Shown here: in pieces, positions 1 to 64,000 of the stretch
How the letters are laid out: each line of letters starts with the position of its first letter
How positions within the stretch are numbered: position 1 is the first letter of the stretch
NCBI GenBank assembly: GCA_965248695.1
Contig: CBDFKD010000002.1
Coordinates: 5,013,201 to 5,077,200, forward strand
Direction: 5' to 3'
Origin: Acidobacteriota bacterium
Lineage (GTDB): Bacteria; Acidobacteriota; UBA890; WLXD01
Length of the DNA: 64,000 nt
Position numbers and translations under genes: made by a program
Notes under the pieces: generated by a model
The model's input: the letters and a program-made list of their open reading frames with translations, nothing else
What the model was told of the DNA's origin: nothing
The model's database searches: none

Positions 1-35
1 CAACAAGATGGCGAGCGCCCAGGCCGCTCGCAAGG

Positions 36-1337
36 CTACAGGCCCCGTCGCATGTAGCGGCTGATGGCGTCGATGGCGCGCTCGATATCCACTTCCGTGT
101 TGTAGAAGTGCGGCGAGAAGCGGATTCCACCCCGGTCCGACCCACCGCGAGACGCGGCAACGATGCCGTCCTCCTCGAGCGCTCCGAGAACTCGTCTGGC
201 ATCGAGATTCCCGGGGCGGAAGGTGACTACCGCTGCACGCAATCGCGGATCTGCCGGGGTCCACATGTGAACGCCGTCGATCGCGTTCAGGCCTTCGATG
301 AGCTGGCTGGCCAATCCTCGGCTCCGTGCCTCGATCTCGTTTTGACCGATCGATTGGAGGAACTCGATCTGCGTGCCGAAGGCCTGCAGCGCGGGGGTGT
401 CGCGCTGACCCATGCCCTCGTGCGTGCGCGACAAGCCCGACCGTCCCGAGTAGGCGCTGTAGCTCGAGGGCCAGAAACGATCTTGGACCCGCGCGTTGAC
501 GTACAGCACTCCGGTCTCCTTCGGGCCGCACGGCCATTTATGAGCGCTGCCCGAATAGAAATCCGGCTGGATATCGGACAAGTCCACGTCCAGCAGGCCG
601 AACGACTGGGCGCCGTCGATCAATGAAATGACGCCGCGTTCTCTGGCCAGGGCACAGAGCTCTTTGGCGGGAAAGAGATCTCCCGCGGTGTTGCTCTGGT
701 GCATGAAGGTCAGGACGCGCGTTTTCGCCGTGATGGCACGCTCGAACGCCGAGATGTAGTACTCGAATCCGGGGTGCGGATTGACTTGCTCCACTTCCCG
801 TACGGTGTAGCCGAAACGTTCCGCCTTGCCCTTCCACGCCTCGTTGTTGCTGGGGTGGTTGTCCGAGAAGATCAGGACCTCGTCGCCCGGCCCCAGGTCG
901 AGCCCGTTCGACACCCAGTTGTTCGCCTCGCTCGTGTTTCTCGTAATGAGGATCTCTTCGGGCGTGACGCGCAGGAATCCGGCGAGCAGCTCGCGCGTAC
1001 GTTCCTTGCCCGCACCGATCTCGCTGCGATAGCTGGGAAACGGGGCACGATCCAGTTGTTCGGTGTGCTTGACGACCGACTCCATTACCAGGGCTGGGGC
1101 AGGGCACAGGTTCGCCGCATTCAGGACCGATACATCGGGTGGCATCAGGAATTGTGACCGAACGTCATCCCAGGCGACCGCGCCCGGGCGAAGAGATCGG
1201 GCCGAGAGCAGCGGAGGTTGAAACCCCGCGAAGCCCGGGTGTCCGAGCAGCGCGGCCGAGCCGCCGGCGGCGAAGAGGCGTGCGAAGTCACGACGGTTCA
1301 AGGGCATGCGGCGCATGGGATCCTCCTGGGTCTGCAC
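36..1337 (-). CDS. Class V aminotransferase (PLP-dependent; cysteine desulfurase / isopenicillin-N epimerase-like) with Tat signal
   Basis: 433-aa ORF. PLP-lysine motif SGSAHKW and class-V fold signatures. N-terminal RRDFARLFAAGGSAALL twin-arginine signal. Confidence 0.75.
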   Translation of the reverse strand: MQTQEDPMRRMPLNRRDFARLFAAGGSAALLGHPGFAGFQPPLLSARSLRPGAVAWDDVRSQFLMPPDVSVLNAANLCPAPALVMESVVKHTEQLDRAPFPSYRSEIGAGKERTRELLAGFLRVTPEEILITRNTSEANNWVSNGLDLGPGDEVLIFSDNHPSNNEAWKGKAERFGYTVREVEQVNPHPGFEYYISAFERAITAKTRVLTFMHQSNTAGDLFPAKELCALARERGVISLIDGAQSFGLLDVDLSDIQPDFYSGSAHKWPCGPKETGVLYVNARVQDRFWPSSYSAYSGRSGLSRTHEGMGQRDTPALQAFGTQIEFLQSIGQNEIEARSRGLASQLIEGLNAIDGVHMWTPADPRLRAAVVTFRPGNLDARRVLGALEEDGIVAASRGGSDRGGIRFSPHFYNTEVDIERAIDAISRYMRRGL

Positions 1338-1523
1338 GGTGATGGAGCCAAACTACTGTTCGTGAGAGCGACCGGCAATACGTTGAGGTTCAGCTCGTCG
1401 CCGCAAGTCTCGCCAGCATGCGATTTGCACCGCCCCGGGACGGACCAGTGCGGTTGGCAGTCCGATCTGATACACACCGGCCAGGGGAGCACCCGAGCAC
1501 CTCCGAACGAGAGAGGCACAGCG

Positions 1524-3320
1524 ATGAAGGCACGGACCCTGCTGATTCTCGTCTTGCTGCTGACGCTTGCGCCCAGGGGGCACGCGCAAGAGGTCATCGC
1601 ACCGCCGGCCGTCGCCACTCGCGCAGTGGCGATGAACCCCATCAACCCGTCCGCAGCGGGTACGACGATCACCCTCACCGGCAAGGACCTCACGATCGAC
1701 GAGGTCGTCGCGGTGGCGCGCCACGGCGCGAAGGTGGAGTACGCTCCCGCGGCTCGGCAGCGCGCTCTCGACGCCTACAACCTCCTGCTCGAGGGCACAC
1801 GCCAGAACGTGCCCATCTATTTCTTCAATCGCGGCGCGGGTTCGGGGCGCGAGATCGCCATCTTCGAAGGGGATGCGCTCCTGCCCGAGAATGAGCAGAT
1901 GCTCCGAGACCGCCAGCTCGCAAGCTTCCGCCGCGGTGCTCGCTCGGGCGTCGGCCCGGTGGTCAGGGACGAGGAAATCGTGCGGGCGATGATGGTCGTT
2001 CGCGCCAACACCATGGTCTACGAGGCGGCCACGCCCGCGCTCACCCAGATGCTCATCGACCTGATCAACGAGAGGGTCACTCCTGTCGTCTGGTCGCGTG
2101 GCTCGCCGGGCGAGGGTGACCTGCCGATGATGTCCAACGTCGCCGGGACGATGGTTGGCGCCGGCGACGCGTACTGGAATGGGGTACGGATGACGGCGGC
2201 GGAGGCCCTGCAAAGGGCCGGTCTGGACGAGCTCGAGCCCTTTGCCGGTGACTCTGCGGCACTAGTGAGCTCGAACGCGTACTCGGCCGGCCAGGCCGCG
2301 CTGTTGCTCCACGAGGCCAGACGCATGCTCGACTGGTCGGACGTGACCTTCACGACAAGCATGCTCGGTCTCAATTCGAGCATCACACCGCTGACCGCCG
2401 TACCACAGAACGCCCGCCCTTTCCCGTACCAGAACATGCAGGCGCGGCGCCTGCTGAACCTCATACGCGGTAGCTACCTCTTCGACTACGAGGTAGACGG
2501 CGGCCGGATCATCCAGGACCCGCTCAGTTTTCGCGACTACAGTCAGCGCAACGGCGCGCTATGGGAGGCCTACGACCGGCTCAAGCGTAACGTCCTGATC
2601 CAGATCAACTCGTCCGACCACAACCCGGCTGTCGTGCCCGGCGCCAAGCCGAGCGACTCCTGGGAGCTCGATACCCCCTGGTTGAAGCGGTACTACATCG
2701 AGCCCGGCCCGTACTCGGAACAAGGCGGCTACATCGTCTCGAACGCGAACTTCGTGGCCCAACCCATGGCCAACGACCTGCAGGCCTTCTCGATGGCCGT
2801 TGCCGAAAGTCTGGCGGGTTCGGTGCAGCGTGTCATGCGCTTCCCGGACACGTTCTTCAGCGTTATCAGGCCGGCCGATGTTCTCTCCGCGGAGGTGCGC
2901 GCCAAGGCGCCCTCGGGGGGCAATGGCTGGGCGACCTCGGACCTCATGGCCGAGCTCCACACTCTGACGAACCCGTTACCGGCGCAGGGGCTTGCCCTCG
3001 TCCGCAACGTCGAGGACATGGAGTCGTATACGCGCCAACGCGTTGGGCGAGCTCGGCAGGCCGTAGACATCGCGCTTCGGATCATCGCGCAGGAGATGCT
3101 CTCAGCGAGCTACTGGGTCGAGGTCCGCAGAGCGCAGAACCCGGCCCGTTCGTTCGGTCGAGTGGCGGAGGATGCGCTGGCCGGCCTTCGCACTGTCCTG
3201 CCGTGGCAGGCGGATGAGCGGCCATCGATACCGGTAGGAGAGATCGTCTATGCGTTCATGCTGAGCAATCCGGCGGCTAATTACATCGGTGCTGAGGAGG
3301 GAAGCAGCGTTCCCCGCTGA
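1524..3320 (+). CDS. Aromatic amino acid ammonia-lyase (HAL/PAL) family protein without the MIO-forming Ala-Ser-Gly triad; Sec signal peptide
   Basis: ATG at 1524 preceded by GAGAGG. Signal MKARTLLILVLLLTLAPRGHAQE. Collinear with HutH, with SDHNPAV matching SDNPLV and NANFVAQPMA matching GGNFHAEPVA. Where GASGDL should be, the sequence is SPGEGDL. Confidence 0.6.
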   Translation: MKARTLLILVLLLTLAPRGHAQEVIAPPAVATRAVAMNPINPSAAGTTITLTGKDLTIDEVVAVARHGAKVEYAPAARQRALDAYNLLLEGTRQNVPIYFFNRGAGSGREIAIFEGDALLPENEQMLRDRQLASFRRGARSGVGPVVRDEEIVRAMMVVRANTMVYEAATPALTQMLIDLINERVTPVVWSRGSPGEGDLPMMSNVAGTMVGAGDAYWNGVRMTAAEALQRAGLDELEPFAGDSAALVSSNAYSAGQAALLLHEARRMLDWSDVTFTTSMLGLNSSITPLTAVPQNARPFPYQNMQARRLLNLIRGSYLFDYEVDGGRIIQDPLSFRDYSQRNGALWEAYDRLKRNVLIQINSSDHNPAVVPGAKPSDSWELDTPWLKRYYIEPGPYSEQGGYIVSNANFVAQPMANDLQAFSMAVAESLAGSVQRVMRFPDTFFSVIRPADVLSAEVRAKAPSGGNGWATSDLMAELHTLTNPLPAQGLALVRNVEDMESYTRQRVGRARQAVDIALRIIAQEMLSASYWVEVRRAQNPARSFGRVAEDALAGLRTVLPWQADERPSIPVGEIVYAFMLSNPAANYIGAEEGSSVPR

Positions 3321-3378
3321 CCGCAGCCCTGGGGGCGGCGATCGAGGGGCCGCGCGCGATGAGCGGTGGAGGTCGAGG

Positions 3379-5133
3379 ATGCAGAGAGTCACAGTGATGG
3401 CAGCTGCTGCGCTGCTGCTCGTGTCGTTCCTGGGCACGGCGGCCGCTCCTCAGGTCTCGAGCCCGGTCGTTGCCGAGGTGATCTATCGCAACGGCAAGAT
3501 CTTCAAGGGTCTCGACGAGAGCTTCGCAGATGCGGTCGCGGTTCGCGACGGCAGGATCGTCGCGGTGGGAGCCGACGAGTCGGTGCTCACGCACCGGGGC
3601 GAAGCGACACGGTTTGTCGATCTCGAAGGCCGCACGATGCTGCCGGGGTTCTTCGACAACCATATTCATCTCGGGCGCGACGGCCCACCGCTGATGGAGT
3701 GGAAGGGCGGTCTGATCGCCGAGGTGCCCGACTGGATCCGCGCCGCCACCGAAGTCACGAGCCTGCAGGACGCCTTGCGCGACAAGGCGGCTGCAACACC
3801 GCAGGGGGAGTGGATTCTAGGGGCTCTGAGCCGTGAGGTCTGGCCGAACCAGAGCCTGCCGACGCGGTGGGACCTGGACGAAGGCGCGTTCGACCACCCG
3901 GTGCTGCTGACCCGGGGCCCGCACACCACGATTCTCAATTCCCGTGCCCTGACCCTGGCGGGAATCAGCAACTCGACGCACTCCGCCGGCGGCGGCGAGA
4001 TCGGCAAAGACGCCGCCGGTGAGCCCGACGGCCGGCTCTACGACGCCGCGCGGCGCCTGGTTGCGGAGGTGGCGCCCTCGAGTGGTGCCGGTGTCATCGA
4101 TGAGCGTCAGGCGATCGAGAACATGCGGCGCAGCCTGCTCCAGCATGCCAGCGGAGGCGTGACGAGCGTAAACATCGCGTCGGTGCGGCCGGGCGAGCTG
4201 CGCACGATCCAGACCCTCTACGAGCGTCATGGCGAAGAGCTTCCGCGAGCCACGGTTCAGCTACGTCTGCGGCCCGGCTATGATGCCTATGACGATCTCG
4301 ACGTGGCGGTTCGCGAGTCCGTCCGGGAGCTGGAATCGATCGGGTTCGTCACCGGCTTCGGCGACGATCGCCTCCGGCTCGGTGCCATCAAGATGAGCAT
4401 TGACGGTGGCTTGAGCGCGCCGGCGTTCTGGTCGCTCGCACCCTATGAGAACCGGCCGGAGTTCCAGGGCGTCGTGCGCATTCCAGCTGCTGCCTTCTAC
4501 CCGGTGGCCCGGCGGGCTCACGAGCTGGGTTGGCAGCTCGGAATCCATACCATCGGCGACGGCGCCGCCGAGATGGTGGTGTCACAGCTGGAGCAGATCC
4601 TCACCGAACTGCCGCGCGAGAATCATCGCCACTACCTGCACCACGTGTCGGTGAAGCCGCCGCAGGAGACCATCGAAACGATGGCGCGCCTCGGCATCGG
4701 CGTTGCCAGCCAGCCGAGCTTCACCGTCGGTCTCGGAGCATTCGCCGTCGAGGCACTGGGCGGGAACCGCGAGGCGACGATGAACCCGACACGATCGCTG
4801 CTCGACGCCGGCATATGGGTGAGCTGGGGCTCGGACGGCGCCCCCTACGGTCCACGCGTCAGCCTGTGGACCGGGATCACGCGGAAGGGTTGGGACGATC
4901 GGGTGTACGGTGCGGCAGAGGCGGTTACGCGCTCGGAGGCCGTCCATCTGCATACGTGGGCACCGGCCTACCAGACCTTCTCGGAGGACGTGAAGGGGAC
5001 CATCGAGGTTGGCAAGCTGGCAGACTTCGTGGTGTTGGGAGCGGACCTGTTCACCATCGACGTGGATCGCATCCGCTACGTCACGATATTGCGGACGATC
5101 GTCGGGGGACGCGAGATCTACACGCGACACTAG
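3379..5133 (+). CDS. Metal-dependent amidohydrolase (amidohydrolase-3 / YtcJ-like) with signal peptide
   Basis: ATG at 3379. Signal MQRVTVMAAAALLLVSFLGTAAA. FFDNHIHLG metal-binding motif. About 585 aa. Confidence 0.7.
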   Translation: MQRVTVMAAAALLLVSFLGTAAAPQVSSPVVAEVIYRNGKIFKGLDESFADAVAVRDGRIVAVGADESVLTHRGEATRFVDLEGRTMLPGFFDNHIHLGRDGPPLMEWKGGLIAEVPDWIRAATEVTSLQDALRDKAAATPQGEWILGALSREVWPNQSLPTRWDLDEGAFDHPVLLTRGPHTTILNSRALTLAGISNSTHSAGGGEIGKDAAGEPDGRLYDAARRLVAEVAPSSGAGVIDERQAIENMRRSLLQHASGGVTSVNIASVRPGELRTIQTLYERHGEELPRATVQLRLRPGYDAYDDLDVAVRESVRELESIGFVTGFGDDRLRLGAIKMSIDGGLSAPAFWSLAPYENRPEFQGVVRIPAAAFYPVARRAHELGWQLGIHTIGDGAAEMVVSQLEQILTELPRENHRHYLHHVSVKPPQETIETMARLGIGVASQPSFTVGLGAFAVEALGGNREATMNPTRSLLDAGIWVSWGSDGAPYGPRVSLWTGITRKGWDDRVYGAAEAVTRSEAVHLHTWAPAYQTFSEDVKGTIEVGKLADFVVLGADLFTIDVDRIRYVTILRTIVGGREIYTRH

Positions 5134-5142
5134 CGTGAATTG

Positions 5143-5763
5143 CTAGCGCGCGATTTCTGCCAGGGCGGGGACCAGATCTCCGTAGCCGGTAAAGCGACGC
5201 TCATACTCGAGGCCCAGAAAGTCTGCCGCTTCGCGCGCCAGCTCGTCCAACTGCGGATCATCCGTCTGGGCGATGTACAGCGCCGTTGTGTAGTTGCCGA
5301 AATACATCTCCAACAATTCCGGATGCCGGTCGAGCCCCAGTGGGCGTTTCAAGAACGCATCGAAGTTACGTGCGAAGAAATCCGTGATGAAGAATGTCGT
5401 CAGGTAGGCACCGTCTGCTTCTTCGAAGGCTTGATTGCCGATGTAGAACGAAAAGCAATGCGGCCCTTCGATGCGTGACACGCCGTGCTTTTCGCATACC
5501 TTGTCCAGCTCGCCGCAGGTGCCGCAATCGGCGTAGCCGACGAATACATGCTCATAGCCGTCAGCACGCGCCTTGTGGATTGCGGCGTCCATGGCCGGGG
5601 CTATTTTTTCCGGATGAAAGTGGTAGTCGGCGGGCAGGCACTTCAGGTCGACGTAGTCGAAACCCAGCTGCTCGTTTACCGCCAGGACTTCACGGGCAAT
5701 CATGCCGCAGGCGATGACGCGGATCTTTCGCTTCTGTGCTGTGCCCGCAGGGTGCGTGATCAT
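5143..5763 (-). CDS. DUF1638-like protein (hypothetical)
   Basis: 206-aa ORF with a conserved Cys pattern (IACG...YADCGTCG). Weak recollection of DUF1638; function unknown. Confidence 0.35.
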   Translation of the reverse strand: MITHPAGTAQKRKIRVIACGMIAREVLAVNEQLGFDYVDLKCLPADYHFHPEKIAPAMDAAIHKARADGYEHVFVGYADCGTCGELDKVCEKHGVSRIEGPHCFSFYIGNQAFEEADGAYLTTFFITDFFARNFDAFLKRPLGLDRHPELLEMYFGNYTTALYIAQTDDPQLDELAREAADFLGLEYERRFTGYGDLVPALAEIAR

Positions 5764-5877
5764 GGCTCAAGCTTACAGGCAGCGATTGCTGCGGCACGAG
5801 CCGCGACAGCTCGTCGAACGCGGGTTTTCGCTGTTCCCTGGCGTTTCGCCCGAGGCACGCACCCGATCCCGGTCAGG

Positions 5878-7092
5878 CTACTTCACCGCCATGATTTGAA
5901 TTTGCACGACCCCACGACCAAGCGGCTGTTCGCCGACCACGGTCCAAGCCGGATAATCCCCCGTGAAGACCTCGCGGTACGCATCAACCATCGCAGGGTA
6001 ATCCCGCGTGTCACTCAGAAGAACCCATGCATCAACGACGTGCCGCCACTCGAAGCCGGCTGCTTTCAACCCACGACCCAGCCTGGCCAGCACCTCCCGC
6101 GTCTGCGCGTTCGCGTCGCCTCTGGTCGCGTCGGTCACGCCCTGGATTCCGCTGCTGAACAAGCGATTGCCAACAACGACCATGGGGCTCGCTGAGGGTG
6201 CGACGTCAGCATTCGGAATGCTGATAATCGTTTTCGGAGCCTCGACGGAGATAGTGGTGATCTCATCAAGGATGGTGCCCATGATGCCGGCCCTGAGGGT
6301 CGCCCGCGCCGGAGGGTCTTTAGGGAAGAAAGCGCGATAGGCCTCGTCCATCTCGTTCGCCAGCGCCTGATCCTGTACATAGACACGCGAGAAGACGACG
6401 TCGGCATGTGACATTCCAGCCGTCGACAACGCCTCCCCGATATCAGTCAGGGTTTGGGTCACATCCTTTCGCATGTCGCCACGTATGTACTGGCCCCCTC
6501 GCTTGTTGCTGGCGACGAGTCCCGAAATCCACAGCGTGTCGCCTGACTTGATTGCCCACGGGTAGGGCAGATTTGACTTCCCCCATTCCGCGGGTTGGAC
6601 GATTGTGCGCTCAGCTCCCTTGCGCAGTGCGATGATCGTGATCTCCACTAGGGCTGCGGATGGTGCCAATAGGTCGCCGGCCATGGTGGTCCGGACCGGG
6701 AGATCCAAATCGTCGCCTCGCGCGGTCTTGTGGGTGGTCTTGGGCCAGCCTGGATAGGCCTTGTACTCCTCGTTCATGGCCCTGAAGTCACCCTTGCTCC
6801 GCAGGTACACGTAACTCGAAACCGCCTGTTCAAGGCTGGTGTCTGCGTCGTGCAGGATCGCGGAGATGTTGTCGAGAGCCCGCCGAGTCTGGGTCTTGAT
6901 GTCGCCGAACCTACCGTCAGGTTCGCGTCCGAACTGTCCGGAGACGTACACGTAGTCGCCGGCGACCACTGCCGCACTTGCCGGCATATCGCGGTCCCCG
7001 CCGGTCATCTTGATGACCCGTTTGCCGCCCTGGCCCAGAGTCGCCACCTGAATCGCTCCGACTAGCAGAATGACGCCACCGATCGCGCGCAC
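5878..7092 (-). CDS. Secreted triple-RidA (YjgF/endoribonuclease L-PSP) domain fusion protein
   Basis: 404 aa with a signal peptide and three ~125-aa repeats. Each carries a RidA-like motif: YVYVSGQ, TLWISGL and RLFSSGI. Confidence 0.6.
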   Translation of the reverse strand: MRAIGGVILLVGAIQVATLGQGGKRVIKMTGGDRDMPASAAVVAGDYVYVSGQFGREPDGRFGDIKTQTRRALDNISAILHDADTSLEQAVSSYVYLRSKGDFRAMNEEYKAYPGWPKTTHKTARGDDLDLPVRTTMAGDLLAPSAALVEITIIALRKGAERTIVQPAEWGKSNLPYPWAIKSGDTLWISGLVASNKRGGQYIRGDMRKDVTQTLTDIGEALSTAGMSHADVVFSRVYVQDQALANEMDEAYRAFFPKDPPARATLRAGIMGTILDEITTISVEAPKTIISIPNADVAPSASPMVVVGNRLFSSGIQGVTDATRGDANAQTREVLARLGRGLKAAGFEWRHVVDAWVLLSDTRDYPAMVDAYREVFTGDYPAWTVVGEQPLGRGVVQIQIMAVK

Positions 7093-7100
7093 GAGCCGCT

Positions 7101-7943
7101 TCAGCTCGTCGGCTTGGTGAACTTCAACAGGTAGCGATCGGTGTCGTGGCGGCCATCATAGGTGCCCTCGTCGAAGCCCGAAGTGCTACGGTCGTCAGCC
7201 GGGTTTGCCAGCATGTCGGAGCGCCCCGAGAGCTCGAAGCCCCCGGCGGTGAACTCGTCGATTACGGTTTGCTCGTTGAGGCGATGCGTCTCCGAGTCCC
7301 ATCCGGGCCTGTTGCTGGCTGCCTCGACGATGCCCACCACTCCGCCTGGCTTCAGGGCTCGGAGCATCTCGGTCACCGCCTCGGGGCGAGAGGGGCCAGG
7401 GACGGTCGCGAGGTCGTGGTAGCTGCGCACCGCGACCATGACGTCGACGCTCCCCGATTTCATATCCGCAAGCTTGTCGAGTAGCTCGACGTTGCTCAGC
7501 CCATGGCCCTGGATACGCTGCTGCAAGCCCTCTCTCGTGGAGTAGTCGGTGTCCAGACCGAAGAAACCCAGGACACTCAGCACGTGCCCGTCCGCGCCCA
7601 TCAGGCGTGACATCAAGTGAGTGTTGTAGCCCTCGGCAGGCCACAGATCCGCAACCGTCATGCCTGGCTGCATGCCCAGCCACTCGTAGACATCGATTGC
7701 TTTGCGGCCAACATCCTCGGTGCGCTCGGCATCGGGGCGCGTCGGGTCATCGAGGACAGAGCGATCCAGCAGCGTCACGGCCGAATCTTGTGGCAAGGCC
7801 GAGGCAGTCTCGTCCGGGGCTAGTGGCTGGGTTTCCGGGCTACAGGCGATCATCGTTACCGCCACTCCCACGAGCAACGAGAGCAAGTGCGTATCTCCGA
7901 CGACGGCGTGATTGGTACGCTTGAACCGATTCGCCTGTCTCAC
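7101..7943 (-). CDS. Class I SAM-dependent methyltransferase, lipoprotein
   Basis: 280 aa. Lipobox-like VTMIACS. Methyltransferase-fold motifs (VADLWPAEGY..., VDVMVAV). Its 5' end is duplicated at 30.9-31.0 kb. Confidence 0.55.
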   Translation of the reverse strand: MRQANRFKRTNHAVVGDTHLLSLLVGVAVTMIACSPETQPLAPDETASALPQDSAVTLLDRSVLDDPTRPDAERTEDVGRKAIDVYEWLGMQPGMTVADLWPAEGYNTHLMSRLMGADGHVLSVLGFFGLDTDYSTREGLQQRIQGHGLSNVELLDKLADMKSGSVDVMVAVRSYHDLATVPGPSRPEAVTEMLRALKPGGVVGIVEAASNRPGWDSETHRLNEQTVIDEFTAGGFELSGRSDMLANPADDRSTSGFDEGTYDGRHDTDRYLLKFTKPTS

Positions 7944-8044
7944 CGTTGATCTCCTTTCACCGGGGCAAAAGACCTGTATCCCGTGGGCTAGGGGGCTGCC
8001 GATTCACTCGACAAGAGCGTCAACGAACTCACGACTCCCGGCTA

Positions 8045-8317
8045 GTGGCCTGTAACAGGGAATTCGATAGTGCCGTGGTGGCGAGATGGGGTCGAATGCA
8101 AGGCGCTCCGACGAGTCGATGTTGGTGCATCTTGGAGGAGGAGCAACGCCGCAGGCGGCCCGATCTCGCCGCCATCCTGCGGACAGATGGGCAGTTGCGG
8201 GCGATATCGGCGTTGCGACTCGTCGACGATGCCCGACGGCATCGCCATCCTCGCCGCGCCTCGATCTCGCCCGCAAATCCCATCTGCGGCACTATCGAAT
8301 TCCCTGTTACAGACCAC
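8045..8317. mobile_element. MITE-like non-autonomous element with 34-bp terminal inverted repeats and TA target duplication
   Basis: TIR GTGGCCTGTAACAGGGAATTCGATAGTGCCG at 8045-8075. Its reverse complement sits at 8285-8317 with 1 mismatch. TA at 8043-8044 and again at 8318-8319. The interior is also palindromic, so both strands encode RHYRIPCYRPL. No transposase. Confidence 0.5.
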
Positions 8318-9240
8318 TAGAAATCTCTCGCATGGACCAAACGGGTATCCATATCCGCTGGCGCGTCCAGGCCGAAGGCTCGCGCGACCGTTGCTGCCGT
8401 GACGGTAACGGCCAGCGAGCCGAGCTTACCGCGCGCGATTCCATCACCCCAGAGAATCCAAGGGACCCTGTTGTTCGAACTGCCCCTACGATCGTGAGAT
8501 CGGCCCTCGCCGCCGTGATCGGCGGTAACGATGACGATAGAGGGACCCGGTAGCGCCCCACTCTCTAGCACGGCAATCAGGCCGCCGAGCAACGCGTCCA
8601 CTCCGCGCAGCGCCAGCGTCTGTTTCTGATGCCCCCACCCGAACTCGTGTCCTGCTCGATCGACGTCCGGCAAGTGCACGAGCATCAGGTTCGGCTGTTC
8701 TTGTATCAGGTACTCGCGCGCCTCTCGGGCAACGATCGCGGCCGGGACATCCCGGACCTCCATTCGATCGATCGCCGGCGACAAGGCGATGTGCAGCAGC
8801 TTGGTCTTGCCGGCGAAGAATGCTGTCTTCAGCCCGGCCTCGTGGGCGACGTCGAAGACCGTTGCCGCCTCGACCAACCCCCGATCCGCCTCGTAGGCGT
8901 TCCACGTTACTCGGTGGATCGGAGGCTCGACGCCCGTCACGATCGAGGTGATCGCCGGCAGTGTAACGCTCGGCTGCACCGTTCGAGCGTCGAGCGTTGC
9001 AGCGCCCTCGCTGATCAGCCGGCTGAGCGTGGGCGCATGTTCCTTGGAGATCAGGTCGGACCGCAACCCATCCAGAATCACGATGATGACGTGACCGTCG
9101 GACCCGATCGGCGCCAGCTGGTAGGGACGCCCTGGCCGCTCGTTCACCGTGGAGCAGGCCACGAGCGTGGCGACGATCGGTGTCGCTGCGGCGAGGCTGA
9201 CGAGGAACCTGAATCGCCGCCGGGAAAAGGCAGGCGTCAT
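8317..9240 (-). CDS. Nucleotide pyrophosphatase/phosphodiesterase (alkaline-phosphatase superfamily) lipoprotein
   Basis: 307 aa. Signal and lipobox (LVACS). VIIVILDGLRSD and TADHGG motifs typical of type I phosphodiesterase/NPP. Confidence 0.65.
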   Translation of the reverse strand: MTPAFSRRRFRFLVSLAAATPIVATLVACSTVNERPGRPYQLAPIGSDGHVIIVILDGLRSDLISKEHAPTLSRLISEGAATLDARTVQPSVTLPAITSIVTGVEPPIHRVTWNAYEADRGLVEAATVFDVAHEAGLKTAFFAGKTKLLHIALSPAIDRMEVRDVPAAIVAREAREYLIQEQPNLMLVHLPDVDRAGHEFGWGHQKQTLALRGVDALLGGLIAVLESGALPGPSIVIVTADHGGEGRSHDRRGSSNNRVPWILWGDGIARGKLGSLAVTVTAATVARAFGLDAPADMDTRLVHARDF

Positions 9241-9396
9241 GTGCCTCTTCTGATAGACGGCTCGGGGTGGCCCAGTCGACTGCCGGGTTCCATTGCGTTT
9301 CCGAGAAGGGGAGCGAACATAGACATACGAAGCCTACCGCGCGATCGTGGGAGGCTCCAAGGGAGCGACAGAGGAGACCCGCATCGGGCGCGCTTG

Positions 9397-10467
9397 CTAG
9401 AAGATTACGGAGCCTTGGCCACGCTCGTCGATCATCTTCTGGATATGCGCTACGAGCAGCTCTCGTCGTTCCAGGAGCGCGCCCATCTGTTCCGAAACGA
9501 GGTAAGCGTCGATCGCCGCGCGGATCTGGTCGTCGGTCACCTGCTGTAGCAGCTCCCACATGCGCGGACTGCACCAGACGATCTCATCGCCGTAGCGCAG
9601 GTCCTTGTGCACCTGGAATGCGCGTGAGTGATCGATCATCCAAAGTGCCCATTCAGTGTCGATAAGGTAGTTGCCGCGGTTCCGGTCGTCGTTGAAGATC
9701 AAGCTGTCGAATATGCGCATCGCCTGGATCTGGCGCTGCCAGTCGGCCGTCACGGGTGGAGGTCCCGCCGCTCCTTGGCCGGCCTCGCCGAGCGTGCGCT
9801 CTATCCAGAGCTGCACGCTTCCATCGATGCCGTTGACCCTGCGGCACACGGTGGGCGGTACGTTGTCGAGCTCGAACAAGCGCGCCATCTGATAGGCGGC
9901 GCACTGGCCCTTGTAGCTATCGTAGTAGCGGCTGAAGCTGCGGCCGTTCATGCGGCGGGCCCGCGAGACTCTGTCGATCTCGTGAAACGCGCCGTGCGCT
10001 CGAACACCGTCACGCTCGAGTACCAGGCGCTTGATCCCAGTGACGCCGATACCGACGTTCTCCGATGACACGACAAGGGCCGTACGCAGGAACTCCGTCG
10101 CCTCGTCGTAGGTCCGAAAGGGTAGCGGCGTACCATTCGGCCCCGGCCACGGGCGGGCAATCTCTGCATCGTCCTGAGATCGATGCACCCAGGCGAGCGT
10201 GCTCGTAGTGAGCGCCGGCGATAGCACCAGAGCCACGGCGGTGGCCGCGAGCAGAACACTCCGGGCCGCCTTCACGCGGCGCGCGGTCGGATGGGTTCTC
10301 TCTTGAGCGCTGATGCCGGGCTCCACGGCGCTATCACAGAGGGGTGGGCGAAGCGCCTGAAGCCTATCGCCAGAGCCGGCGAGATCCAACGGAGACGGCA
10401 GGGTAGACACGACCGGCCTTCGCCGGGGAATACCTGCCCTACTTGTGCTTCTCGCGTCGCTCCCCAT
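9397..10467 (-). CDS. Secreted protein with a PI3/PI4-kinase (type II PI4K-like) catalytic-loop motif
   Basis: Motif IFDSLIFNDDRNRGNYLID resembles the PI4KII loop DYIIRNTDRGNDNWLI. The likely true start is the GTG near 10275, giving the signal-like VKAARSVLLAATAVALVL. The N-terminal extension is uncertain. Confidence 0.4.
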   Translation of the reverse strand: MGSDARSTSRAGIPRRRPVVSTLPSPLDLAGSGDRLQALRPPLCDSAVEPGISAQERTHPTARRVKAARSVLLAATAVALVLSPALTTSTLAWVHRSQDDAEIARPWPGPNGTPLPFRTYDEATEFLRTALVVSSENVGIGVTGIKRLVLERDGVRAHGAFHEIDRVSRARRMNGRSFSRYYDSYKGQCAAYQMARLFELDNVPPTVCRRVNGIDGSVQLWIERTLGEAGQGAAGPPPVTADWQRQIQAMRIFDSLIFNDDRNRGNYLIDTEWALWMIDHSRAFQVHKDLRYGDEIVWCSPRMWELLQQVTDDQIRAAIDAYLVSEQMGALLERRELLVAHIQKMIDERGQGSVIF

Positions 10468-10698
10468 AGCGCGCGCCGCTCAACGAGGCGGAGAGGGTGT
10501 GGTTGCCTTCGTGACACGCATACTCATAGAGGGCCTCGTCGAATCGCGTGAACGGAACCCCGCCTCCCCGCGGGGCCACCTTGGTCCAGTGCCCCTGGAG
10601 ATCCGGGTGGCCGTGCACCGTCCTCGGCAGTTGCCACTCTCCGCGGTCGGGAGCAGCGTTTTGCGCCGCCACGGTCGATCACAGCGTCGCGCCGGAAA

Positions 10699-12255
10699 CT
10701 AGTGAATGAGCAAGAGCTCTTGTTGCGGCGGAGACAAGCGCGCTACTCCACTTGCAGTCGCAATCGCCTGCTCATGGTTCCAGAACACCAAGTACTGGTC
10801 TTCGCCTTCGTCCGCAGGTGACGGCAGATAGAAGAAGTACTCGAGAACGAAGTGGTGGTTGGGCGAGAGCGGTACGTCGAAAACCCAATCCTCGCCATAG
10901 GAGCCCATTCTGGGGCCCAAGCCGGTATCGAACCGCATCTCACGCGCTCCTTTCCCCACCCCGTGAAGGTCGAAGGTAACCCGCGTACTCTCGGGGTCGA
11001 AGTTCTCAGGATAGACGTGAGAACCGCTGTCCCAGCACCCGGCCTCCATATATTGATACTGGCCGAGAATCGGCTTCAGGAAGCACAGGCTCTCGAAGAG
11101 GTTCGGCTGAACCATGGGCAACTGGGGATCTCTGACAATGATGCCGGCGTCGGCAAGCTTCTGCTGGTAGCCCTTCATTATTTCGCGGGGGGTAAGGCCC
11201 GCCCGGACGGTCTCCGACAGGATCTCGGCGATCGTCAGATGTTCCGCCCAGAGCTTCTCGATGTCGGCCGGCGGTGCGCTCTCTCCGTCACGCAACACGT
11301 AGGCGAAGAGTCCCTGGCTCGGTGCTGCAAGAATGTCGCCTCCTTGAACCACGCTGTCTTCCCAGCTTTCGCTCCCTCCCCGTTGCGATGGTTGGGTGCG
11401 CATTCTGCGAAAGATAGTCATGCCCAAATCGCGAGTCTTGGTTGCGCCCGGCACGATGTCGGCCAGAGCGCGCCTCAGGCGTTCGAGCTCTTCCGCGCGC
11501 ATCTTCGTGAGCAGCTCGACTTCGCTCGGCACCGGGCTGATGTTGTAGTCCATGATCAGGTATTCGGACGACACCAGCCTGTCGGCGTACTCCTCACCGA
11601 GCTCCTCAGCTAGCAGGAGGTAGTCCGCGTGCGAAATCCCATCATCTGTTCTGGTGGAGGTCGCCCACGGAGCGAGCTGGTCTCGGTAATTGACCGCGAT
11701 GCGCTCCGGGTCGCGCGCTTCAACGAAGGCTCCGAGGCCCTTGAATCGGTGGTCATACTCCGTCATCGGGCTCGACAAGGGTTCGCCATAGACAACCGGT
11801 TCGCCGACGATGTCGTAGGCTCCGAGCGCTTCCATCGGATCCGAGTAGTCGCTGCGGCTCTTCGCCAGTTCAGTCGACCAGTCCGAAAACACGACACGCT
11901 GTGAAGCTCGCCAGCGACGCCCGATAATCGCCCGCTCGATCCGATCACCACCACGGTCCGTGAAGACGAAGACACCGGAGGTGCTGCCTAGCTCTTCCGC
12001 CCCGAACGGATCGGGGATGGCGGCGCGCATCACATGGACCCACATGTCGATGCCACGGTTCCGCATGATCTTCGGCACGATGAGGTCGAACTTGTCCCGA
12101 CGAATCTGGTTGTTCTCCTCGCCGTAGCGTGAGGAACCTACGGGCTCGTCTTGAGCCACGGCCGCGGCAGCAAACAACGTTGCCAGACCGAATAGCAGCA
12201 ACAGGCTCAGGGCGCTGGCGCAAATCGTCCGGGAACCTGTCGAAGTGCTCTGCAT
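10699..12255 (-). CDS. M24 family metallopeptidase (creatinase/prolidase fold), secreted
   Basis: 518 aa. Signal peptide. Creatinase-N-like region, then a C-terminal M24-like DLHGVGKG ... E segment. Confidence 0.55.
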   Translation of the reverse strand: MQSTSTGSRTICASALSLLLLFGLATLFAAAAVAQDEPVGSSRYGEENNQIRRDKFDLIVPKIMRNRGIDMWVHVMRAAIPDPFGAEELGSTSGVFVFTDRGGDRIERAIIGRRWRASQRVVFSDWSTELAKSRSDYSDPMEALGAYDIVGEPVVYGEPLSSPMTEYDHRFKGLGAFVEARDPERIAVNYRDQLAPWATSTRTDDGISHADYLLLAEELGEEYADRLVSSEYLIMDYNISPVPSEVELLTKMRAEELERLRRALADIVPGATKTRDLGMTIFRRMRTQPSQRGGSESWEDSVVQGGDILAAPSQGLFAYVLRDGESAPPADIEKLWAEHLTIAEILSETVRAGLTPREIMKGYQQKLADAGIIVRDPQLPMVQPNLFESLCFLKPILGQYQYMEAGCWDSGSHVYPENFDPESTRVTFDLHGVGKGAREMRFDTGLGPRMGSYGEDWVFDVPLSPNHHFVLEYFFYLPSPADEGEDQYLVFWNHEQAIATASGVARLSPPQQELLLIH

Positions 12256-12428
12256 GTGCGTCAGACCTGCCTCGGTTGTCGTAGAAGTGCCCGTAGCCTG
12301 CTATGGGTCACTGGTTTCTCGCAAGCGCCGGCGACTTCGTCAGAACAGGCGATAACCAATGGAGAGATCGGCAAGAGTACAAGCGGCATCGGCGAGAGGT
12401 GACCGTCGTAGGCTCAGATCCGCGGGGA

Positions 12429-14357
12429 CTAGCCGTGGCGCATCTGCAAGAGCTCGCCGACGGCGCGGTGAGCCTGATCGATGGCGATCTCGGTCATGGC
12501 CCGTGCGCCGGTGTCGGAGTTGGCGATGGCGATCCGGCCACGAGGATGCCGGGCGGTGACCCAAGGGGCACGCTCGGGCGGCACCTCATCGGGCCTCCAC
12601 GCGATCTGACCCGTCTTCGGATCGAGGCCTTTAGCATAGCCGTGCGGCCAGCGGTTCACCGTGATGGCCTCGATGTCGCGCGCCGGGTCGAAGCCTCCGG
12701 CGGACAGTATCCGGCCGAGCTGGTCCCTGATCTTTCGCTCGAAGGTCGCGAACGTCGTCGCCAGCAGACCATGGCGCGCGGCCTTCCACTGCTCAGCCAC
12801 GGACCGCCCGCGGGCCTCCGGTACGAGGGGAACGCGCCACATGCGCACGACGATGGGCTCCTCGGGCGTACCAGCGTGTCGGTAGTTGCCGATGCTGATG
12901 GGTGGCGGCACATTCACGTTCTCGAAATAACTCCCCGGGCAGCGCACCCTGCTCACACCGAGCCTGGCGAAGGCGGTCCAGTTGCGGATCAGGACGTTGG
13001 TGTAGACAAGGGGCGACTTGAGTGCGTTCGATAGCGCCTGTTTTTGAGTATCCGGCAGCTCCTCGCAGATCAAAGGGATCACGGCGTTGTAACAGGCGAG
13101 CACGCAACGACCGGCGCGAACGCGCCGGGCGTGGCCGTCGCGGACGTAGGTGACCTCGACCTCCTTGGCGGTTCGCCGATCGCCACGGTGAGCTACCCGC
13201 ACCGCTGTGCTCTCCAGACGCACGCGGACAGCCGAGCCTTCCCGATCGAGCTTGCCGTAGTCGAACGGAGCGTCGACGATGTCCTCCATCGTGCTGCCGG
13301 GAGCGACCTCTGGGATCAGCGACCGGACGATCAGACGCGCGATCGACGCGTTGCCATCCGGAAACTGGAAGAAAGCACGCTCCTCGCGGTTATCATCGGC
13401 ACCATCATCGTCGTCGCCGAGCCCCAGCCCGGTGGTCCCAGGCCAGCGGCCGGCGCCGAGCCAGGCGGGGACGCCATCGAGGCCGATAGTCCAACCGCCG
13501 GAGGTCTCGAGGAAGGAGATTGCCTCGCGACCTATCTTGGCCACCTTCAAGAGAAAGTCTTCGTAGCTCGTGTTGCGAAGAAACTCGACCTTTTCCTCCA
13601 AGCTGAGGTGTGCCAGGTAATCGATGTTCGGCTCGTGGAGTCTTACAAGGTCATCACGTGCCGTTTCGGACAGGGGCGCGCGCGCCAGGAACTCGCGCCA
13701 AGAGGGCTCGCCTTCGCCTACCAGCAGCCGATCGGTGCCGAACGTTTCGCGGTCGAAGAAAACCGATCTGCGCAGGCCAAGTGAGCTGTACAGATCGCTA
13801 TCGACGAATTCGGAGTAACGGCTTACGTCGATGCCAATCCCGCGGATCAGGCGCTGGGCTCCTTCACCGTACTCGTTCAGGTTGGAGATAAAAATCGTGC
13901 CGCCATGTGACAGGAACATCCGACCGTCGAGCCGGAACTCGTTGCGCTTGGCATGACCGCCGAAGTCGTCGTGGTTGTCGAGAATCAGGATGCGGGCGTC
14001 GGGAACCGCTTCCTGGTAGAACCACGCCGCTGCGAGGCCGCTGAGGCCACCGCCAACCACGACCAGATCGTAGAGCTCACCCGTCTCCTCCGCGTTGTCC
14101 CAGCGCACGCCTTCGACAAGCTGGTGGGCAACCTCGTAGGAGCCGTCGTGGCTGCCGCGCATGCCGGTACGGATGGGTGGGTACGCGTCGGCGAGGGTCT
14201 GTGAGACCCCTCCCGGAGCCTCAGGGCTCGCCAAGGCGTTCGTCTGCGCCCACGGGAACGTGAGACTGCCGCTTAGCGCAACGCTGACACCGGAGACGAA
14301 GTCGCGACGGTTAATCTCCCGGTGCATCCCGAGATCACGATCATCACTGCTGGACAT
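12429..14357 (-). CDS. FAD-dependent oxidoreductase, Tat-exported (paralogue 1)
   Basis: GxGxxG motif VVVGGGLSGLAAAWFY. Tat motif INRRDFVSGVSVAL. Roughly 75-80% nt identical to 31003..33003. The start was chosen to match the paralogue (MSSSDDRDLGMH). Confidence 0.7.
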   Translation of the reverse strand: MSSSDDRDLGMHREINRRDFVSGVSVALSGSLTFPWAQTNALASPEAPGGVSQTLADAYPPIRTGMRGSHDGSYEVAHQLVEGVRWDNAEETGELYDLVVVGGGLSGLAAAWFYQEAVPDARILILDNHDDFGGHAKRNEFRLDGRMFLSHGGTIFISNLNEYGEGAQRLIRGIGIDVSRYSEFVDSDLYSSLGLRRSVFFDRETFGTDRLLVGEGEPSWREFLARAPLSETARDDLVRLHEPNIDYLAHLSLEEKVEFLRNTSYEDFLLKVAKIGREAISFLETSGGWTIGLDGVPAWLGAGRWPGTTGLGLGDDDDGADDNREERAFFQFPDGNASIARLIVRSLIPEVAPGSTMEDIVDAPFDYGKLDREGSAVRVRLESTAVRVAHRGDRRTAKEVEVTYVRDGHARRVRAGRCVLACYNAVIPLICEELPDTQKQALSNALKSPLVYTNVLIRNWTAFARLGVSRVRCPGSYFENVNVPPPISIGNYRHAGTPEEPIVVRMWRVPLVPEARGRSVAEQWKAARHGLLATTFATFERKIRDQLGRILSAGGFDPARDIEAITVNRWPHGYAKGLDPKTGQIAWRPDEVPPERAPWVTARHPRGRIAIANSDTGARAMTEIAIDQAHRAVGELLQMRHG

Positions 14358-14589
14358 GGGTCCTCCGGATTCTCTGACGCCGTTGCTGCGCGGACCGTCG
14401 GTTCTCGAGTCCCTAGCGATTCCTCTCGTGTCCAAACTCTACCGTTCCGGAGCCTAACGCCCAGTTGGGCTGAGTGCCACGATCGTAGGAGGTGCGCTCG
14501 TTGGCGGGGGTTCCTTGAGTGGAAGCGGCCATGACGGCAACGTCGTGATCGCGATAGGCTCCGACGCCATGATCGCCATACGAACCGAT

Positions 14590-15348
14590 ATGGACTTCAC
14601 CGACAAGCGAGTTCTAGTAACGGGTAGCAGTCGGGGTATCGGGTTTGCGGTTGCCAGAGCCTTTGTCGACGCCGGCGCCCGCGTCGCCATCAATGGCAGA
14701 ACAACGCACTCCGTGAGCGCCGCCATGGAGAGACTGGACGAGGGTGCGCGCCTGGCCGCAGCGCCCGGCGATATCGGAACCGTTCCGGGCTGCGAGTCGG
14801 TAGTGAGCACTGCGAACGACACCTTCGGCGGCCTCGATGTTCTGGTGAACAGCGCCGGTATCGTGTCGGCCAAACCCATCGAGGACAGCGACGAGGGAAT
14901 GTGGGACGCTCAACTCGACGTGAACCTGAAGGGCACCTTCTTCTGCTGCCGCGCGGCATTGTTCGCACTACGCGAGTCCAGCGGCAACATCGTCAACATG
15001 GCCTCGGATGCCGGGCTGATGGGGTTTGCAGGGGTCGCCGTGTACTGCGCATCGAAAGCAGGGGTCGTCAACATGACCCGCGCCATGGCGTTGGAGGTCG
15101 CGCCAGACGTACGCGTCAACTGTGTCTGTCCGGGCTATGTCGATACCGACATGATCCGCCGAGACAACATCGACAAGAAGGATGATCCGGCCGCAGCCGA
15201 GCAGAGGATGATCGACTACGCGCCGATGAAGCGCATCGCAACGCCCGCCGAGATCAGCCAGGCGGTTCTCTATCTGGCTTCATCCGAAGCGCGTTTCGTC
15301 ACGGGTGCGGCGCTAGCGATTGATGGCGGCGTGACCGCTGGCCGTTGA
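14590..15348 (+). CDS. Short-chain dehydrogenase/reductase (SDR)
   Basis: TGSSRGIG Rossmann motif. YCASK catalytic Tyr-x3-Lys. Confidence 0.8.
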   Translation: MDFTDKRVLVTGSSRGIGFAVARAFVDAGARVAINGRTTHSVSAAMERLDEGARLAAAPGDIGTVPGCESVVSTANDTFGGLDVLVNSAGIVSAKPIEDSDEGMWDAQLDVNLKGTFFCCRAALFALRESSGNIVNMASDAGLMGFAGVAVYCASKAGVVNMTRAMALEVAPDVRVNCVCPGYVDTDMIRRDNIDKKDDPAAAEQRMIDYAPMKRIATPAEISQAVLYLASSEARFVTGAALAIDGGVTAGR

Positions 15349-15378
15349 GCTCCGGTCTGGCTCGCCGAAGAGTGTTTC

Positions 15379-16845
15379 TCAGGAGTACCCGATCAAAACG
15401 GCCACGGCCAATGCGATCGAGCCCACGATCCAGATCTTCACCATGAAGGGCAGGATGAATCGCAGCCAGCGGTCGTACGGGATCGCTGCCATGGCCAGGG
15501 CTCCCACCAGGACAGCCTGGGTGGGAACCAGGATGTTGCTGAACCCGTCGCCGAACTGGAAGGCCAGTACCGACACCTGCCGGCTGACGCCCGCGAGGTC
15601 GGCCAAAGGAGCCATGATCGGCATGGTGACGTAGGCCTGACCGGTTCCCGAGGGGATGAAGAAGTTGGCGATGCTCTGAACGAAGAACATTCCGATGGCG
15701 GAGAAGGCTCCTGGAAGCTCTCTCACGGGAAGGCTGATGCCGTAAACCAAGGTGTCCACGATGCCGCCCTCGTTGAGGATCACCGAGATGCCCCGGGCCA
15801 CGCCGATCAGCAGGGCAACGCTCGTGAAGCTCGCTGCGCCGGCGCCGAACTCCACCGCAGTGCGATCGGGCCTCATGCGGGCGATGATGGCAATGATCAC
15901 GGTGAGCGCGACGAAGACCGCCTGCATCTCGATCAGAAACCACTGCCGCTGGCTCAGCCCGTAGACAAGCACGATCTGCGAGATGGCAACGGCGGCCAGG
16001 ACCAACTTGTGTGTCGGGGTCATCGGGAGATGATCGGCGCCGGCGTCTCCGTCTACGCCACTGGTAGTCGACGCCCCAACGGGCGCGCTCACGTCGGCCA
16101 CCAGGCTCGCCGCTGGATCCCGCTTCACCTTCTTGGCATAGGACCAGACGTGGTGGATGCCGATCGGCAGGAAGACGACCATGAGCACAACGCGGTACCA
16201 AAGCCCCGATGCGGGTTGGAGCCCGGCGATGTCCTGGGCGAGAAGTGTGGTGAAGGGGTTGATGAGGGCAGCGCCGAAGCCGACGCCATACCCGATCATG
16301 ATGATCCCCACGGCCGTGACCCTGTCGTATCCGAGGGCGAGAGCGAGCGTGATGAGGACGGGGACAAAGGGGAAATACTCTTCGCCGAATCCGATGGTGC
16401 TCGAACCGAGGGCGAACAAGGTGGTTCCGCCGGCTACCAACCAGAAGGGTCGATCCCCCCATCGGCGGAGGAGAGCTCCTATGACGGCATCCACCGCCCC
16501 CGTGGCGCGTAGAACGGCGACCGCTCCCCCGATGATGAGGAGCAAGAAGATGATCTGGTGCGCGCCGGTCAGCCCCTTGGGAACGGCGGTCAGGCTGGCC
16601 AGTGGCGACAACGCCGGAGCATCGACGGTGAACTCGAAGCTACCGGGAACGACCTGGAGTCGCCCAGCCGCATTCTCCACTCGTTCGAACGACCCGGCGG
16701 GAAGGACGTAGGAGAGGATCTGGCCCAGGATCACCATCGCGAACAGGATGACCAGCGTGTGTGGGACCTTGAGCTTGCTTTTCGTCACGATGGGTGCCTT
16801 CTGCTCACGACCTCGGCATCGAAGAATAAACAACTCGGCCAGCAA
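15379..16845 (-). CDS. YfcC/AbgT-superfamily membrane transporter
   Basis: Polytopic membrane protein. N-terminus KSKLKVPHTLVILFAMVILGQ...PAGSFE is YfcC-like. The true start may be the GTG near 16788. Confidence 0.5.
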   Translation of the reverse strand: MLAELFILRCRGREQKAPIVTKSKLKVPHTLVILFAMVILGQILSYVLPAGSFERVENAAGRLQVVPGSFEFTVDAPALSPLASLTAVPKGLTGAHQIIFLLLIIGGAVAVLRATGAVDAVIGALLRRWGDRPFWLVAGGTTLFALGSSTIGFGEEYFPFVPVLITLALALGYDRVTAVGIIMIGYGVGFGAALINPFTTLLAQDIAGLQPASGLWYRVVLMVVFLPIGIHHVWSYAKKVKRDPAASLVADVSAPVGASTTSGVDGDAGADHLPMTPTHKLVLAAVAISQIVLVYGLSQRQWFLIEMQAVFVALTVIIAIIARMRPDRTAVEFGAGAASFTSVALLIGVARGISVILNEGGIVDTLVYGISLPVRELPGAFSAIGMFFVQSIANFFIPSGTGQAYVTMPIMAPLADLAGVSRQVSVLAFQFGDGFSNILVPTQAVLVGALAMAAIPYDRWLRFILPFMVKIWIVGSIALAVAVLIGYS

Positions 16846-17009
16846 GCGCGGCTTTTCTCACCCCGATGCAGCGGGCCGAGTACACTGACGCCGCGCTCGA
16901 TGCGGTGAACCGGACGATACCGTCTCGCGAAGCCACCGGAGATCGCGGCACTGTTCGCCCCCGGTCGGGACGCCAGAGTCGCCGCCAACCAAGAAGGGGA
17001 ATCGCTCGC

Positions 17010-17771
17010 ATGAGATTGGACGGCATGGTGGGCCTGATCACCGGTGGCACCGCGGGAATCGGCACCGCCACCGCGGTGCGCTTCGCGCGCGAAGGAGCAT
17101 CGGTGGTACTGACGGGGCGCAACTCGGAGCGCGGCGAGGCGGTGGCGCAGTCGATCGCCGACGCCGGCGGCGAGGCAATGTTCATCCGCTCCGACGTGCG
17201 CCTTGCCGAGGATTGCCGGCAGGCCGTAGAGCAGACGCTGGAGCGCTTTGGCCGCATCGACATCCTGTTCAACAACGCCGGGGTGTTTCATCCGAAGACC
17301 GTTCCGGATTGTACCGAGGAGGAGTGGGACGAGACGATCGACTCCAGCCTGAAAGGGGCCTTTCTGATGTCGAAGTACACCATTCCGTCGATGATCGAGA
17401 ACGGTGGCGGCTCGATCATCCACACCAGCTCCGGCTGGGGCATCCTCGGCGGCGACAAGGCGGCGGCCTACTGTGCGGCGAAGGGAGGCCTGATCGTCAT
17501 GGCCAAGGCGATGGCGATCGACCACGGCCCCGACGGCATTCGCGTCAACTGCGTGTGCCCTGGCGACGTCGATACTCCGATGCTCCCCGACGACGCCGCC
17601 AAGCGTGGCCAGTCGTGGGAGGAGTATCTCGCCGGCTGCTCGGAACGGCCGCTGGGCCGCATCGGCACCGCTGACGAGATAGCGGACGCGGTGGTCTTCC
17701 TCGCTTCCGACCAAGCTTCGTTCGTCACCGGCGAGTCTCTGGTCGTAGACGGCGGTGGCGTCGCCGGCTGA
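17010..17771 (+). CDS. Short-chain dehydrogenase/reductase (SDR)
   Basis: ATG at 17010 with RBS AAGAAGGGGA. ITGGTAGIG motif and YCAAK. Confidence 0.8.
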   Translation: MRLDGMVGLITGGTAGIGTATAVRFAREGASVVLTGRNSERGEAVAQSIADAGGEAMFIRSDVRLAEDCRQAVEQTLERFGRIDILFNNAGVFHPKTVPDCTEEEWDETIDSSLKGAFLMSKYTIPSMIENGGGSIIHTSSGWGILGGDKAAAYCAAKGGLIVMAKAMAIDHGPDGIRVNCVCPGDVDTPMLPDDAAKRGQSWEEYLAGCSERPLGRIGTADEIADAVVFLASDQASFVTGESLVVDGGGVAG

Positions 17772-17791
17772 AGCGCCCCAAGGGCCAAGAT

Positions 17792-18331
17792 TCATCGCAT
17801 CGACCTGGAGCCACCGGTTCGCTCTTCAATCGCGGCCCGCTCTTCCGGCGTAATCGGTCGATCCGGTTCCGATGCAATGCGCTCGTGAAGCGCACGGAAT
17901 TGCTCGACCAATTCCGGACTGTCCATGAAGTAGACGACCTTCAGAGGCTCGTCATTGTCCGGGTTCGCGATGCGGTGAAATGTGCTCTGCGGCACGAGGA
18001 TCACGTCACCAGGTTCAATGGTCTCGGTCTGGTCGCCCAGCGTCGCGGTGCCCCGACCTGACACGACATAGAACAGCTCATCGCCCTGGTCGTGAGCGTG
18101 GAGATTCGTCGTGTAGCCTCGCTGGAATGTTTGTTCAACCAGCATCGGGCTCAACGTTCCGGTCTCCGGCGATGCCTTGACGACAATGCCGTTCAGCAGC
18201 GGTTCACCCTCTCCCGACTTGAGAACGAGTCCCATCGTTCCTCCCTCAGTCCGCGTCGCTGACATCGGATCCATCTCGCGCAGAAGCGACAATAGGCTGG
18301 AGATCGTCTGATCTCCCTGACCGACTATCAC
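17792..18331 (-). CDS. Cupin domain protein
   Basis: Cupin-like motifs G(x)5HxH...E and HRIANP. The real start is probably the internal MGLVLKSGE. Confidence 0.5.
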   Translation of the reverse strand: MIVGQGDQTISSLLSLLREMDPMSATRTEGGTMGLVLKSGEGEPLLNGIVVKASPETGTLSPMLVEQTFQRGYTTNLHAHDQGDELFYVVSGRGTATLGDQTETIEPGDVILVPQSTFHRIANPDNDEPLKVVYFMDSPELVEQFRALHERIASEPDRPITPEERAAIEERTGGSRSMR

Positions 18332-18377
18332 GAATCGGCGAGCACTGGCAGTGTGACGATGATCGCCCGTGCGGCCT

Positions 18378-20414
18378 CTAGCCGTCGTCGCCGCTGTGAC
18401 GTTCGAACCAGGCCATAGCGTGGAGCACCTTCGCGATCAGCTGGCTGGGACGCGCGGAGATGTTGTGGGAGGCCCCCGGGATCTGCACCAGCGCGGTCTC
18501 GATACGCCGCAGCTTCAGCGCGTGGTAGAGCTGCTTGGACTCCGACAGCGGCGTGCGCAGGTCGGCCGTGCCCACCATCACCATCGTCGGAGTCGTTATG
18601 TTGGCCACCAGCGACAGCGGCGAGAACTGCCAGTACCCCATGGGGTTTTCCCATGGGGCGCCCGGATAGCGGTAGTGCATGTAGCCGTCGTAGTTGTCGG
18701 CCACCAGGGTCTTGCTGATCCAGTTCACCACAGGTTTGGTGACCACCGCGGCACGGAACCGGTCGGTCTTGCCGACGATCCAGGCGGTCATGATGCCGCC
18801 GGCGCTGCCGCCGGTGACGTAGAGGCGGTCCTCGTCGATGTAACCGCGCGCGACCACGTCGTCGACCACCGACATGAGGTCGTCGTAGTCGTTGCCCGGG
18901 TAGTCGTGATACAGCAGGTTGCCGAACTCCTCGCCGTAGCTCGTGCTGCCGCGTGGGTTCGAATACACCACCACGTAGCCGGCGCTGGCGTAGAGCTGGA
19001 TCTCGGCGGAGAAGCGGTCGCCGTAGTTGGAGATCGGGCCGCCGTGAATCTCCAGTAGCAACGGGTAACGGTGCGCCGGGTCGAAACCGGGCGGGTGGAC
19101 GATCCAGGACTGGATGCGGCGGCCGTCGTGGGAGGACTCCGTCCAGATCGGCTCGGCCGGGGCGATGCTGCGCTGGCTCTTCAGGTCGGCGTTGAGCGCC
19201 GTAAGCAAACGGGGTTCGCCGGCGGGCTCCACCAGCATGACTTCGCTGGGGTCGTCAGAGGTCGAGTGGGTGAAGGCCACGGTGCCGTCGCGCGCTACGG
19301 AGAAATTGCCGCCTCCGTACGGCCGCCCTACCGACGACGTGCCACCGAGCCCCTCGGCGACCGATTCGAAGCGGCCTTCCGGCGTCGTGAACCCCAGCTT
19401 CGTGATCCCTTCGTCGTCGTAGGCGAAGAAGACCCCGCTGCCGTCTGCAGCCCACACCGGCCCATTGACGGAGCGGTCTAGCTCCTCGAGCACGGCGCGA
19501 GGCCTGGAGCCGTCGGCGCCCATGAGGTGCAGGTCGCTGGTCTGGTACGTCTGGATGCGATCGTCGAAGCCGACGTAGGCGACGAGTGAGCCGTTAGGCG
19601 CCGGCGCCGGGCTGCCGTCGGGGCCTCGGCGGTCGGTGAGCTCGGTGATGGCGCCGGTCGCCAGCGACACCGTGTAGATCTCGCTTTCTCGCCGCTCGTA
19701 CTCCCAGTCGCGGCTCCGGTTTCCGGTGAAGAGCAACGAGCTGCCGTCGGCTGTCCACACAGGCCCCTGGTGATGGAAGTCGTCAGTGGTGAGCTGGCGC
19801 GCGGAGCCGCCGTCGGCCGGGATCACGAACACATGGTTGAAGCCTGGCTCGATGAAGCCCCGGCCGTCGGCCTCGTGACGCACCCGTGTCTCCACGCGCG
19901 GCGGATCCGCCCACTCCGCCCCGGCCGGCCGGGGTGGCATCGAGGTTAGCTTCGGCGGCGTGGCGGGTATCAGCATCGAGAACGCGATCTGGCTGCCGTC
20001 CGGCGACCACGCGATGCTGCGCGGCGACCGCTCGAGCTGCGTGAGCCGCGCCGATTGCCCAGTGGCCACCCAGTAAAGGTAGATCTCGGTGCCGTCCTCG
20101 CCCCCGGCCACGTAGGCGATCCGTGACCCGTCCGGGGACCAGCGCGGAGACGACTGTGTGCCCTCGCCGCCTACGAGCGGCCGATTGTCAGTGCCGTCGC
20201 TGCGCACCATCCAGATCCGCCCCTCGCGACGGTCGCGCATGATGCTCATGCCGTTGCGCACGTAAGCCACCCAGTCGCCTTCGGGCGATATCTGCACGTC
20301 GGAGGCATACTCGATCTCGAACACGTCGAGAGCGGAGAACGGCTGCTGCTGGGCAACGACGAGCAACGCCGGCAACAGCGAAAGCGAGCCGGCCAACGCC
20401 AGGTACCTGATCAT
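18378..20414 (-). CDS. S9 family serine peptidase (prolyl oligopeptidase / acylaminoacyl-peptidase-like) with N-terminal beta-propeller; secreted
   Basis: ATG at 20414. Signal MIRYLALAGSLSLLPALLVVA. TolB/WD40-like repeats. GGSAGG nucleophile elbow. Confidence 0.75.
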   Translation of the reverse strand: MIRYLALAGSLSLLPALLVVAQQQPFSALDVFEIEYASDVQISPEGDWVAYVRNGMSIMRDRREGRIWMVRSDGTDNRPLVGGEGTQSSPRWSPDGSRIAYVAGGEDGTEIYLYWVATGQSARLTQLERSPRSIAWSPDGSQIAFSMLIPATPPKLTSMPPRPAGAEWADPPRVETRVRHEADGRGFIEPGFNHVFVIPADGGSARQLTTDDFHHQGPVWTADGSSLLFTGNRSRDWEYERRESEIYTVSLATGAITELTDRRGPDGSPAPAPNGSLVAYVGFDDRIQTYQTSDLHLMGADGSRPRAVLEELDRSVNGPVWAADGSGVFFAYDDEGITKLGFTTPEGRFESVAEGLGGTSSVGRPYGGGNFSVARDGTVAFTHSTSDDPSEVMLVEPAGEPRLLTALNADLKSQRSIAPAEPIWTESSHDGRRIQSWIVHPPGFDPAHRYPLLLEIHGGPISNYGDRFSAEIQLYASAGYVVVYSNPRGSTSYGEEFGNLLYHDYPGNDYDDLMSVVDDVVARGYIDEDRLYVTGGSAGGIMTAWIVGKTDRFRAAVVTKPVVNWISKTLVADNYDGYMHYRYPGAPWENPMGYWQFSPLSLVANITTPTMVMVGTADLRTPLSESKQLYHALKLRRIETALVQIPGASHNISARPSQLIAKVLHAMAWFERHSGDDG

Positions 20415-20425
20415 GGGCTGATCCC

Positions 20426-21031
20426 TCAGAGCAGTTCGACGACGATCTCGGTCGGTCCACCTGGCGCATTGATCGCCCAGCCTGGACCGTCGAGGTCGTA
20501 GGGGCAAGATGAGACGGCGCAGATGAGGTCCATGCGCGCCTTGAGCACTACGTAGCCGCCGGGCTCGACCACGGGCGCGGCCGGCGTATGGAACAGGAAC
20601 CCGTCTTCCACGGTCGTGTTGGTAAAGAAATTCACCGCGAAAGGGGTCACGGCGATCTCGTGGCCCATTTCACGCATTGCCATCTCGAGGTTCTCGGCGC
20701 AGCTCCGGTGATGACCCTCGACGCCGAATTGTTTGTAACGAATCGCGTCGCATGGGGCGATGATCAGATCGTGGATGCCCTCGGCTCCGTCTTCGACAAA
20801 ATCGAGCATCGGCCGCCGGAAGCGACTGAGGAAGGTGTCGCCGACTCGTGGGTGCAACGCGCGTGTCGGCATCCAGGTGTGGGCGGGAGACAGCCACTCG
20901 CCGACATCGTCCGCGCGGAAGGCAAAGAGGTCGGCGGACTGTTGGCCCTTGGGAGTGATGATGCGGAACAGCTGCCCCTCGGCGACCCGAAACGCACGGC
21001 CGTCGCCGGCCGGAACAACCAATGTCTCCAT
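20426..21031 (-). CDS. DUF1989 (urea-carboxylase-associated protein-like) family protein
   Basis: 201 aa with a typical DUF1989 length and sequence pattern. Its start codon directly abuts the E-element stop at 21032. Confidence 0.55.
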   Translation of the reverse strand: METLVVPAGDGRAFRVAEGQLFRIITPKGQQSADLFAFRADDVGEWLSPAHTWMPTRALHPRVGDTFLSRFRRPMLDFVEDGAEGIHDLIIAPCDAIRYKQFGVEGHHRSCAENLEMAMREMGHEIAVTPFAVNFFTNTTVEDGFLFHTPAAPVVEPGGYVVLKARMDLICAVSSCPYDLDGPGWAINAPGGPTEIVVELL

Positions 21032-21085
21032 CTACGGGTCCGTCGGCACGAGTCGCTGCAGCTCCTCGAACCAGTTGGTGATGGC
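21032..21085 (-). repeat. E-element copy 1: conserved ~50-nt element that would encode AITNWFEELQRLVPTDP, in frame after the oxidase TGA
   Basis: Shares ttcgaggagctgcagcgactcgtgccgacggacccgtag with the copies at 30.73 kb and 34.6 kb. Confidence 0.5.
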
Positions 21086-22282
21086 TCAGAAGGTGTCATT
21101 CTTGAGTCTGAACGTATCGGCCAAATCCGGGCTGTGATCGTCACCCACGACACGATGGGCCACGTAGTCGCCCATCATGATGCCGTGCTTGTAGCCGTGG
21201 CCTGAGCCGCCGCCGACGATCCAGACGTTGTCCATCTCCGGGTGGCGGTCGACGATGAAGTGGTCGTCGACGCTGTTTTCCAACTGGCACACCCGCGACT
21301 CGAGCACCGGCTGATCCGCCAGAGCCGGGAAAGCATGCACGACGAATTGGCGCGCCTGCGCGATCTCCTCGGCGGTCACGATCCGCTCGTCGGTGTCCGG
21401 ATCGAACGGGATGCTGTCCAAATAGGGTCGCACCTTCCAGCCGCGCCCCTCGATGCCCGGGAAGCCGTAAGCGCCCTGCATCTCCCACGTCGGACAGTTG
21501 GGGTAGATGAACCGGTTGTCGTCCATCGGTACGCCGTACCAGAAGGTGCTGCCGCGAGGAGTCTGGAGCTTGTTCTTCATCACCGAGGGAAACACTTTCG
21601 GCAGCCACGGGCCGCACGCGAAGACGAACGTATCGGCCGATACCGGCTCGCCGGTCGACAGCTCGATCTCCAGTAGCTTGCCTCCGGCGTGCCGACCGGG
21701 CTTGGCCCTGGCGGTGACCACCGTGCCGCCGGCGCGCTCGAAAGCTCCCGCGACGACGAAACAGGCTCGCCGCGCCATGAGGACACCGGTGCTGGGTACG
21801 TGGAACCCGAATTCGAACTCCTGGTGGTTGAACTGAGGATAGCGCCGAGCCAGCTCGTCGTGAGGCACGACCTCGTTGTCGATCCCGTGTCGATCGAGCA
21901 CCTCCTTGCTAGCCCGCAGATGCTCGGACCATTGGCGCGCCAGCGTCAGCTGACCCGTACGGTAGAAGAGTGGCCGTCCACCCCACTCCCTCTGGCGCGC
22001 GTCCCACCGGTCGAACGCTTGCACGACCCATCGGGTGTAGATCTCGCGCTCGCCGTATTGGGTACGGATCTGCCGACTCTCTCCGCCGGAGGCCGCCCGT
22101 GCGTTGCCGGCGCCGTAGGCGTCGATGAGCGTGACCCGGTGTCCCATTTCTCGCAGATAAAGGGCTGTCCAGCCGCCGAACGCTCCCGCCCCGATGACCG
22201 CTACGTCCGCCGTCGAGACGGCCGCCGGTCCGGACGTCTGAACCGCGTTGGTCGCTGCCCGCGGTTGCTCGTTGCCGCCCAA
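21086..22282 (-). CDS. FAD-dependent oxidoreductase (DAO / sarcosine-oxidase-beta-like)
   Basis: VAVIGAGAFGGWTALYL dinucleotide-binding motif. The start is uncertain: a TTG at 22282 sits just after the upstream stop, and the track ORF extends to 22489, overlapping the NHL gene. Confidence 0.6.
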   Translation of the reverse strand: MGGNEQPRAATNAVQTSGPAAVSTADVAVIGAGAFGGWTALYLREMGHRVTLIDAYGAGNARAASGGESRQIRTQYGEREIYTRWVVQAFDRWDARQREWGGRPLFYRTGQLTLARQWSEHLRASKEVLDRHGIDNEVVPHDELARRYPQFNHQEFEFGFHVPSTGVLMARRACFVVAGAFERAGGTVVTARAKPGRHAGGKLLEIELSTGEPVSADTFVFACGPWLPKVFPSVMKNKLQTPRGSTFWYGVPMDDNRFIYPNCPTWEMQGAYGFPGIEGRGWKVRPYLDSIPFDPDTDERIVTAEEIAQARQFVVHAFPALADQPVLESRVCQLENSVDDHFIVDRHPEMDNVWIVGGGSGHGYKHGIMMGDYVAHRVVGDDHSPDLADTFRLKNDTF

Positions 22283-22284
22283 CG

Positions 22285-23385
22285 TCAGCGCGCCTGCACG
22301 TTCAGCGGCCGGAAAGGTACGTATCTCACCAGGCGCTGCCGGTTGATTTCCCCCGCGTAGATGTTGCCGGCGAAGTCCACGCCAAGGAACTCGAGCCCCG
22401 GCCCGATGTCTGCGTCGTGTTGGGGAACGAAGTGCAGGACCCAAGCCTGCTCCTCTTTCAGGTCGCCGATCCGGATCCCCTTCTCCCACCCGAAGTTGCT
22501 CCGCCAGGTGTCCGGAGGGCCGGTTCTTGGCGTGCCCGAAAGGCCGTCGGCGGCGTAGAGGATATCGTTGCGGTCAATGAAGAGCCCGCTCGGCTTGCCG
22601 TATTGGGTCCAGATGTAGAGGGGCTTGCCGACTGGGTCGAAGACCTGGATCCGGCTGTTGCCGCGGTCGGCGACGTAGACGCGACCGCGGGAGTCGAGCT
22701 TGACGTCGTGGGGGTCGCTGAACCGACCCGGCTCCCTGCTCTCCGAACCGACGCCACCGCCCACTTCGAGAAGGAAGGTGCCGTCACGCGAGAACTTGAC
22801 GAGCCGGTTGTTTCCGCCCCGGTGCCCATCAGTGACCCAGATGTCCCCGTTTCTGGCGATCGCGACGCCGGACGGCCCGTTGAAATGGTGCGGACCGTTT
22901 CCCCAGACCCCGGCTTCGCCGAGCCGCATCACAACCCCTCCTCGCTGGTCGAGCTTCACGACCTGATGACCCAGCCCGAGGCTCTCACCAAGCTTCGCCC
23001 GGGCATCCCCGTGTGAGCCGCCCTCGGTCACCCAGAGAAAGCCCTCGTGATCCAGGTAGAAGCCGTGAGGGAAGCCGAAGATCCCTGCGCCGAAGCTCTC
23101 CACCAGGTTGCCGTCGAGGTCGAACTTGAGGATCGGATCCAAGTCGCTCCCGGCGCACTGATTCCCGCCACACCGGTCGAGCATCCACAGGTGCTGGCCG
23201 TCGGGGTCGGGGAAGGCTCCGCTCATGATCCCCAGCGTTCTTCCTTCGGGGAGTTTCTCCCAATCGAGCGTGACGCGGTACGGATTGATCGTGGAAGTTT
23301 GGGCGTACAGCCACCCGCCCAGCGTCACTGCCAACGCGCTCGAGACGGCCGCAACCGCCGCGCCTATCCGACGGGCATGCCGCAT
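22285..23385 (-). CDS. NHL-repeat (peptidylglycine amidating-lyase-like beta-propeller) secreted protein
   Basis: Signal peptide. Repeated VADRGNSRIQVFD-type NHL motifs. Confidence 0.7.
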   Translation of the reverse strand: MRHARRIGAAVAAVSSALAVTLGGWLYAQTSTINPYRVTLDWEKLPEGRTLGIMSGAFPDPDGQHLWMLDRCGGNQCAGSDLDPILKFDLDGNLVESFGAGIFGFPHGFYLDHEGFLWVTEGGSHGDARAKLGESLGLGHQVVKLDQRGGVVMRLGEAGVWGNGPHHFNGPSGVAIARNGDIWVTDGHRGGNNRLVKFSRDGTFLLEVGGGVGSESREPGRFSDPHDVKLDSRGRVYVADRGNSRIQVFDPVGKPLYIWTQYGKPSGLFIDRNDILYAADGLSGTPRTGPPDTWRSNFGWEKGIRIGDLKEEQAWVLHFVPQHDADIGPGLEFLGVDFAGNIYAGEINRQRLVRYVPFRPLNVQAR

Positions 23386-23490
23386 GCGATCGGGCCTGTT
23401 TTGGTGCCGGGTTCCATGGCCTTATCAAGGAGGCATAGGTGACCGGCTGAGCCTAGCGATGGAGCAAGCGAGGGTCCAGGGTTCGGTTGC

Positions 23491-24666
23491 TCAGCCGGCA
23501 TCCACGGGTCTCCAGACCTGTTCCGCGATGCGGGCAAAGTTGCCTCCCATGATCGCCAGTATTGCGCTGTCGCCATAGCCGATATCAAGTAGTCGTTCGG
23601 TGATCTGGGGGATGGCATCGGGCTGAACGACCTGAGCGAACGGATCTGGGCCCGCCGAAGCGGGGTACTGGCGGGCGGGCCAGTACTTGGGGTCTGCCGG
23701 TGCATCGTCAGTTACCGGTGCATCGTCAGTTATCTGAACCGGTACGCTGTCGAGGCCGATGCCTACATGCTCGGGGCCAACCAGCTGAACCATGTATTCG
23801 ATATGGTCAACGAGGCGACTGACGGTACCGTCCTGCGGCCCGAGATACAGACTCACACCATTTATTGCGATTACGCCGCCCGTGGCAGCGCATGCCTCGA
23901 TGAGGTCGTCGGTGATGTTGCGCTCGTGATCCTGGAGGTTGCGGGCGTTCGAATGCGAGAAGATGACCGGCGAATCGGAGGCATCCATCGCCTCGAGGGC
24001 AGTTCGGTAGCCAGTGTGTGAACAGTCGACCAGCATTCCGACCCGATTCATTTCACGAATGACTGAGCGGCCGAACAGCGTCAGGCCGGTGTCGTCGTCG
24101 TGGCAACCGCCACCTGCCAGGTTGTTGAGATTGTAGGCGATGAGCATTTGGCGCACTCCGAGCCGGTAATAGAAGTCGACCATACCGACGTCACCGTTCA
24201 GGGCGCCCATACCCTCCAGGTCGAAACTGACCGCCAACTTGTTGTCGCGCCTGGCCTTCTGCACATCCTGAAAGGTCTCGACCTGAACGAAACGGTCGCT
24301 GTGCTTGCGAATCCAGTGCCGGTATTGCGACACCGCCTGGATAGCCAGTGTCCACGGGGTGGCGTCATAGCCGATGTTTACCGAGAGGAAGTCCGCGCCG
24401 GCGGCACTCCACAGCGCCAGCCACTGGAGATCTTCGGCCTTGTTGAAGCCCCAGCCGGCGTGATCGTCCCAAACCAGGGCTGAAGCGTGCAGGGCCGCCG
24501 CACGTTCCGAGACGCCCCAAGCTTGTACTTCGTCGATCAAAGCAGCGTGCGCATCGGCTGCCGCGGGTGGCGAGTGTGACCGGGCGACAAGAGCGGAAAG
24601 CGGCGTTCCTGCCAGAAACACGGGGCCGAGGAAACTGCCCAGAAACCGACGTCTTTGGATGCTCAT
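23491..24666 (-). CDS. M19 membrane dipeptidase family protein, Tat signal
   Basis: RRRFLGS Tat motif. DLEG and VDCSHTG M19 motifs. Carries an in-frame 18-bp tandem duplication (VTDDAP x2). Confidence 0.75.
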   Translation of the reverse strand: MSIQRRRFLGSFLGPVFLAGTPLSALVARSHSPPAAADAHAALIDEVQAWGVSERAAALHASALVWDDHAGWGFNKAEDLQWLALWSAAGADFLSVNIGYDATPWTLAIQAVSQYRHWIRKHSDRFVQVETFQDVQKARRDNKLAVSFDLEGMGALNGDVGMVDFYYRLGVRQMLIAYNLNNLAGGGCHDDDTGLTLFGRSVIREMNRVGMLVDCSHTGYRTALEAMDASDSPVIFSHSNARNLQDHERNITDDLIEACAATGGVIAINGVSLYLGPQDGTVSRLVDHIEYMVQLVGPEHVGIGLDSVPVQITDDAPVTDDAPADPKYWPARQYPASAGPDPFAQVVQPDAIPQITERLLDIGYGDSAILAIMGGNFARIAEQVWRPVDAG

Positions 24667-24948
24667 TCAGACCACTACCCCTATCAATCAACCCGACAAG
24701 CCAGGTAGTCGATATCCTGCAACCTCCGCGCCGCCCGATGGTCCGGACCAATCCGACGAGCAGACCCGAGCCAGGCTCGTTGTCGGATCAGGGTACCTGA
24801 GACCTCCTCGGCGCGCGGCAAAAGCCCCTGATTGCGTCGCAAGCGGCATGAGATACGACGCTGAAGGAAGGAGATCGGGGACGAGTGCACGGCGCCCGGG
24901 CATCAGATAGGCTCTGGAGCCTTCCGCGCTAGGCTCCCCACGCCATAC

Positions 24949-26564
24949 TTGCGCGCCGCCGATGTCTTCCAACTCCTCCGCGCCGAGATGAACCTCCGCG
25001 ACCGCGACACTAATCCGGTACAGCCGACGGGCTTGGATTACTCACGAAAGCCAATAGAGGACTACGTCGACCTGATCGATGCGGCGGTCGTCTATGAGGT
25101 GGCGACGAGGACCCCGCTCGAGCTCGCCGGTAACCTGTCGGCGCGACTCGGCAACCGGATCCTGCTGAAGCGCGAGGACCTACAGCCGATCTTCTCGTTC
25201 AAGCTCCGCGGTGCATACAACAAGATCGCATCGCTCTCGCAGCAGGCGCTGGGCGCTGGGGTCATATGCAGCTCGGCCGGTAACCACGCGCAGGGCGTGG
25301 CACTCGCCGCGCGGCGGAAAGGCACGCGGGCGGTAATCGTCATGCCGGTCACGACACCGAGCATCAAGATCGATGCCGTCAGGGGGCTGGGAGGCGAGGT
25401 GATTTTGCATGGCGACACCTACGACGACGCCTACGGCAGGGCACGGGAGCTCGAGAAGATCGACGGTCTGACGTTCTCCATCCATTCGACGATCCCGCGG
25501 TTATCGCCGGCCAGGGCACCATCGGCAAGGAGATCCTCGAGCAGGCGGACGAAGCCGTGAGCGCCGTCTTTGTTCCCATCGGCGGTGGTGGGCTCATCTC
25601 GGGAATCGCAGCCTATATCAAGGCGAAACGGCCAGAAATCCGCATGATCGGCGTCGAGCCGGAGGATTCGGCGGCGATGGGAGACTCGGTCGCCGCCGGT
25701 GAGCGCGTCACCCTGGAGCATGTCGGCAGCTTTGCCGACGGCGTCGCCGTCAAGCAGGTGGGCGAGGAGACCTTTCGACTCTGCCGGGAGCTGGTCGACG
25801 ATTTCGTCACCGTCGATACGGATCAGATCTGTGCCGCCATTCGCGACATATTCGAGGACACGCGCTCGGTCGTAGAGCCTGCCGGAGCGCTGGCGACCGC
25901 CGGCGCGAAGCAATATCTCGCCGAACACGCAGCGCGGGACGAGACGGTCGTGGTGATCAACTGCGGCGCCAACGTCAACTTCGACCGGCTAGGCCACATC
26001 GCCGAGCGCGCCGCCGTCGGTGACCAGCAGGAGATGTTGCTGGCCGTCGAGATCCCGGAGAAGCGCGGCAGCTTCAAAGCATTCTCCGAAGCCGTCGGCC
26101 GGCGCGGCGTTACCGAATTCAACTACCGCTACAGCGACCCGAAGATCGCGCACATCTTCGTCGGCATCGAACTGCGTCGTGGACCGCGGGAACGAGCGGA
26201 GCTGATCGAGACGCTGCGGGGGCTCGGGTATCCGCTCGTCGACCTGAGCGATGACGAGTTGGCGAAGCTCCACATCAGGCACATGGTCGGCGGCAGGGCA
26301 GCGAACCTCGAGAACGAACGGCTGTTCCGCTTCGAGTTTCCGGAACGTCCCGGTGCCCTACTTGACTTCCTGACCGCGATCGGCGCGAACTGGAACGTTA
26401 GCCTCTTCCACTACGGGAACCACGGCTCCGACCACGGTCGGGTCCTCGCCGGCATCCAGGTGCCCAAAGAGGACTCGGACAAACTCGAGGCACACTTCAC
26501 CGAGCTGGGCTATCCGTACTGGGAGGAGAGCGACAATCCGGCCTACGCGATGTTCCTGGCTTGA
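24949..26564 (+). CDS. ilvA: Threonine dehydratase (biosynthetic IlvA) interrupted by a -1 frameshift near 25483
   Basis: N-terminal ORF carries the PLP-Lys [10 protein letters not shown] and SAGNHAQG. The second frame continues [22 protein letters not shown]...VPIGGGGL, then the ACT-like C-terminal domains. One base is missing in atccatcc. Confidence 0.7.
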
Positions 26565-26648
26565 TGGCAAACTCGTGCTTTCACATCGGGGGCGACGTCA
26601 GGTCTCGGCGCGCGCGTGTGTCGAAAACCAGCCAAGGAAGATCGAACG

Positions 26649-28259
26649 ATGAGAAGTCTCGCTGCCGTCACCCTTGCGGGTGTTTTGTTGTCGGCCTGCG
26701 CCACCAGCCGGGGTGCCGACAATCGATCCGTGGTCGCGGCGCCGGGCACTAGCGGCACGCCCGAGTTTCTCCAGCCGATCGATCTGATTCGGTCCGCTCT
26801 CGGACCCTTCTCCTGGACGATCAGCACCAGCAAGCCACGAGCCCAGGAATACTTCGACCAGGGGATGCAGCTCCGGTATGCCTACAATGTGACGGAGGCA
26901 GCTCGCTCGATGGCCGAGGCGAGGCGCCTGGATCCCCAGTGCGCGATGTGCTTCTGGGGCGAGGCCTTCGCCCTGGGCTCGTTTCTCAACGGCGGCATGA
27001 GCGTCGATCGATCACTGCGGGCGCACGCGGCGATCGAGGAAGCAGTCGCTCTTTCAAGCAGCGCGACAGCCGTCGAGCGCGACCTGATTCTGGCGGCGCG
27101 AGATCGCTACCCCGCGAACTACGACCCTGAACAACGGCGCCCAGTCGACGAATCGTTCGCCGAGGAAATGGCGAAGGTGTACGAGAAGTACCCGGACCAT
27201 CAGGAGGTAGCCGTCGTATATGCGGTGGCTCTGTTCCTGCTCGAGGAGAGACTCGGTCACCGAGATGTCGAGGACCCCGATCTGATTCGACTTCACGGAG
27301 TGCTGACCGGCGTCCTGGAGGACAACATCGAGCATCCCGGCGCATGCCACCTCTACGTACACGCAACGGAGTCGAGCCAGCACCCGGAGTTGGCGCTCGA
27401 GTGTGCCGAACATCTCGGTCGGGCGGTGAAGGTCGCCAGCCACGTCCAGCACATGCCCTCGCATACCTGGAACGAGGTCGGTCTGTGGGGGCGGTCGGTC
27501 CAGGCCAACACTGCGGCCTGGCACTCGGACCAGAAAGCGGCGAAGAAACTCGGCTTCTCCTACGGGAGGACACACAACCTGCACATGCTGCTGTTCGCCG
27601 CCTCGATGGACGGACAGGGCGCGATCGCGACGCAGGCGGGCAAGGATTTCGCGAAAGTCGGTGGCAACACGATGCATCAGGTGTTGACCCTTCTGCGCTT
27701 CGGTCGTTTCGACGAGATCCTCCAAGTCAAGAAGCGCCCCTCGACTGAGATCGCTGGCGGCTTCTGGGAGTTCGCCCAAGGCTATGCCGAGCTACGGACC
27801 GGCGACGCAGCGGCTGCGGGCGAGCATCTGGCGCGGGTTCAGGACCTGGCGGAGCATTCCGAGGCAATGCTCCGGTTCCACGAAGGCAAACAGCTGATGG
27901 GCCTCGCAGCGGCGATCCTCGAAGGTGAGATCCTCCGCGCCCAGGGCGACCTCCAAGCCGCGATCGACGCGTTCGAGCGCGCTGCCGCCTTCGACGACCA
28001 GCAGCGCTACGACGAGCCCGAGCCGATCCCGTTCGCAGCCCGCCACTGGCTTGGCGCGGCACTCCTCGAGGCCGGGCGCCCGGCCGAAGCGGAGGACGTG
28101 TACCGAACCGAGCTCGCGGACCATCCGCACAACGTGTGGTCGCTCCACGGTCTGAGAGTCGCATTGGAGGCCCAAGGCAAGGCCGACCCAGAGGTGGAGC
28201 GAGACTTCGCCCAGAGCACTGCCAGAAGTGACACCTGGATCACTGCCTCCAGGTTCTAG
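26649..28259 (+). CDS. TPR-repeat lipoprotein (hypothetical)
   Basis: Lipobox LLSAC after MRSLAAVTLAGV. Helical TPR-like repeats throughout. Confidence 0.45.
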   Translation: MRSLAAVTLAGVLLSACATSRGADNRSVVAAPGTSGTPEFLQPIDLIRSALGPFSWTISTSKPRAQEYFDQGMQLRYAYNVTEAARSMAEARRLDPQCAMCFWGEAFALGSFLNGGMSVDRSLRAHAAIEEAVALSSSATAVERDLILAARDRYPANYDPEQRRPVDESFAEEMAKVYEKYPDHQEVAVVYAVALFLLEERLGHRDVEDPDLIRLHGVLTGVLEDNIEHPGACHLYVHATESSQHPELALECAEHLGRAVKVASHVQHMPSHTWNEVGLWGRSVQANTAAWHSDQKAAKKLGFSYGRTHNLHMLLFAASMDGQGAIATQAGKDFAKVGGNTMHQVLTLLRFGRFDEILQVKKRPSTEIAGGFWEFAQGYAELRTGDAAAAGEHLARVQDLAEHSEAMLRFHEGKQLMGLAAAILEGEILRAQGDLQAAIDAFERAAAFDDQQRYDEPEPIPFAARHWLGAALLEAGRPAEAEDVYRTELADHPHNVWSLHGLRVALEAQGKADPEVERDFAQSTARSDTWITASRF

Positions 28260-28304
28260 CGCGAACCAGCGGACCTCAACTCTTCCCCAAACCCGCGGAC
28301 CGGA

Positions 28305-28721
28305 TCAGATCCAACGCTTGCTTTCGGTCCGCTTCGAATACCAGATCATGAACGCTGCCACTACCGACGACATTAGAGTCCCGACCCAGACCTCGATTGG
28401 AACGTCGGCTGCGCCGAGGAAGGGGAACATCTGCACAACGACGCCAAGTAGCGACGCGATGAACAGGTAGTACGCAGCCGACTTCCTGAGCAGAAGCAGG
28501 AGGCAGCCAAGCGCGCCGCCGAAGACGCCGAGCGCAAAAGCTCCGGTAGCCCATACGGGCCGGCTTTCGATGATCGCCCGGTACGACTCGGACGTGGAAG
28601 CGAGCACGTCCGCATCCATCTGCGAGAAGAAGTTCATGATGCCCAACACATTCCAGATCAGCGCCACAGCGCCGATCGCCCAGAAACTCCACGGAACACT
28701 TCCAGCCGACTTGTCGCTCAT
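28305..28721 (-). CDS. Small integral membrane protein (hypothetical)
   Basis: Four predicted TM helices. ATG at 28721 (MSDKSAGSVPW...). Confidence 0.4.
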   Translation of the reverse strand: MSDKSAGSVPWSFWAIGAVALIWNVLGIMNFFSQMDADVLASTSESYRAIIESRPVWATGAFALGVFGGALGCLLLLLRKSAAYYLFIASLLGVVVQMFPFLGAADVPIEVWVGTLMSSVVAAFMIWYSKRTESKRWI

Positions 28722-28772
28722 CGCATCCCCCGAGTCCCTGCTGTCTATCGCCCGGTAACGGGCGAGCGCCGC

Positions 28773-28804
28773 AAGCGTATCGTCAGCGCCGCCGAGTTCC
28801 AACG
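28773..28804. repeat. R-core repeat copy a (aagcgtatcgtcagcgccgccgagttccaacg)
   Basis: 30/32 identical to the copies at 30569, 33115 and 40345. Lies 50-80 bp upstream of the minus-strand gene 28305..28721. Confidence 0.6.
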
Positions 28805-28968
28805 AGTCATTGCCAACTCACAAGCGCTCACGTATTTTGCCGCAGTCGCTCGGCTAGTGCCCGGCTGCTGCCTCGATCTGGCAGCGCGATGGCGTGGCGG
28901 CAGATCGTGGGCTGGTACCTACACGAGGACATGGAGCGGCTTCGACCTGTTGGCGCCATGGCCAGCGC

Positions 28969-29619
28969 CTAATCGGATGCGATCAAGCTCATCGCGAGGC
29001 CGCCGTTCGCGTCTGCCCGCACCTGCACCTCGCGCTGGAGGATGCGGTCACCCGCAACTCCCCACGCTGTTAGCAGGTACGACTGCTTCGGGATGTCCTC
29101 GACGCGAAAGCTCCCCTGATCATTAGCGATCGCCGCATATGGGTGCGAGACCACGAGGATGAGCGCCATCATCCCCGGGTGCATGTCGCAGCTGACGCTA
29201 TAGGGGCCGTTCTGCTCGAACCGGTGCTCGATCTCGTCGTCTTGCCTCAGGTCAACGTTGATGACCACGGCCTGTGTCTGCGCCTGTGTCACGCGCACGT
29301 TGTGCTCGGTGTCGTCGCCGTTGCCGAACCGCACCTGCTGACCTCTCGCGGCGATCGCCATCCGCGGAGCGAAGGTGCGGCCGAACTGCTCGATCGCGAT
29401 CGCCGTTGCCGGTGCCTCGCGTTCCGGTGCAACCGACGCTGCCTCTGCGAGAGGCTCCAACGACACGACCGCCGGGCCGAGCCCATCGGGGAGCGTCGCG
29501 AGCAGCGTTGCCGCCGCCGCGTCGGGATCAGCCGAGCTGTCGGGCTCGGGAGCGGCCGATCGCGAGCCGCCGGGAGCACACGACACCAGCACGAGCGTGA
29601 TGACCGTCGACCCCACCAT
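28969..29619 (-). CDS. Cupredoxin (blue-copper) domain lipoprotein
   Basis: Lipobox LVSCA. Cu-ligand pattern H..C..H..M (HNV...SCDMHPGMM). Confidence 0.5.
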   Translation of the reverse strand: MVGSTVITLVLVSCAPGGSRSAAPEPDSSADPDAAAATLLATLPDGLGPAVVSLEPLAEAASVAPEREAPATAIAIEQFGRTFAPRMAIAARGQQVRFGNGDDTEHNVRVTQAQTQAVVINVDLRQDDEIEHRFEQNGPYSVSCDMHPGMMALILVVSHPYAAIANDQGSFRVEDIPKQSYLLTAWGVAGDRILQREVQVRADANGGLAMSLIASD

Positions 29620-29699
29620 CGGTCGCCGTTCCCGGGGGGCACGTCGCGAGTTCATGCCGCGAAGTCTAACGAACTGTCGGTCCTCCAGTCAGCGGGCAC

Positions 29700-29800
29700 G
29701 GCGGTGATGAAGCTACCGAGCTCCGATGCTAGTAGCCCCAATGGCGAAGATGTTGAACACCACGCAGAGTTCGTGGCGCGGCTCGCGAAGGCGGGGTAGG
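29700..29800. repeat. Repeat copy d: diverged tRNA-Glu 3'-end/trailer-like segment (tagtagccccaatggcgaagatgttgaacacc)
   Basis: Homologous to 33190-33219 and to the 3' end plus trailer of tRNA-Glu at 38487. Same orientation as both. Confidence 0.5.
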
Positions 29801-29843
29801 CGCTACTGACGTTCGCGCGACCCCAGGCGTTGCATGTTGCGGT

Positions 29844-30431
29844 TCAGCGAGCCGGTCGCAACATCGGCACGAACGGTGGTGACGTTCCCACTTGGACCTC
29901 GCCGAGCACCTCGAAGCCGTGGCGCTGATAGAGGGAGACGTTTCTCGGGTTCGTCGATTCCAGATATGCCGGCGTCTGATCATGGTCGCATTGCTGCGCG
30001 GCATACTTCATGAGCGCGCCCCCGATCCCCTTTCCCCGATACGCCGGGTCAACCCCGATGAGCGGCAGATACCAGTGCGGCTCGGCAGGGTGGTATCCAG
30101 CCAGCTGCTCGAACACTGCGTAGAGGTCGGTGCGGACCGACTCCGAGACGGTACTCTCAATGACCTCGCCCAGAGCTTCCTCATCAGGGTGCACATCGGG
30201 CGGCAGCCAGAGGGCGGTGCCGGCGCATTCCCCGGTGCAGTGGGCACTACCGTGGGCGAAGGAGCTGCCGGCAAACGCACGCGCGAACCGAGGCATGTTC
30301 GTCAGATACTGATGCGGATCCGGATAGCACCATCTCGCCACCGGATCGGCGACGAACGCCAGTACGATCGCATCGATTGCCGGACTCTCGTCGGCCTGAG
30401 TCGTCGTTCTGATCTCAGGGATCTCCATGGC
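29844..30431 (-). CDS. GNAT family N-acetyltransferase
   Basis: Acetyl-CoA-binding motif RGKGIGGALM. Conserved YLESTNPRNVSLYQRHGF tail. Confidence 0.7.
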   Translation of the reverse strand, partial: AMEIPEIRTTTQADESPAIDAIVLAFVADPVARWCYPDPHQYLTNMPRFARAFAGSSFAHGSAHCTGECAGTALWLPPDVHPDEEALGEVIESTVSESVRTDLYAVFEQLAGYHPAEPHWYLPLIGVDPAYRGKGIGGALMKYAAQQCDHDQTPAYLESTNPRNVSLYQRHGFEVLGEVQVGTSPPFVPMLRPAR

Positions 30432-30560
30432 TTCCTCCGGAGGCTGATCTGGTTCCCGTGTCCGCGATCGCGCGGATCGCGCTCCAGCTTGTCTAGTGGT
30501 CTCTCGCACTGACTGGCGCGAACAACGCAGCCGTGAAAGACCTACGAAGCAGGACGATGG

Positions 30561-30795
30561 GCGCCCAGAAGCGTATCGTCAGCGCCGGCGAGATCCAACG
30601 CCAGGTGTAGAGAGGCTATCGGGCGGCAGTTGAATTGAGGTAGTAGGCCCAATCACCCCGAGTTGGAACCGGATCTAGGAAGAGCTCCGAGGGCTGGATC
30701 GGCTACTTGCCTGATTCGGAGGGCTGAGCGCGTTACGGGGCCGTTGGCACGAGCCGCTTCACCTCCTCGAACCGGGTGGTGACGAGCGTCACGCA
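30561..30795. repeat. Composite repeat copy b: R-core, tRNA-3'-like segment, spacer and E-element copy 2
   Basis: R-core at 30569-30600. tagtaggcccaatcaccccgagttggaacc at 30641-30670. The 110-nt stretch 30680-30795 is about 75% identical to 34536-34640 and includes the FEEVKRLVPTAP-encoding core. Confidence 0.55.
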
Positions 30796-30899
30796 ATGGC
30801 TACTGGCCCGCATCTGCGCGCGGCTTTCGCACTCCTTCAGTTCCTAATACTCGAAGGACTTGCCGAGGAGTCGCGGGCCTGACTTCTACTGTCCAGGCA

Positions 30900-31010
30900 T
30901 AGACGGGCCGAGCCACACGAACCGGTACTCCCACGAGCAGCGAGAGCAGCTACGTATCTCCGACGACGGTGTGCTGGGTCCGCTTGAACCGATTCGCTTG
31001 TCTTACCGTA
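30900..31010 (-). pseudogene. Duplicated 5' fragment of the 7101..7943 methyltransferase gene, with an in-frame stop
   Basis: ~90 nt near-identical to 7860-7945. Would encode RQANRFKRTQHTVVGDT*, versus MRQANRFKRTNHAVVGDTHLL in the intact gene. It supplies the last codons of the oxidase paralogue. Confidence 0.6.
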
Positions 31011-33003
31011 TCTCGCTCGTACTGGAGGCTCTTCGCCGGGCGCGGCTTCGAACAAGCAGCTGCTCCCGCACCGCTCGATGTGCCTCGTCGATAGCCGAGT
31101 CGGTGTGTGTCGAGGCAGCGGCATCGGAGTTGGCGATGGAAATCCGACCGAATCGCCGGCTCCCGACTACGCACGGCCGATCGTCGGGTGTGAACAGCGC
31201 CCACTCGATGGGATCGTCCAGGGTGTTGTAGCTGTATGCATAGCCGTGCGGCCAGCGATTCACCGTGATCGCTTCGATGTCGCGAGCCGGGTCGAAGCCC
31301 CCACCCTCCAGCATTCGACCGAGCTGGTCGCGGATGTTGCGCTCGAATGTCTCGAAGCTCGTGGCCAACAGATTCTCTCGCCCGATGCGGTGCTGCTGCT
31401 TCTTCGGGTGTCCAGGAGCGCAGGGCGTTCTGGACATGTGCAGAATCATCGGGTCCTCGGGTGACCTGGAGGGTTGGTACTCACCGAACTGCACGGAGCG
31501 GCCAAGGCTGACCCCGCTGTGGTACATCCCCGGCGCGGTCACCCGTGAGACTCCGAGGTTCTTGAAGGCCTTCCAATCTCGGGTAAGGACGTTGGTGGAG
31601 ACGAGCGGCATCTTGACACCATACTTGAGCGCCACCTTCTGCTCGTCGGACATCTCTGGGCACAGGTGTGGGATGACCCCGTTCCAGCAGCCCATCACAC
31701 AGTGACGCGCCCGTACCTTCTCGGCCTTGCCAGCGCGTAGATAGGTAATCTCGACTTCGCGGGCCACATCGGGATCGCCCAGGTGCCGGACGGAGACGCC
31801 CATGCTGTTGAGGCGAATCCTGGCGTCGGAACCCTCGCGGTCTAGGCGGTCGTACCTGAGTCGCGACGTCATCGAGTCGTCCAGCGAGGTGCCGGGAAGC
31901 GCGTCGGGAATCATGGCGCGAACCAGCAACCGTGCCAGCGTCGCGTTGCCGTCTGGAAAGTGGATGTCCGGTCGATCGTCCCACTCGTTCTCGCGACCGT
32001 GTTGCCCGCCGCCGATGTGGGCAAGGGGGCCCACCAGGGGAAGGGTCTCGAGGTTCATCCCCTGGAAGCCGGGATAGCCCTGGGCCCATGCGTAGAGTGC
32101 CGGATGGGCGTCGATGCCAACGCAGAAGCTACCCTTCGGGCGGTCATCGAAGAACGGGATCACATCCGAGTGAACCTTGGCCAGATCGAGCAGAAAGTCC
32201 CGGTAGCTGATGCGTGCCAGGCGCTCCTTCTTGTCCGCATCCGACAGTCCGGGCATGGTGTCCGGGTTCGCATCGTCGTCGTAGAGCCGCGCGATGTCCC
32301 TCTGCGCCTCCGGAGACATCGGGGTCTTTGCGAGCCACTCGGCCCATGCACCCGATTGCCCGCCGCGTCCCATCACCAGCCGATCCTCGCCGAACACCTC
32401 CTTGCTGAAGAACGTGGCGTTGCCCAGGCCCAGCGATCCGTAGAACCTCCTACCCGCGGCGCTGGTGGCATAGGCGCTGTCGATGTCGATGCCGACCGCA
32501 GCGAGAAGCGTCCTGCAGACGGCGCTGTAGTGGCCCACAGACTCGAGGTACGACGTACCGCCGGGCAGCATCAGCGTACGGCCTCGATAGGTCATCTCGT
32601 TGCGCTTGGCATGGCCGCCAAAGTCGTCGTGATTGTCGAGGACAAGGACACGCGCACCGCGGCCAGCCGAGGTCAGGAAGAAATAGGCTGCCGAAAGCCC
32701 GCTCAGCCCCCCACCGACCACCACGCAATCGTAGCGCTCACCGGTATCGGCGGCATCGGTCCAAGAGTTGCCGTCGCGAAGCGCATGGCCGGCCTCGAAG
32801 GAACCGGGGTGGCTGCCGCGCATTCCGGTCAGGGCCGGGGGGTAGTAGTCCTGCGCGAGTGGCGCATAGGGCTTGCCCTCGCGTGCCGACGACCAGCCCG
32901 GTGCGATGAGCGCCCCCCCGATCGCAACCCCCACGCCGTTAACGAAGTCGCGCCGGGTGATATCACGGTGCATCCCTAGATCACGATCCTCACTTGTGGG
33001 CAT
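31003..33003 (-). CDS. FAD-dependent oxidoreductase, Tat-exported (paralogue 2)
   Basis: MPTSEDRDLGMHRDITRRDFV Tat signal and a GGGLSG FAD motif. Paralogue of 12429..14357. Its C-terminus is altered by fusion with the methyltransferase fragment. Confidence 0.7.
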   Translation of the reverse strand: MPTSEDRDLGMHRDITRRDFVNGVGVAIGGALIAPGWSSAREGKPYAPLAQDYYPPALTGMRGSHPGSFEAGHALRDGNSWTDAADTGERYDCVVVGGGLSGLSAAYFFLTSAGRGARVLVLDNHDDFGGHAKRNEMTYRGRTLMLPGGTSYLESVGHYSAVCRTLLAAVGIDIDSAYATSAAGRRFYGSLGLGNATFFSKEVFGEDRLVMGRGGQSGAWAEWLAKTPMSPEAQRDIARLYDDDANPDTMPGLSDADKKERLARISYRDFLLDLAKVHSDVIPFFDDRPKGSFCVGIDAHPALYAWAQGYPGFQGMNLETLPLVGPLAHIGGGQHGRENEWDDRPDIHFPDGNATLARLLVRAMIPDALPGTSLDDSMTSRLRYDRLDREGSDARIRLNSMGVSVRHLGDPDVAREVEITYLRAGKAEKVRARHCVMGCWNGVIPHLCPEMSDEQKVALKYGVKMPLVSTNVLTRDWKAFKNLGVSRVTAPGMYHSGVSLGRSVQFGEYQPSRSPEDPMILHMSRTPCAPGHPKKQQHRIGRENLLATSFETFERNIRDQLGRMLEGGGFDPARDIEAITVNRWPHGYAYSYNTLDDPIEWALFTPDDRPCVVGSRRFGRISIANSDAAASTHTDSAIDEAHRAVREQLLVRSRARRRASSTSEIR

Positions 33004-33114
33004 AGCCTAGCCGCTCCAGGTTCTCAAACGCGGGAAGCGTGCGAAACGTCGACTCGTTACCAGGCTCGACCGAAGTGCAAATCGCATCCAGACTCTGACG
33101 TCGGCGAGCAAGGG

Positions 33115-33219
33115 AAGCGTATCGTCAGAGCTTGCGAGATCCAACGGAGGGAGTAGGAAGAGGCTGCGGGCAACGGCGAAACGGAGGTGGTAGCCCCAAC
33201 GGCCAGGATGTTGAACCAC
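33115..33219. repeat. Repeat copy c: R-core plus a diverged copy of the tRNA-Glu 3' end and trailer
   Basis: aagcgtatcgtcagagcttgcgagatccaacg followed by ...caacggcgaaacggaggtggtagccccaacggccaggatgttgaacc. Compare the tRNA region ...caacggcgaaatagagggagtagccccaacgggatttgaacc. Confidence 0.6.
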
Positions 33220-33408
33220 ATATCCAGTACGTAGCGCGCCCCACCCGCTTGTCGAGGATCTCGGTCAGGATGTCGCGATAATCGATCGTGATCTCTAGAT
33301 CCCTGCACCGTCCGCATGAAAGGCTGTACCGGCCAGCGAGGCGCGTCATCTCGACCCGTCGCGGCCGTCAAGCGGAGCGGCCTGCCTGTCCATTGTAGGC
33401 TGTGTCTG

Positions 33409-33837
33409 ATGCAGATCCACCGGGAGACGCTGGAGCGCGAGACCGCGCCCGATACCGACATTCATGACCTCACCGACGAGGTGCGGGCCGTCATCGAGCG
33501 CTCGCGTGTGAAGCAAGGCCAAGTGCTCGTCTTCACGCCAGGCTCGACCGCCGGCGTCACCGTCATCGAGTACGAGAGCGGCGCCGTGGCCGATCTAAGG
33601 CGGGCGATCGACCGGCTGGCGCCCACCGGCGAGCCCTACGATCACGACGCCCGCTGGGGCGACGGCAACGGTTACTCGCACGTGCGCGCCGCGCTGCTCG
33701 GCCCCTCGATCACCGCGCCGATCGTCGACGGTAGGGCGGTTCTAGGCACCTGGCAGCAGATAATTCTGTGCGATTTTGACAACCGGCCGCGAACCCGGAA
33801 AATCGTCGTGCAGGTGATGGGCGTCGTGGTTCCGTAG
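33409..33837 (+). CDS. YjbQ/UPF0047 family protein (secondary thiamine-phosphate synthase-like)
   Basis: Conserved HTSAG-like, GNGYSHVRAALLGPS and LGTWQQI motifs. Confidence 0.6.
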   Translation: MQIHRETLERETAPDTDIHDLTDEVRAVIERSRVKQGQVLVFTPGSTAGVTVIEYESGAVADLRRAIDRLAPTGEPYDHDARWGDGNGYSHVRAALLGPSITAPIVDGRAVLGTWQQIILCDFDNRPRTRKIVVQVMGVVVP

Positions 33838-34045
33838 CCTTGCCGGCCGCTTAGTCAACCCCCTCTCTCACCACCCGCCCGCAAAGCTAAAGCTAACGAA
33901 CGAGCTGGGCGGGCGGAGGTAGTCGATTCAGCAGGGTAGGTGTAATTGCGCGGCAGTCCGTTGTTCGGGATGACGCCGGATGGCATCACCTAAGCCGCTG
34001 TGTTCCATGCCTTGTCATTGGTTGCCCGGGTAATCTCCAGGAATT

Positions 34046-34441
34046 TCAGCTTTCGGCATCGTCCGGGAGAGCGTATCCACCCGATTCGTCGTTAACTTCG
34101 TCGCCAACCAGCGGCGGGTTGAAAATAGCAATGGCGCGCACTTCGGTATCCAGGTTGTAGCGGTGACGCTCATGTTTGTCGAAAGCATAGAAGACTCCCG
34201 GCTCCAGTCTATAAACGTCCCCGGTCTCGATGATCTCGACAGTGCCGGTTCCCTCGAGAACGTAAACGGCCTCGATGTGGTTCTTGTGCTCGACCTCGAG
34301 GTCGATGCCTGCCGAGCCGACGGCCTCGGTTACGGTGAAGCCCAAGTTGTCGGACGCGACCGCCAGGCGGGCGCTCACGAAACCATCCGCTTCGACGAAA
34401 TTCGGCGTCCCCTTCAATTGTGCAAATGTACGAAGAATCAT
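34046..34441 (-). CDS. ectC: L-ectoine synthase
   Basis: 131 aa. MILRTFAQLKGT N-terminus, HKNHIEAVYVLEGTG cupin core and FNPPLVGDE. No ectA or ectB nearby. Confidence 0.75.
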   Translation of the reverse strand: MILRTFAQLKGTPNFVEADGFVSARLAVASDNLGFTVTEAVGSAGIDLEVEHKNHIEAVYVLEGTGTVEIIETGDVYRLEPGVFYAFDKHERHRYNLDTEVRAIAIFNPPLVGDEVNDESGGYALPDDAES

Positions 34442-34535
34442 CCTGAGGTTCCCTTTGCTGGTTTGATATTCGTAGCTGGCACTATCGCTGGCGAAGTCTT
34501 CCGGCAGCACGTTGATCGAGACATCACGATCGAGA

Positions 34536-34640
34536 GTGGAACTCCGGGGGCTGCATCGGCTGCTTGCATGATTCGGTGAGGCCGGCTGAGCGCGCTACTT
34601 GTCTGTCGGCGCGAGCCGGTTCAGCTCGTCGAAGAAGTTA
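34536..34640. repeat. E-element copy 3 plus extension, abutting the stop codon of the NHL gene
   Basis: Would encode DWFSRTNFFDELNRLAPTDK* in the +1 frame relative to the NHL stop TAA. The extension is homologous to 30680-30730. Confidence 0.5.
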
Positions 34641-35765
34641 GTTCGTGAGAACCAATCCTCGGCCGACGAGCTTTATGGGATCGGCTCCGGGCTTCGGAAC
34701 GAACTTGCTCAACCATCCGCCGTCCCAGCTGGCGACATAGACGTTGCCGTCCTGGTCCACGTCCATCTGGTGTGGACGCCCGAGGCCACCAGGAAAGCCG
34801 CCCCGCGTCCCGCCGAACGCACCCCAGTGGTACTGGAGGACCCCGTCCAGGTTGTACCTGAGGATCCGGTTCACTGCCGCAGAAATCACCCAGACCGCGT
34901 CATTCTCGTCGATGAAGATTCCGACGGGATCGGTGACGTCGGGCCACTCCTCGATGAACTCGCCGTCTTCCGTAAAGACTTGGATGCGGTTATTGGTCCG
35001 GTCGCCGACGTAGATGCGGTGATCGCGGTCCACGGCAACGCCGTGGATGAGGTCGAACTGTCCGGGGCCGCTCCCGACCGAGCCGAACTCCGACACGAGC
35101 TCGCCGGCCGCGTTGTACCTGGCGATACGACCGTTCTGGTAACCGTCCCCGAGCAGAAAGTCGCCGTCCGGGAGGAAGGTCATCACCGAGGCCTGGCCGA
35201 AGTCGAGCGGTCCCGGGTTCTTGTTCGCCCGTGCCTTCTCCCCGCTCTGGCGCGGGTTGGGGTCGAGGAGCCGCATCACGATCTGTTTGCCGTCGTTGGT
35301 GAACTTGATGACCTGCTCGTGGATGTCCCTGGTTCCTCCGCCGCGCTCGACGAGCCAGATGTGGCGCTCCGGGTCGTAGGGGCTGATGTAGACCTGGTGG
35401 GGAGTGTTGAGCATGGTGTCCCACTGGGTCCAACGCTCGACGATGTCCCCGTTCCCATCGACGACCACCATGTAGTTGGAGCTGTTCGGCCGCTCTTCGC
35501 CTTCGGCGTTCCGGTCGCCCCACACTGCAACGATAATCCGGTTCGGATTGTCAGCCGCCACACCAGAGACCTGACCCCAGGTCCACTCCTCGTCGTGGTC
35601 TGGCGCCGGCTTCCACCAGCCTGCCACCGGATCGTATCCTCCGGTACGGTCGTCCCCGCCCTTGATGACCGCCTCCGGTGCGGCCTGGTCCTCACCAGCG
35701 CAGGCTGGGAGTAGCGCCAGCCCAACGGCGAGGAAGAGGGCCACGTCCATGCGCTTTAGTTTCAT
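34638..35765 (-). CDS. NHL-repeat lipoprotein (paralogue of 22285..23385)
   Basis: MKLKRMDVALFLAVGLALLPACAGE signal and lipobox. VGDRTNNRIQVF NHL repeats. Confidence 0.65.
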   Translation of the reverse strand: MKLKRMDVALFLAVGLALLPACAGEDQAAPEAVIKGGDDRTGGYDPVAGWWKPAPDHDEEWTWGQVSGVAADNPNRIIVAVWGDRNAEGEERPNSSNYMVVVDGNGDIVERWTQWDTMLNTPHQVYISPYDPERHIWLVERGGGTRDIHEQVIKFTNDGKQIVMRLLDPNPRQSGEKARANKNPGPLDFGQASVMTFLPDGDFLLGDGYQNGRIARYNAAGELVSEFGSVGSGPGQFDLIHGVAVDRDHRIYVGDRTNNRIQVFTEDGEFIEEWPDVTDPVGIFIDENDAVWVISAAVNRILRYNLDGVLQYHWGAFGGTRGGFPGGLGRPHQMDVDQDGNVYVASWDGGWLSKFVPKPGADPIKLVGRGLVLTN

Positions 35766-35809
35766 CGTCAAATCCACTCCCGAAAAGGCTTTCATAGACG
35801 CCGTGGAGT

Positions 35810-36790
35810 TGACCCGCTTCCGTGGACACCTTATGGCTAACGCCAAAGGAGTCTGCGATGCGAAGAACACGACCGCCTTATCCGCCGGAGTTTCGCCGGC
35901 AGATCGTCGAGCTAGCGCGGGCAGGACGCAGCGTGCAGGAGCTCGCCGAGGAGTTCGAGCCCTCGTACTGGACGATCCGTACATGGATCAAGCAGGCGGA
36001 TCGAGATGACGGGCTTAGCGCGGCTGGCCTGAGTAGCCAGGACAAGGAAGAACTACGGCGGCTACGCCGGGAAAACCGCCAGTTGAAGACGGAGCGGGAG
36101 ATCCTGGCAAAAGCCGCGGCCTGGTTCGCTCGGGAGACCGGCGCAGTACCCAAGAAGTCTTCGGGTTCGTGAGAGCTCACCAGGCCTGCTATCCGATCGC
36201 CACGATGTGCCGAGTGCTGGAGGTCTCCACCAGCGGCTACTACGCGTGGCGACAACGCCCTAGCAGTATGCGAGCACGACAGGATGCACAGCTGCGTGAG
36301 CAGATCGAGACGATCCATCGACTTAGCCGTGCGACCTATGGCGTGCCTCGGGTACACGCGGAACTGGCCGCCGACGGCGTTCGGGTGGGGCGCAAACGCG
36401 TGGCACGGCTGATGAGCCAGGCGGGGCTGGAGGGTGTCAGCCGCCGCCGTCGGCTGCGCACGACGCGCCGCGGTACTGACGCGCAGCCGGTGCCCGATCT
36501 GGTGAAACGTGACTTCGCGGTCGGTGCACCCGATCGCCTGTGGGTTGCCGACATCACGTACGTCTCTACGTGGTCGGGGTTCTTGTACCTGGCGGTGGTG
36601 ATGGATGCCTTCAGCCGGCGGGTGGTGGGCTGGTCGATGGCCAACCACCTGCGTACCGAACTGGTGCTTGAGGCGCTCAACATGGCGATCTGGCAACGCC
36701 GACCTGAGAGCGTGATCCACCACTCTGATCAGGGCACGCAATACACCTCGATCGCCTTCGGCCACCGCTGCAAGCAGCTCGGTGTACGTC
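35810..36790 (+). mobile_element. IS3-family insertion sequence, 3'-truncated (IS#1)
   Basis: OrfA (HTH, leucine zipper) and OrfB (DDE integrase core, 209 aa, lacking its C-terminus) in a -1 overlap. The candidate IRL TGACCCGCTTCC begins near 35810. The right end is replaced by IS#2. Confidence 0.55.
35858..36172 (+). CDS. IS3-family transposase OrfA
   Basis: MRRTRPPYPPEFRRQIVELARAG...ENRQLKTEREILAKAAAWFA. Confidence 0.8.
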   Translation: MRRTRPPYPPEFRRQIVELARAGRSVQELAEEFEPSYWTIRTWIKQADRDDGLSAAGLSSQDKEELRRLRRENRQLKTEREILAKAAAWFARETGAVPKKSSGS

Positions 36791-36798
36791 TGACCTGA
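36169..36798 (+). CDS. IS3-family transposase OrfB (truncated)
   Basis: DDE domain motifs LWVADITYV and HSDQGTQYTS. It ends early where IS#2 is inserted. Confidence 0.75.
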   Translation: MRAHQACYPIATMCRVLEVSTSGYYAWRQRPSSMRARQDAQLREQIETIHRLSRATYGVPRVHAELAADGVRVGRKRVARLMSQAGLEGVSRRRRLRTTRRGTDAQPVPDLVKRDFAVGAPDRLWVADITYVSTWSGFLYLAVVMDAFSRRVVGWSMANHLRTELVLEALNMAIWQRRPESVIHHSDQGTQYTSIAFGHRCKQLGVRLT

Positions 36799-36856
36799 CC
36801 CCCGAAAACGGATCCGGATGTAATCTCACGATCTGGGTCAAGAACGGGAGGTCAGA

Positions 36857-37135
36857 ATGCCGAGTAAGAGGCACAGCGCCGAGCAGATCGTACGCAAGCT
36901 CCGGGAGGCTGAGGTGGAGCTGGCTCGAGGGGCGACGGTCAAGGATGCCTGCCGCAAGCTAGCAATCACCGAGCACACCTACTACCGGTGGCGGCGAGAG
37001 TACGGCGGACTGAAGCTCAACCAGGCCAGAAAGCTCAAGCAACTGGAGAAGGAGAATGCCCGGCTCAAGAGGCTGGTGGCGGAAAAGGAACTCGACCTGT
37101 CGATCCTGAAGGAAGTGGCGGAGGGAAACTTCTGA
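36857..37135 (+). CDS. IS3-family transposase OrfA
   Basis: MPSKRHSAEQIVRKLREAEV...ENARLKRLVAEKELDLSILKE. Confidence 0.8.
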   Translation: MPSKRHSAEQIVRKLREAEVELARGATVKDACRKLAITEHTYYRWRREYGGLKLNQARKLKQLEKENARLKRLVAEKELDLSILKEVAEGNF

Positions 37136-38016
37136 GCCCAGCTCGGCGGCGAGAGGCGGTGGCACATGTACGGGGGCGGCTGGGCGTCTCGGAGAGGCGG
37201 GCGTGTCGGGTACTGAAACAACCACGCACGACACACCGGTACGTGCCAAGAGAGCCGCAACAGGAGCAGATTTTGACGGAGCGGATCGTGGATTTAGCCC
37301 GACAGTACGGGCGCTACGGATATCGGAGGGTGACAGCGTTGCTGCGCATGGAGGGCTGGTCCGTGAACCACAAACGAGTGCAGCGTATCTGGCGGCGCGA
37401 AGGGCTGAAAGTACCGAGAAAACAGCCCAAACGAGCACGGCTGTGGCTGAGCGATGGCTCCTGCATCCGGCTGCGCCCACAGCACCGGGATCATGTCTGG
37501 GCGTATGACTTCCTGCACCACCGGACGCACGACGGTCGGGCTATGAGGCTGCTGACGATCGTCGATGAGTACACACGAGAAAGCCTGGCGATCCATGTAG
37601 CACGGAAGCTCAACTCTGAGGACGTGCTGGAGCAGCTCGGGAGGTTGTTCGTACACCGGGGCATACCTGAGCACATCCGGTCGGATAACGGACCAGAGTT
37701 CACCGCCGAGGCGGTTCGCGACTGGCTGGGCCGGTTGGGCGTGGGGACGCTGTTCATCGAGCCGGGCTCGCCGTGGGAGAACGGTTACGTGGAGAGCTTC
37801 AACGGCAAGCTACGCGACGAGCTGCTGGATGGAGAGATCTTCTACACGCTCAAGGAGGCAAAGGTTCTGATCGAGAGATGGCGTCAGCACTACAACCGCA
37901 TGCGACCGCACAGCTCGCTGAGCTATCGGCCGCCCGCACCCGAAGCGACGTTGTTGAAGCCGGCTGCGCTCCGCTTCGCCGGCCTCAACAACCTCTTGTC
38001 AGCACCGAGTTACTGA
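37132..38016 (+). CDS. IS3-family transposase OrfB (via -1 frameshift from OrfA)
   Basis: DDE motifs VWAYDFLH, IRSDNGPEFT and PWENGYVESFNGKLRDE. This frame is open from 36988. Confidence 0.75.
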   Translation: MSPARRREAVAHVRGRLGVSERRACRVLKQPRTTHRYVPREPQQEQILTERIVDLARQYGRYGYRRVTALLRMEGWSVNHKRVQRIWRREGLKVPRKQPKRARLWLSDGSCIRLRPQHRDHVWAYDFLHHRTHDGRAMRLLTIVDEYTRESLAIHVARKLNSEDVLEQLGRLFVHRGIPEHIRSDNGPEFTAEAVRDWLGRLGVGTLFIEPGSPWENGYVESFNGKLRDELLDGEIFYTLKEAKVLIERWRQHYNRMRPHSSLSYRPPAPEATLLKPAALRFAGLNNLLSAPSY

Positions 38017-38400
38017 GATAAGACATGGTACTAACCGCGGGGTCAGGTCAAGGGCGGGACGGGAGACGCGGACACGCGCACACTTCGGGAGCGACAGGGC
38101 TAGCCGGGACATTCGTTCTCTCTTGGCTTTGTGCCAGGGCTAGCCCACATCCTTGGCGGACGACCGAGGTCACCTGGTTAGCAGCTCTAGGGGCGCTTGA
38201 CCAAGAAAGCTTCGGTGCGGCGGATAGCCGCAAAGTAGCCGATCCTCAGAACACCCGTCGGAGGGCGCATAGTGTAGTTGATTGCCGGGCGGGGGATGAG
38301 CGAGCGAAGGGCGGTTTCGGCATACCCAGTGGGGTCGAGGATCTTGTCGCAGCTGTGTCGAGTTCCGGGTTCGATGGCACTGCCGGGCGGAGGTGGAAAT

Positions 38401-38486
38401 GCGCCCGAGATCCATCGCCAGCGGAGGCGAGATCCAGCCGGTGGGGCAGGGGATGCACCGGAGGACAACGGCGAAATAGAGGGAGT
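38401..38486. repeat. Repeat copy f: partial R-core plus trailer immediately 3' of tRNA-Glu
   Basis: gcgcccgagatcca / ggcgagatccagccgg, then the trailer caacggcgaaatagagggag that is shared with copy c. Confidence 0.5.
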
Positions 38487-38560
38487 AGCCCCAACGGGAT
38501 TTGAACCCGTGCCGCCGGCTTGAAAGGCCGGTGTCCTAACCTGGCTAGACGATGGGGCCA
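38487..38560 (-). tRNA. tRNA-Glu (anticodon UUC)
   Basis: Reverse complement GGCCCCATCGTCTAGCCAGGTTAGGACACCGGCCTTTCAAGCCGGCGGCACGGGTTCAAATCCCGTTGGGGCTA. Cloverleaf with anticodon loop CTTTCAA. CCA not encoded. Confidence 0.8.
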
Positions 38561-38606
38561 CCCTGGAAAACCGCTGTGGCGAGGCCGGGTCACTAGGTAG
38601 AAGTGT

Positions 38607-38679
38607 GGGCCGTCAGGGGATCGAACCCTGGACACCCGGCTTAAAAGGCCGGTGCTCTGCCAACTGAGCTAACGGCCCG
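38607..38679 (-). tRNA. tRNA-Lys (anticodon UUU)
   Basis: Reverse complement GGGCCGTTAGCTCAGTTGGCAGAGCACCGGCCTTTTAAGCCGGGTGTCCAGGGTTCGATCCCCTGACGGCCCA. Anticodon loop CTTTTAA. Confidence 0.85.
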
Positions 38680-38717
38680 GACGGAGTATAAACCGGGTCG
38701 TAGGGTGGCATGCTCGT

Positions 38718-40313
38718 CTATTGCACGATCACGATTGCGTCGTTCGACGCAATCGCATCGCCGCAGCTGTTGCGGGCGATGATCCGAACGTAGTACGTGC
38801 CCGGACCGACCCCCGTCGCCATGAAACTGGTGTTCGGGCTGCTGAGATCTCGACCTGGAATGAGGTCGGATGCGCCGTCTCCTGACCCCGCCTGCAAGAT
38901 GTAGGTGGTGGGCGCGTTGGCACCGCCCTGGCTGCTCCATGTCAGGGTCACGGTTGTTCCGCTGACGCCGGAGGAAACTGTCACCGCGCTCGGCGGGCCG
39001 GTACACGATCCTCCTGCTGGCCCTCCGACATCCAATTCCACCTCATTCGATGGGCCGCTCGTGTCCACGAGATTGGTGGCATGAACACGTAGGAAGTAGG
39101 TTCGACTCCCGACGTTGTGGGTGACCAAGCTCGTCACATTGCCGACTCTCGAGATGACGATGTCACTGCCACCGGACGACGATCCGACGTGCAAAATGTA
39201 CTCGGTTGGAGCGCCACCCGAGCCCGGTGGGCTCCATGAGATCGTTACGGTCGAGCCGTCTGCGGACGCCGTCAGATTCGACGGAGCGCCTGGAGCGCTT
39301 TCTTCACCGCCACCGGTACCGTTCCCCGATCGGTAGTTCGCCACGATCCCGGCAGTCTCCTCGATGACGCGAGCGTTGTTAGAGATGCCTCCAACGCCTA
39401 TCGGGCCCGCCTCCGGCCCGCTGTAGGAAATGTTCGGATTCGAGAAGACAAGGAGCTCCAAGCACACCCGACGGAACCGGTCCACGCACTGGTCCACATA
39501 CGACATGACCGTTTGCCACGACTTGTTTGCCGACGGCCCGATGTGGACATGCCCGTGTCCGTCGCTGGAGTAGGCGCTGCCCTGCACGTACGGGTCGTGC
39601 CCCGGTCCCCATGTTGTGGCCGATCTCGTGAGCGAACGTATAGTTGGACACGCAAAAGAATGACGTCACGCTGAACGCCCATTCCGGGAACCCTGGCGAG
39701 ACCCAAGCGACCCCGCAGAAGTCGATTCCGTAGGTGAGCATGGCGACGAGGTCTGCCGCGTACCGTTCCCTGAGGGCGCCGACCGACTCCGACTTCCTGA
39801 GCCATGACAAGTCGTTGCTCATGGAGGACGATTCCGTGTAGGCGATCTCCTGCGTGTTGGCCAGGGTCAACCGAGCTCCTGAGCCACTGTTGCTGAAGGC
39901 GCCGTTCGTCTGCGCAACCCCCAGAAACGCCAGATTCTGAATGGCTGTCGTCCCACCGGCGCGCTGGCGCGCCTGCGGCGTGTACAGCACGAGGATCCTG
40001 ATGTCGCCGGCGCCATCCTTGGTCGTGGGGGTCGAGGTCTTTGTCTCCGGCTTCGCTGTGTCGCTCGGACGAGCGGGGAGGTGCTCCGGCGGAAGCAGCG
40101 CGCGGTCAATCTCCAGAACCCGATGGGTGCCGGCCCGTCCGGGTCTGACGCTGAAGGCCCGTTGACCGTCGCTGATCTCTGCTGTCAGCACTCCTTGGTG
40201 AACGACGAGGATGGCCTCCTGGTACGGTCGCCCTGGCTGGCAGAAACGAGCAGCAGCGCGAGCGTGATGGTCGGCACCGTTGTAGGGGACCGAAGTAGAT
40301 TGCCCAGGTCCAT
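38718..40313 (-). pseudogene. Secreted zinc metalloprotease (HEIGHNMG zincin, reprolysin/M12B-like) with two C-terminal FN3-like domains, broken by two frameshifts
   Basis: Signal peptide MDLGNLLRSPTTVPTITLALLLVSASQG in one frame. The catalytic domain with TFAHEIGHNMG is in a second frame, with the shift near 40226. FN3 repeats are in a third frame, with the shift near 39600 (atggggAccgggg). RBS GGGAG precedes the ATG at 40313. Confidence 0.6.
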
Positions 40314-40344
40314 GACGCTCCCTGAGGCCAGGTAGTTGACAACT

Positions 40345-40377
40345 GAAGCGTAGCGCCGGAGCAGTTCAGATCCAACG
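40345..40377. repeat. R-core repeat copy e
   Basis: gaagcgtagcgccggagcagttcagatccaacgg, lying ~35 bp upstream of the metalloprotease start. Confidence 0.5.
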
Positions 40378-40502
40378 GCAGGAGCGAGGCGAGAGCGCAG
40401 TGCGGACTGCGGAAGATGCGCCGGTGAACGTCGGCGTTTGCAACCAGTGTTCTACCCTGGGCGCCCGAACAGTGGATCAGGTCGCGGCGAAAGGAGACAT
40501 TC

Positions 40503-41538
40503 ATGGAGTATCGAGCCCTCGGCAGGACTGGCTTGCAGGTTTCCTGTATCGCCTTCGGAACCGACAACTTCCTCGACCCGACGCCGGAGGACGAGTCTCG
40601 GCGCATGCTCGACCGGGCGCTTGATGCGGGGGTGAACTTTCTGGACACGGGCGACGTGTACGCCGGCGGCGAAGCCGAGAAGATGATCGGCCGTGCGCTC
40701 AAGGACAGCGGCCCGGCGGCATGAGGTATTGCTGTCGACGAAGGTCGACCACTGCATGAGCATTCCGGGCCAATCGCTCGACGAGCACAGCCCGACGTCT
40801 GAGCCGAACCGACACGGTCTCTCGAAGTACAACGTCATCCGCGCCTGCGAGAACTCGCTGCGCAGCTTCCAGACCGACACCATCGACGTTTACTACGCTC
40901 ATAGGCACTCTCCCGAGATCCCACTCGACGAGACTCTTTCGGCGCTCGACTACCTGGTGCGCTCCGGCAAGGTCCGCTATGTCGGCACCTCGACGCATCC
41001 GGCGTGGGTGCTAATGGAGACGCTGGCGATCGCCAAGGAGCTCGGATACCAGCGAATCGTCACCGAGCAGCCGCCCTACAACCTGCTGGATCGGCGCATC
41101 GAGAACGAATTGATCCCGATGGCGCAGAAGCACGGCATCGGACTGATTACCTGGGCGCCGATGGGAATGGGAGTGCTGGCTGGCCGCTACGACGACGCCG
41201 ACGATCTACCTCAGGACTCTCGCGCCGTCTACAGGGGCGGCTTCTACCGCGACCGCGTCACGCCACGCGGCGTGGAGGTGGGGAAGCGCTTCGGTGCTAT
41301 CGCACGCGATCTGGGTTTGACATCGGCACAGCTGGCGCTTCTGTGGACCAAGGACCAGCTCGGGGTGACTGCGCCGCTGATGGGACCGCGAACGATGCAG
41401 CATCTCGAGGACGCCCTGCCGGTGGCCGACATGACGCTCGACGACGAGACGCGCGCCGCCTGTGACGCCCTCGTGCCTCCGGGCTCCGCCGTGGCGGACT
41501 TCCACAACACGTCGGGTTGGATGCGGATGTCGGTCTGA
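40503..41538 (+). CDS. Aldo/keto reductase interrupted by a frameshift near 40720
   Basis: N-terminus MEYRALGRTGLQVSCIAFGT...GRALKDSG, then a frame change, then RRHEVLLSTKV...YYAHRHSP...GTSTHPAW...ITWAPMGMGVLAGRY. Confidence 0.65.
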
Positions 41539-41559
41539 GGCCCGTAGACGCCAGCGTGC

Positions 41560-41696
41560 TCCTCGGTTACCCCACATGACCGCTCCTGACTAAGAAATGT
41601 GCAGGATGCTTTCTTCTTGCTTTAAGGTATCTAAAAGAAGTAATTAATCACTTATAGAACTCAATTCTGACTTCTAATAACTACTCCGTGAAGTGA
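41560..41696 (+). promoter_or_regulatory. AT-rich (~30% GC) leader/promoter region upstream of the REC-GGDEF-EAL gene
   Basis: ttcttcttgctttaaggtatctaaaagaagtaattaatcacttatagaactcaattctgacttctaataactac sits in a genome that is otherwise ~67% GC. Confidence 0.4.
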
Positions 41697-42150
41697 ATGA
41701 GCAAGTCGAGTTCCAAGAAGTCCAGGGGCCGTCAGGTCGACGTGAGCCAGGGAGAAGAAAGCCCGATCATTCTCGTGGCCGACGACGACCCGATGATCCG
41801 CCTCACCGCGCGGACGACCCTGGAGAAGTGGGGCATGCGGGTAGCGGAGGCCGACGACGGGCCGGCCGCGCTCGCCGCACTTGACGATCACTACCCGTGG
41901 CTCGTGCTCCTCGATGTGATGATGCCCGGTATGGATGGTTTCGAGGTCTGCCGTCGGTTGCGGGAGTCCGAGGATCACTCACGCATTCCGGTCATGATGC
42001 TGACAGGGCTGGATGATACCGAGTCGATCCGGCGTGCCTATGACGCAGGCGCCACCGATTTCTTCACCAAGCCGGTGAATTGGATGATTCTCGCGGAGCG
42101 GGTGCGGTACATGCTGCGCGCCGCGTATGACAGCGGCCGTCTGGAACTGT
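41697..42150 (+). CDS. Response-regulator receiver (REC) domain: the N-terminal part of a REC-PAS-GGDEF-EAL gene split by IS256 insertion
   Basis: CheY-like IILVADDDP...D(52)VMMPGMDGF...K. The reading frame is interrupted at ...GRLELW by the IS. Confidence 0.7.
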
Positions 42151-43514
42151 GGATCCGGCCCGAGTCCTGTGGAAATAAAGATGGCGTAACCTCCGAGTAG
42201 GAAAAACACAAAGCCGCCACGAGCGGCAGGAGGCTACGCCGTGAAGCAGGTTAGCACGGAGGGAACCGGGCTCGTCGAGTTCCGGCAGGACGTACAGGCG
42301 CTGTTGCGCACCAGGATCCGCGAGGCGATCCAGATGACGCTTGACGAGGAGCTCACCGAGGCGCTGGGTTGCGACCGATACGAGCGCAACGGGCAGCGGC
42401 GAGGCTACCGCAACGGCAGCCAAAGGCGTCGGGTGACGACAGCCCAAGGGCTCCAGGAGCTGGACATACCGCGGGGGCGCATCGTGGGGCAAGACGGCAG
42501 CACCCGAGAGTTCCGCAGCGCGATCCTGCCACGGTACGCACGGCGAGCCCGGCAGGTGGACGAGGCGATCCTGGGAGCATACCTGGCGGGAGCCAACACC
42601 CGGCGGATCCGCAAGGCGCTCTCTCCGCTGCTGGGCAAGGCGCACCTGACCAAGAGCACGATCTCCAGGGTGGTGGGGCGCCTGAAGGCGTACTTCGAGC
42701 GCTGGAGACAGCGAGATGTGTCAGGCGAGCGGTACTGGATCCTGTATTTGGACGGGTTCCATCTGAAGGTCAGGCTGGCGAGGCGGGTCGTGTCGGCGCC
42801 GGTACTGGCGGTGCTCGGGGTCCAGCCCGACGGCCAGAAGGTGTTGGTAGCGTTGCAGTTGGCGGTCTCGGAGGCAGCGGTGCACTGGCAAGGACTGATC
42901 GAGTCGCTGGTGAGACGAGGGCTGCAGGCGCCGGAGGTGCTGATCGCCGACGGCCACAAGGGCCTGGCCAAGGCGATCGAGGTATGGCCCGATGTGTCGG
43001 TGCAGCGGTGCACACAACACAAGTGGAGCAACTTACGCGACCACTGCCCGGTTCATGCACGTGCGGAGATGAAGCGGGACTGGGATGCGATCGTCCGGGC
43101 CGATGACGGCAACCAGGCCAGAGCCGCCTACGCCGCCTTCGTACGCAAGTGGTCGACCCTCGTGCCCGCCGTGGCCCGGAGCCTGCAGGAGGCCGGCTTG
43201 AACCTGCTGACTTTCTACCAGTTCCCGAAGCCGATGTGGAAGACGCTGCGCACCACCAACGCCCTCGAGAACCTGAACCGGGAGTTCCGTCGTCGTACCA
43301 AGACGCAGGGCTCGTTCTCGACCGAGGCCGCTGGGGTGACGTTGCTGTGGAGCCTGGTCGCCTTCGGCCAGATCCGCATGCGACGCATCGATGGCCACCG
43401 GTTCTTGGCTCAGCTCACGTGCGGCCCCGACAAACAGGCCGCCTAACCGATAGGATCATCCGTCGTCGCGGAGGAGACGCTCATCCAATTTCCACGACAT
43501 TCGGGGCACATCCC
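42151..43514 (+). mobile_element. IS256-family insertion sequence with an 8-bp target-site duplication GGAACTGT
   Basis: Imperfect terminal IRs ggatccggcccgagtcctgtggaaataaagatggcg / gggatgtgccccgaatgtcgtggaaattggatgagcg. TSD copies at 42143-42150 and 43515-43522. 1364 bp. Confidence 0.8.
42241..43446 (+). CDS. IS256-family (Mutator-type) transposase
   Basis: 401 aa. YLDGFHLKVR, IADGHKGL, QRCTQHKWSNL and TTNALENLNREFRRRTK motifs. Confidence 0.9.
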   Translation: MKQVSTEGTGLVEFRQDVQALLRTRIREAIQMTLDEELTEALGCDRYERNGQRRGYRNGSQRRRVTTAQGLQELDIPRGRIVGQDGSTREFRSAILPRYARRARQVDEAILGAYLAGANTRRIRKALSPLLGKAHLTKSTISRVVGRLKAYFERWRQRDVSGERYWILYLDGFHLKVRLARRVVSAPVLAVLGVQPDGQKVLVALQLAVSEAAVHWQGLIESLVRRGLQAPEVLIADGHKGLAKAIEVWPDVSVQRCTQHKWSNLRDHCPVHARAEMKRDWDAIVRADDGNQARAAYAAFVRKWSTLVPAVARSLQEAGLNLLTFYQFPKPMWKTLRTTNALENLNREFRRRTKTQGSFSTEAAGVTLLWSLVAFGQIRMRRIDGHRFLAQLTCGPDKQAA

Positions 43515-45240
43515 GGAACTGTACGAGCGGATGCTCGAAGACGCCGGCCTCGCCCACTGGGAGTCGCCCGACGCGACCGAGAAGGTGATGGACTTCTCTC
43601 AGCGTTCCAAGGAGCTTCTGAGGCTCCCCTGGGCGACGAGCAGATGCGCCGAGCGCGAGTTCATGGAGCGGGTGCTTGCCAGCGATCGCGGAGAGTTAGA
43701 AGCGGTGCGCACGAAGGCCCGGGAGTTTGGCCGCGCATACACCATCGAGTATCAACTCTACGATCGCAACGATGACACGCTGTTCGTCATAGAGCGTGGC
43801 GAGATGCTCCGGGACGACCGCGACCGCGAGCCGAAGCTGGTCGCCACATGTCAGGACATCACTGCCCGTCGCAAGAGCGAGGAGCGGATCGAACGGCTGG
43901 CGAACTCCGATGCGCTCACCGGGCTACCGAATCGGCGTCTGCTCGACGACCGTTTCCAGCAAGCACTTCACCGGGCCGGCCGCCAAGAGCGACCGCTAGC
44001 GTGTCTGTTCCTGGATCTGGATCGTTTCAAGCAGGTCAACGACAGTCTCGGGCACTCGGCCGGCGACGAGTTGCTCGCCGAGGCGGCGAAGCGCCTACTA
44101 GGCTGCGTACGCGACGTCGACACCGTGGCCAGGTTCAGTGCGGAGATCGAGCCGACGGTGGCGCGCTTCGGGGGCGACGAGTTCGTCATCCTGCTCGAGG
44201 CGATGCGCAACGAAGACGACGCAGAATTGGTGGCTCGGCGCATCCAAGAGCTGTTTGCTTTCCCATTCTCCATCGGCGGCTACGATGATCTCCGAGTAAC
44301 ACCGAGTGTCGGGATCTCTCTGTTCCCGCGCGACGGTACGGACTCCGAGACGTTGCTCAAGCACGCCGACGCGGCGATGTATGAGGCCAAGGAGCGTGGC
44401 GGCAAGGACTACAGCTTCTTCAGCCAGGAGATCGACGACAAAGCGCAACGCCGGCTTTCCATCGAACAGGCGTTGCACCGTGCGCTCGACAACAACGAGT
44501 TCTTTCTCCACTACCAGCCGCTGTTCTCGGCCGCTGACGGGAGCCTCACTGGAGTCGAGGCGCTGCTGAGGTGGACCGGTCCGGAACACGGCATGGTCTC
44601 GCCTGCGGAGTTCCTGCCGATCGCTGAAGACACCACCCTGATCCTGGCCATCGGCGATTGGGTGTTGGAGCGGTCCTGCGCCGATTGGCGGGCTCTCTTC
44701 GACGCGGGGGTTCCACCGCTGCGAGTAGCGGTCAATATCTCGGCGCTGCAGCTGCGGCGTGGTGACCTCGTGGCGCGCATTCGATCCGTACTCGGCAGCA
44801 CCGGCTTCCCGGCGCAGTGCCTCGAGCTCGAGCTTACCGAGAGCCTTCTCATTGGCGACGCTTTCCACGTCCACGACGCGCTGGACAAGCTCAAGGAGTT
44901 GGATGTCAACATCGCCCTCGACGACTTCGGCACCGGCTACTCATCGCTGAGCGTCCTCAAGCAGTTTCCTATCGATCGAATCAAGATCGACCGCTCGTTT
45001 ATCAGGAACCTGACCGTCCACCCCGAAAACGAGAGCATTGTCAGCGCCATCATCGCGATGGCCGCCGGGTTGCGGATGCAGGTGAGCGCCGAGGGCGTCG
45101 AGCTCGACGAGCAGCTGAGCTTTCTCCGTAAGCGCGGCTGCGATGAAGTCCAGGGGTATCTGCTGGGGCACCCGCTGCCACTGGAGGAGCTGGTAGAGCA
45201 GCTCTTCGATCCTGACATTCGCTTGCCGGTGGCCTCCTGA
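43515..45240 (+). CDS. PAS-GGDEF-EAL diguanylate cyclase/phosphodiesterase: the C-terminal part of the IS-disrupted gene
   Basis: The frame continues in phase across the TSD (...ELYERMLEDAGLAHWE). GGDEF motif intact (RFGGDEF). EAL motif (EALLRW) and DDFGTGYSS. Confidence 0.8.
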
Positions 45241-45388
45241 CTCCTGGACGTACCATCGGCTGGTTGCGCTTTGCGCCGACCTACCTCGCGTACCGTCCGA
45301 GGTTGCCCACAAGACGGTTGCCTCGCGTCGAAGGGCGGGTGATGCTTCGCGCTCGAGATCGCTCGCTTGTCAGGAGCGCACCACATCG

Positions 45389-45625
45389 ATGAACGGTATG
45401 ACCGCCAAACGGGTTCGCGAGCTACGCGGTACGGACACCGGCGCTGCGTTCGGTGAGCGAGTCCGGCTCGAGCTGGCCGACCTGCTCGCGGTACCCCTCA
45501 GCAACATTCCTAAGGTGAGCTATACACAGGTCTCGCGTTGGGAGAGTCGTGGCCTCGATCCGAGCACCGGGAAGATCTCGACGCTGGTCTACCTGGCGGC
45601 GCTACGGCGCTTGCGTCGGCGATAG
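45389..45625 (+). CDS. Small HTH (XRE-like) DNA-binding protein
   Basis: 78 aa. Helix-turn-helix-like MTAKRVRELRGTDTGAAFGERV...SYTQVSRWE. Confidence 0.4.
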   Translation: MNGMTAKRVRELRGTDTGAAFGERVRLELADLLAVPLSNIPKVSYTQVSRWESRGLDPSTGKISTLVYLAALRRLRRR

Positions 45626-45685
45626 ACGGACGTCGGTGGCGAAGCGCAAGAGCTTCGTAGGTCCACCTTCACTTCCGCGACGGCG

Positions 45686-47104
<1,419 letters not shown>

Positions 47105-47248
47105 TCAACCCGAGGATCGTAGCAAGAGCCCAACGGGTCAACAAGCAGCCGGTATGCTACGCATCTGCCGCCAACTCGGCGGCCGGTCCCGGGCGCGACG
47201 GTCGTTGCCGTGCGCTCATTTGATCTTGCCCCGCCTGCTCGACAACCG

Positions 47249-47452
47249 ATGAATCTTGACTGGAAGCTCATCTGGATCGCCTTCGGCCTCGTGCTCATCA
47301 TCGAGGGGCTGCCGTACTTCCTCTTCCCGGAACGGGCCGTTGCGCTGCTGCGCCAGCTGGAGGACGCCGGGCCTGGACCGTTGCGGCTGTTCGGCTTTCT
47401 GGCAATGATGGCCGGGGTAGTGTTCCTTCTTGTCGGGCGCTGGCTTGCGTGA
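47249..47452 (+). CDS. DUF2065-like small membrane protein
   Basis: Two TM helices (MNLDWKLIWIAFGLVLIIEGLPYF...). Typical DUF2065 size. Confidence 0.45.
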   Translation: MNLDWKLIWIAFGLVLIIEGLPYFLFPERAVALLRQLEDAGPGPLRLFGFLAMMAGVVFLLVGRWLA

Positions 47453-47470
47453 CGGACTAGCGATGGAGCG

Positions 47471-48976
47471 ATGGTGATCGAGATCGATGGTCTCAACCTG
47501 CGGTTGGCCGAGGTGGAACGCGTGGCGAGATCGGCCGGGCCCGCGGTCCAGCTCGCCGCGGCCGCGCGTGAGGCCATGGATCGTACGCGAGAGCACGTCG
47601 ACGCCATCGTGGAGTCGGGTGAGCCAGCCTATGGCGTGAACACCGGCTTCGGGCACTTCGCCGAAGTCAGCGTGCCGCCCGACCGGGTGCGTGAGCTACA
47701 GCTGAACCTGGTGCGATCGCATGCCGTGGGCACGGGCGAGCCCCTGCCGCCAGAGGCAGTGAGGGCGCTGCTGCTGTTGCGCGCCAACGTCATGGCGCGA
47801 GGTGCTTCGGGAGTGCGACCCGCAGTAGCGGATCAGATGCTCGGCCTGCTGCGAGCCGACGCGCTTCCGGTGGTGCCTCGTCAGGGCTCGGTCGGCGCGT
47901 CGGGCGACCTCGCGCCGCTGGGGCACCTGGCTTTGGTCCTCATTGGTGAGGGCGACGCCACGATCGATGGCGAGCGCGTGTCGGGCGCTGACGCGCTGCG
48001 CCATGCCGGGCTGGAGCCGCTGGAGCTTCTGGCTAAGGAAGGACTGGCGTTGCTGAACGGCACGCAGGTGATGACTGCCCTTGGTGTGCTTGCCAGCGCC
48101 GAGCTGTTGCGGCTCTGCAGCATTGCCAACGTCGCCGGTGCTCTGAGTCTGGAGGCGCTGCGCGGCAAGACAGGGCCGTTCGATCCCGTAGTGGCAGAGC
48201 TGCGACGTCACCCCGGACAGGCGGTGTGCGCCGATGAGCTACGCCACCTGCTACACGAGAGCGAGCTGGCGAACAGCGATGCGACACGGGTGCAGGACTG
48301 CTACTCGCTGCGCTGTATGCCGCAGGTGCACGGTGCCGCGGTCGATGCTTGCGAGGCCGTACGGCGGGTGCTCCGAATAGAAGTGAACTCGGCGACCGAC
48401 AACCCGCTCGTGCTCGCGGATGGCCGCCTGCTCAGCTGTGGCAATTTTCACGGGCAGCCAGTAGCCCAGGCGCTCGACTGGTTGGCGATGGCGGCCGCCG
48501 ACCTAGCGTCAATCTGTGAGCGCCGCATCAACCGGCTATTGAACCCCAACCTGTCTGGTCTGCCGGCGTTCCTGGTGCGCGACGGCGGAGTGCGGTCCGG
48601 ATATCTGCTGGTGCAGACCGCCGCCGCGTCGCTGGTATCCGAGACACGAACGCTGGCAGCGCCCGCCAGCATCGACAGCATCCCGACCTCGGCCGATCAG
48701 GAAGATCATGTGTCGATGGGCGTCTGGAGCGGCTGGAAGGCGATGCTGGCGGTGGTGAACTGCCGCCGGGTGGTGGCCATGGAGTTACTTTGCGCTGCGG
48801 AGGCAGTGAGCTTCCATTCCCCCGCGGTTCCGGCTCCGAGGCTGGGAGAAGCGCACGCCTGGGTACGGCAGGAGGCGGCAGCCCTCGACGCCGACCGCTC
48901 GCTCGCGGCGGATATCGAGAATCTGGCGAATCGCCTGGTCGATGACACGCTGCTCGCCCGGGTCGCGCTACGGTGA
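47471..48976 (+). CDS. hutH: Histidine ammonia-lyase family (MIO-dependent) enzyme
   Basis: GSVGASGDLAPLGH MIO triad. SDNPLV. GGNFHGQPVA. 501 aa. No hutU, hutI or hutG adjacent. Confidence 0.8.
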   Translation: MVIEIDGLNLRLAEVERVARSAGPAVQLAAAAREAMDRTREHVDAIVESGEPAYGVNTGFGHFAEVSVPPDRVRELQLNLVRSHAVGTGEPLPPEAVRALLLLRANVMARGASGVRPAVADQMLGLLRADALPVVPRQGSVGASGDLAPLGHLALVLIGEGDATIDGERVSGADALRHAGLEPLELLAKEGLALLNGTQVMTALGVLASAELLRLCSIANVAGALSLEALRGKTGPFDPVVAELRRHPGQAVCADELRHLLHESELANSDATRVQDCYSLRCMPQVHGAAVDACEAVRRVLRIEVNSATDNPLVLADGRLLSCGNFHGQPVAQALDWLAMAAADLASICERRINRLLNPNLSGLPAFLVRDGGVRSGYLLVQTAAASLVSETRTLAAPASIDSIPTSADQEDHVSMGVWSGWKAMLAVVNCRRVVAMELLCAAEAVSFHSPAVPAPRLGEAHAWVRQEAAALDADRSLAADIENLANRLVDDTLLARVALR

Positions 48977-49725
48977 GCCGTACGGTGCCGAACGTCTGCC
49001 GTATCGGAGGCGTGTCCGTGGGGCTGCTGGCGGTGCTCGCCTGCGGAGCCGAATCGGTTGCGGCGCAGCGGACTTACGAGATCATCGACGACCTCGCAGC
49101 GCATGACTTCGGCGCGGCGTCGAGCCGTTATCGGATGTACGAGTCGGAGGTGTTGTCGCTCGAGGCGGCGCCGGTCTGGCGACGGGCGCTGGCGCACGAA
49201 GATGCCACCGTACGGGAATGGGCAGTAGACGCCCTGTCACGTGCCGGCGCCGCCGAGGACGTGGCTCGCATCACCGAGGTGCTCGACGACAGCTCGCGGG
49301 GCGTGCGACAGCAAGCCCTCGACGGGTTGATCCGCCTGGATCCGAGCGCCGCAGATCAGGCGTTCCGCGAGCGGCTCGACCGGTCGGCGCCCGAGCAAGT
49401 GGCACTGGCGGCGCAGGGTCTGGCGCAGCTCGGCGCGCAGGGAGCAGCCGTAGCGATTCTGAGGCGCGCCTTCGACGAGGAGTTGCCGGCGAGCACTCGC
49501 GGCGCGCTGATGCAGCCGCTGGCGGCTCTCGGCGACGCCGCAGTGGTGGGAGATCTGGTCGATCTGGCGCTCGACAGCGATGCGGATGTGCAGTTGCGGC
49601 GTCTGGCGGCCGAGGCTGTCGTCGCCATCGAGACGGCTGATCCCAGGGTTGCGCTGCGACGGCTGGCGACGGCGAACGACGAGTACATCCAGGCGCTCGG
49701 CGAGCGGGGGCTCGAACTCCAGTAG
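48973..49725 (+). CDS. HEAT/PBS-lyase-repeat lipoprotein
   Basis: Lipobox LAVLACG. Repeated A..ALG.IGD..A...L HEAT-like units. Start overlaps the hutH stop by 4 bp. Confidence 0.45.
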   Translation: MSRTVPNVCRIGGVSVGLLAVLACGAESVAAQRTYEIIDDLAAHDFGAASSRYRMYESEVLSLEAAPVWRRALAHEDATVREWAVDALSRAGAAEDVARITEVLDDSSRGVRQQALDGLIRLDPSAADQAFRERLDRSAPEQVALAAQGLAQLGAQGAAVAILRRAFDEELPASTRGALMQPLAALGDAAVVGDLVDLALDSDADVQLRRLAAEAVVAIETADPRVALRRLATANDEYIQALGERGLELQ

Positions 49726-49752
49726 ATCAGGGAGTCGCGGGCGAGGCGGAAC

Positions 49753-50712
49753 CTATTTGCCTGCCACGGGCAGCGGCAGGCGCGACTGGATTGCCGTCAC
49801 TGCTGCTGCGGCGGCGGCGTGATGATTGTCCAGCAGAGCCCATAGCCAGCTGCCGCCGGTGTCGTCGTGGACATCACATACGTGGAGCCCGGAGCGACTG
49901 GCAACGCGCGCCGGCGAATCGATGATCTCACCATCGGCGTCGGTGGTGTCCACCAGGATTCCACCACTACGGAGCGTATCCCGCAGCTCATCGGCCGCCA
50001 CCCCACGAAGGTAGATGCTGGCCGCAGTACCGTGGAATACGGAAGCCCTCAGTGCCGTGAGAGCCGGCGCCGGAACTCCCAGGGCGGCGAGCTGCTGACG
50101 GATCGCTTCGGCGGCGCCCGCCGGCGGCGTGGCGTCGGGCCAGGTATCGAATGCGAGGCGGCGCCCGAAGGTCTCGTCCGTGCCGTCCCCGAAGTTGAGC
50201 ATTGCCGTGGCCTGCTTGGCCAGCTCCTCGGTGCCGGGGTCGGACAGCTCGGAGGCCGGAAGCATCAGGATTGCGACGCCGTTTGCGAGGCGCGCGCCGA
50301 TGCCGACCGACAGGGTGGCGAGCAGAAGCGTCCCAGCGTGCGGCACGGCGAGGAATCCGGTCGCTGCTGGACTGCCGGCCGCATCGATCAGCGTGACGTC
50401 TGCGGCGGAGGCGTGGGCACCGGTGCAATCGATGACCGTGCCACCAGCGGCGACCACCACGGGCGCGAACCGCTGCGTGGCTCCTGGATCACCACAGAAA
50501 CACACCAGCCCATGCTGGCGTAGGGAGTCCTCGCCGGCCTCCAGAACGACGCGGGCCTCGTTGCTGTACTTGGTTACCAGGCCGATCTGGTCTTCTAGAT
50601 CGAGGAGCTCGATGGCGCCGCCCGGGTAGCCGACCTGGGCGAGCATGTCCTTCAGGTCGCCGCCAAGGACGCTCGAGGAGCCTACCAAGGCCAGCGTTGC
50701 AGATGCACTCAT
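49753..50712 (-). CDS. Semialdehyde dehydrogenase (Asd/ArgC-like) family protein
   Basis: N-terminal ALVGSSSVLGG NAD-binding-like segment and a C-terminal dimerisation-like region. Weak assignment. Confidence 0.4.
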   Translation of the reverse strand: MSASATLALVGSSSVLGGDLKDMLAQVGYPGGAIELLDLEDQIGLVTKYSNEARVVLEAGEDSLRQHGLVCFCGDPGATQRFAPVVVAAGGTVIDCTGAHASAADVTLIDAAGSPAATGFLAVPHAGTLLLATLSVGIGARLANGVAILMLPASELSDPGTEELAKQATAMLNFGDGTDETFGRRLAFDTWPDATPPAGAAEAIRQQLAALGVPAPALTALRASVFHGTAASIYLRGVAADELRDTLRSGGILVDTTDADGEIIDSPARVASRSGLHVCDVHDDTGGSWLWALLDNHHAAAAAAVTAIQSRLPLPVAGK

Positions 50713-50745
50713 GCCTTGGTGAGCAGCCTTGTCGAGATCAGGACG

Positions 50746-50982
50746 TCAGTGTCCGATCTTGGCGAACTCCGTGTCGCGCGCCAACAGCGCCATGCGATCT
50801 TTGACCAGGAGCTTGCGCTTCTTGACGACGCTTTCTTCGAACCAATCCTGCTGGGTAAAAGGTCTTCGGTTGGCAATCTGCTCGAGTTGTTGCTCATACT
50901 GTCGATGCTCTTCATCCAAGCGCCTGAGTTCGTCGTCAGAGTTCGTCAGGCAGGCCCGGTGTTCGGTCTCGAGCAGCTCCAT
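50746..50982 (-). CDS. DUF465 (YdcH-like) family protein
   Basis: 78 aa. HRQYEQQLEQI...KRKLLVKDRMALL pattern. Confidence 0.5.
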   Translation of the reverse strand: MELLETEHRACLTNSDDELRRLDEEHRQYEQQLEQIANRRPFTQQDWFEESVVKKRKLLVKDRMALLARDTEFAKIGH

Positions 50983-51047
50983 ACCTATCCTCCTTGTTGC
51001 AGGTTGGAAGGCTGAGTCGCGCTATCGTACCACGCAGCCAGCCGGCC

Positions 51048-51800
51048 TCAATTCGAGTCTCGTGCCGTCGCATCGCTCTCCCGCCGCGCGGCAGTCTCGG
51101 CCATCTCGCGTAAGGGTGAGGGGCCGGGCACTGCGTCAGCTGGACGGATGTAAAAAGGCGCCAGGGCCGGCAGGCTGGCTGCGGCAGCGCGGGCTGCCAG
51201 CGTTGCAACGGCGATCGCCAGGGGCGCAGTATCCACCGGCCGCGTAGCCCCCACGAGGCGATCGTCGATCCGCGCACCGCTGCCCGCCGACACCGGTCGA
51301 ATGTCCTCGATCCGGGCGATCAGCTCGGGGGGCGTCACTAGCGCAGGGCCCCACTCGAAAGACATCCCGGCGGCCGGGAGGCTTTCGGCTGCGCTCAGTG
51401 CCGCGTAGAGCTGGCCGCGCCGCGCGTCGACCACCGCCAGCACCTGACCGGCGGCAGACTCGGCTGCCATGCCGGTCGCCTCGACCAAGGCCTCGAGCGT
51501 CGTAACGCCGACGGTGGCGGCGCCGATGCCCCTGGCCAGCCCAGCCGCCGTAGCGATGCCGACGCGAATTCCCGTGAAGGTCCCCGGGCCGATGCTGGAG
51601 GCAATGCGGTCGAGCTGTGCCAACGACAACCCAGCGGTCTCGAGGACGGATTCGATGCCATCGAGGATCCACGCGTCCGTCTGCGGCCCGAAGGGCCCGG
51701 TGGTGCTGGCGAGCACCTCACCACCGCGCACCAAGGCGACGCTGGCCGGTGGTGTGGCCGCGTCCAGGCCGAGGACGACAGGGCTCGACGATTCGGTCAT
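51048..51800 (-). CDS. tsaB: tRNA threonylcarbamoyladenosine biosynthesis protein TsaB (YeaZ)
   Basis: VLGLDAATPPASVALVRGGEVL...IGPGTFTGIRVGIATAAGLA. The upstream part of the track ORF is antisense to mutS. Confidence 0.7.
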   Translation of the reverse strand: MTESSSPVVLGLDAATPPASVALVRGGEVLASTTGPFGPQTDAWILDGIESVLETAGLSLAQLDRIASSIGPGTFTGIRVGIATAAGLARGIGAATVGVTTLEALVEATGMAAESAAGQVLAVVDARRGQLYAALSAAESLPAAGMSFEWGPALVTPPELIARIEDIRPVSAGSGARIDDRLVGATRPVDTAPLAIAVATLAARAAAASLPALAPFYIRPADAVPGPSPLREMAETAARRESDATARDSN

Positions 51801-51911
51801 CGTGCTCGGACCCGGACGACGGGCGCGGCGGTGGTTTGCGGCATGCGTGGTAACCTTCCGCTCCCGCTGCGATGCCGGCTCGGGCGCCCCGCCGCTACTG
51901 CATAAAGGATC

Positions 51912-54542
51912 ATGGCCGAAGCGTCGTCTCCGATGATGCGGCAGTACCATCGCATCAAAGCATCTCATCCCGATGCCATTCTGTTTTTCCGGCTCGGCGA
52001 TTTCTACGAGATGTTCTTCGATGATGCCGAGCTTGCCAGCGGGGTCCTGGATATTACCTTGACCGCTCGCGGCCGCGGTACGGCCAACGAAGCACCGATG
52101 TGCGGCGTCCCTCACCACAGCGCCGACGGCTACCTGGCGCGGTTGCTCGAAGCCGGTCACAAGGTCGCCATCGCCGAGCAGGTGGAAGAGGCGGCAAAGG
52201 CCAAAGGCATGGTGCGTCGCGAGGTCGTGCGTGTGCTGACGCCTGGCACCGTGGTCGAAGAAGATCTGCTCGACAGTCGCCGCAACAACTACGTGATCGC
52301 GGTGAGCGAACCCGGCGATAGGGTGGGCGTCGCGGCTCTGGACGTCTCCACCGGGGAGTTCATCGTTGCCGAGTTCGACGGCGAGAACCGCTTCATGCGC
52401 GCCCGCGAGGAGATCGGGCGCTGGGCACCGAGCGAGATCTGCCACGCCGAGTCGGACAATCCAGCCGCCTGGCTGGTACCCGAGGATCCGAGCCTGCCGA
52501 CGGTGCAGGGAATCCGCACCTGGAGCCCGTTAGCAGACTGGAATTTCGATACGGAGCGCGCTCGAGTAGGGCTGTGTGAGCACTTCGCCGTTGCGACGCT
52601 CGACGGGTTCGACCTCGGCGACTGCGATGCCGGTGTGGCGGCTGCTGGCGCCCTGCTGCGGTACGCCTCGGAGGAGAGTCACAAGGCGCCGTTGGGCCAT
52701 GTTCGATCGATGCGCCGCTATCGCGGTCGCGACGTGCTGCAGCTCGACGATGTCACGCGGCGATCGCTCGAGCTCACCGCGTCGTGGCAGCAGGGCGGGC
52801 GTGAGGGCTCGCTGTTGGCAGTGCTCGATCGGTCGGCGACCGCGATGGGTGGACGCCGGCTGCGACAGTGGCTGCTGCGGCCACTGCGCGATCCACAGTT
52901 GATCGATGCGCGCCTCGAAGTAGTGGACCGTCTGGTGTCAGCCGTGCGATTACGTGACGGTATTCGTGACGCGCTGCGGGCGGTGCATGACCTCGAACGC
53001 CTCACGACGCGGATCACGATCGGCTCGGCCACTCCACGCGACCTGTATGCGCTGCGAACCTCGCTCGAGGCGCTGCCCGCGGTCGTGGACGGGCTCGGTG
53101 AGCTGACAGGCGCGCGGCTAGGCAATGAGTTGGCCGGGCGGCTCGATCGGTGCGAAGACATCGCCCACACCGTGGCCGCCCGTCTGGTGGACGAGCCGCC
53201 TGTCAGCCTCGGCGCTGGCGAGGTGATGCGCGAAGGCTGTGACGCGCAGCTGGATGTGCTGCGGCGCTCGCGGGCGGAGGGCAAAGGGTTCATCGCCTCG
53301 CTCGAGGCGACGGAGCGCGAGCGCACCGGCATCGCGTCGCTCAAGGTGCGTTTCAACAAAGTGTTCGGCTACTTCATCGAGGTGTCCAAGGCGAATCTCG
53401 CCAAGGTTCCGGACAACTACCATCGCAAGCAGACGCTCACCAACGCCGAGCGCTTCATTACTCCGGAGCTCAAGGAATTCGAGGAGACCGTGCTCGGTGC
53501 CGAGGACAAGATTGCGGCACTTGAGCTGGAGCTATTCGGCGCACTGCGACAGGAGATCGGCGCTGAGGCGGAAAGGCTACGGCGCACGGCCGACGTGCTC
53601 GCCAGCCTCGACGCGCTGGCGGCGCTGGCGGATGGTGCCGCGCGAGCCGGATGGGTGCGGCCAGTAGTTGACGATGGGCTCGTCCTGGAGGTTCACGGCG
53701 GGCGGCATCCTGTGGTCGAGGCGTTACAACCCGACGTGCGCTTCACGCCGAACGACGCCTATCTGGACGGCGCCGAGCATCGCATCAAGCTGGTCACCGG
53801 ACCCAACATGGGCGGCAAGTCGACGTACTTGCGCCAGGTTGCGTTGATCGTGATTCTGGCGCAGATGGGGAGCTTCGTCCCGGCCGAGGCGGCTCGTGTC
53901 GGTGTCGTTGATCGAGTGTTCACGCGTGTCGGGGCGAGCGACAATCTGGCACGGGGCGCCTCGACGTTCCTGGTGGAGATGCAGGAAACTGCCAACATCC
54001 TGAACAACGCCACGCCGCGCAGCCTTATCCTGCTCGACGAGGTGGGGCGAGGCACGAGCACCTACGATGGCCTGTCGATTGCGTGGGCGGTGATAGAGCA
54101 TTTGCACGACACTGCCGAGCTCGCCTCACGCACCTTGTTTGCGACTCACTATCACGAGCTGACGGAGCTGGAGGAGCGTCTGGGCGGGCTTACCAACCTG
54201 AGTGTTGCCGTACATGAGTCCGGCGCCGGGGTGGTCTTCTTGCATCGAGTCGAGTCGGGGGCCGCGGACCGATCGTACGGTATCCATGTGGGGCGACTCG
54301 CGGGGCTGCCGTTACCCGTGGTGGCGCGGGCTGAAGAGATTCTCGCGCAGCTCGAAGGACACGAGAAAGGGGTGCCGGAACCTCGGGAAAGCGGGCGTAG
54401 CGCGCCGCAGATGAGCCTCTTCGCGCCGCAGCACCCGCTGACCGACGCGCTGGCCCAGCTGCAGCCGGAATCGATGACGCCGTTGGAGGCGCTGCAACTG
54501 CTGAGTCGCTGGAAGCAGAAGTACGGCGCCGAACCGGATTGA
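51912..54542 (+). CDS. mutS: DNA mismatch repair protein MutS
   Basis: 876 aa. Mismatch-binding N-terminus (RLGDFYE). Walker A GPNMGGKST. Walker B LILLDEVGRGTSTYDG. C-terminal HTH. Confidence 0.95.
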   Translation: MAEASSPMMRQYHRIKASHPDAILFFRLGDFYEMFFDDAELASGVLDITLTARGRGTANEAPMCGVPHHSADGYLARLLEAGHKVAIAEQVEEAAKAKGMVRREVVRVLTPGTVVEEDLLDSRRNNYVIAVSEPGDRVGVAALDVSTGEFIVAEFDGENRFMRAREEIGRWAPSEICHAESDNPAAWLVPEDPSLPTVQGIRTWSPLADWNFDTERARVGLCEHFAVATLDGFDLGDCDAGVAAAGALLRYASEESHKAPLGHVRSMRRYRGRDVLQLDDVTRRSLELTASWQQGGREGSLLAVLDRSATAMGGRRLRQWLLRPLRDPQLIDARLEVVDRLVSAVRLRDGIRDALRAVHDLERLTTRITIGSATPRDLYALRTSLEALPAVVDGLGELTGARLGNELAGRLDRCEDIAHTVAARLVDEPPVSLGAGEVMREGCDAQLDVLRRSRAEGKGFIASLEATERERTGIASLKVRFNKVFGYFIEVSKANLAKVPDNYHRKQTLTNAERFITPELKEFEETVLGAEDKIAALELELFGALRQEIGAEAERLRRTADVLASLDALAALADGAARAGWVRPVVDDGLVLEVHGGRHPVVEALQPDVRFTPNDAYLDGAEHRIKLVTGPNMGGKSTYLRQVALIVILAQMGSFVPAEAARVGVVDRVFTRVGASDNLARGASTFLVEMQETANILNNATPRSLILLDEVGRGTSTYDGLSIAWAVIEHLHDTAELASRTLFATHYHELTELEERLGGLTNLSVAVHESGAGVVFLHRVESGAADRSYGIHVGRLAGLPLPVVARAEEILAQLEGHEKGVPEPRESGRSAPQMSLFAPQHPLTDALAQLQPESMTPLEALQLLSRWKQKYGAEPD

Positions 54543-55681
54543 CGATGAATCTGGCGCTCGGGCTGATATCGGGGACTTCGATGGACGGCATCGACGTGGC
54601 ACTCATCGGCTGCGATGGCGGTGCCGCGGCGTTGCCGACGCTTGCCGGCTTCCGAACGCAGCCGTACGAGCCGGGATTGAGCGCCGAGCTGCGCCTGTGC
54701 CAGGAACACGGTGACATCGCCCACCTGGCGCGATTGAACGTCGCCGTCGGTGAGGCCTTCGCCGACGCTGCGCTCGCTCTGCTCGATGAGCTCTCAGTGA
54801 GTGCCGAAGAGGTGTGCTGCATCGGCTCCCACGGCCAGACTCTGGTGCACCTTCCGGAGGCAGTCGAGGTCGGCGGCCAGGTGGTGCGCGCGACGCTGCA
54901 GATCGGCGACGCTGCGGTTATCGCGGCACGCACCGGCATTCCGACGGTGGCGGATTTCCGCTCGATGGACATGGCTCTGGGTGGAGAGGGAGCCCCGCTG
55001 GTGCCATTGCTCGACTGGCGCCTGTATCGCCACGCCAGCCGTGGGCGCGTGCTGTTGAACATCGGCGGGGTAGCGAACGTCACCGGGCTGTCGCCAGACG
55101 CGCCGCTCGAGTCGGTGATCGCCTTCGATACCGGGCCCGGCAATGCGCTGCTCGACGCGGTCGCGCGACAGCGGGACCTACCCGGCGGCATGGACGTCGA
55201 CGGGTCGCTGGCGGTATCCGGGCAGGTCGTCCCTGATCTGTTGGAAGTGCTGCTGGCCGACGGCTACTACGCCCGTACGCCGCCTAAGTCAGCCGACGCC
55301 AGACAGTTCGTGTCCCGCCTCGACGACGACACGGTCTCGCAGCTCGCCACTGCCGACGTCCTCGCCACGCTGGCGGAACTGACGGTAACCTCCGTGGCGG
55401 AAGCGGTGGATCGATGGCTTGCGCCCCACCAGCCGATCGACGAGGTGCTCGTGGCAGGCGGGGGATGCCACAATCGGGCCCTCATGCAGGGTCTCCGGGA
55501 GCGCTTCTCCAGCGTCGAACCGCTGCCAGCCGAAGACGGGATTGCGCCCGACGCGAAGGAAGCGGCAGCCTTCGCCGTGCTGGCGCTGGAGACACTCGCC
55601 GGGCGCCCGGGAAATGTTCCGAGCGCCACCGGTGCGTCGAAGGCGGCGGTGCTCGGAACGGTCACTAGGCCACCCGGATAG
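54539..55681 (+). CDS. anmK: Anhydro-N-acetylmuramic acid kinase
   Basis: GLISGTSMDGIDVAL N-terminus. ASKHA-fold motifs. 380 aa. Confidence 0.8.
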   Translation: MTMNLALGLISGTSMDGIDVALIGCDGGAAALPTLAGFRTQPYEPGLSAELRLCQEHGDIAHLARLNVAVGEAFADAALALLDELSVSAEEVCCIGSHGQTLVHLPEAVEVGGQVVRATLQIGDAAVIAARTGIPTVADFRSMDMALGGEGAPLVPLLDWRLYRHASRGRVLLNIGGVANVTGLSPDAPLESVIAFDTGPGNALLDAVARQRDLPGGMDVDGSLAVSGQVVPDLLEVLLADGYYARTPPKSADARQFVSRLDDDTVSQLATADVLATLAELTVTSVAEAVDRWLAPHQPIDEVLVAGGGCHNRALMQGLRERFSSVEPLPAEDGIAPDAKEAAAFAVLALETLAGRPGNVPSATGASKAAVLGTVTRPPG

Positions 55682-55766
55682 CGGCGTATCGAGGCGGATT
55701 TCGTGGCCAGAGCCAACCTGGGGTGCGTGGTACCATCGAGGCTTCCGCAGCCCCAGGAGGTGGGCG

Positions 55767-56747
55767 ATGCCTGCTCTCGAGCCAACGCCGTACATGTGGC
55801 ACAACGGCAAGCTGATCCCGTGGGCCGAAGCGACGGTTCACGTCGGTACCCACGCGCTGCACTACGGCTCTTCGGTATTCGAAGGAATCCGCTGCTACAA
55901 GACCGAGCGCGGCCCGGCGGTCTTCCGCCTGCCGGAGCACGCCCGCCGTCTGGTTGACTCGGCGCGCATCTATAGGATGGATCTCGACTACGACGCCGAG
56001 CAGCTGGCCGAGGCCTGTCTGGAGACCATCCGTGCCAACGAGATGGAGCACTGCTACATCCGCCCGATCACGTTTCGCGGCTACCATTCGCTCGGCGTCG
56101 ACCCGCTCCCGTGCCCGCTCGAGACGTACATCATGGTGTGGGAGTGGGGCGCCTATCTCGGGGAGGAAGCGCTCGAGTCGGGCGCCGATCTGAAGGTGTC
56201 GTCGTGGAATCGGATGGCTCCCAACACGCTGCCCTTCATGGCCAAGGCCGGCGCCAATTACATGAACTCGCAGCTCGTGAAGATGGAGGCGCTTTCGGAG
56301 GGCTTCGCCGAGGCGATCGCGCTGACTCCCGATGGGTTGGTGTCGGAAGGCAGCGGCGAGAACGTCTTCATCGTTCGCGACGAGATCGTTCACACTCCCA
56401 GCACGGCGGCGTCGATTCTCCCCGGGATCACCCGTGATTGCGTCATCACGCTCGCCCGCGACCTCGGCTTCGAGGTGCGCGAAACTGCCATCCCCCGCGA
56501 GATGCTGTACGTCGCTGACGAAGTCTTCATGAGCGGGACGGCCGCCGAGATCACGCCGGTCCGATCGATCGATCGCATCCAGATCGGGGCTGGCCAGCGC
56601 GGTCCGGTGACGGCTCAGATCCAGCGGCACTTCTTCGAAATCGTTCAGGGGCGAACGGACGATCTGTACGGCTGGCTGACGGCAGTGTACCCGGATGCTG
56701 GCGATCCACGCGCGGAGGCAATGGCGGGCGAGAGCTCGGTGGCCTGA
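55767..56747 (+). CDS. ilvE: Branched-chain amino acid aminotransferase
   Basis: ATG at 55767 with RBS AGGAGG. HALHYGSSVFEGIRCY. EGSGENVFIV. PGITRD. Confidence 0.85.
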   Translation: MPALEPTPYMWHNGKLIPWAEATVHVGTHALHYGSSVFEGIRCYKTERGPAVFRLPEHARRLVDSARIYRMDLDYDAEQLAEACLETIRANEMEHCYIRPITFRGYHSLGVDPLPCPLETYIMVWEWGAYLGEEALESGADLKVSSWNRMAPNTLPFMAKAGANYMNSQLVKMEALSEGFAEAIALTPDGLVSEGSGENVFIVRDEIVHTPSTAASILPGITRDCVITLARDLGFEVRETAIPREMLYVADEVFMSGTAAEITPVRSIDRIQIGAGQRGPVTAQIQRHFFEIVQGRTDDLYGWLTAVYPDAGDPRAEAMAGESSVA

Positions 56748-56757
56748 GGACAGCGAC

Positions 56758-57879
56758 ATGGATCTCGATACCCTTCTCTGGGAGGCTGTTGATCGTGGTG
56801 CCTCCGATCTCCACCTGCGAGCCGGTAGTCCACCGATGCTCCGTGTCGACGGCGAGATCGAGCCGGTAGACGAAGAGCAGGCGCTGACGTCGGCAGATAC
56901 CGCCGCCGTGGCGAAGGAAATCCTCAAGGACCACCACGTCAACCTGGAGGCCATGCGGGAGGTCGACGTCGGCTACGCGGTTCGGGAGTTGGGCCGCTTT
57001 CGCGTCAACTTGTTCACCAACAGCGGCCAGGTCGGCATCGTGCTGCGGATCATGCCGCCGGAACCGCTCGGACTGGACGAGCTCAACCTGCCCCCGGTAC
57101 TGGCCAAGGTCGCCAGCGAAAACCGCGGGCTCGTGCTGGTAACCGGCGTAACCGGCAGCGGTAAGTCGACCACCCTGGCCGCGATGATCGACCATATCAA
57201 TCGCAATCGGTGCCGCCACATCATCACGATCGAGGATCCGATCGAGTACGTTCACATCGACAGAAACAGTCTGATCACACAACGTCAGCTCGGACTCGAC
57301 ACCAACTCGTTTGCCGACGCGTTGCGCGCAGCGCTGCGGCAGGATCCGGACGTGATCCTCATCGGTGAGATGCGCGACCGCGAGACCATCGATGCGGCGG
57401 TGCTCGCCGCCGAGACCGGCCACCTGGTGTTCTCGACACTGCACACGGTCGACGCGCCGGAAACCCTCAACCGCATCCTGTCGACATACCCGCCGTACCA
57501 GCAGGAGCAGGTACGTACCCAGCTGGCGGATGTCCTCCGGTCCGTCATCTCACAGCGGCTCTTGACGCGTATCGACGGCGAGGGGCTAGTGCCGGCGGTC
57601 GAGGTGTTGATCAACTCGAAGTTCGTTTCCGAGTGCATCCGCGACGTCAAGCGAGCGCAGAAGATCCGCGACGCGATGAGCGAGGGAGGGGAGCGATACG
57701 GGATGCAGACGTTCGATCAGTCGATCCTCTCGCTTTGTCAACGCGAGCTCATCTCCGAGGAGGTCGCCGTGGCCGCCGCTACGGTGCCGAGCGATCTGAA
57801 GTTGCAGCTGCGCGGCATCGTTTCGGGGATCGACCCCGGACGCGGTGGTCAGGGGAGCGGCTCGACACGGTCCGGTTGA
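56758..57879 (+). CDS. pilT: Type IV pilus twitching-motility ATPase PilT
   Basis: Walker A GVTGSGKSTTLAAM. IITIEDPIEY. ILIGEMRD. AHLVFSTLHT-like motif. Confidence 0.85.
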   Translation: MDLDTLLWEAVDRGASDLHLRAGSPPMLRVDGEIEPVDEEQALTSADTAAVAKEILKDHHVNLEAMREVDVGYAVRELGRFRVNLFTNSGQVGIVLRIMPPEPLGLDELNLPPVLAKVASENRGLVLVTGVTGSGKSTTLAAMIDHINRNRCRHIITIEDPIEYVHIDRNSLITQRQLGLDTNSFADALRAALRQDPDVILIGEMRDRETIDAAVLAAETGHLVFSTLHTVDAPETLNRILSTYPPYQQEQVRTQLADVLRSVISQRLLTRIDGEGLVPAVEVLINSKFVSECIRDVKRAQKIRDAMSEGGERYGMQTFDQSILSLCQRELISEEVAVAAATVPSDLKLQLRGIVSGIDPGRGGQGSGSTRSG

Positions 57880-58358
57880 GCCCCAAGCACAAGCGCACGG
57901 CGTTTGCCGACGCACTGCGGATCATCGGCCTTCGCGATCTGTCGCAGCGTCGACTCCGAGAGAAGCTGTTGGCGCGCGACTACGCCCCGGACGAGGTCGA
58001 TGCCGCGGTGGCGCGTTGTGTCGAGCTCGGCTATGTCAACGATCACTCGTTCGGAGTCGACCGTGCAGGTGCGGTTCTCCGGCGGCGGCCGTGCGGTCGG
58101 TTGGGGCTACAGCGTGACTTGCAGCGACAGGGTCTGCCTCGGACAATGATCAACCGGGTGGTCGATGAGGCCTACGAAGAGGCTGGTGGTGAGCATGCCG
58201 TGCTTGCCGATGCCGTGCGTCGGTGGATAGAGCGTAACGGCGACCCGGTCGATTGGCCGGCCATCCGTCGGTGCTCGACTCACCTTGGGCGGCGTGGTTT
58301 CGCGGGGGGCGACGTCCAAGCGGCGCTTTCCCATTGGTTAGCGGCCTGTAGCAGATGA
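57876..58358 (+). CDS. recX: Regulatory protein RecX
   Basis: ~160 aa of RecX-like tri-helical repeats (ALRIIGLRDLSQRRLREKLLARDY...). Putative TTG start overlaps the pilT stop; the track ORF is longer. Confidence 0.55.
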   Translation: MSPKHKRTAFADALRIIGLRDLSQRRLREKLLARDYAPDEVDAAVARCVELGYVNDHSFGVDRAGAVLRRRPCGRLGLQRDLQRQGLPRTMINRVVDEAYEEAGGEHAVLADAVRRWIERNGDPVDWPAIRRCSTHLGRRGFAGGDVQAALSHWLAACSR

Positions 58359-58382
58359 TGTGACCACCGGAGGGCAGCTTCC

Positions 58383-61034
58383 GTGAGCAACCGTAGCGAC
58401 GACATTCGGCAGAAGTTCATCGATTACTTCGCCGAGCGCGGCCACACGCACGTGTCGAGTAGCAGCCTGGTGCCGGCCGACGACCCGACGTTGCTGTTCA
58501 CCAACGCCGGTATGAACCAGTTCAAGGCTACCTTTCTGGGCGAGTCGAGCCGTCCGTACCAGCGCGCGGTGACGTCACAGAAGTGCATGCGGGTATCCGG
58601 CAAGCACAACGATCTCGAAACCGTCGGCCCGTCGCTGTCTCACCACACCTTCTTCGAGATGCTCGGCAACTTCTCGTTCGGGGACTACTTCAAGGCCGAG
58701 GCGATCGTTATGGCCTGGGAGTTGATGACTGAGCATTTCGCGCTGCCCAAGGAGCGCCTTTGGGCGACCGTGTTCGAGGAAGATGACGAAGCCGAGGAGC
58801 TCTGGCTGCGGGAGACCGACATTCAGCCCGGGCGCGTTCTCCGGCTCGGCAAGGAGGACAACTACTGGTCGATGGGCGACACCGGACCTTGTGGCCCGTG
58901 CTCCGAGCTGCACTACGACTACGAGCTCGATGAGCTGGGTGAGCCAGAGACGCCGGTCGACCTTGACTCCGATCGCTTCGTCGAGCTGTGGAACCTGGTG
59001 TTCATGCAGTTCAACGCCAACGCTGACGGCAGCGTCGAGCCGCTGCCGAATCCCAACATCGATACCGGTGCCGGCCTGGAGAGGCTGACGGCGGTCCTGC
59101 AGGGAACGCGCTCGAACTACGACACCGACCTGTTCCGGCCCATCATCGAGGCCGTCGCCGACAAGGCCGGTTGTGCCTACGGCGATGCCGCGGAGACCGA
59201 TGTGGCGCTGCGGGTGATCGGCGATCACAGCCGCGCGCTGGCGTTTCTGCTCGCCGATGGGGTCATGCCGGCAAACGAGGGGCGCGGTTACGTGCTCAGA
59301 AGGCTGCTGCGGCGCGCCATGCGCTTCGGCATGAAGTTGGGGCTCGATCAGCCGTTCCTGCGTGCCTCCGCCATGACGGTTGTCGACAGGATGGGTGCGA
59401 CCTTTGCCGAGCTGCAGGAGCACCGGGATCTGATCGCGCGCGTCGTGCACAGCGAGGAGGAGCGCTTCTTGCAGACGCTCGCGGCAGGCTCACAGATGTT
59501 CAACGAGCTCGCCGCCGGCCTGAAGGCAGCTTCGGAGTCGACGATCCCGGGTGGCGACGCGTTTCGTCTCTACGACACCTTCGGCCTGCCAATCGAGTTG
59601 ACCCGCGAGTTCGCCACGGCGGAGGGACTGGCCATCGACGAAGCGGGCTTTACCCGCGCGCTCGAGGCACAGCGCGCCCGCGCGCGATCGGCCTGGAAGG
59701 GCGCCGACGATGAGCCGCTGCGCCAGCTGGTACGGAAGCTAACGGTCGACAGCGAGCCGACGGAGTTTCTCGCCTACGCGGCTACCGCCGTCGATTCAGC
59801 GCGTGTCGTTGCGCTGGTGCGCGACGGGGGATCGGTCGACAAGCTCGGTGCCGGCGACAGCGGTGGCCTGCTGGCGGACCGAACGCCTTTTTACGCCGAG
59901 TCGGGCGGGCAGGTGGCCGACGTGGGCGAGGTGTGCTGGGACGCCGGATCCGGGTTGATTACCGACGTCCAGAGGCCCGTGGCGGGCGTCATCGTGCACT
60001 TCGTCGACGTCCAAGAGGGCGAGTTGGCGGTCGAGCAGGAGATCTCCCTTCAGGTCGACGCCGTGCGGCGCCACAGCATCCGACGCAACCACACCGCCAC
60101 CCATCTGTTGCACGCGGCGTTGCGTCGGCAGCTCGGCGAGCACGTGCGGCAGGCGGGCTCGCTGGTGGACGATGGTCGTTTGCGGTTCGATTTCACCCAC
60201 TTCGAATCGCTGGAGGCTGGCCGCCTCGAGAGCCTGGAGGCGGAGGTCAACGCTGCCATTCGGGATGATCTGGCCCTTGACGTCGAGGAGACCGACTACG
60301 ACGACGCCATCGAGCGAGGGGCGCTGGCTTTCTTCGGCGAGAAGTACGGTGATCGGGTGCGGATGGTGAACATACCCGGGGTGTCCACCGAGCTTTGCGG
60401 CGGCACGCACGTCGGCCGCACGGGCGAGATCGGTGGGCTCGCGATCCAGCGCGAAGAGAGCGTTGGAGCCGGAGTTCGACGGATCGAGGCTGTCACCGGC
60501 GATTCGGCCGTGCGTACGCTGCAGCACTATCGCGGTTTGGTGCGCGATGCAGCGGTACGAATGCGAATCCCCGAGGACGCCTTGGTCGACAGCGTTGGCA
60601 AGTTGGTGCAACGCGCCCAGGAGGCCGAGCGCGAGCTCGAGCGCCTGCGCCTGCGCCTGGCCTCGCAGCAGGCCGGAAGCGATGTCGACACTGATGCGGT
60701 CGAAGTCGAAGGCGTGCGCGTCTTGCGGCGCGAAGTCGATGGATTGGACGCGTCGGGAATGCGCAACCTGGTCGACGAGCTCAAGTCGAAGATCGGGTCC
60801 GGCGTGATCGTGCTGGGGATGCGGACGAAGGGGAAGGCGGCGCTGGTGGTGGGTGTCACCGCAGACCTGACCGCCCGCATCGGCGCCGACGCGGTGATCG
60901 GCGCGGTGGCGCCAATTATCGGGGGTGGTGGCGGCGGGCACCGTGAGCTGGCGCAAGCAGGCGGTCCCGAAGCAGGAAAAGTCACTGAAGCACTAGAGAG
61001 GGCTCCGGAACTGATTGCTGAACTGCTACAGTAA
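58383..61034 (+). CDS. alaS: Alanine--tRNA ligase
   Basis: 883 aa. Class II aaRS motifs. FTNAGMNQFK. HTxxH-like editing site HTATHLLH. C-terminal DHHA1 GGGGGH. Confidence 0.95.
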   Translation: MSNRSDDIRQKFIDYFAERGHTHVSSSSLVPADDPTLLFTNAGMNQFKATFLGESSRPYQRAVTSQKCMRVSGKHNDLETVGPSLSHHTFFEMLGNFSFGDYFKAEAIVMAWELMTEHFALPKERLWATVFEEDDEAEELWLRETDIQPGRVLRLGKEDNYWSMGDTGPCGPCSELHYDYELDELGEPETPVDLDSDRFVELWNLVFMQFNANADGSVEPLPNPNIDTGAGLERLTAVLQGTRSNYDTDLFRPIIEAVADKAGCAYGDAAETDVALRVIGDHSRALAFLLADGVMPANEGRGYVLRRLLRRAMRFGMKLGLDQPFLRASAMTVVDRMGATFAELQEHRDLIARVVHSEEERFLQTLAAGSQMFNELAAGLKAASESTIPGGDAFRLYDTFGLPIELTREFATAEGLAIDEAGFTRALEAQRARARSAWKGADDEPLRQLVRKLTVDSEPTEFLAYAATAVDSARVVALVRDGGSVDKLGAGDSGGLLADRTPFYAESGGQVADVGEVCWDAGSGLITDVQRPVAGVIVHFVDVQEGELAVEQEISLQVDAVRRHSIRRNHTATHLLHAALRRQLGEHVRQAGSLVDDGRLRFDFTHFESLEAGRLESLEAEVNAAIRDDLALDVEETDYDDAIERGALAFFGEKYGDRVRMVNIPGVSTELCGGTHVGRTGEIGGLAIQREESVGAGVRRIEAVTGDSAVRTLQHYRGLVRDAAVRMRIPEDALVDSVGKLVQRAQEAERELERLRLRLASQQAGSDVDTDAVEVEGVRVLRREVDGLDASGMRNLVDELKSKIGSGVIVLGMRTKGKAALVVGVTADLTARIGADAVIGAVAPIIGGGGGGHRELAQAGGPEAGKVTEALERAPELIAELLQ

Positions 61035-61130
61035 AGTGTCTGGATCGCACGCGCCGTTGACTGTTTGCGGAACGCGAGCGATGGAGTACGGGGTCTGCGC
61101 TACCGCTTGGGGGCAAGCAGGAGGGCTGTC

Positions 61131-61748
61131 ATGGCCGTTGCGCGGCGGCATGGCGTATTCAAGGCTGGGCTGGTAGGGGCCACGGTGCTCGTGCTGGTGC
61201 TGTTCGATGCGTCCCCGGCGAGCGCCCAGATCTGGGTGGTAACCGATCCTGACGGCTCGCAGCGCTTCACCAGTTCGCCGGAACCCGGAGCAGAGCTCTT
61301 CATGCGCACCCTCCACGGACTCCGTGCGCGGCGAGCGCGGAGCGTGGCGTCGGTGGCGCCGCGCTACCAGGACGAGATCGCGCGCGCGTCGGAGCGCACC
61401 GGGCTGGCTCCGGAGTTGATCACCGCCGTGATTGCAGCGGAATCCAATTTCAACCCCAACGCCGTGTCATCAAAGGGGGCGCAGGGACTGATGCAGCTGA
61501 TGCCGGCGACCGCGGCTTCGCTGGGCGTACGCGACGTGTGGGATCCGCGCCAGAATATTCGCGGCGGATCCGATCACCTGGCGCGGCTGTACGCCAAGTA
61601 CGACGATTTGAGCCTCGCGCTGGCTGCGTACAATGCTGGAGAGGGACGCGTGACGCAGTACGGAGGAGTTCCGCCGTTCCGTGAAACGCGAACCTATGTT
61701 CGGCGTGTTCTGAGTTACTACGAGCGCTATCGGGGAAGTGCACCGTAG
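61131..61748 (+). CDS. Lytic transglycosylase (SLT domain) with signal peptide
   Basis: AESNFNPNAVSSKGAQGLMQLMPATA catalytic motif. ATG at 61131 with RBS GGAGGG. Confidence 0.7.
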   Translation: MAVARRHGVFKAGLVGATVLVLVLFDASPASAQIWVVTDPDGSQRFTSSPEPGAELFMRTLHGLRARRARSVASVAPRYQDEIARASERTGLAPELITAVIAAESNFNPNAVSSKGAQGLMQLMPATAASLGVRDVWDPRQNIRGGSDHLARLYAKYDDLSLALAAYNAGEGRVTQYGGVPPFRETRTYVRRVLSYYERYRGSAP

Positions 61749-61910
61749 GTTTTCGCCCTGGAGCTATGTTTCTCTGGTTAAGACTGGCTACCAGTAGCTA
61801 GTCAAGGGACATTCGGGGCCCTGTTGCAGTAAGAGCGCTTTTCGTCATATACTTGACGTGATTGCTGATCACTGGGGCGGAAGTCAGGGAGAGGCTGCGT
61901 AAAGGGTGGC

Positions 61911-63773
61911 ATGGCTCGGAGTTTTGCCATGGCCATCAAGCGGACCCTGTTCTGTGTTGTCATAGGTTTGCTTGGGATCGCCCTTACGGCGAGCCCGAGC
62001 ATCGGCGAGGGAGTCGAAGCCGGCGGGCTGTTCGAACGCGCTGAGACTCTCTACCGACAGCTGCGCACCGTCGACCCGGAATGCGCCGACGACGCCTCCT
62101 GGAACCGTCTGCTGTCGGCCTTCGGCCGCATCCCGGTAGAATTTCCGGCTAACCCGCTGGCCGGCGATGCTCTCTGGCGCATCGGCGACATCCACTCACG
62201 GCGAATCGCCGCCGGCGATGCGGATGCCGCAATTGCCGCACATGCGGCCTACGACTCGCTGACTAGACGCTACCCGAGCAACGTCTACGCGCCCGAGGCA
62301 TACCTGCGTATGGGCGACCTGGCCCGTCCGGCAGAGGCGTCGGGATACTACTTCCGCTTGCTGGAGATCTACCCGGGTACGCCGCAAGCCGAGGAGGCGA
62401 GTCGGCGGATCACCGGACGCGGCACGCCATCGGCGACCGCGACCGTGGTCGCGGACAGCTCGCTTGCGAGCCCAGCCGCTCCCGAGCCGTTCAACGAGCC
62501 TACGTCAACCGTCGAGAAACAGCCGCCCGTCGAGGAGCTGGAGGCGATGCCCACCCCCGCCTCCGGTCCCTCGGCAGGGCGCGTTCCGTCGACACCCGTC
62601 ATGCCCGTGGCCGCGCCAGTCGAAATGAGCGGTACGCCCGAGACATTCGAGGCCACCGAGGCGGCGGAATCGGCCTCCCCACCGGCGATCACGGGTCGCG
62701 TGCTGAGCGTGCGCCATTTCTCCGATCGCAAACATACTCGCGTTGTCTTCGATCTAGACAACCCGGTCGACCACCGGGTTGGTGAGGCGCTATCCCCGCC
62801 GCGGGTGTTCATCGACTTGATCGGTGCCGATCTGGCGCGCAACCTACCGCGCAACCTGGCCGTCAATGGCGCCGGTGTGAGACAGATCCGCATGGCCGTC
62901 AACCGTCCGGGCGTCGTCCGCGCCGTCCTTGATCTGACCGGGTCACCGAAGTACAGCGTCTTCACGCTCGCGAGCCCACCGCGACTGGTTCTGGATGTTC
63001 CCAGCGCCTCCATGGCGAAGCAGCTCAACAGCGCCCGCAGACCAGATCCGCCGGCGGGCGGCTCCGAGGCACGTCAGTTGGGCTTCGGCGTGCGGCGTAT
63101 CGTCATCGACCCTGGTCACGGTGGTACGGCACCCGGGGCCATTGGCCGGTCCGGCGCGACGGAGAAGGATCTCACGCTCGACATTTCACGCCGCGTGGCA
63201 GGCAACCTGCGCAGCAGCAACTACGAGGTCATGCTGACGCGGGCCGATGACACTACGGTCGATCTGGAAGACAGGGCGGACTTTGCCACCGACAGCGGCG
63301 CCGATCTGTTCGTATCCATCCACGTGAACTCGAGCACGAACCGCAAGCTATCGGGCTTCGAGACCTACTACCTCGACCTGGCCACGGACCCGACGGCGGC
63401 CGAGACCGCCGCGCGGGAGAACTCCGGTGCCCGAGGTGGGGTCGGTGGCCTCAACGAAGTGCTCGACGAGATCGTCAGGAACGCCAACAAGCGCGAGTCA
63501 CGTGATCTCGCCAAGTCGATCCAGGACAGCCTGGTCATGCAGATGAGCAAAGAATACGGCGACGTCCGCGACCTGGGCGTCAAGCACGCCCCGTTCGTCG
63601 TGTTGGTCGGCGCCGAGATGCCAGCGGTGCTGATAGAAGTGTCGTTCCTCAGTAATCCGACCGAAGAGACGAGGCTGAACGAGGACGCTTACCGGCAACA
63701 GGTTGCCGACGCGATCCATATCGGCATCGAGAACTTCGTCGAGCAACGGCGCATGGTCACGACGGCCGAGTGA
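61911..63773 (+). CDS. N-acetylmuramoyl-L-alanine amidase (AmiC-like; AMIN and Amidase_3 domains)
   Basis: Signal peptide. Central AMIN-like domain (RVVFDLDNP...). C-terminal Amidase_3 region (IDPGHGG...IHVNS...). Confidence 0.75.
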   Translation: MARSFAMAIKRTLFCVVIGLLGIALTASPSIGEGVEAGGLFERAETLYRQLRTVDPECADDASWNRLLSAFGRIPVEFPANPLAGDALWRIGDIHSRRIAAGDADAAIAAHAAYDSLTRRYPSNVYAPEAYLRMGDLARPAEASGYYFRLLEIYPGTPQAEEASRRITGRGTPSATATVVADSSLASPAAPEPFNEPTSTVEKQPPVEELEAMPTPASGPSAGRVPSTPVMPVAAPVEMSGTPETFEATEAAESASPPAITGRVLSVRHFSDRKHTRVVFDLDNPVDHRVGEALSPPRVFIDLIGADLARNLPRNLAVNGAGVRQIRMAVNRPGVVRAVLDLTGSPKYSVFTLASPPRLVLDVPSASMAKQLNSARRPDPPAGGSEARQLGFGVRRIVIDPGHGGTAPGAIGRSGATEKDLTLDISRRVAGNLRSSNYEVMLTRADDTTVDLEDRADFATDSGADLFVSIHVNSSTNRKLSGFETYYLDLATDPTAAETAARENSGARGGVGGLNEVLDEIVRNANKRESRDLAKSIQDSLVMQMSKEYGDVRDLGVKHAPFVVLVGAEMPAVLIEVSFLSNPTEETRLNEDAYRQQVADAIHIGIENFVEQRRMVTTAE

Positions 63774-64000
63774 TCACGGGTCGATACGTGGCGCTGAACC
63801 CGACGGCTTCGCCGACGGTCAGCTCGACCAGCCCGTTGTCGGGCAGCTCGCTGGCGACCAAATGCGCCAGATGCCTGGCGACCTCTTCGGCCGTCGGATT
63901 GAGGACGTCGAACGGTGGCAGCTCGTTGATGCACCGGCCGCGATGCCGTCGGGTCCACTCGCCGATCACCGCCCGTGCCTGTTGCGCGCTGGCCAGCGGA
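63757..64000 (-). CDS. queD: 6-carboxy-tetrahydropterin synthase (QueD/PTPS) family, 3' part only; the gene runs off the window
   Basis: C-terminal INELPPFDVLNPTAEEVARHLAHLVASELP...LVELTVGEAVGFSATYR matches the PTPS/QueD tail. Confidence 0.5.
   Translation of the reverse strand, partial: PLASAQQARAVIGEWTRRHRGRCINELPPFDVLNPTAEEVARHLAHLVASELPDNGLVELTVGEAVGFSATYRPVITRPS

Follow-up and report, generated by a model that had tools for sequence, protein, structure and literature searches.

An IS256-family insertion sequence interrupts a REC-(weak PAS)-GGDEF-EAL response-regulator gene at a restorable 8-bp target-site duplication

The window, by which we mean the whole stretch of 64,000 nucleotides analyzed here, contains a response-regulator gene that is interrupted by an insertion sequence (IS) and preceded by an AT-rich island. 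The features of the locus are as follows.

41551 to 41740, no strand: AT-rich island upstream of the split gene and extending into its 5′ end, with a minimum of 32% GC per 100 nt.
41697 to 42150, plus strand: 5′ fragment of the gene with the REC domain, comprising native codons 1 to 151 and base 1 of codon 152.
42143 to 42150, no strand: left target-site duplication (TSD), GGAACTGT.
42151 to 43514, plus strand: IS256-family insertion sequence, 1,363 bp to its canonical end at 43513, plus an extra C at 43514.
42151 to 42176, plus strand: left terminal inverted repeat, GGATCCGGCCCGAGTCCTGTGGAAAT, 26 nt.
42241 to 43446, plus strand: intact transposase gene (tnp), the one open reading frame of the element, with a GTG start preceded by AGGAGG and a product of 401 aa.
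43488 to 43513, plus strand: right terminal inverted repeat, ATTTCCACGACATTCGGGGCACATCC, 26 nt.
43515 to 43522, no strand: right TSD, GGAACTGT, with the extra C directly before it.
43523 to 45240, plus strand: 3′ fragment of the gene with the PAS-like, GGDEF, and EAL regions, running from bases 2 and 3 of codon 152 to the stop.

To assign the element to a family, its transposase was compared with profiles and a known structure. The protein matched NCBIfam profile NF033543 (transpos_IS256) with 296.7 bits (E = 1.9e-88), where the cutoff is 150 bits, and Pfam PF00872 with an E value of 1.3e-82, covering profile positions 19 to 368 of 379. The ISCth4 transposase TnpA (PDB 6xg8) was matched at 8.3e-41, and aligned blocks included LYLDGF with VFIDAI, IADGHKG with CADALSG, and TTNALENLN with TTNTIESLN. 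By alignment to the ISCth4 blocks, the predicted DDE triad is complete and consists of D171, D237, and E343, one in each block. Members of the family are 1.2 to 1.5 kb long and carry one open reading frame, inverted repeats of roughly 20 to 40 bp, and TSDs of 8 (sometimes 9) bp; they transpose by a copy-out/paste-in mechanism. We conclude that the sequence of the element confirms its membership in the IS256 family, with a transposase of the DDE/Mutator type.

The boundaries of the element rest on two sources, its inverted repeats and its homology to 30+ related copies. A repeat search indicated that the terminal inverted repeats are imperfect, with 19 of 26 positions paired (73% complementary), and both repeats are kept in relatives. 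Homology to the related copies L003 to L035 started exactly at 42151 and ended at 43513 or 43514. Moreover, 28 related copies, all in Acidobacteriota metagenome-assembled genomes (MAGs), have in common a left end of GGATCCG...GTGGAAAT and a right end of ATTTCCAC...GGGGCACATCC, the canonical right end in relatives being the ...GGGGCACATCC that falls here at 43513. One MAG holds >25 related copies, and another holds a fragment of the element that is 99.7% identical. No second copy was found in the 64-kb window, and thus a composite transposon was ruled out.

The element is bracketed by a target duplication. When both strands of the window were searched, GGAACTGT occurred only twice, once at each junction and identical at 8 of 8 positions; with boundaries that were fixed independently, an identical in-register 8-mer is expected by chance with a frequency of ∼1.5e-5. 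Perfect, abutting 8-bp TSDs were found in 15 related copies, and the TSDs of 16 copies indicated no target preference. An earlier note on this DNA had described a clean insertion with an intact TSD flanking the element. The repeats are indeed adjoined by the terminal inverted repeats and the duplication is intact, but one extra C (43514) separates the canonical right end from the right GGAACTGT copy. The extra base breaks the perfect abutment of end and TSD shown by most relatives, which counts against the explanation preferred below, and with it the TSD could instead be read as 9 bp long with a single mismatch (T/C-GGAACTGT). The extra C sits in a CCC run. Elsewhere in the window, a neighboring aldo-keto reductase (AKR) gene is frameshifted in a C run near 40715, and therefore the assembly may hold homopolymer errors.

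The element entered the linker between REC and PAS, interrupting codon 152 behind its first base, and has the same orientation as the gene. Deletion of 42151 to 43522 left 2,172 nt, a length divisible by 3, with no stop other than the one at the end; the encoded product of 723 aa reads ...AAYDSGRLELYERMLEDAGLAHWE... across the junction, as the earlier note had proposed. The predicted length of ∼726 aa was slightly too high. If translation instead starts at GTG 41742, which matches the start of the orthologue, the restored protein is 708 aa. The expected empty-site sequence, in which the IS and one TSD copy are removed, is CGTCTGGAACTGTACGAGCGG.

Uninterrupted orthologues supported the reconstruction. 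Two intact proteins, P0001 (708 aa) and P0002 (710 aa), are 82% and 68% identical to the restored product, and both DNA and protein alignments were gap free over the junction. The intact orthologue at locus L001 is contiguous across the site: the 5′ fragment aligned by blastn to L001 positions 8002 to 8407 (83%) and the 3′ fragment to positions 8404 to 10095 (84%), such that the two blocks overlap by 4 nt at the TSD and positions 8404 to 8407 align to both TSD copies. Loci L001 and L002 have only the gene itself in common with the window, and synteny was unusable for polarizing movement of the gene.

The domain content of the restored protein is consistent with a response regulator with c-di-GMP output. 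The REC domain matched Pfam Response_reg (PF00072) over residues 25 to 136 (4.1e-28), and residues D29/D30, D73, T103, and K125 vary little or not at all in an alignment of the orthologous group (A2). Pfam also indicated a GGDEF domain from residue 278 (1e-44) and an EAL domain over residues 467 to 702 (2.6e-70). The PAS match was weak, as PAS_3 aligned to residues 197 to 260 with 19.2 bits (E = 0.0014), under the Pfam cutoff of 25.6; a precomputed PF08447 match exists in most orthologues, P0001 being one that lacks it. Enzymatic activity is predicted from invariant columns of the alignment, which include the GGDEF motif (residues 368 to 372), R348/D351 of the RxxD I-site, and E497-A-L, along with the further EAL catalytic residues N556, E588/E591, D618/D619, K639, E675, and Q695. 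The interrupted copy keeps the conserved residue at every invariant catalytic or phospho-acceptor column. An insertion of 11 to 14 aa between the I-site and the GGDEF motif (TVARF...TVARF) was considered as a lesion of the split copy and rejected, as it is common to the whole orthologous group. We conclude that the insertion turned a gene for a single REC-(weak PAS)-GGDEF-EAL polypeptide into a disrupted allele.

The AT-rich island was previously suggested to indicate foreign origin or H-NS-like regulation. The low GC content is real, at 39% for 41560 to 41696 versus 64.5% for the window, and the island is the only strong low-GC stretch in the 64 kb (mean, 64.5% GC; standard deviation, 4.8; 100-nt windows). 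Foreign origin was not borne out, however, as the orthologous loci have equivalent islands: in L001 and in L002 alike, the sole low-GC island immediately precedes the orthologous transcription unit. The body of the split gene is 63% GC and genome-like. An Rfam search of the island returned a match at chance level only (E = 0.82). A conserved operator was suggested by MAFFT alignment of the three islands (TTGC..TAAAAGT..CTTATAGAA), but the local-alignment score of 16.0 was no better than that of shuffled sequences (15.4 to 16.1 ± 2.2 to 2.5), and the idea was therefore dropped. Because orthologous loci also carry an island, the stretch seems to serve regulation of the locus rather than to mark foreign origin. 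It is probably a promoter/leader region.

The earlier description of the insertion as recent is plausible. The TSD copies are identical, the transposase reading frame is intact, and both gene halves are free of stops and frameshifts. Moreover, with P0002 as the outgroup, lineage-specific amino acid changes numbered 28 in the split copy and 35 in the intact orthologue (P = 0.45), indicating no excess. Neither half shows decay, and thus the insertion is probably young on the scale of the 16% nucleotide divergence that separates the gene from its nearest orthologue. In the protein and metagenome collections searched, no near-identical uninterrupted allele was found, the nearest intact orthologue being the one at 82% identity. 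Protein look-ups and a metagenome scan likewise gave no further genome in which the gene is split in this way; the best among the matches listed in the scan was 49% identical, and generic motifs (MMPGMDGF and DRFKQVND) dominated. Exact look-ups of the transposase and the two gene fragments gave no record.

One alternative to simple disruption is functional gene fission, in which the insertion would have been kept because it uncoupled output from receiver. The stand-alone REC domain would serve as a sink for phosphate or as a single-domain regulator, and a constitutive PAS-GGDEF-EAL protein would be made from Met155 on read-through or IS-derived transcripts. Consistent with fission, the cut falls exactly in the interdomain linker and both fragments lack signs of decay, but a recent insertion explains intact fragments equally well. 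Expression of the 3′ fragment bears on the same question. Its longest open reading frame, of 569 aa, begins at ATG 43531, 9 nt past the TSD, and the transposase gene lies 84 nt away in the same direction and the same reading frame, with one TAA between. Thus, the start codon that the earlier note attributed to the downstream piece is present, but it is Met155, an internal residue conserved in P0001 to P0003, and no Shine-Dalgarno motif (AGGA, GGAG, or GAGG) was found in the 20 nt before it, unlike the start of tnp. IS-borne outward promoters, also proposed earlier, were not supported: the plus strand of 41400 to 43700 contained no sigma70-like promoter and no terminator-like site. IS256-family ends provide promoter halves in other hosts (PMC7780238), but the right end here has no −35-like hexamer where ISCth4 and IS256 carry theirs. 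The scan covered sigma70-type consensus only and Acidobacteriota promoters are poorly known, and therefore an outward promoter could still exist. No significant RNA structure was predicted from the tnp stop to ATG 43531 (z = −0.88). Any downstream transcript is likelier to arise by read-through from the co-directional transposase gene than from an outward promoter. No other genome in the records searched carries the same split. We consider functional fission unlikely.

A second alternative is that the insertion is one phase of a reversible ON/OFF switch, in which the IS inserts and then precisely excises with one TSD copy, toggling the c-di-GMP regulator. The TSD copies are identical, the frame is exactly restorable, and the target belongs to the c-di-GMP class of genes, which are generally linked to biofilm and motility. 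Precise excision of IS elements, however, is rare and arises as a by-product of replication slippage, with no dedicated mechanism. A precedent is given in PMC2816298 and in Ziebuhr 1999, cited there, where alternating insertion and excision of IS256 in the staphylococcal ica genes results in biofilm phase variation. Against a switch at the present locus, only one sequence state is known, the collections searched yielded no empty-site allele, and related TSDs lack target preference, which together make switching very unlikely. The broader proposal, that the insertion rewires c-di-GMP signaling in an IS-rich Acidobacteriota lineage, whether as a reversible switch of the IS256 type or by stable fission, is quite unlikely; if it were true, the receiver would be released as a protein of its own, and so would a PAS-GGDEF-EAL enzyme independent of phosphorylation, the latter transcribed by read-through of the transposase gene. 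Finally, an assembly artifact, with a repeated IS misplaced inside the gene or a contig chimeric at the IS, is extremely improbable, for although IS elements are a well-known cause of misassembly in MAGs, the AKR frameshift hints at an imperfect consensus, and the extra C sits in a homopolymer, a chimera would not place the same 8 bp of the gene in direct orientation at each junction, nor would its flanks rejoin into one conserved reading frame collinear with orthologues.

The preferred explanation, to which we assign high probability, is that a single IS256-family copy transposed into the linker between REC and PAS-GGDEF-EAL and split the response-regulator gene. Entry of the element duplicated the 8 bp of target, GGAACTGT, after which the full-length regulator would no longer be made. 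One predicted remaining product is a 167-aa receiver-only protein with 151 native residues and 16 encoded by the IS, where the interrupted frame ends at TAG 42198 to 42200. The other is the 569-aa PAS-GGDEF-EAL piece, which would be weakly expressed at best: its transcription would depend on read-through of the transposase transcript or the native transcript and not on an IS outward promoter, and its translation would need to start at an internal Met without a ribosome-binding site. With the full-length regulator lost and only a REC piece and a weak output piece left, phosphorylation control of c-di-GMP turnover by the split protein would be lost as well. We infer that the insertion caused loss of function of the split gene.

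For annotation, the open reading frames at 41697 to 42200 and 43531 to 45240 belong together as the two halves of a disrupted response-regulator gene, and 42151 to 43513 is an IS256-family element. The locus also provides a data point for an IS lineage active in Acidobacteriota. Second-messenger signaling genes can be knocked out or uncoupled by elements of this type. If expression of the split products were demonstrated, the locus would offer a modest case, arisen in nature, of a mobile element uncoupling protein domains. Gene disruptions of this kind are ordinary, and current understanding is unchallenged.

Comparison with known systems places both the element and its target. Like IS256 of Staphylococcus and Enterococcus and like ISCth4, the element encodes a single DDE/Mutator-type transposase of ∼400 aa, and it shares with the family a length of about 1.3 to 1.5 kb, imperfect terminal inverted repeats, 8-bp target duplications, and multiple copies in host genomes. 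A conserved subterminal motif is also shared with ISCth4, being GTGGAAAT here and TGTAAA in ISCth4 (PMC7780238). Unlike those elements, it has a probable Acidobacteriota host, a transposase that is only a distant relative of that of ISCth4 (E = 8e-41), and one extra base between right end and TSD. Its ends also have no counterpart of the sigma70-like −35 and −10 hexamers from which IS256 and ISCth4 form a circle-junction or hybrid promoter (PMC7780238). As with IS256 in icaC and icaA, the IS lies inside a gene expected to influence biofilm or motility and the TSD permits precise restoration, but the target is a signaling gene rather than one for exopolysaccharide synthesis and is known here from one sequence state. 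The GGDEF-EAL tandem of the restored protein matched MorA (4rnh) at 1.9e-119. The best partial NCBIfam match of the protein was DibA, and its score was under every NCBIfam equivalog cutoff; thus, it is an orthologue of no named protein. The GGDEF motif, RxxD I-site, and EAL catalytic residues are kept as in MorA, RbdA/PA0861 (5xgb), DosP, and, for the REC-GGDEF part, PleD, and the REC domain carries phospho-acceptor residues as in known REC-PAS-GGDEF-EAL proteins. The protein differs from the MorA, RbdA, DosP, and PleD set in its weak PAS match, in the 11- to 14-aa insertion between I-site and GGDEF motif, and in the interruption of its gene.

Two copies of the octamer GGAACTGT, at 42143-42150 and 43515-43522, enclose a segment of 1,364 bp, and the 64-kb window has no further copy on either strand. 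The 8-bp target-site duplication (TSD) claimed in the earlier note is thereby confirmed, and the repeats flank the terminal inverted repeats (IRs) of an insertion sequence (IS) with the following features:

42151-42176, left IR, 26 nt, 73% complementary to the right IR
42241-43446, + strand, transposase ORF, 401 aa, GTG start preceded by AGGAGG; the only long ORF of the segment
43488-43513, right IR, 26 nt, 73% complementary to the left IR

By three independent measures, the predicted ORF product is a transposase of the IS256 family, to which the earlier note had assigned the element: Pfam Transposase_mut (PF00872, 1.3e-82), the NCBIfam model "IS256 family transposase" (NF033543, 296.7 bits against a curated cut-off of 150), and ISCth4 TnpA (6xg8, 8.3e-41). 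The blocks holding the DDE residues align with ISCth4 TnpA, placing those residues at D171, D237, and E343. To our knowledge, ISCth4 TnpA is the only solved IS256-family transposase.

A scan in which each species was represented by one genome returned 34 loci encoding relatives of the transposase with 63-99% amino acid identity, all in Acidobacteriota MAGs and at least 27 of them in a single MAG, CBDFKO01. When the IS with 300-nt flanks was compared with these loci by blastn, homology started at 42151 and stopped at 43513/43514, which establishes the ends of the element without recourse to the repeats. The 28 copies that retain both ends start GGATCCG(G/T)CCCGAGTC(C/T)TGTGGAAAT and finish ATTTCCAC..CATTCGGGGCACATCC, and perfect 8-bp direct repeats, with no target sequence common among them, abut the ends in 15. 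No second copy was found within the 64-kb window. CBDFKO01 has, at the end of a contig, a 372-nt fragment that matches the IS at 99.7% identity. The same MAG contains seven copies (L008-L013 and L033) of a ~1,267-bp derivative of a related IS, all with the same ~98-bp internal deletion of the transposase gene (equivalent to window 43081-43178) and at least five with TSDs of their own, which points to the spread of a non-autonomous variant by means of transposase provided in trans.

Deletion of 42151-43522 restored an open frame of 2,172 nt with one terminal stop and the junction ...AAYDSGRLELYERMLEDAGLAHWE..., exactly as the earlier note had written it. The ~726 aa proposed there was approximately right, the actual length being 723 aa from ATG 41697 or 708 aa from GTG 41742, the latter aligned with the start of the uninterrupted orthologue P0001. 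The reconstructed protein contains REC (25-136, 4.1e-28), GGDEF (1e-44), and EAL (467-702, 2.6e-70) domains, and a weak PAS_3 match (197-260, E 0.0014) below the Pfam cut-off. Database searches returned P0001 (708 aa, 82% identity, 98% coverage), a second uninterrupted orthologue, P0002 (710 aa, 68% identity), and the same architecture in thousands of more distant proteins of ~720 aa. The closest solved structure to the GGDEF-EAL part is MorA (1.9e-119), and no NCBIfam equivalog cut-off was reached, so that this part has no orthologue among named enzymes.

At L001, a locus with the uninterrupted gene, 8002-8407 matches window 41743-42148 and 8404-10095 matches 43517-45208, indicating that the two gene halves are contiguous there, their matches sharing 4 nt precisely at the duplicated target. 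DNA and protein alignments are gap-free across the junction (GRLELYERMLED in the window versus GRMQLYERMLED in P0001), and the IS interrupts codon 152 (Tyr) after its first base, within the linker that joins REC to the PAS-like region. Columns invariant across ten homologues are all kept, among them the phospho-acceptor set of REC, the RxxD I-site, the GGDEF motif, and the EAL catalytic residues. With P0002 as outgroup, lineage-specific amino acid changes numbered 28 in the window copy and 35 in intact P0001 (p = 0.45), giving no sign of decay in the interrupted copy. The insertion is best read as recent when set against the divergence of the gene from its nearest orthologue. A near-identical allele without the insertion appeared neither in protein collections nor among the metagenome matches listed.

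Judged from the relatives, the canonical right end (...CACATCC) is at 43513, and an extra C (43514) precedes the right-hand GGAACTGT. The base could have been brought along from the donor flank, as a few related copies (L007 and L018) also carry two stray bases at a junction. It could also be a homopolymer error in the CCC run; the neighboring aldo-keto reductase gene is shifted by one base in a C-run near 40715, which suggests that the consensus may be imperfect. Finally, the duplication could be of 9 bp with a single mismatch, TGGAACTGT at the left end versus CGGAACTGT at the right, the base at that position being T in L001. The reconstruction is the same under all three readings because 1,363 + 9 = 1,364 + 8.

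An AT-rich island at 41551-41740 falls to 32% GC and is the sole strong low-GC island of the window, in which 100-nt windows average 64.5% GC (sd 4.8). For this region the earlier note suggested foreign origin or H-NS-like regulation, of which foreign origin is not supported: the body of the split gene is 63% GC, like the genome, and L001 and L002, the latter the locus of the 68%-identical orthologue, each have just one low-GC island, lying directly upstream of the gene in L001 and, in L002, directly upstream of the Hpt-REC-kinase operon of which the gene is the last member. AT-richness is thus a trait of the regulatory region of the locus rather than a mark of recent foreign origin. Sequence similarity among the three islands was no greater than in shuffled controls, and the window island had no Rfam match. 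The apparent operon of L002 (266-4867) encodes Hpt, REC, a MASE3 histidine kinase, and, last and overlapping the kinase gene by 4 nt, REC-PAS-GGDEF-EAL; in the window and L001, the REC-PAS-GGDEF-EAL gene stands alone among unrelated neighbors.

Just upstream, the aldo-keto reductase gene (40500-41538) is split between two frames, with ~60 N-terminal residues (MEYRALGRTGLQVS...ALKDSG) in one and the remainder (RRHEVLLSTKV...) in the other. The break, near 40710-40720, is at a C-run (GGCCCGG), and the gene is either a pseudogene or the product of a homopolymer assembly error. An IS-rich patch of two adjoining IS3-family elements (35822-38016) precedes the IS256-family insertion by ~4 kb, and the features of this neighborhood are as follows:

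35822-36798, first IS3-family element: OrfA 35822-36172, truncated OrfB 36169-36798
36857-38016, second IS3-family element: OrfA 36857-37135, OrfB 36988-38016 with HTH_21, rve, and rve_3
38486-38559 and 38606-38678, - strand, two tRNA genes adjoining the IS3 cluster
38718-40702, - strand, three overlapping ORFs: fn3 domains, a reprolysin-like metallopeptidase, and an N-terminal piece without Pfam match; they resemble a single large gene interrupted by two frameshifts

Elsewhere, a ~280-nt element with long terminal IRs and further internal IRs occurs at window 8042-8320 and L001 12486-12766, in non-syntenic places and at 84% identity. Its arms are 77% complementary in the window (8042-8114 and 8248-8320) and perfect over 34 nt in L001 (CTAGTGGCCTGTAACAG...). 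It lacks both a clear ORF and an Rfam match, and its appearance is that of a MITE or structured RNA element.

After insertion, the 5′ ORF stops at TAG 42198-42200, and its predicted product is a receiver-only protein of 151 native and 16 IS-encoded residues. The 3′ piece retains ATG 43531, which is Met155 and is conserved as an internal Met in P0001 and P0002 and in a third homologue, P0003. The transposase gene and the 3′ fragment are co-directional and 84 nt apart, which makes read-through transcription into the fragment plausible. No AGGA, GGAG, or GAGG motif was found in the 20 nt before ATG 43531, and efficient translation of the fragment is not indicated by the sequence. The two ORFs also share one reading frame, with a single TAA and 28 open codons between them (43444-43531), probably a coincidence of one-in-three chance. 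No terminator-like site was found on the + strand of 41400-43700, nor any promoter-like site in a sigma70-type scan of the same interval, although Acidobacteriota promoters are poorly defined. The outward promoters that the earlier note suggested for the IS are thus unsupported, and the right IR carries GGGGCA at the position of the −35 hexamer of ISCth4 (PMC7780238). The best reading is that insertion would have simply inactivated, or uncoupled, the regulator. A reversible switch, such as IS256 provides in the ica genes of staphylococci (PMC2816298), and functional gene fission are unlikely alternatives.

The element fits the IS256 family as described for IS256 and ISCth4 (PMC7780238) in its length, in having one ORF and 8-bp TSDs, and in its imperfect IRs, which contain a conserved subterminal motif. 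We conclude that the event is a typical insertion of the IS256 family, in which a familiar kind of element acts in a familiar way, and that the element itself may be an unnamed member of the family from Acidobacteriota.
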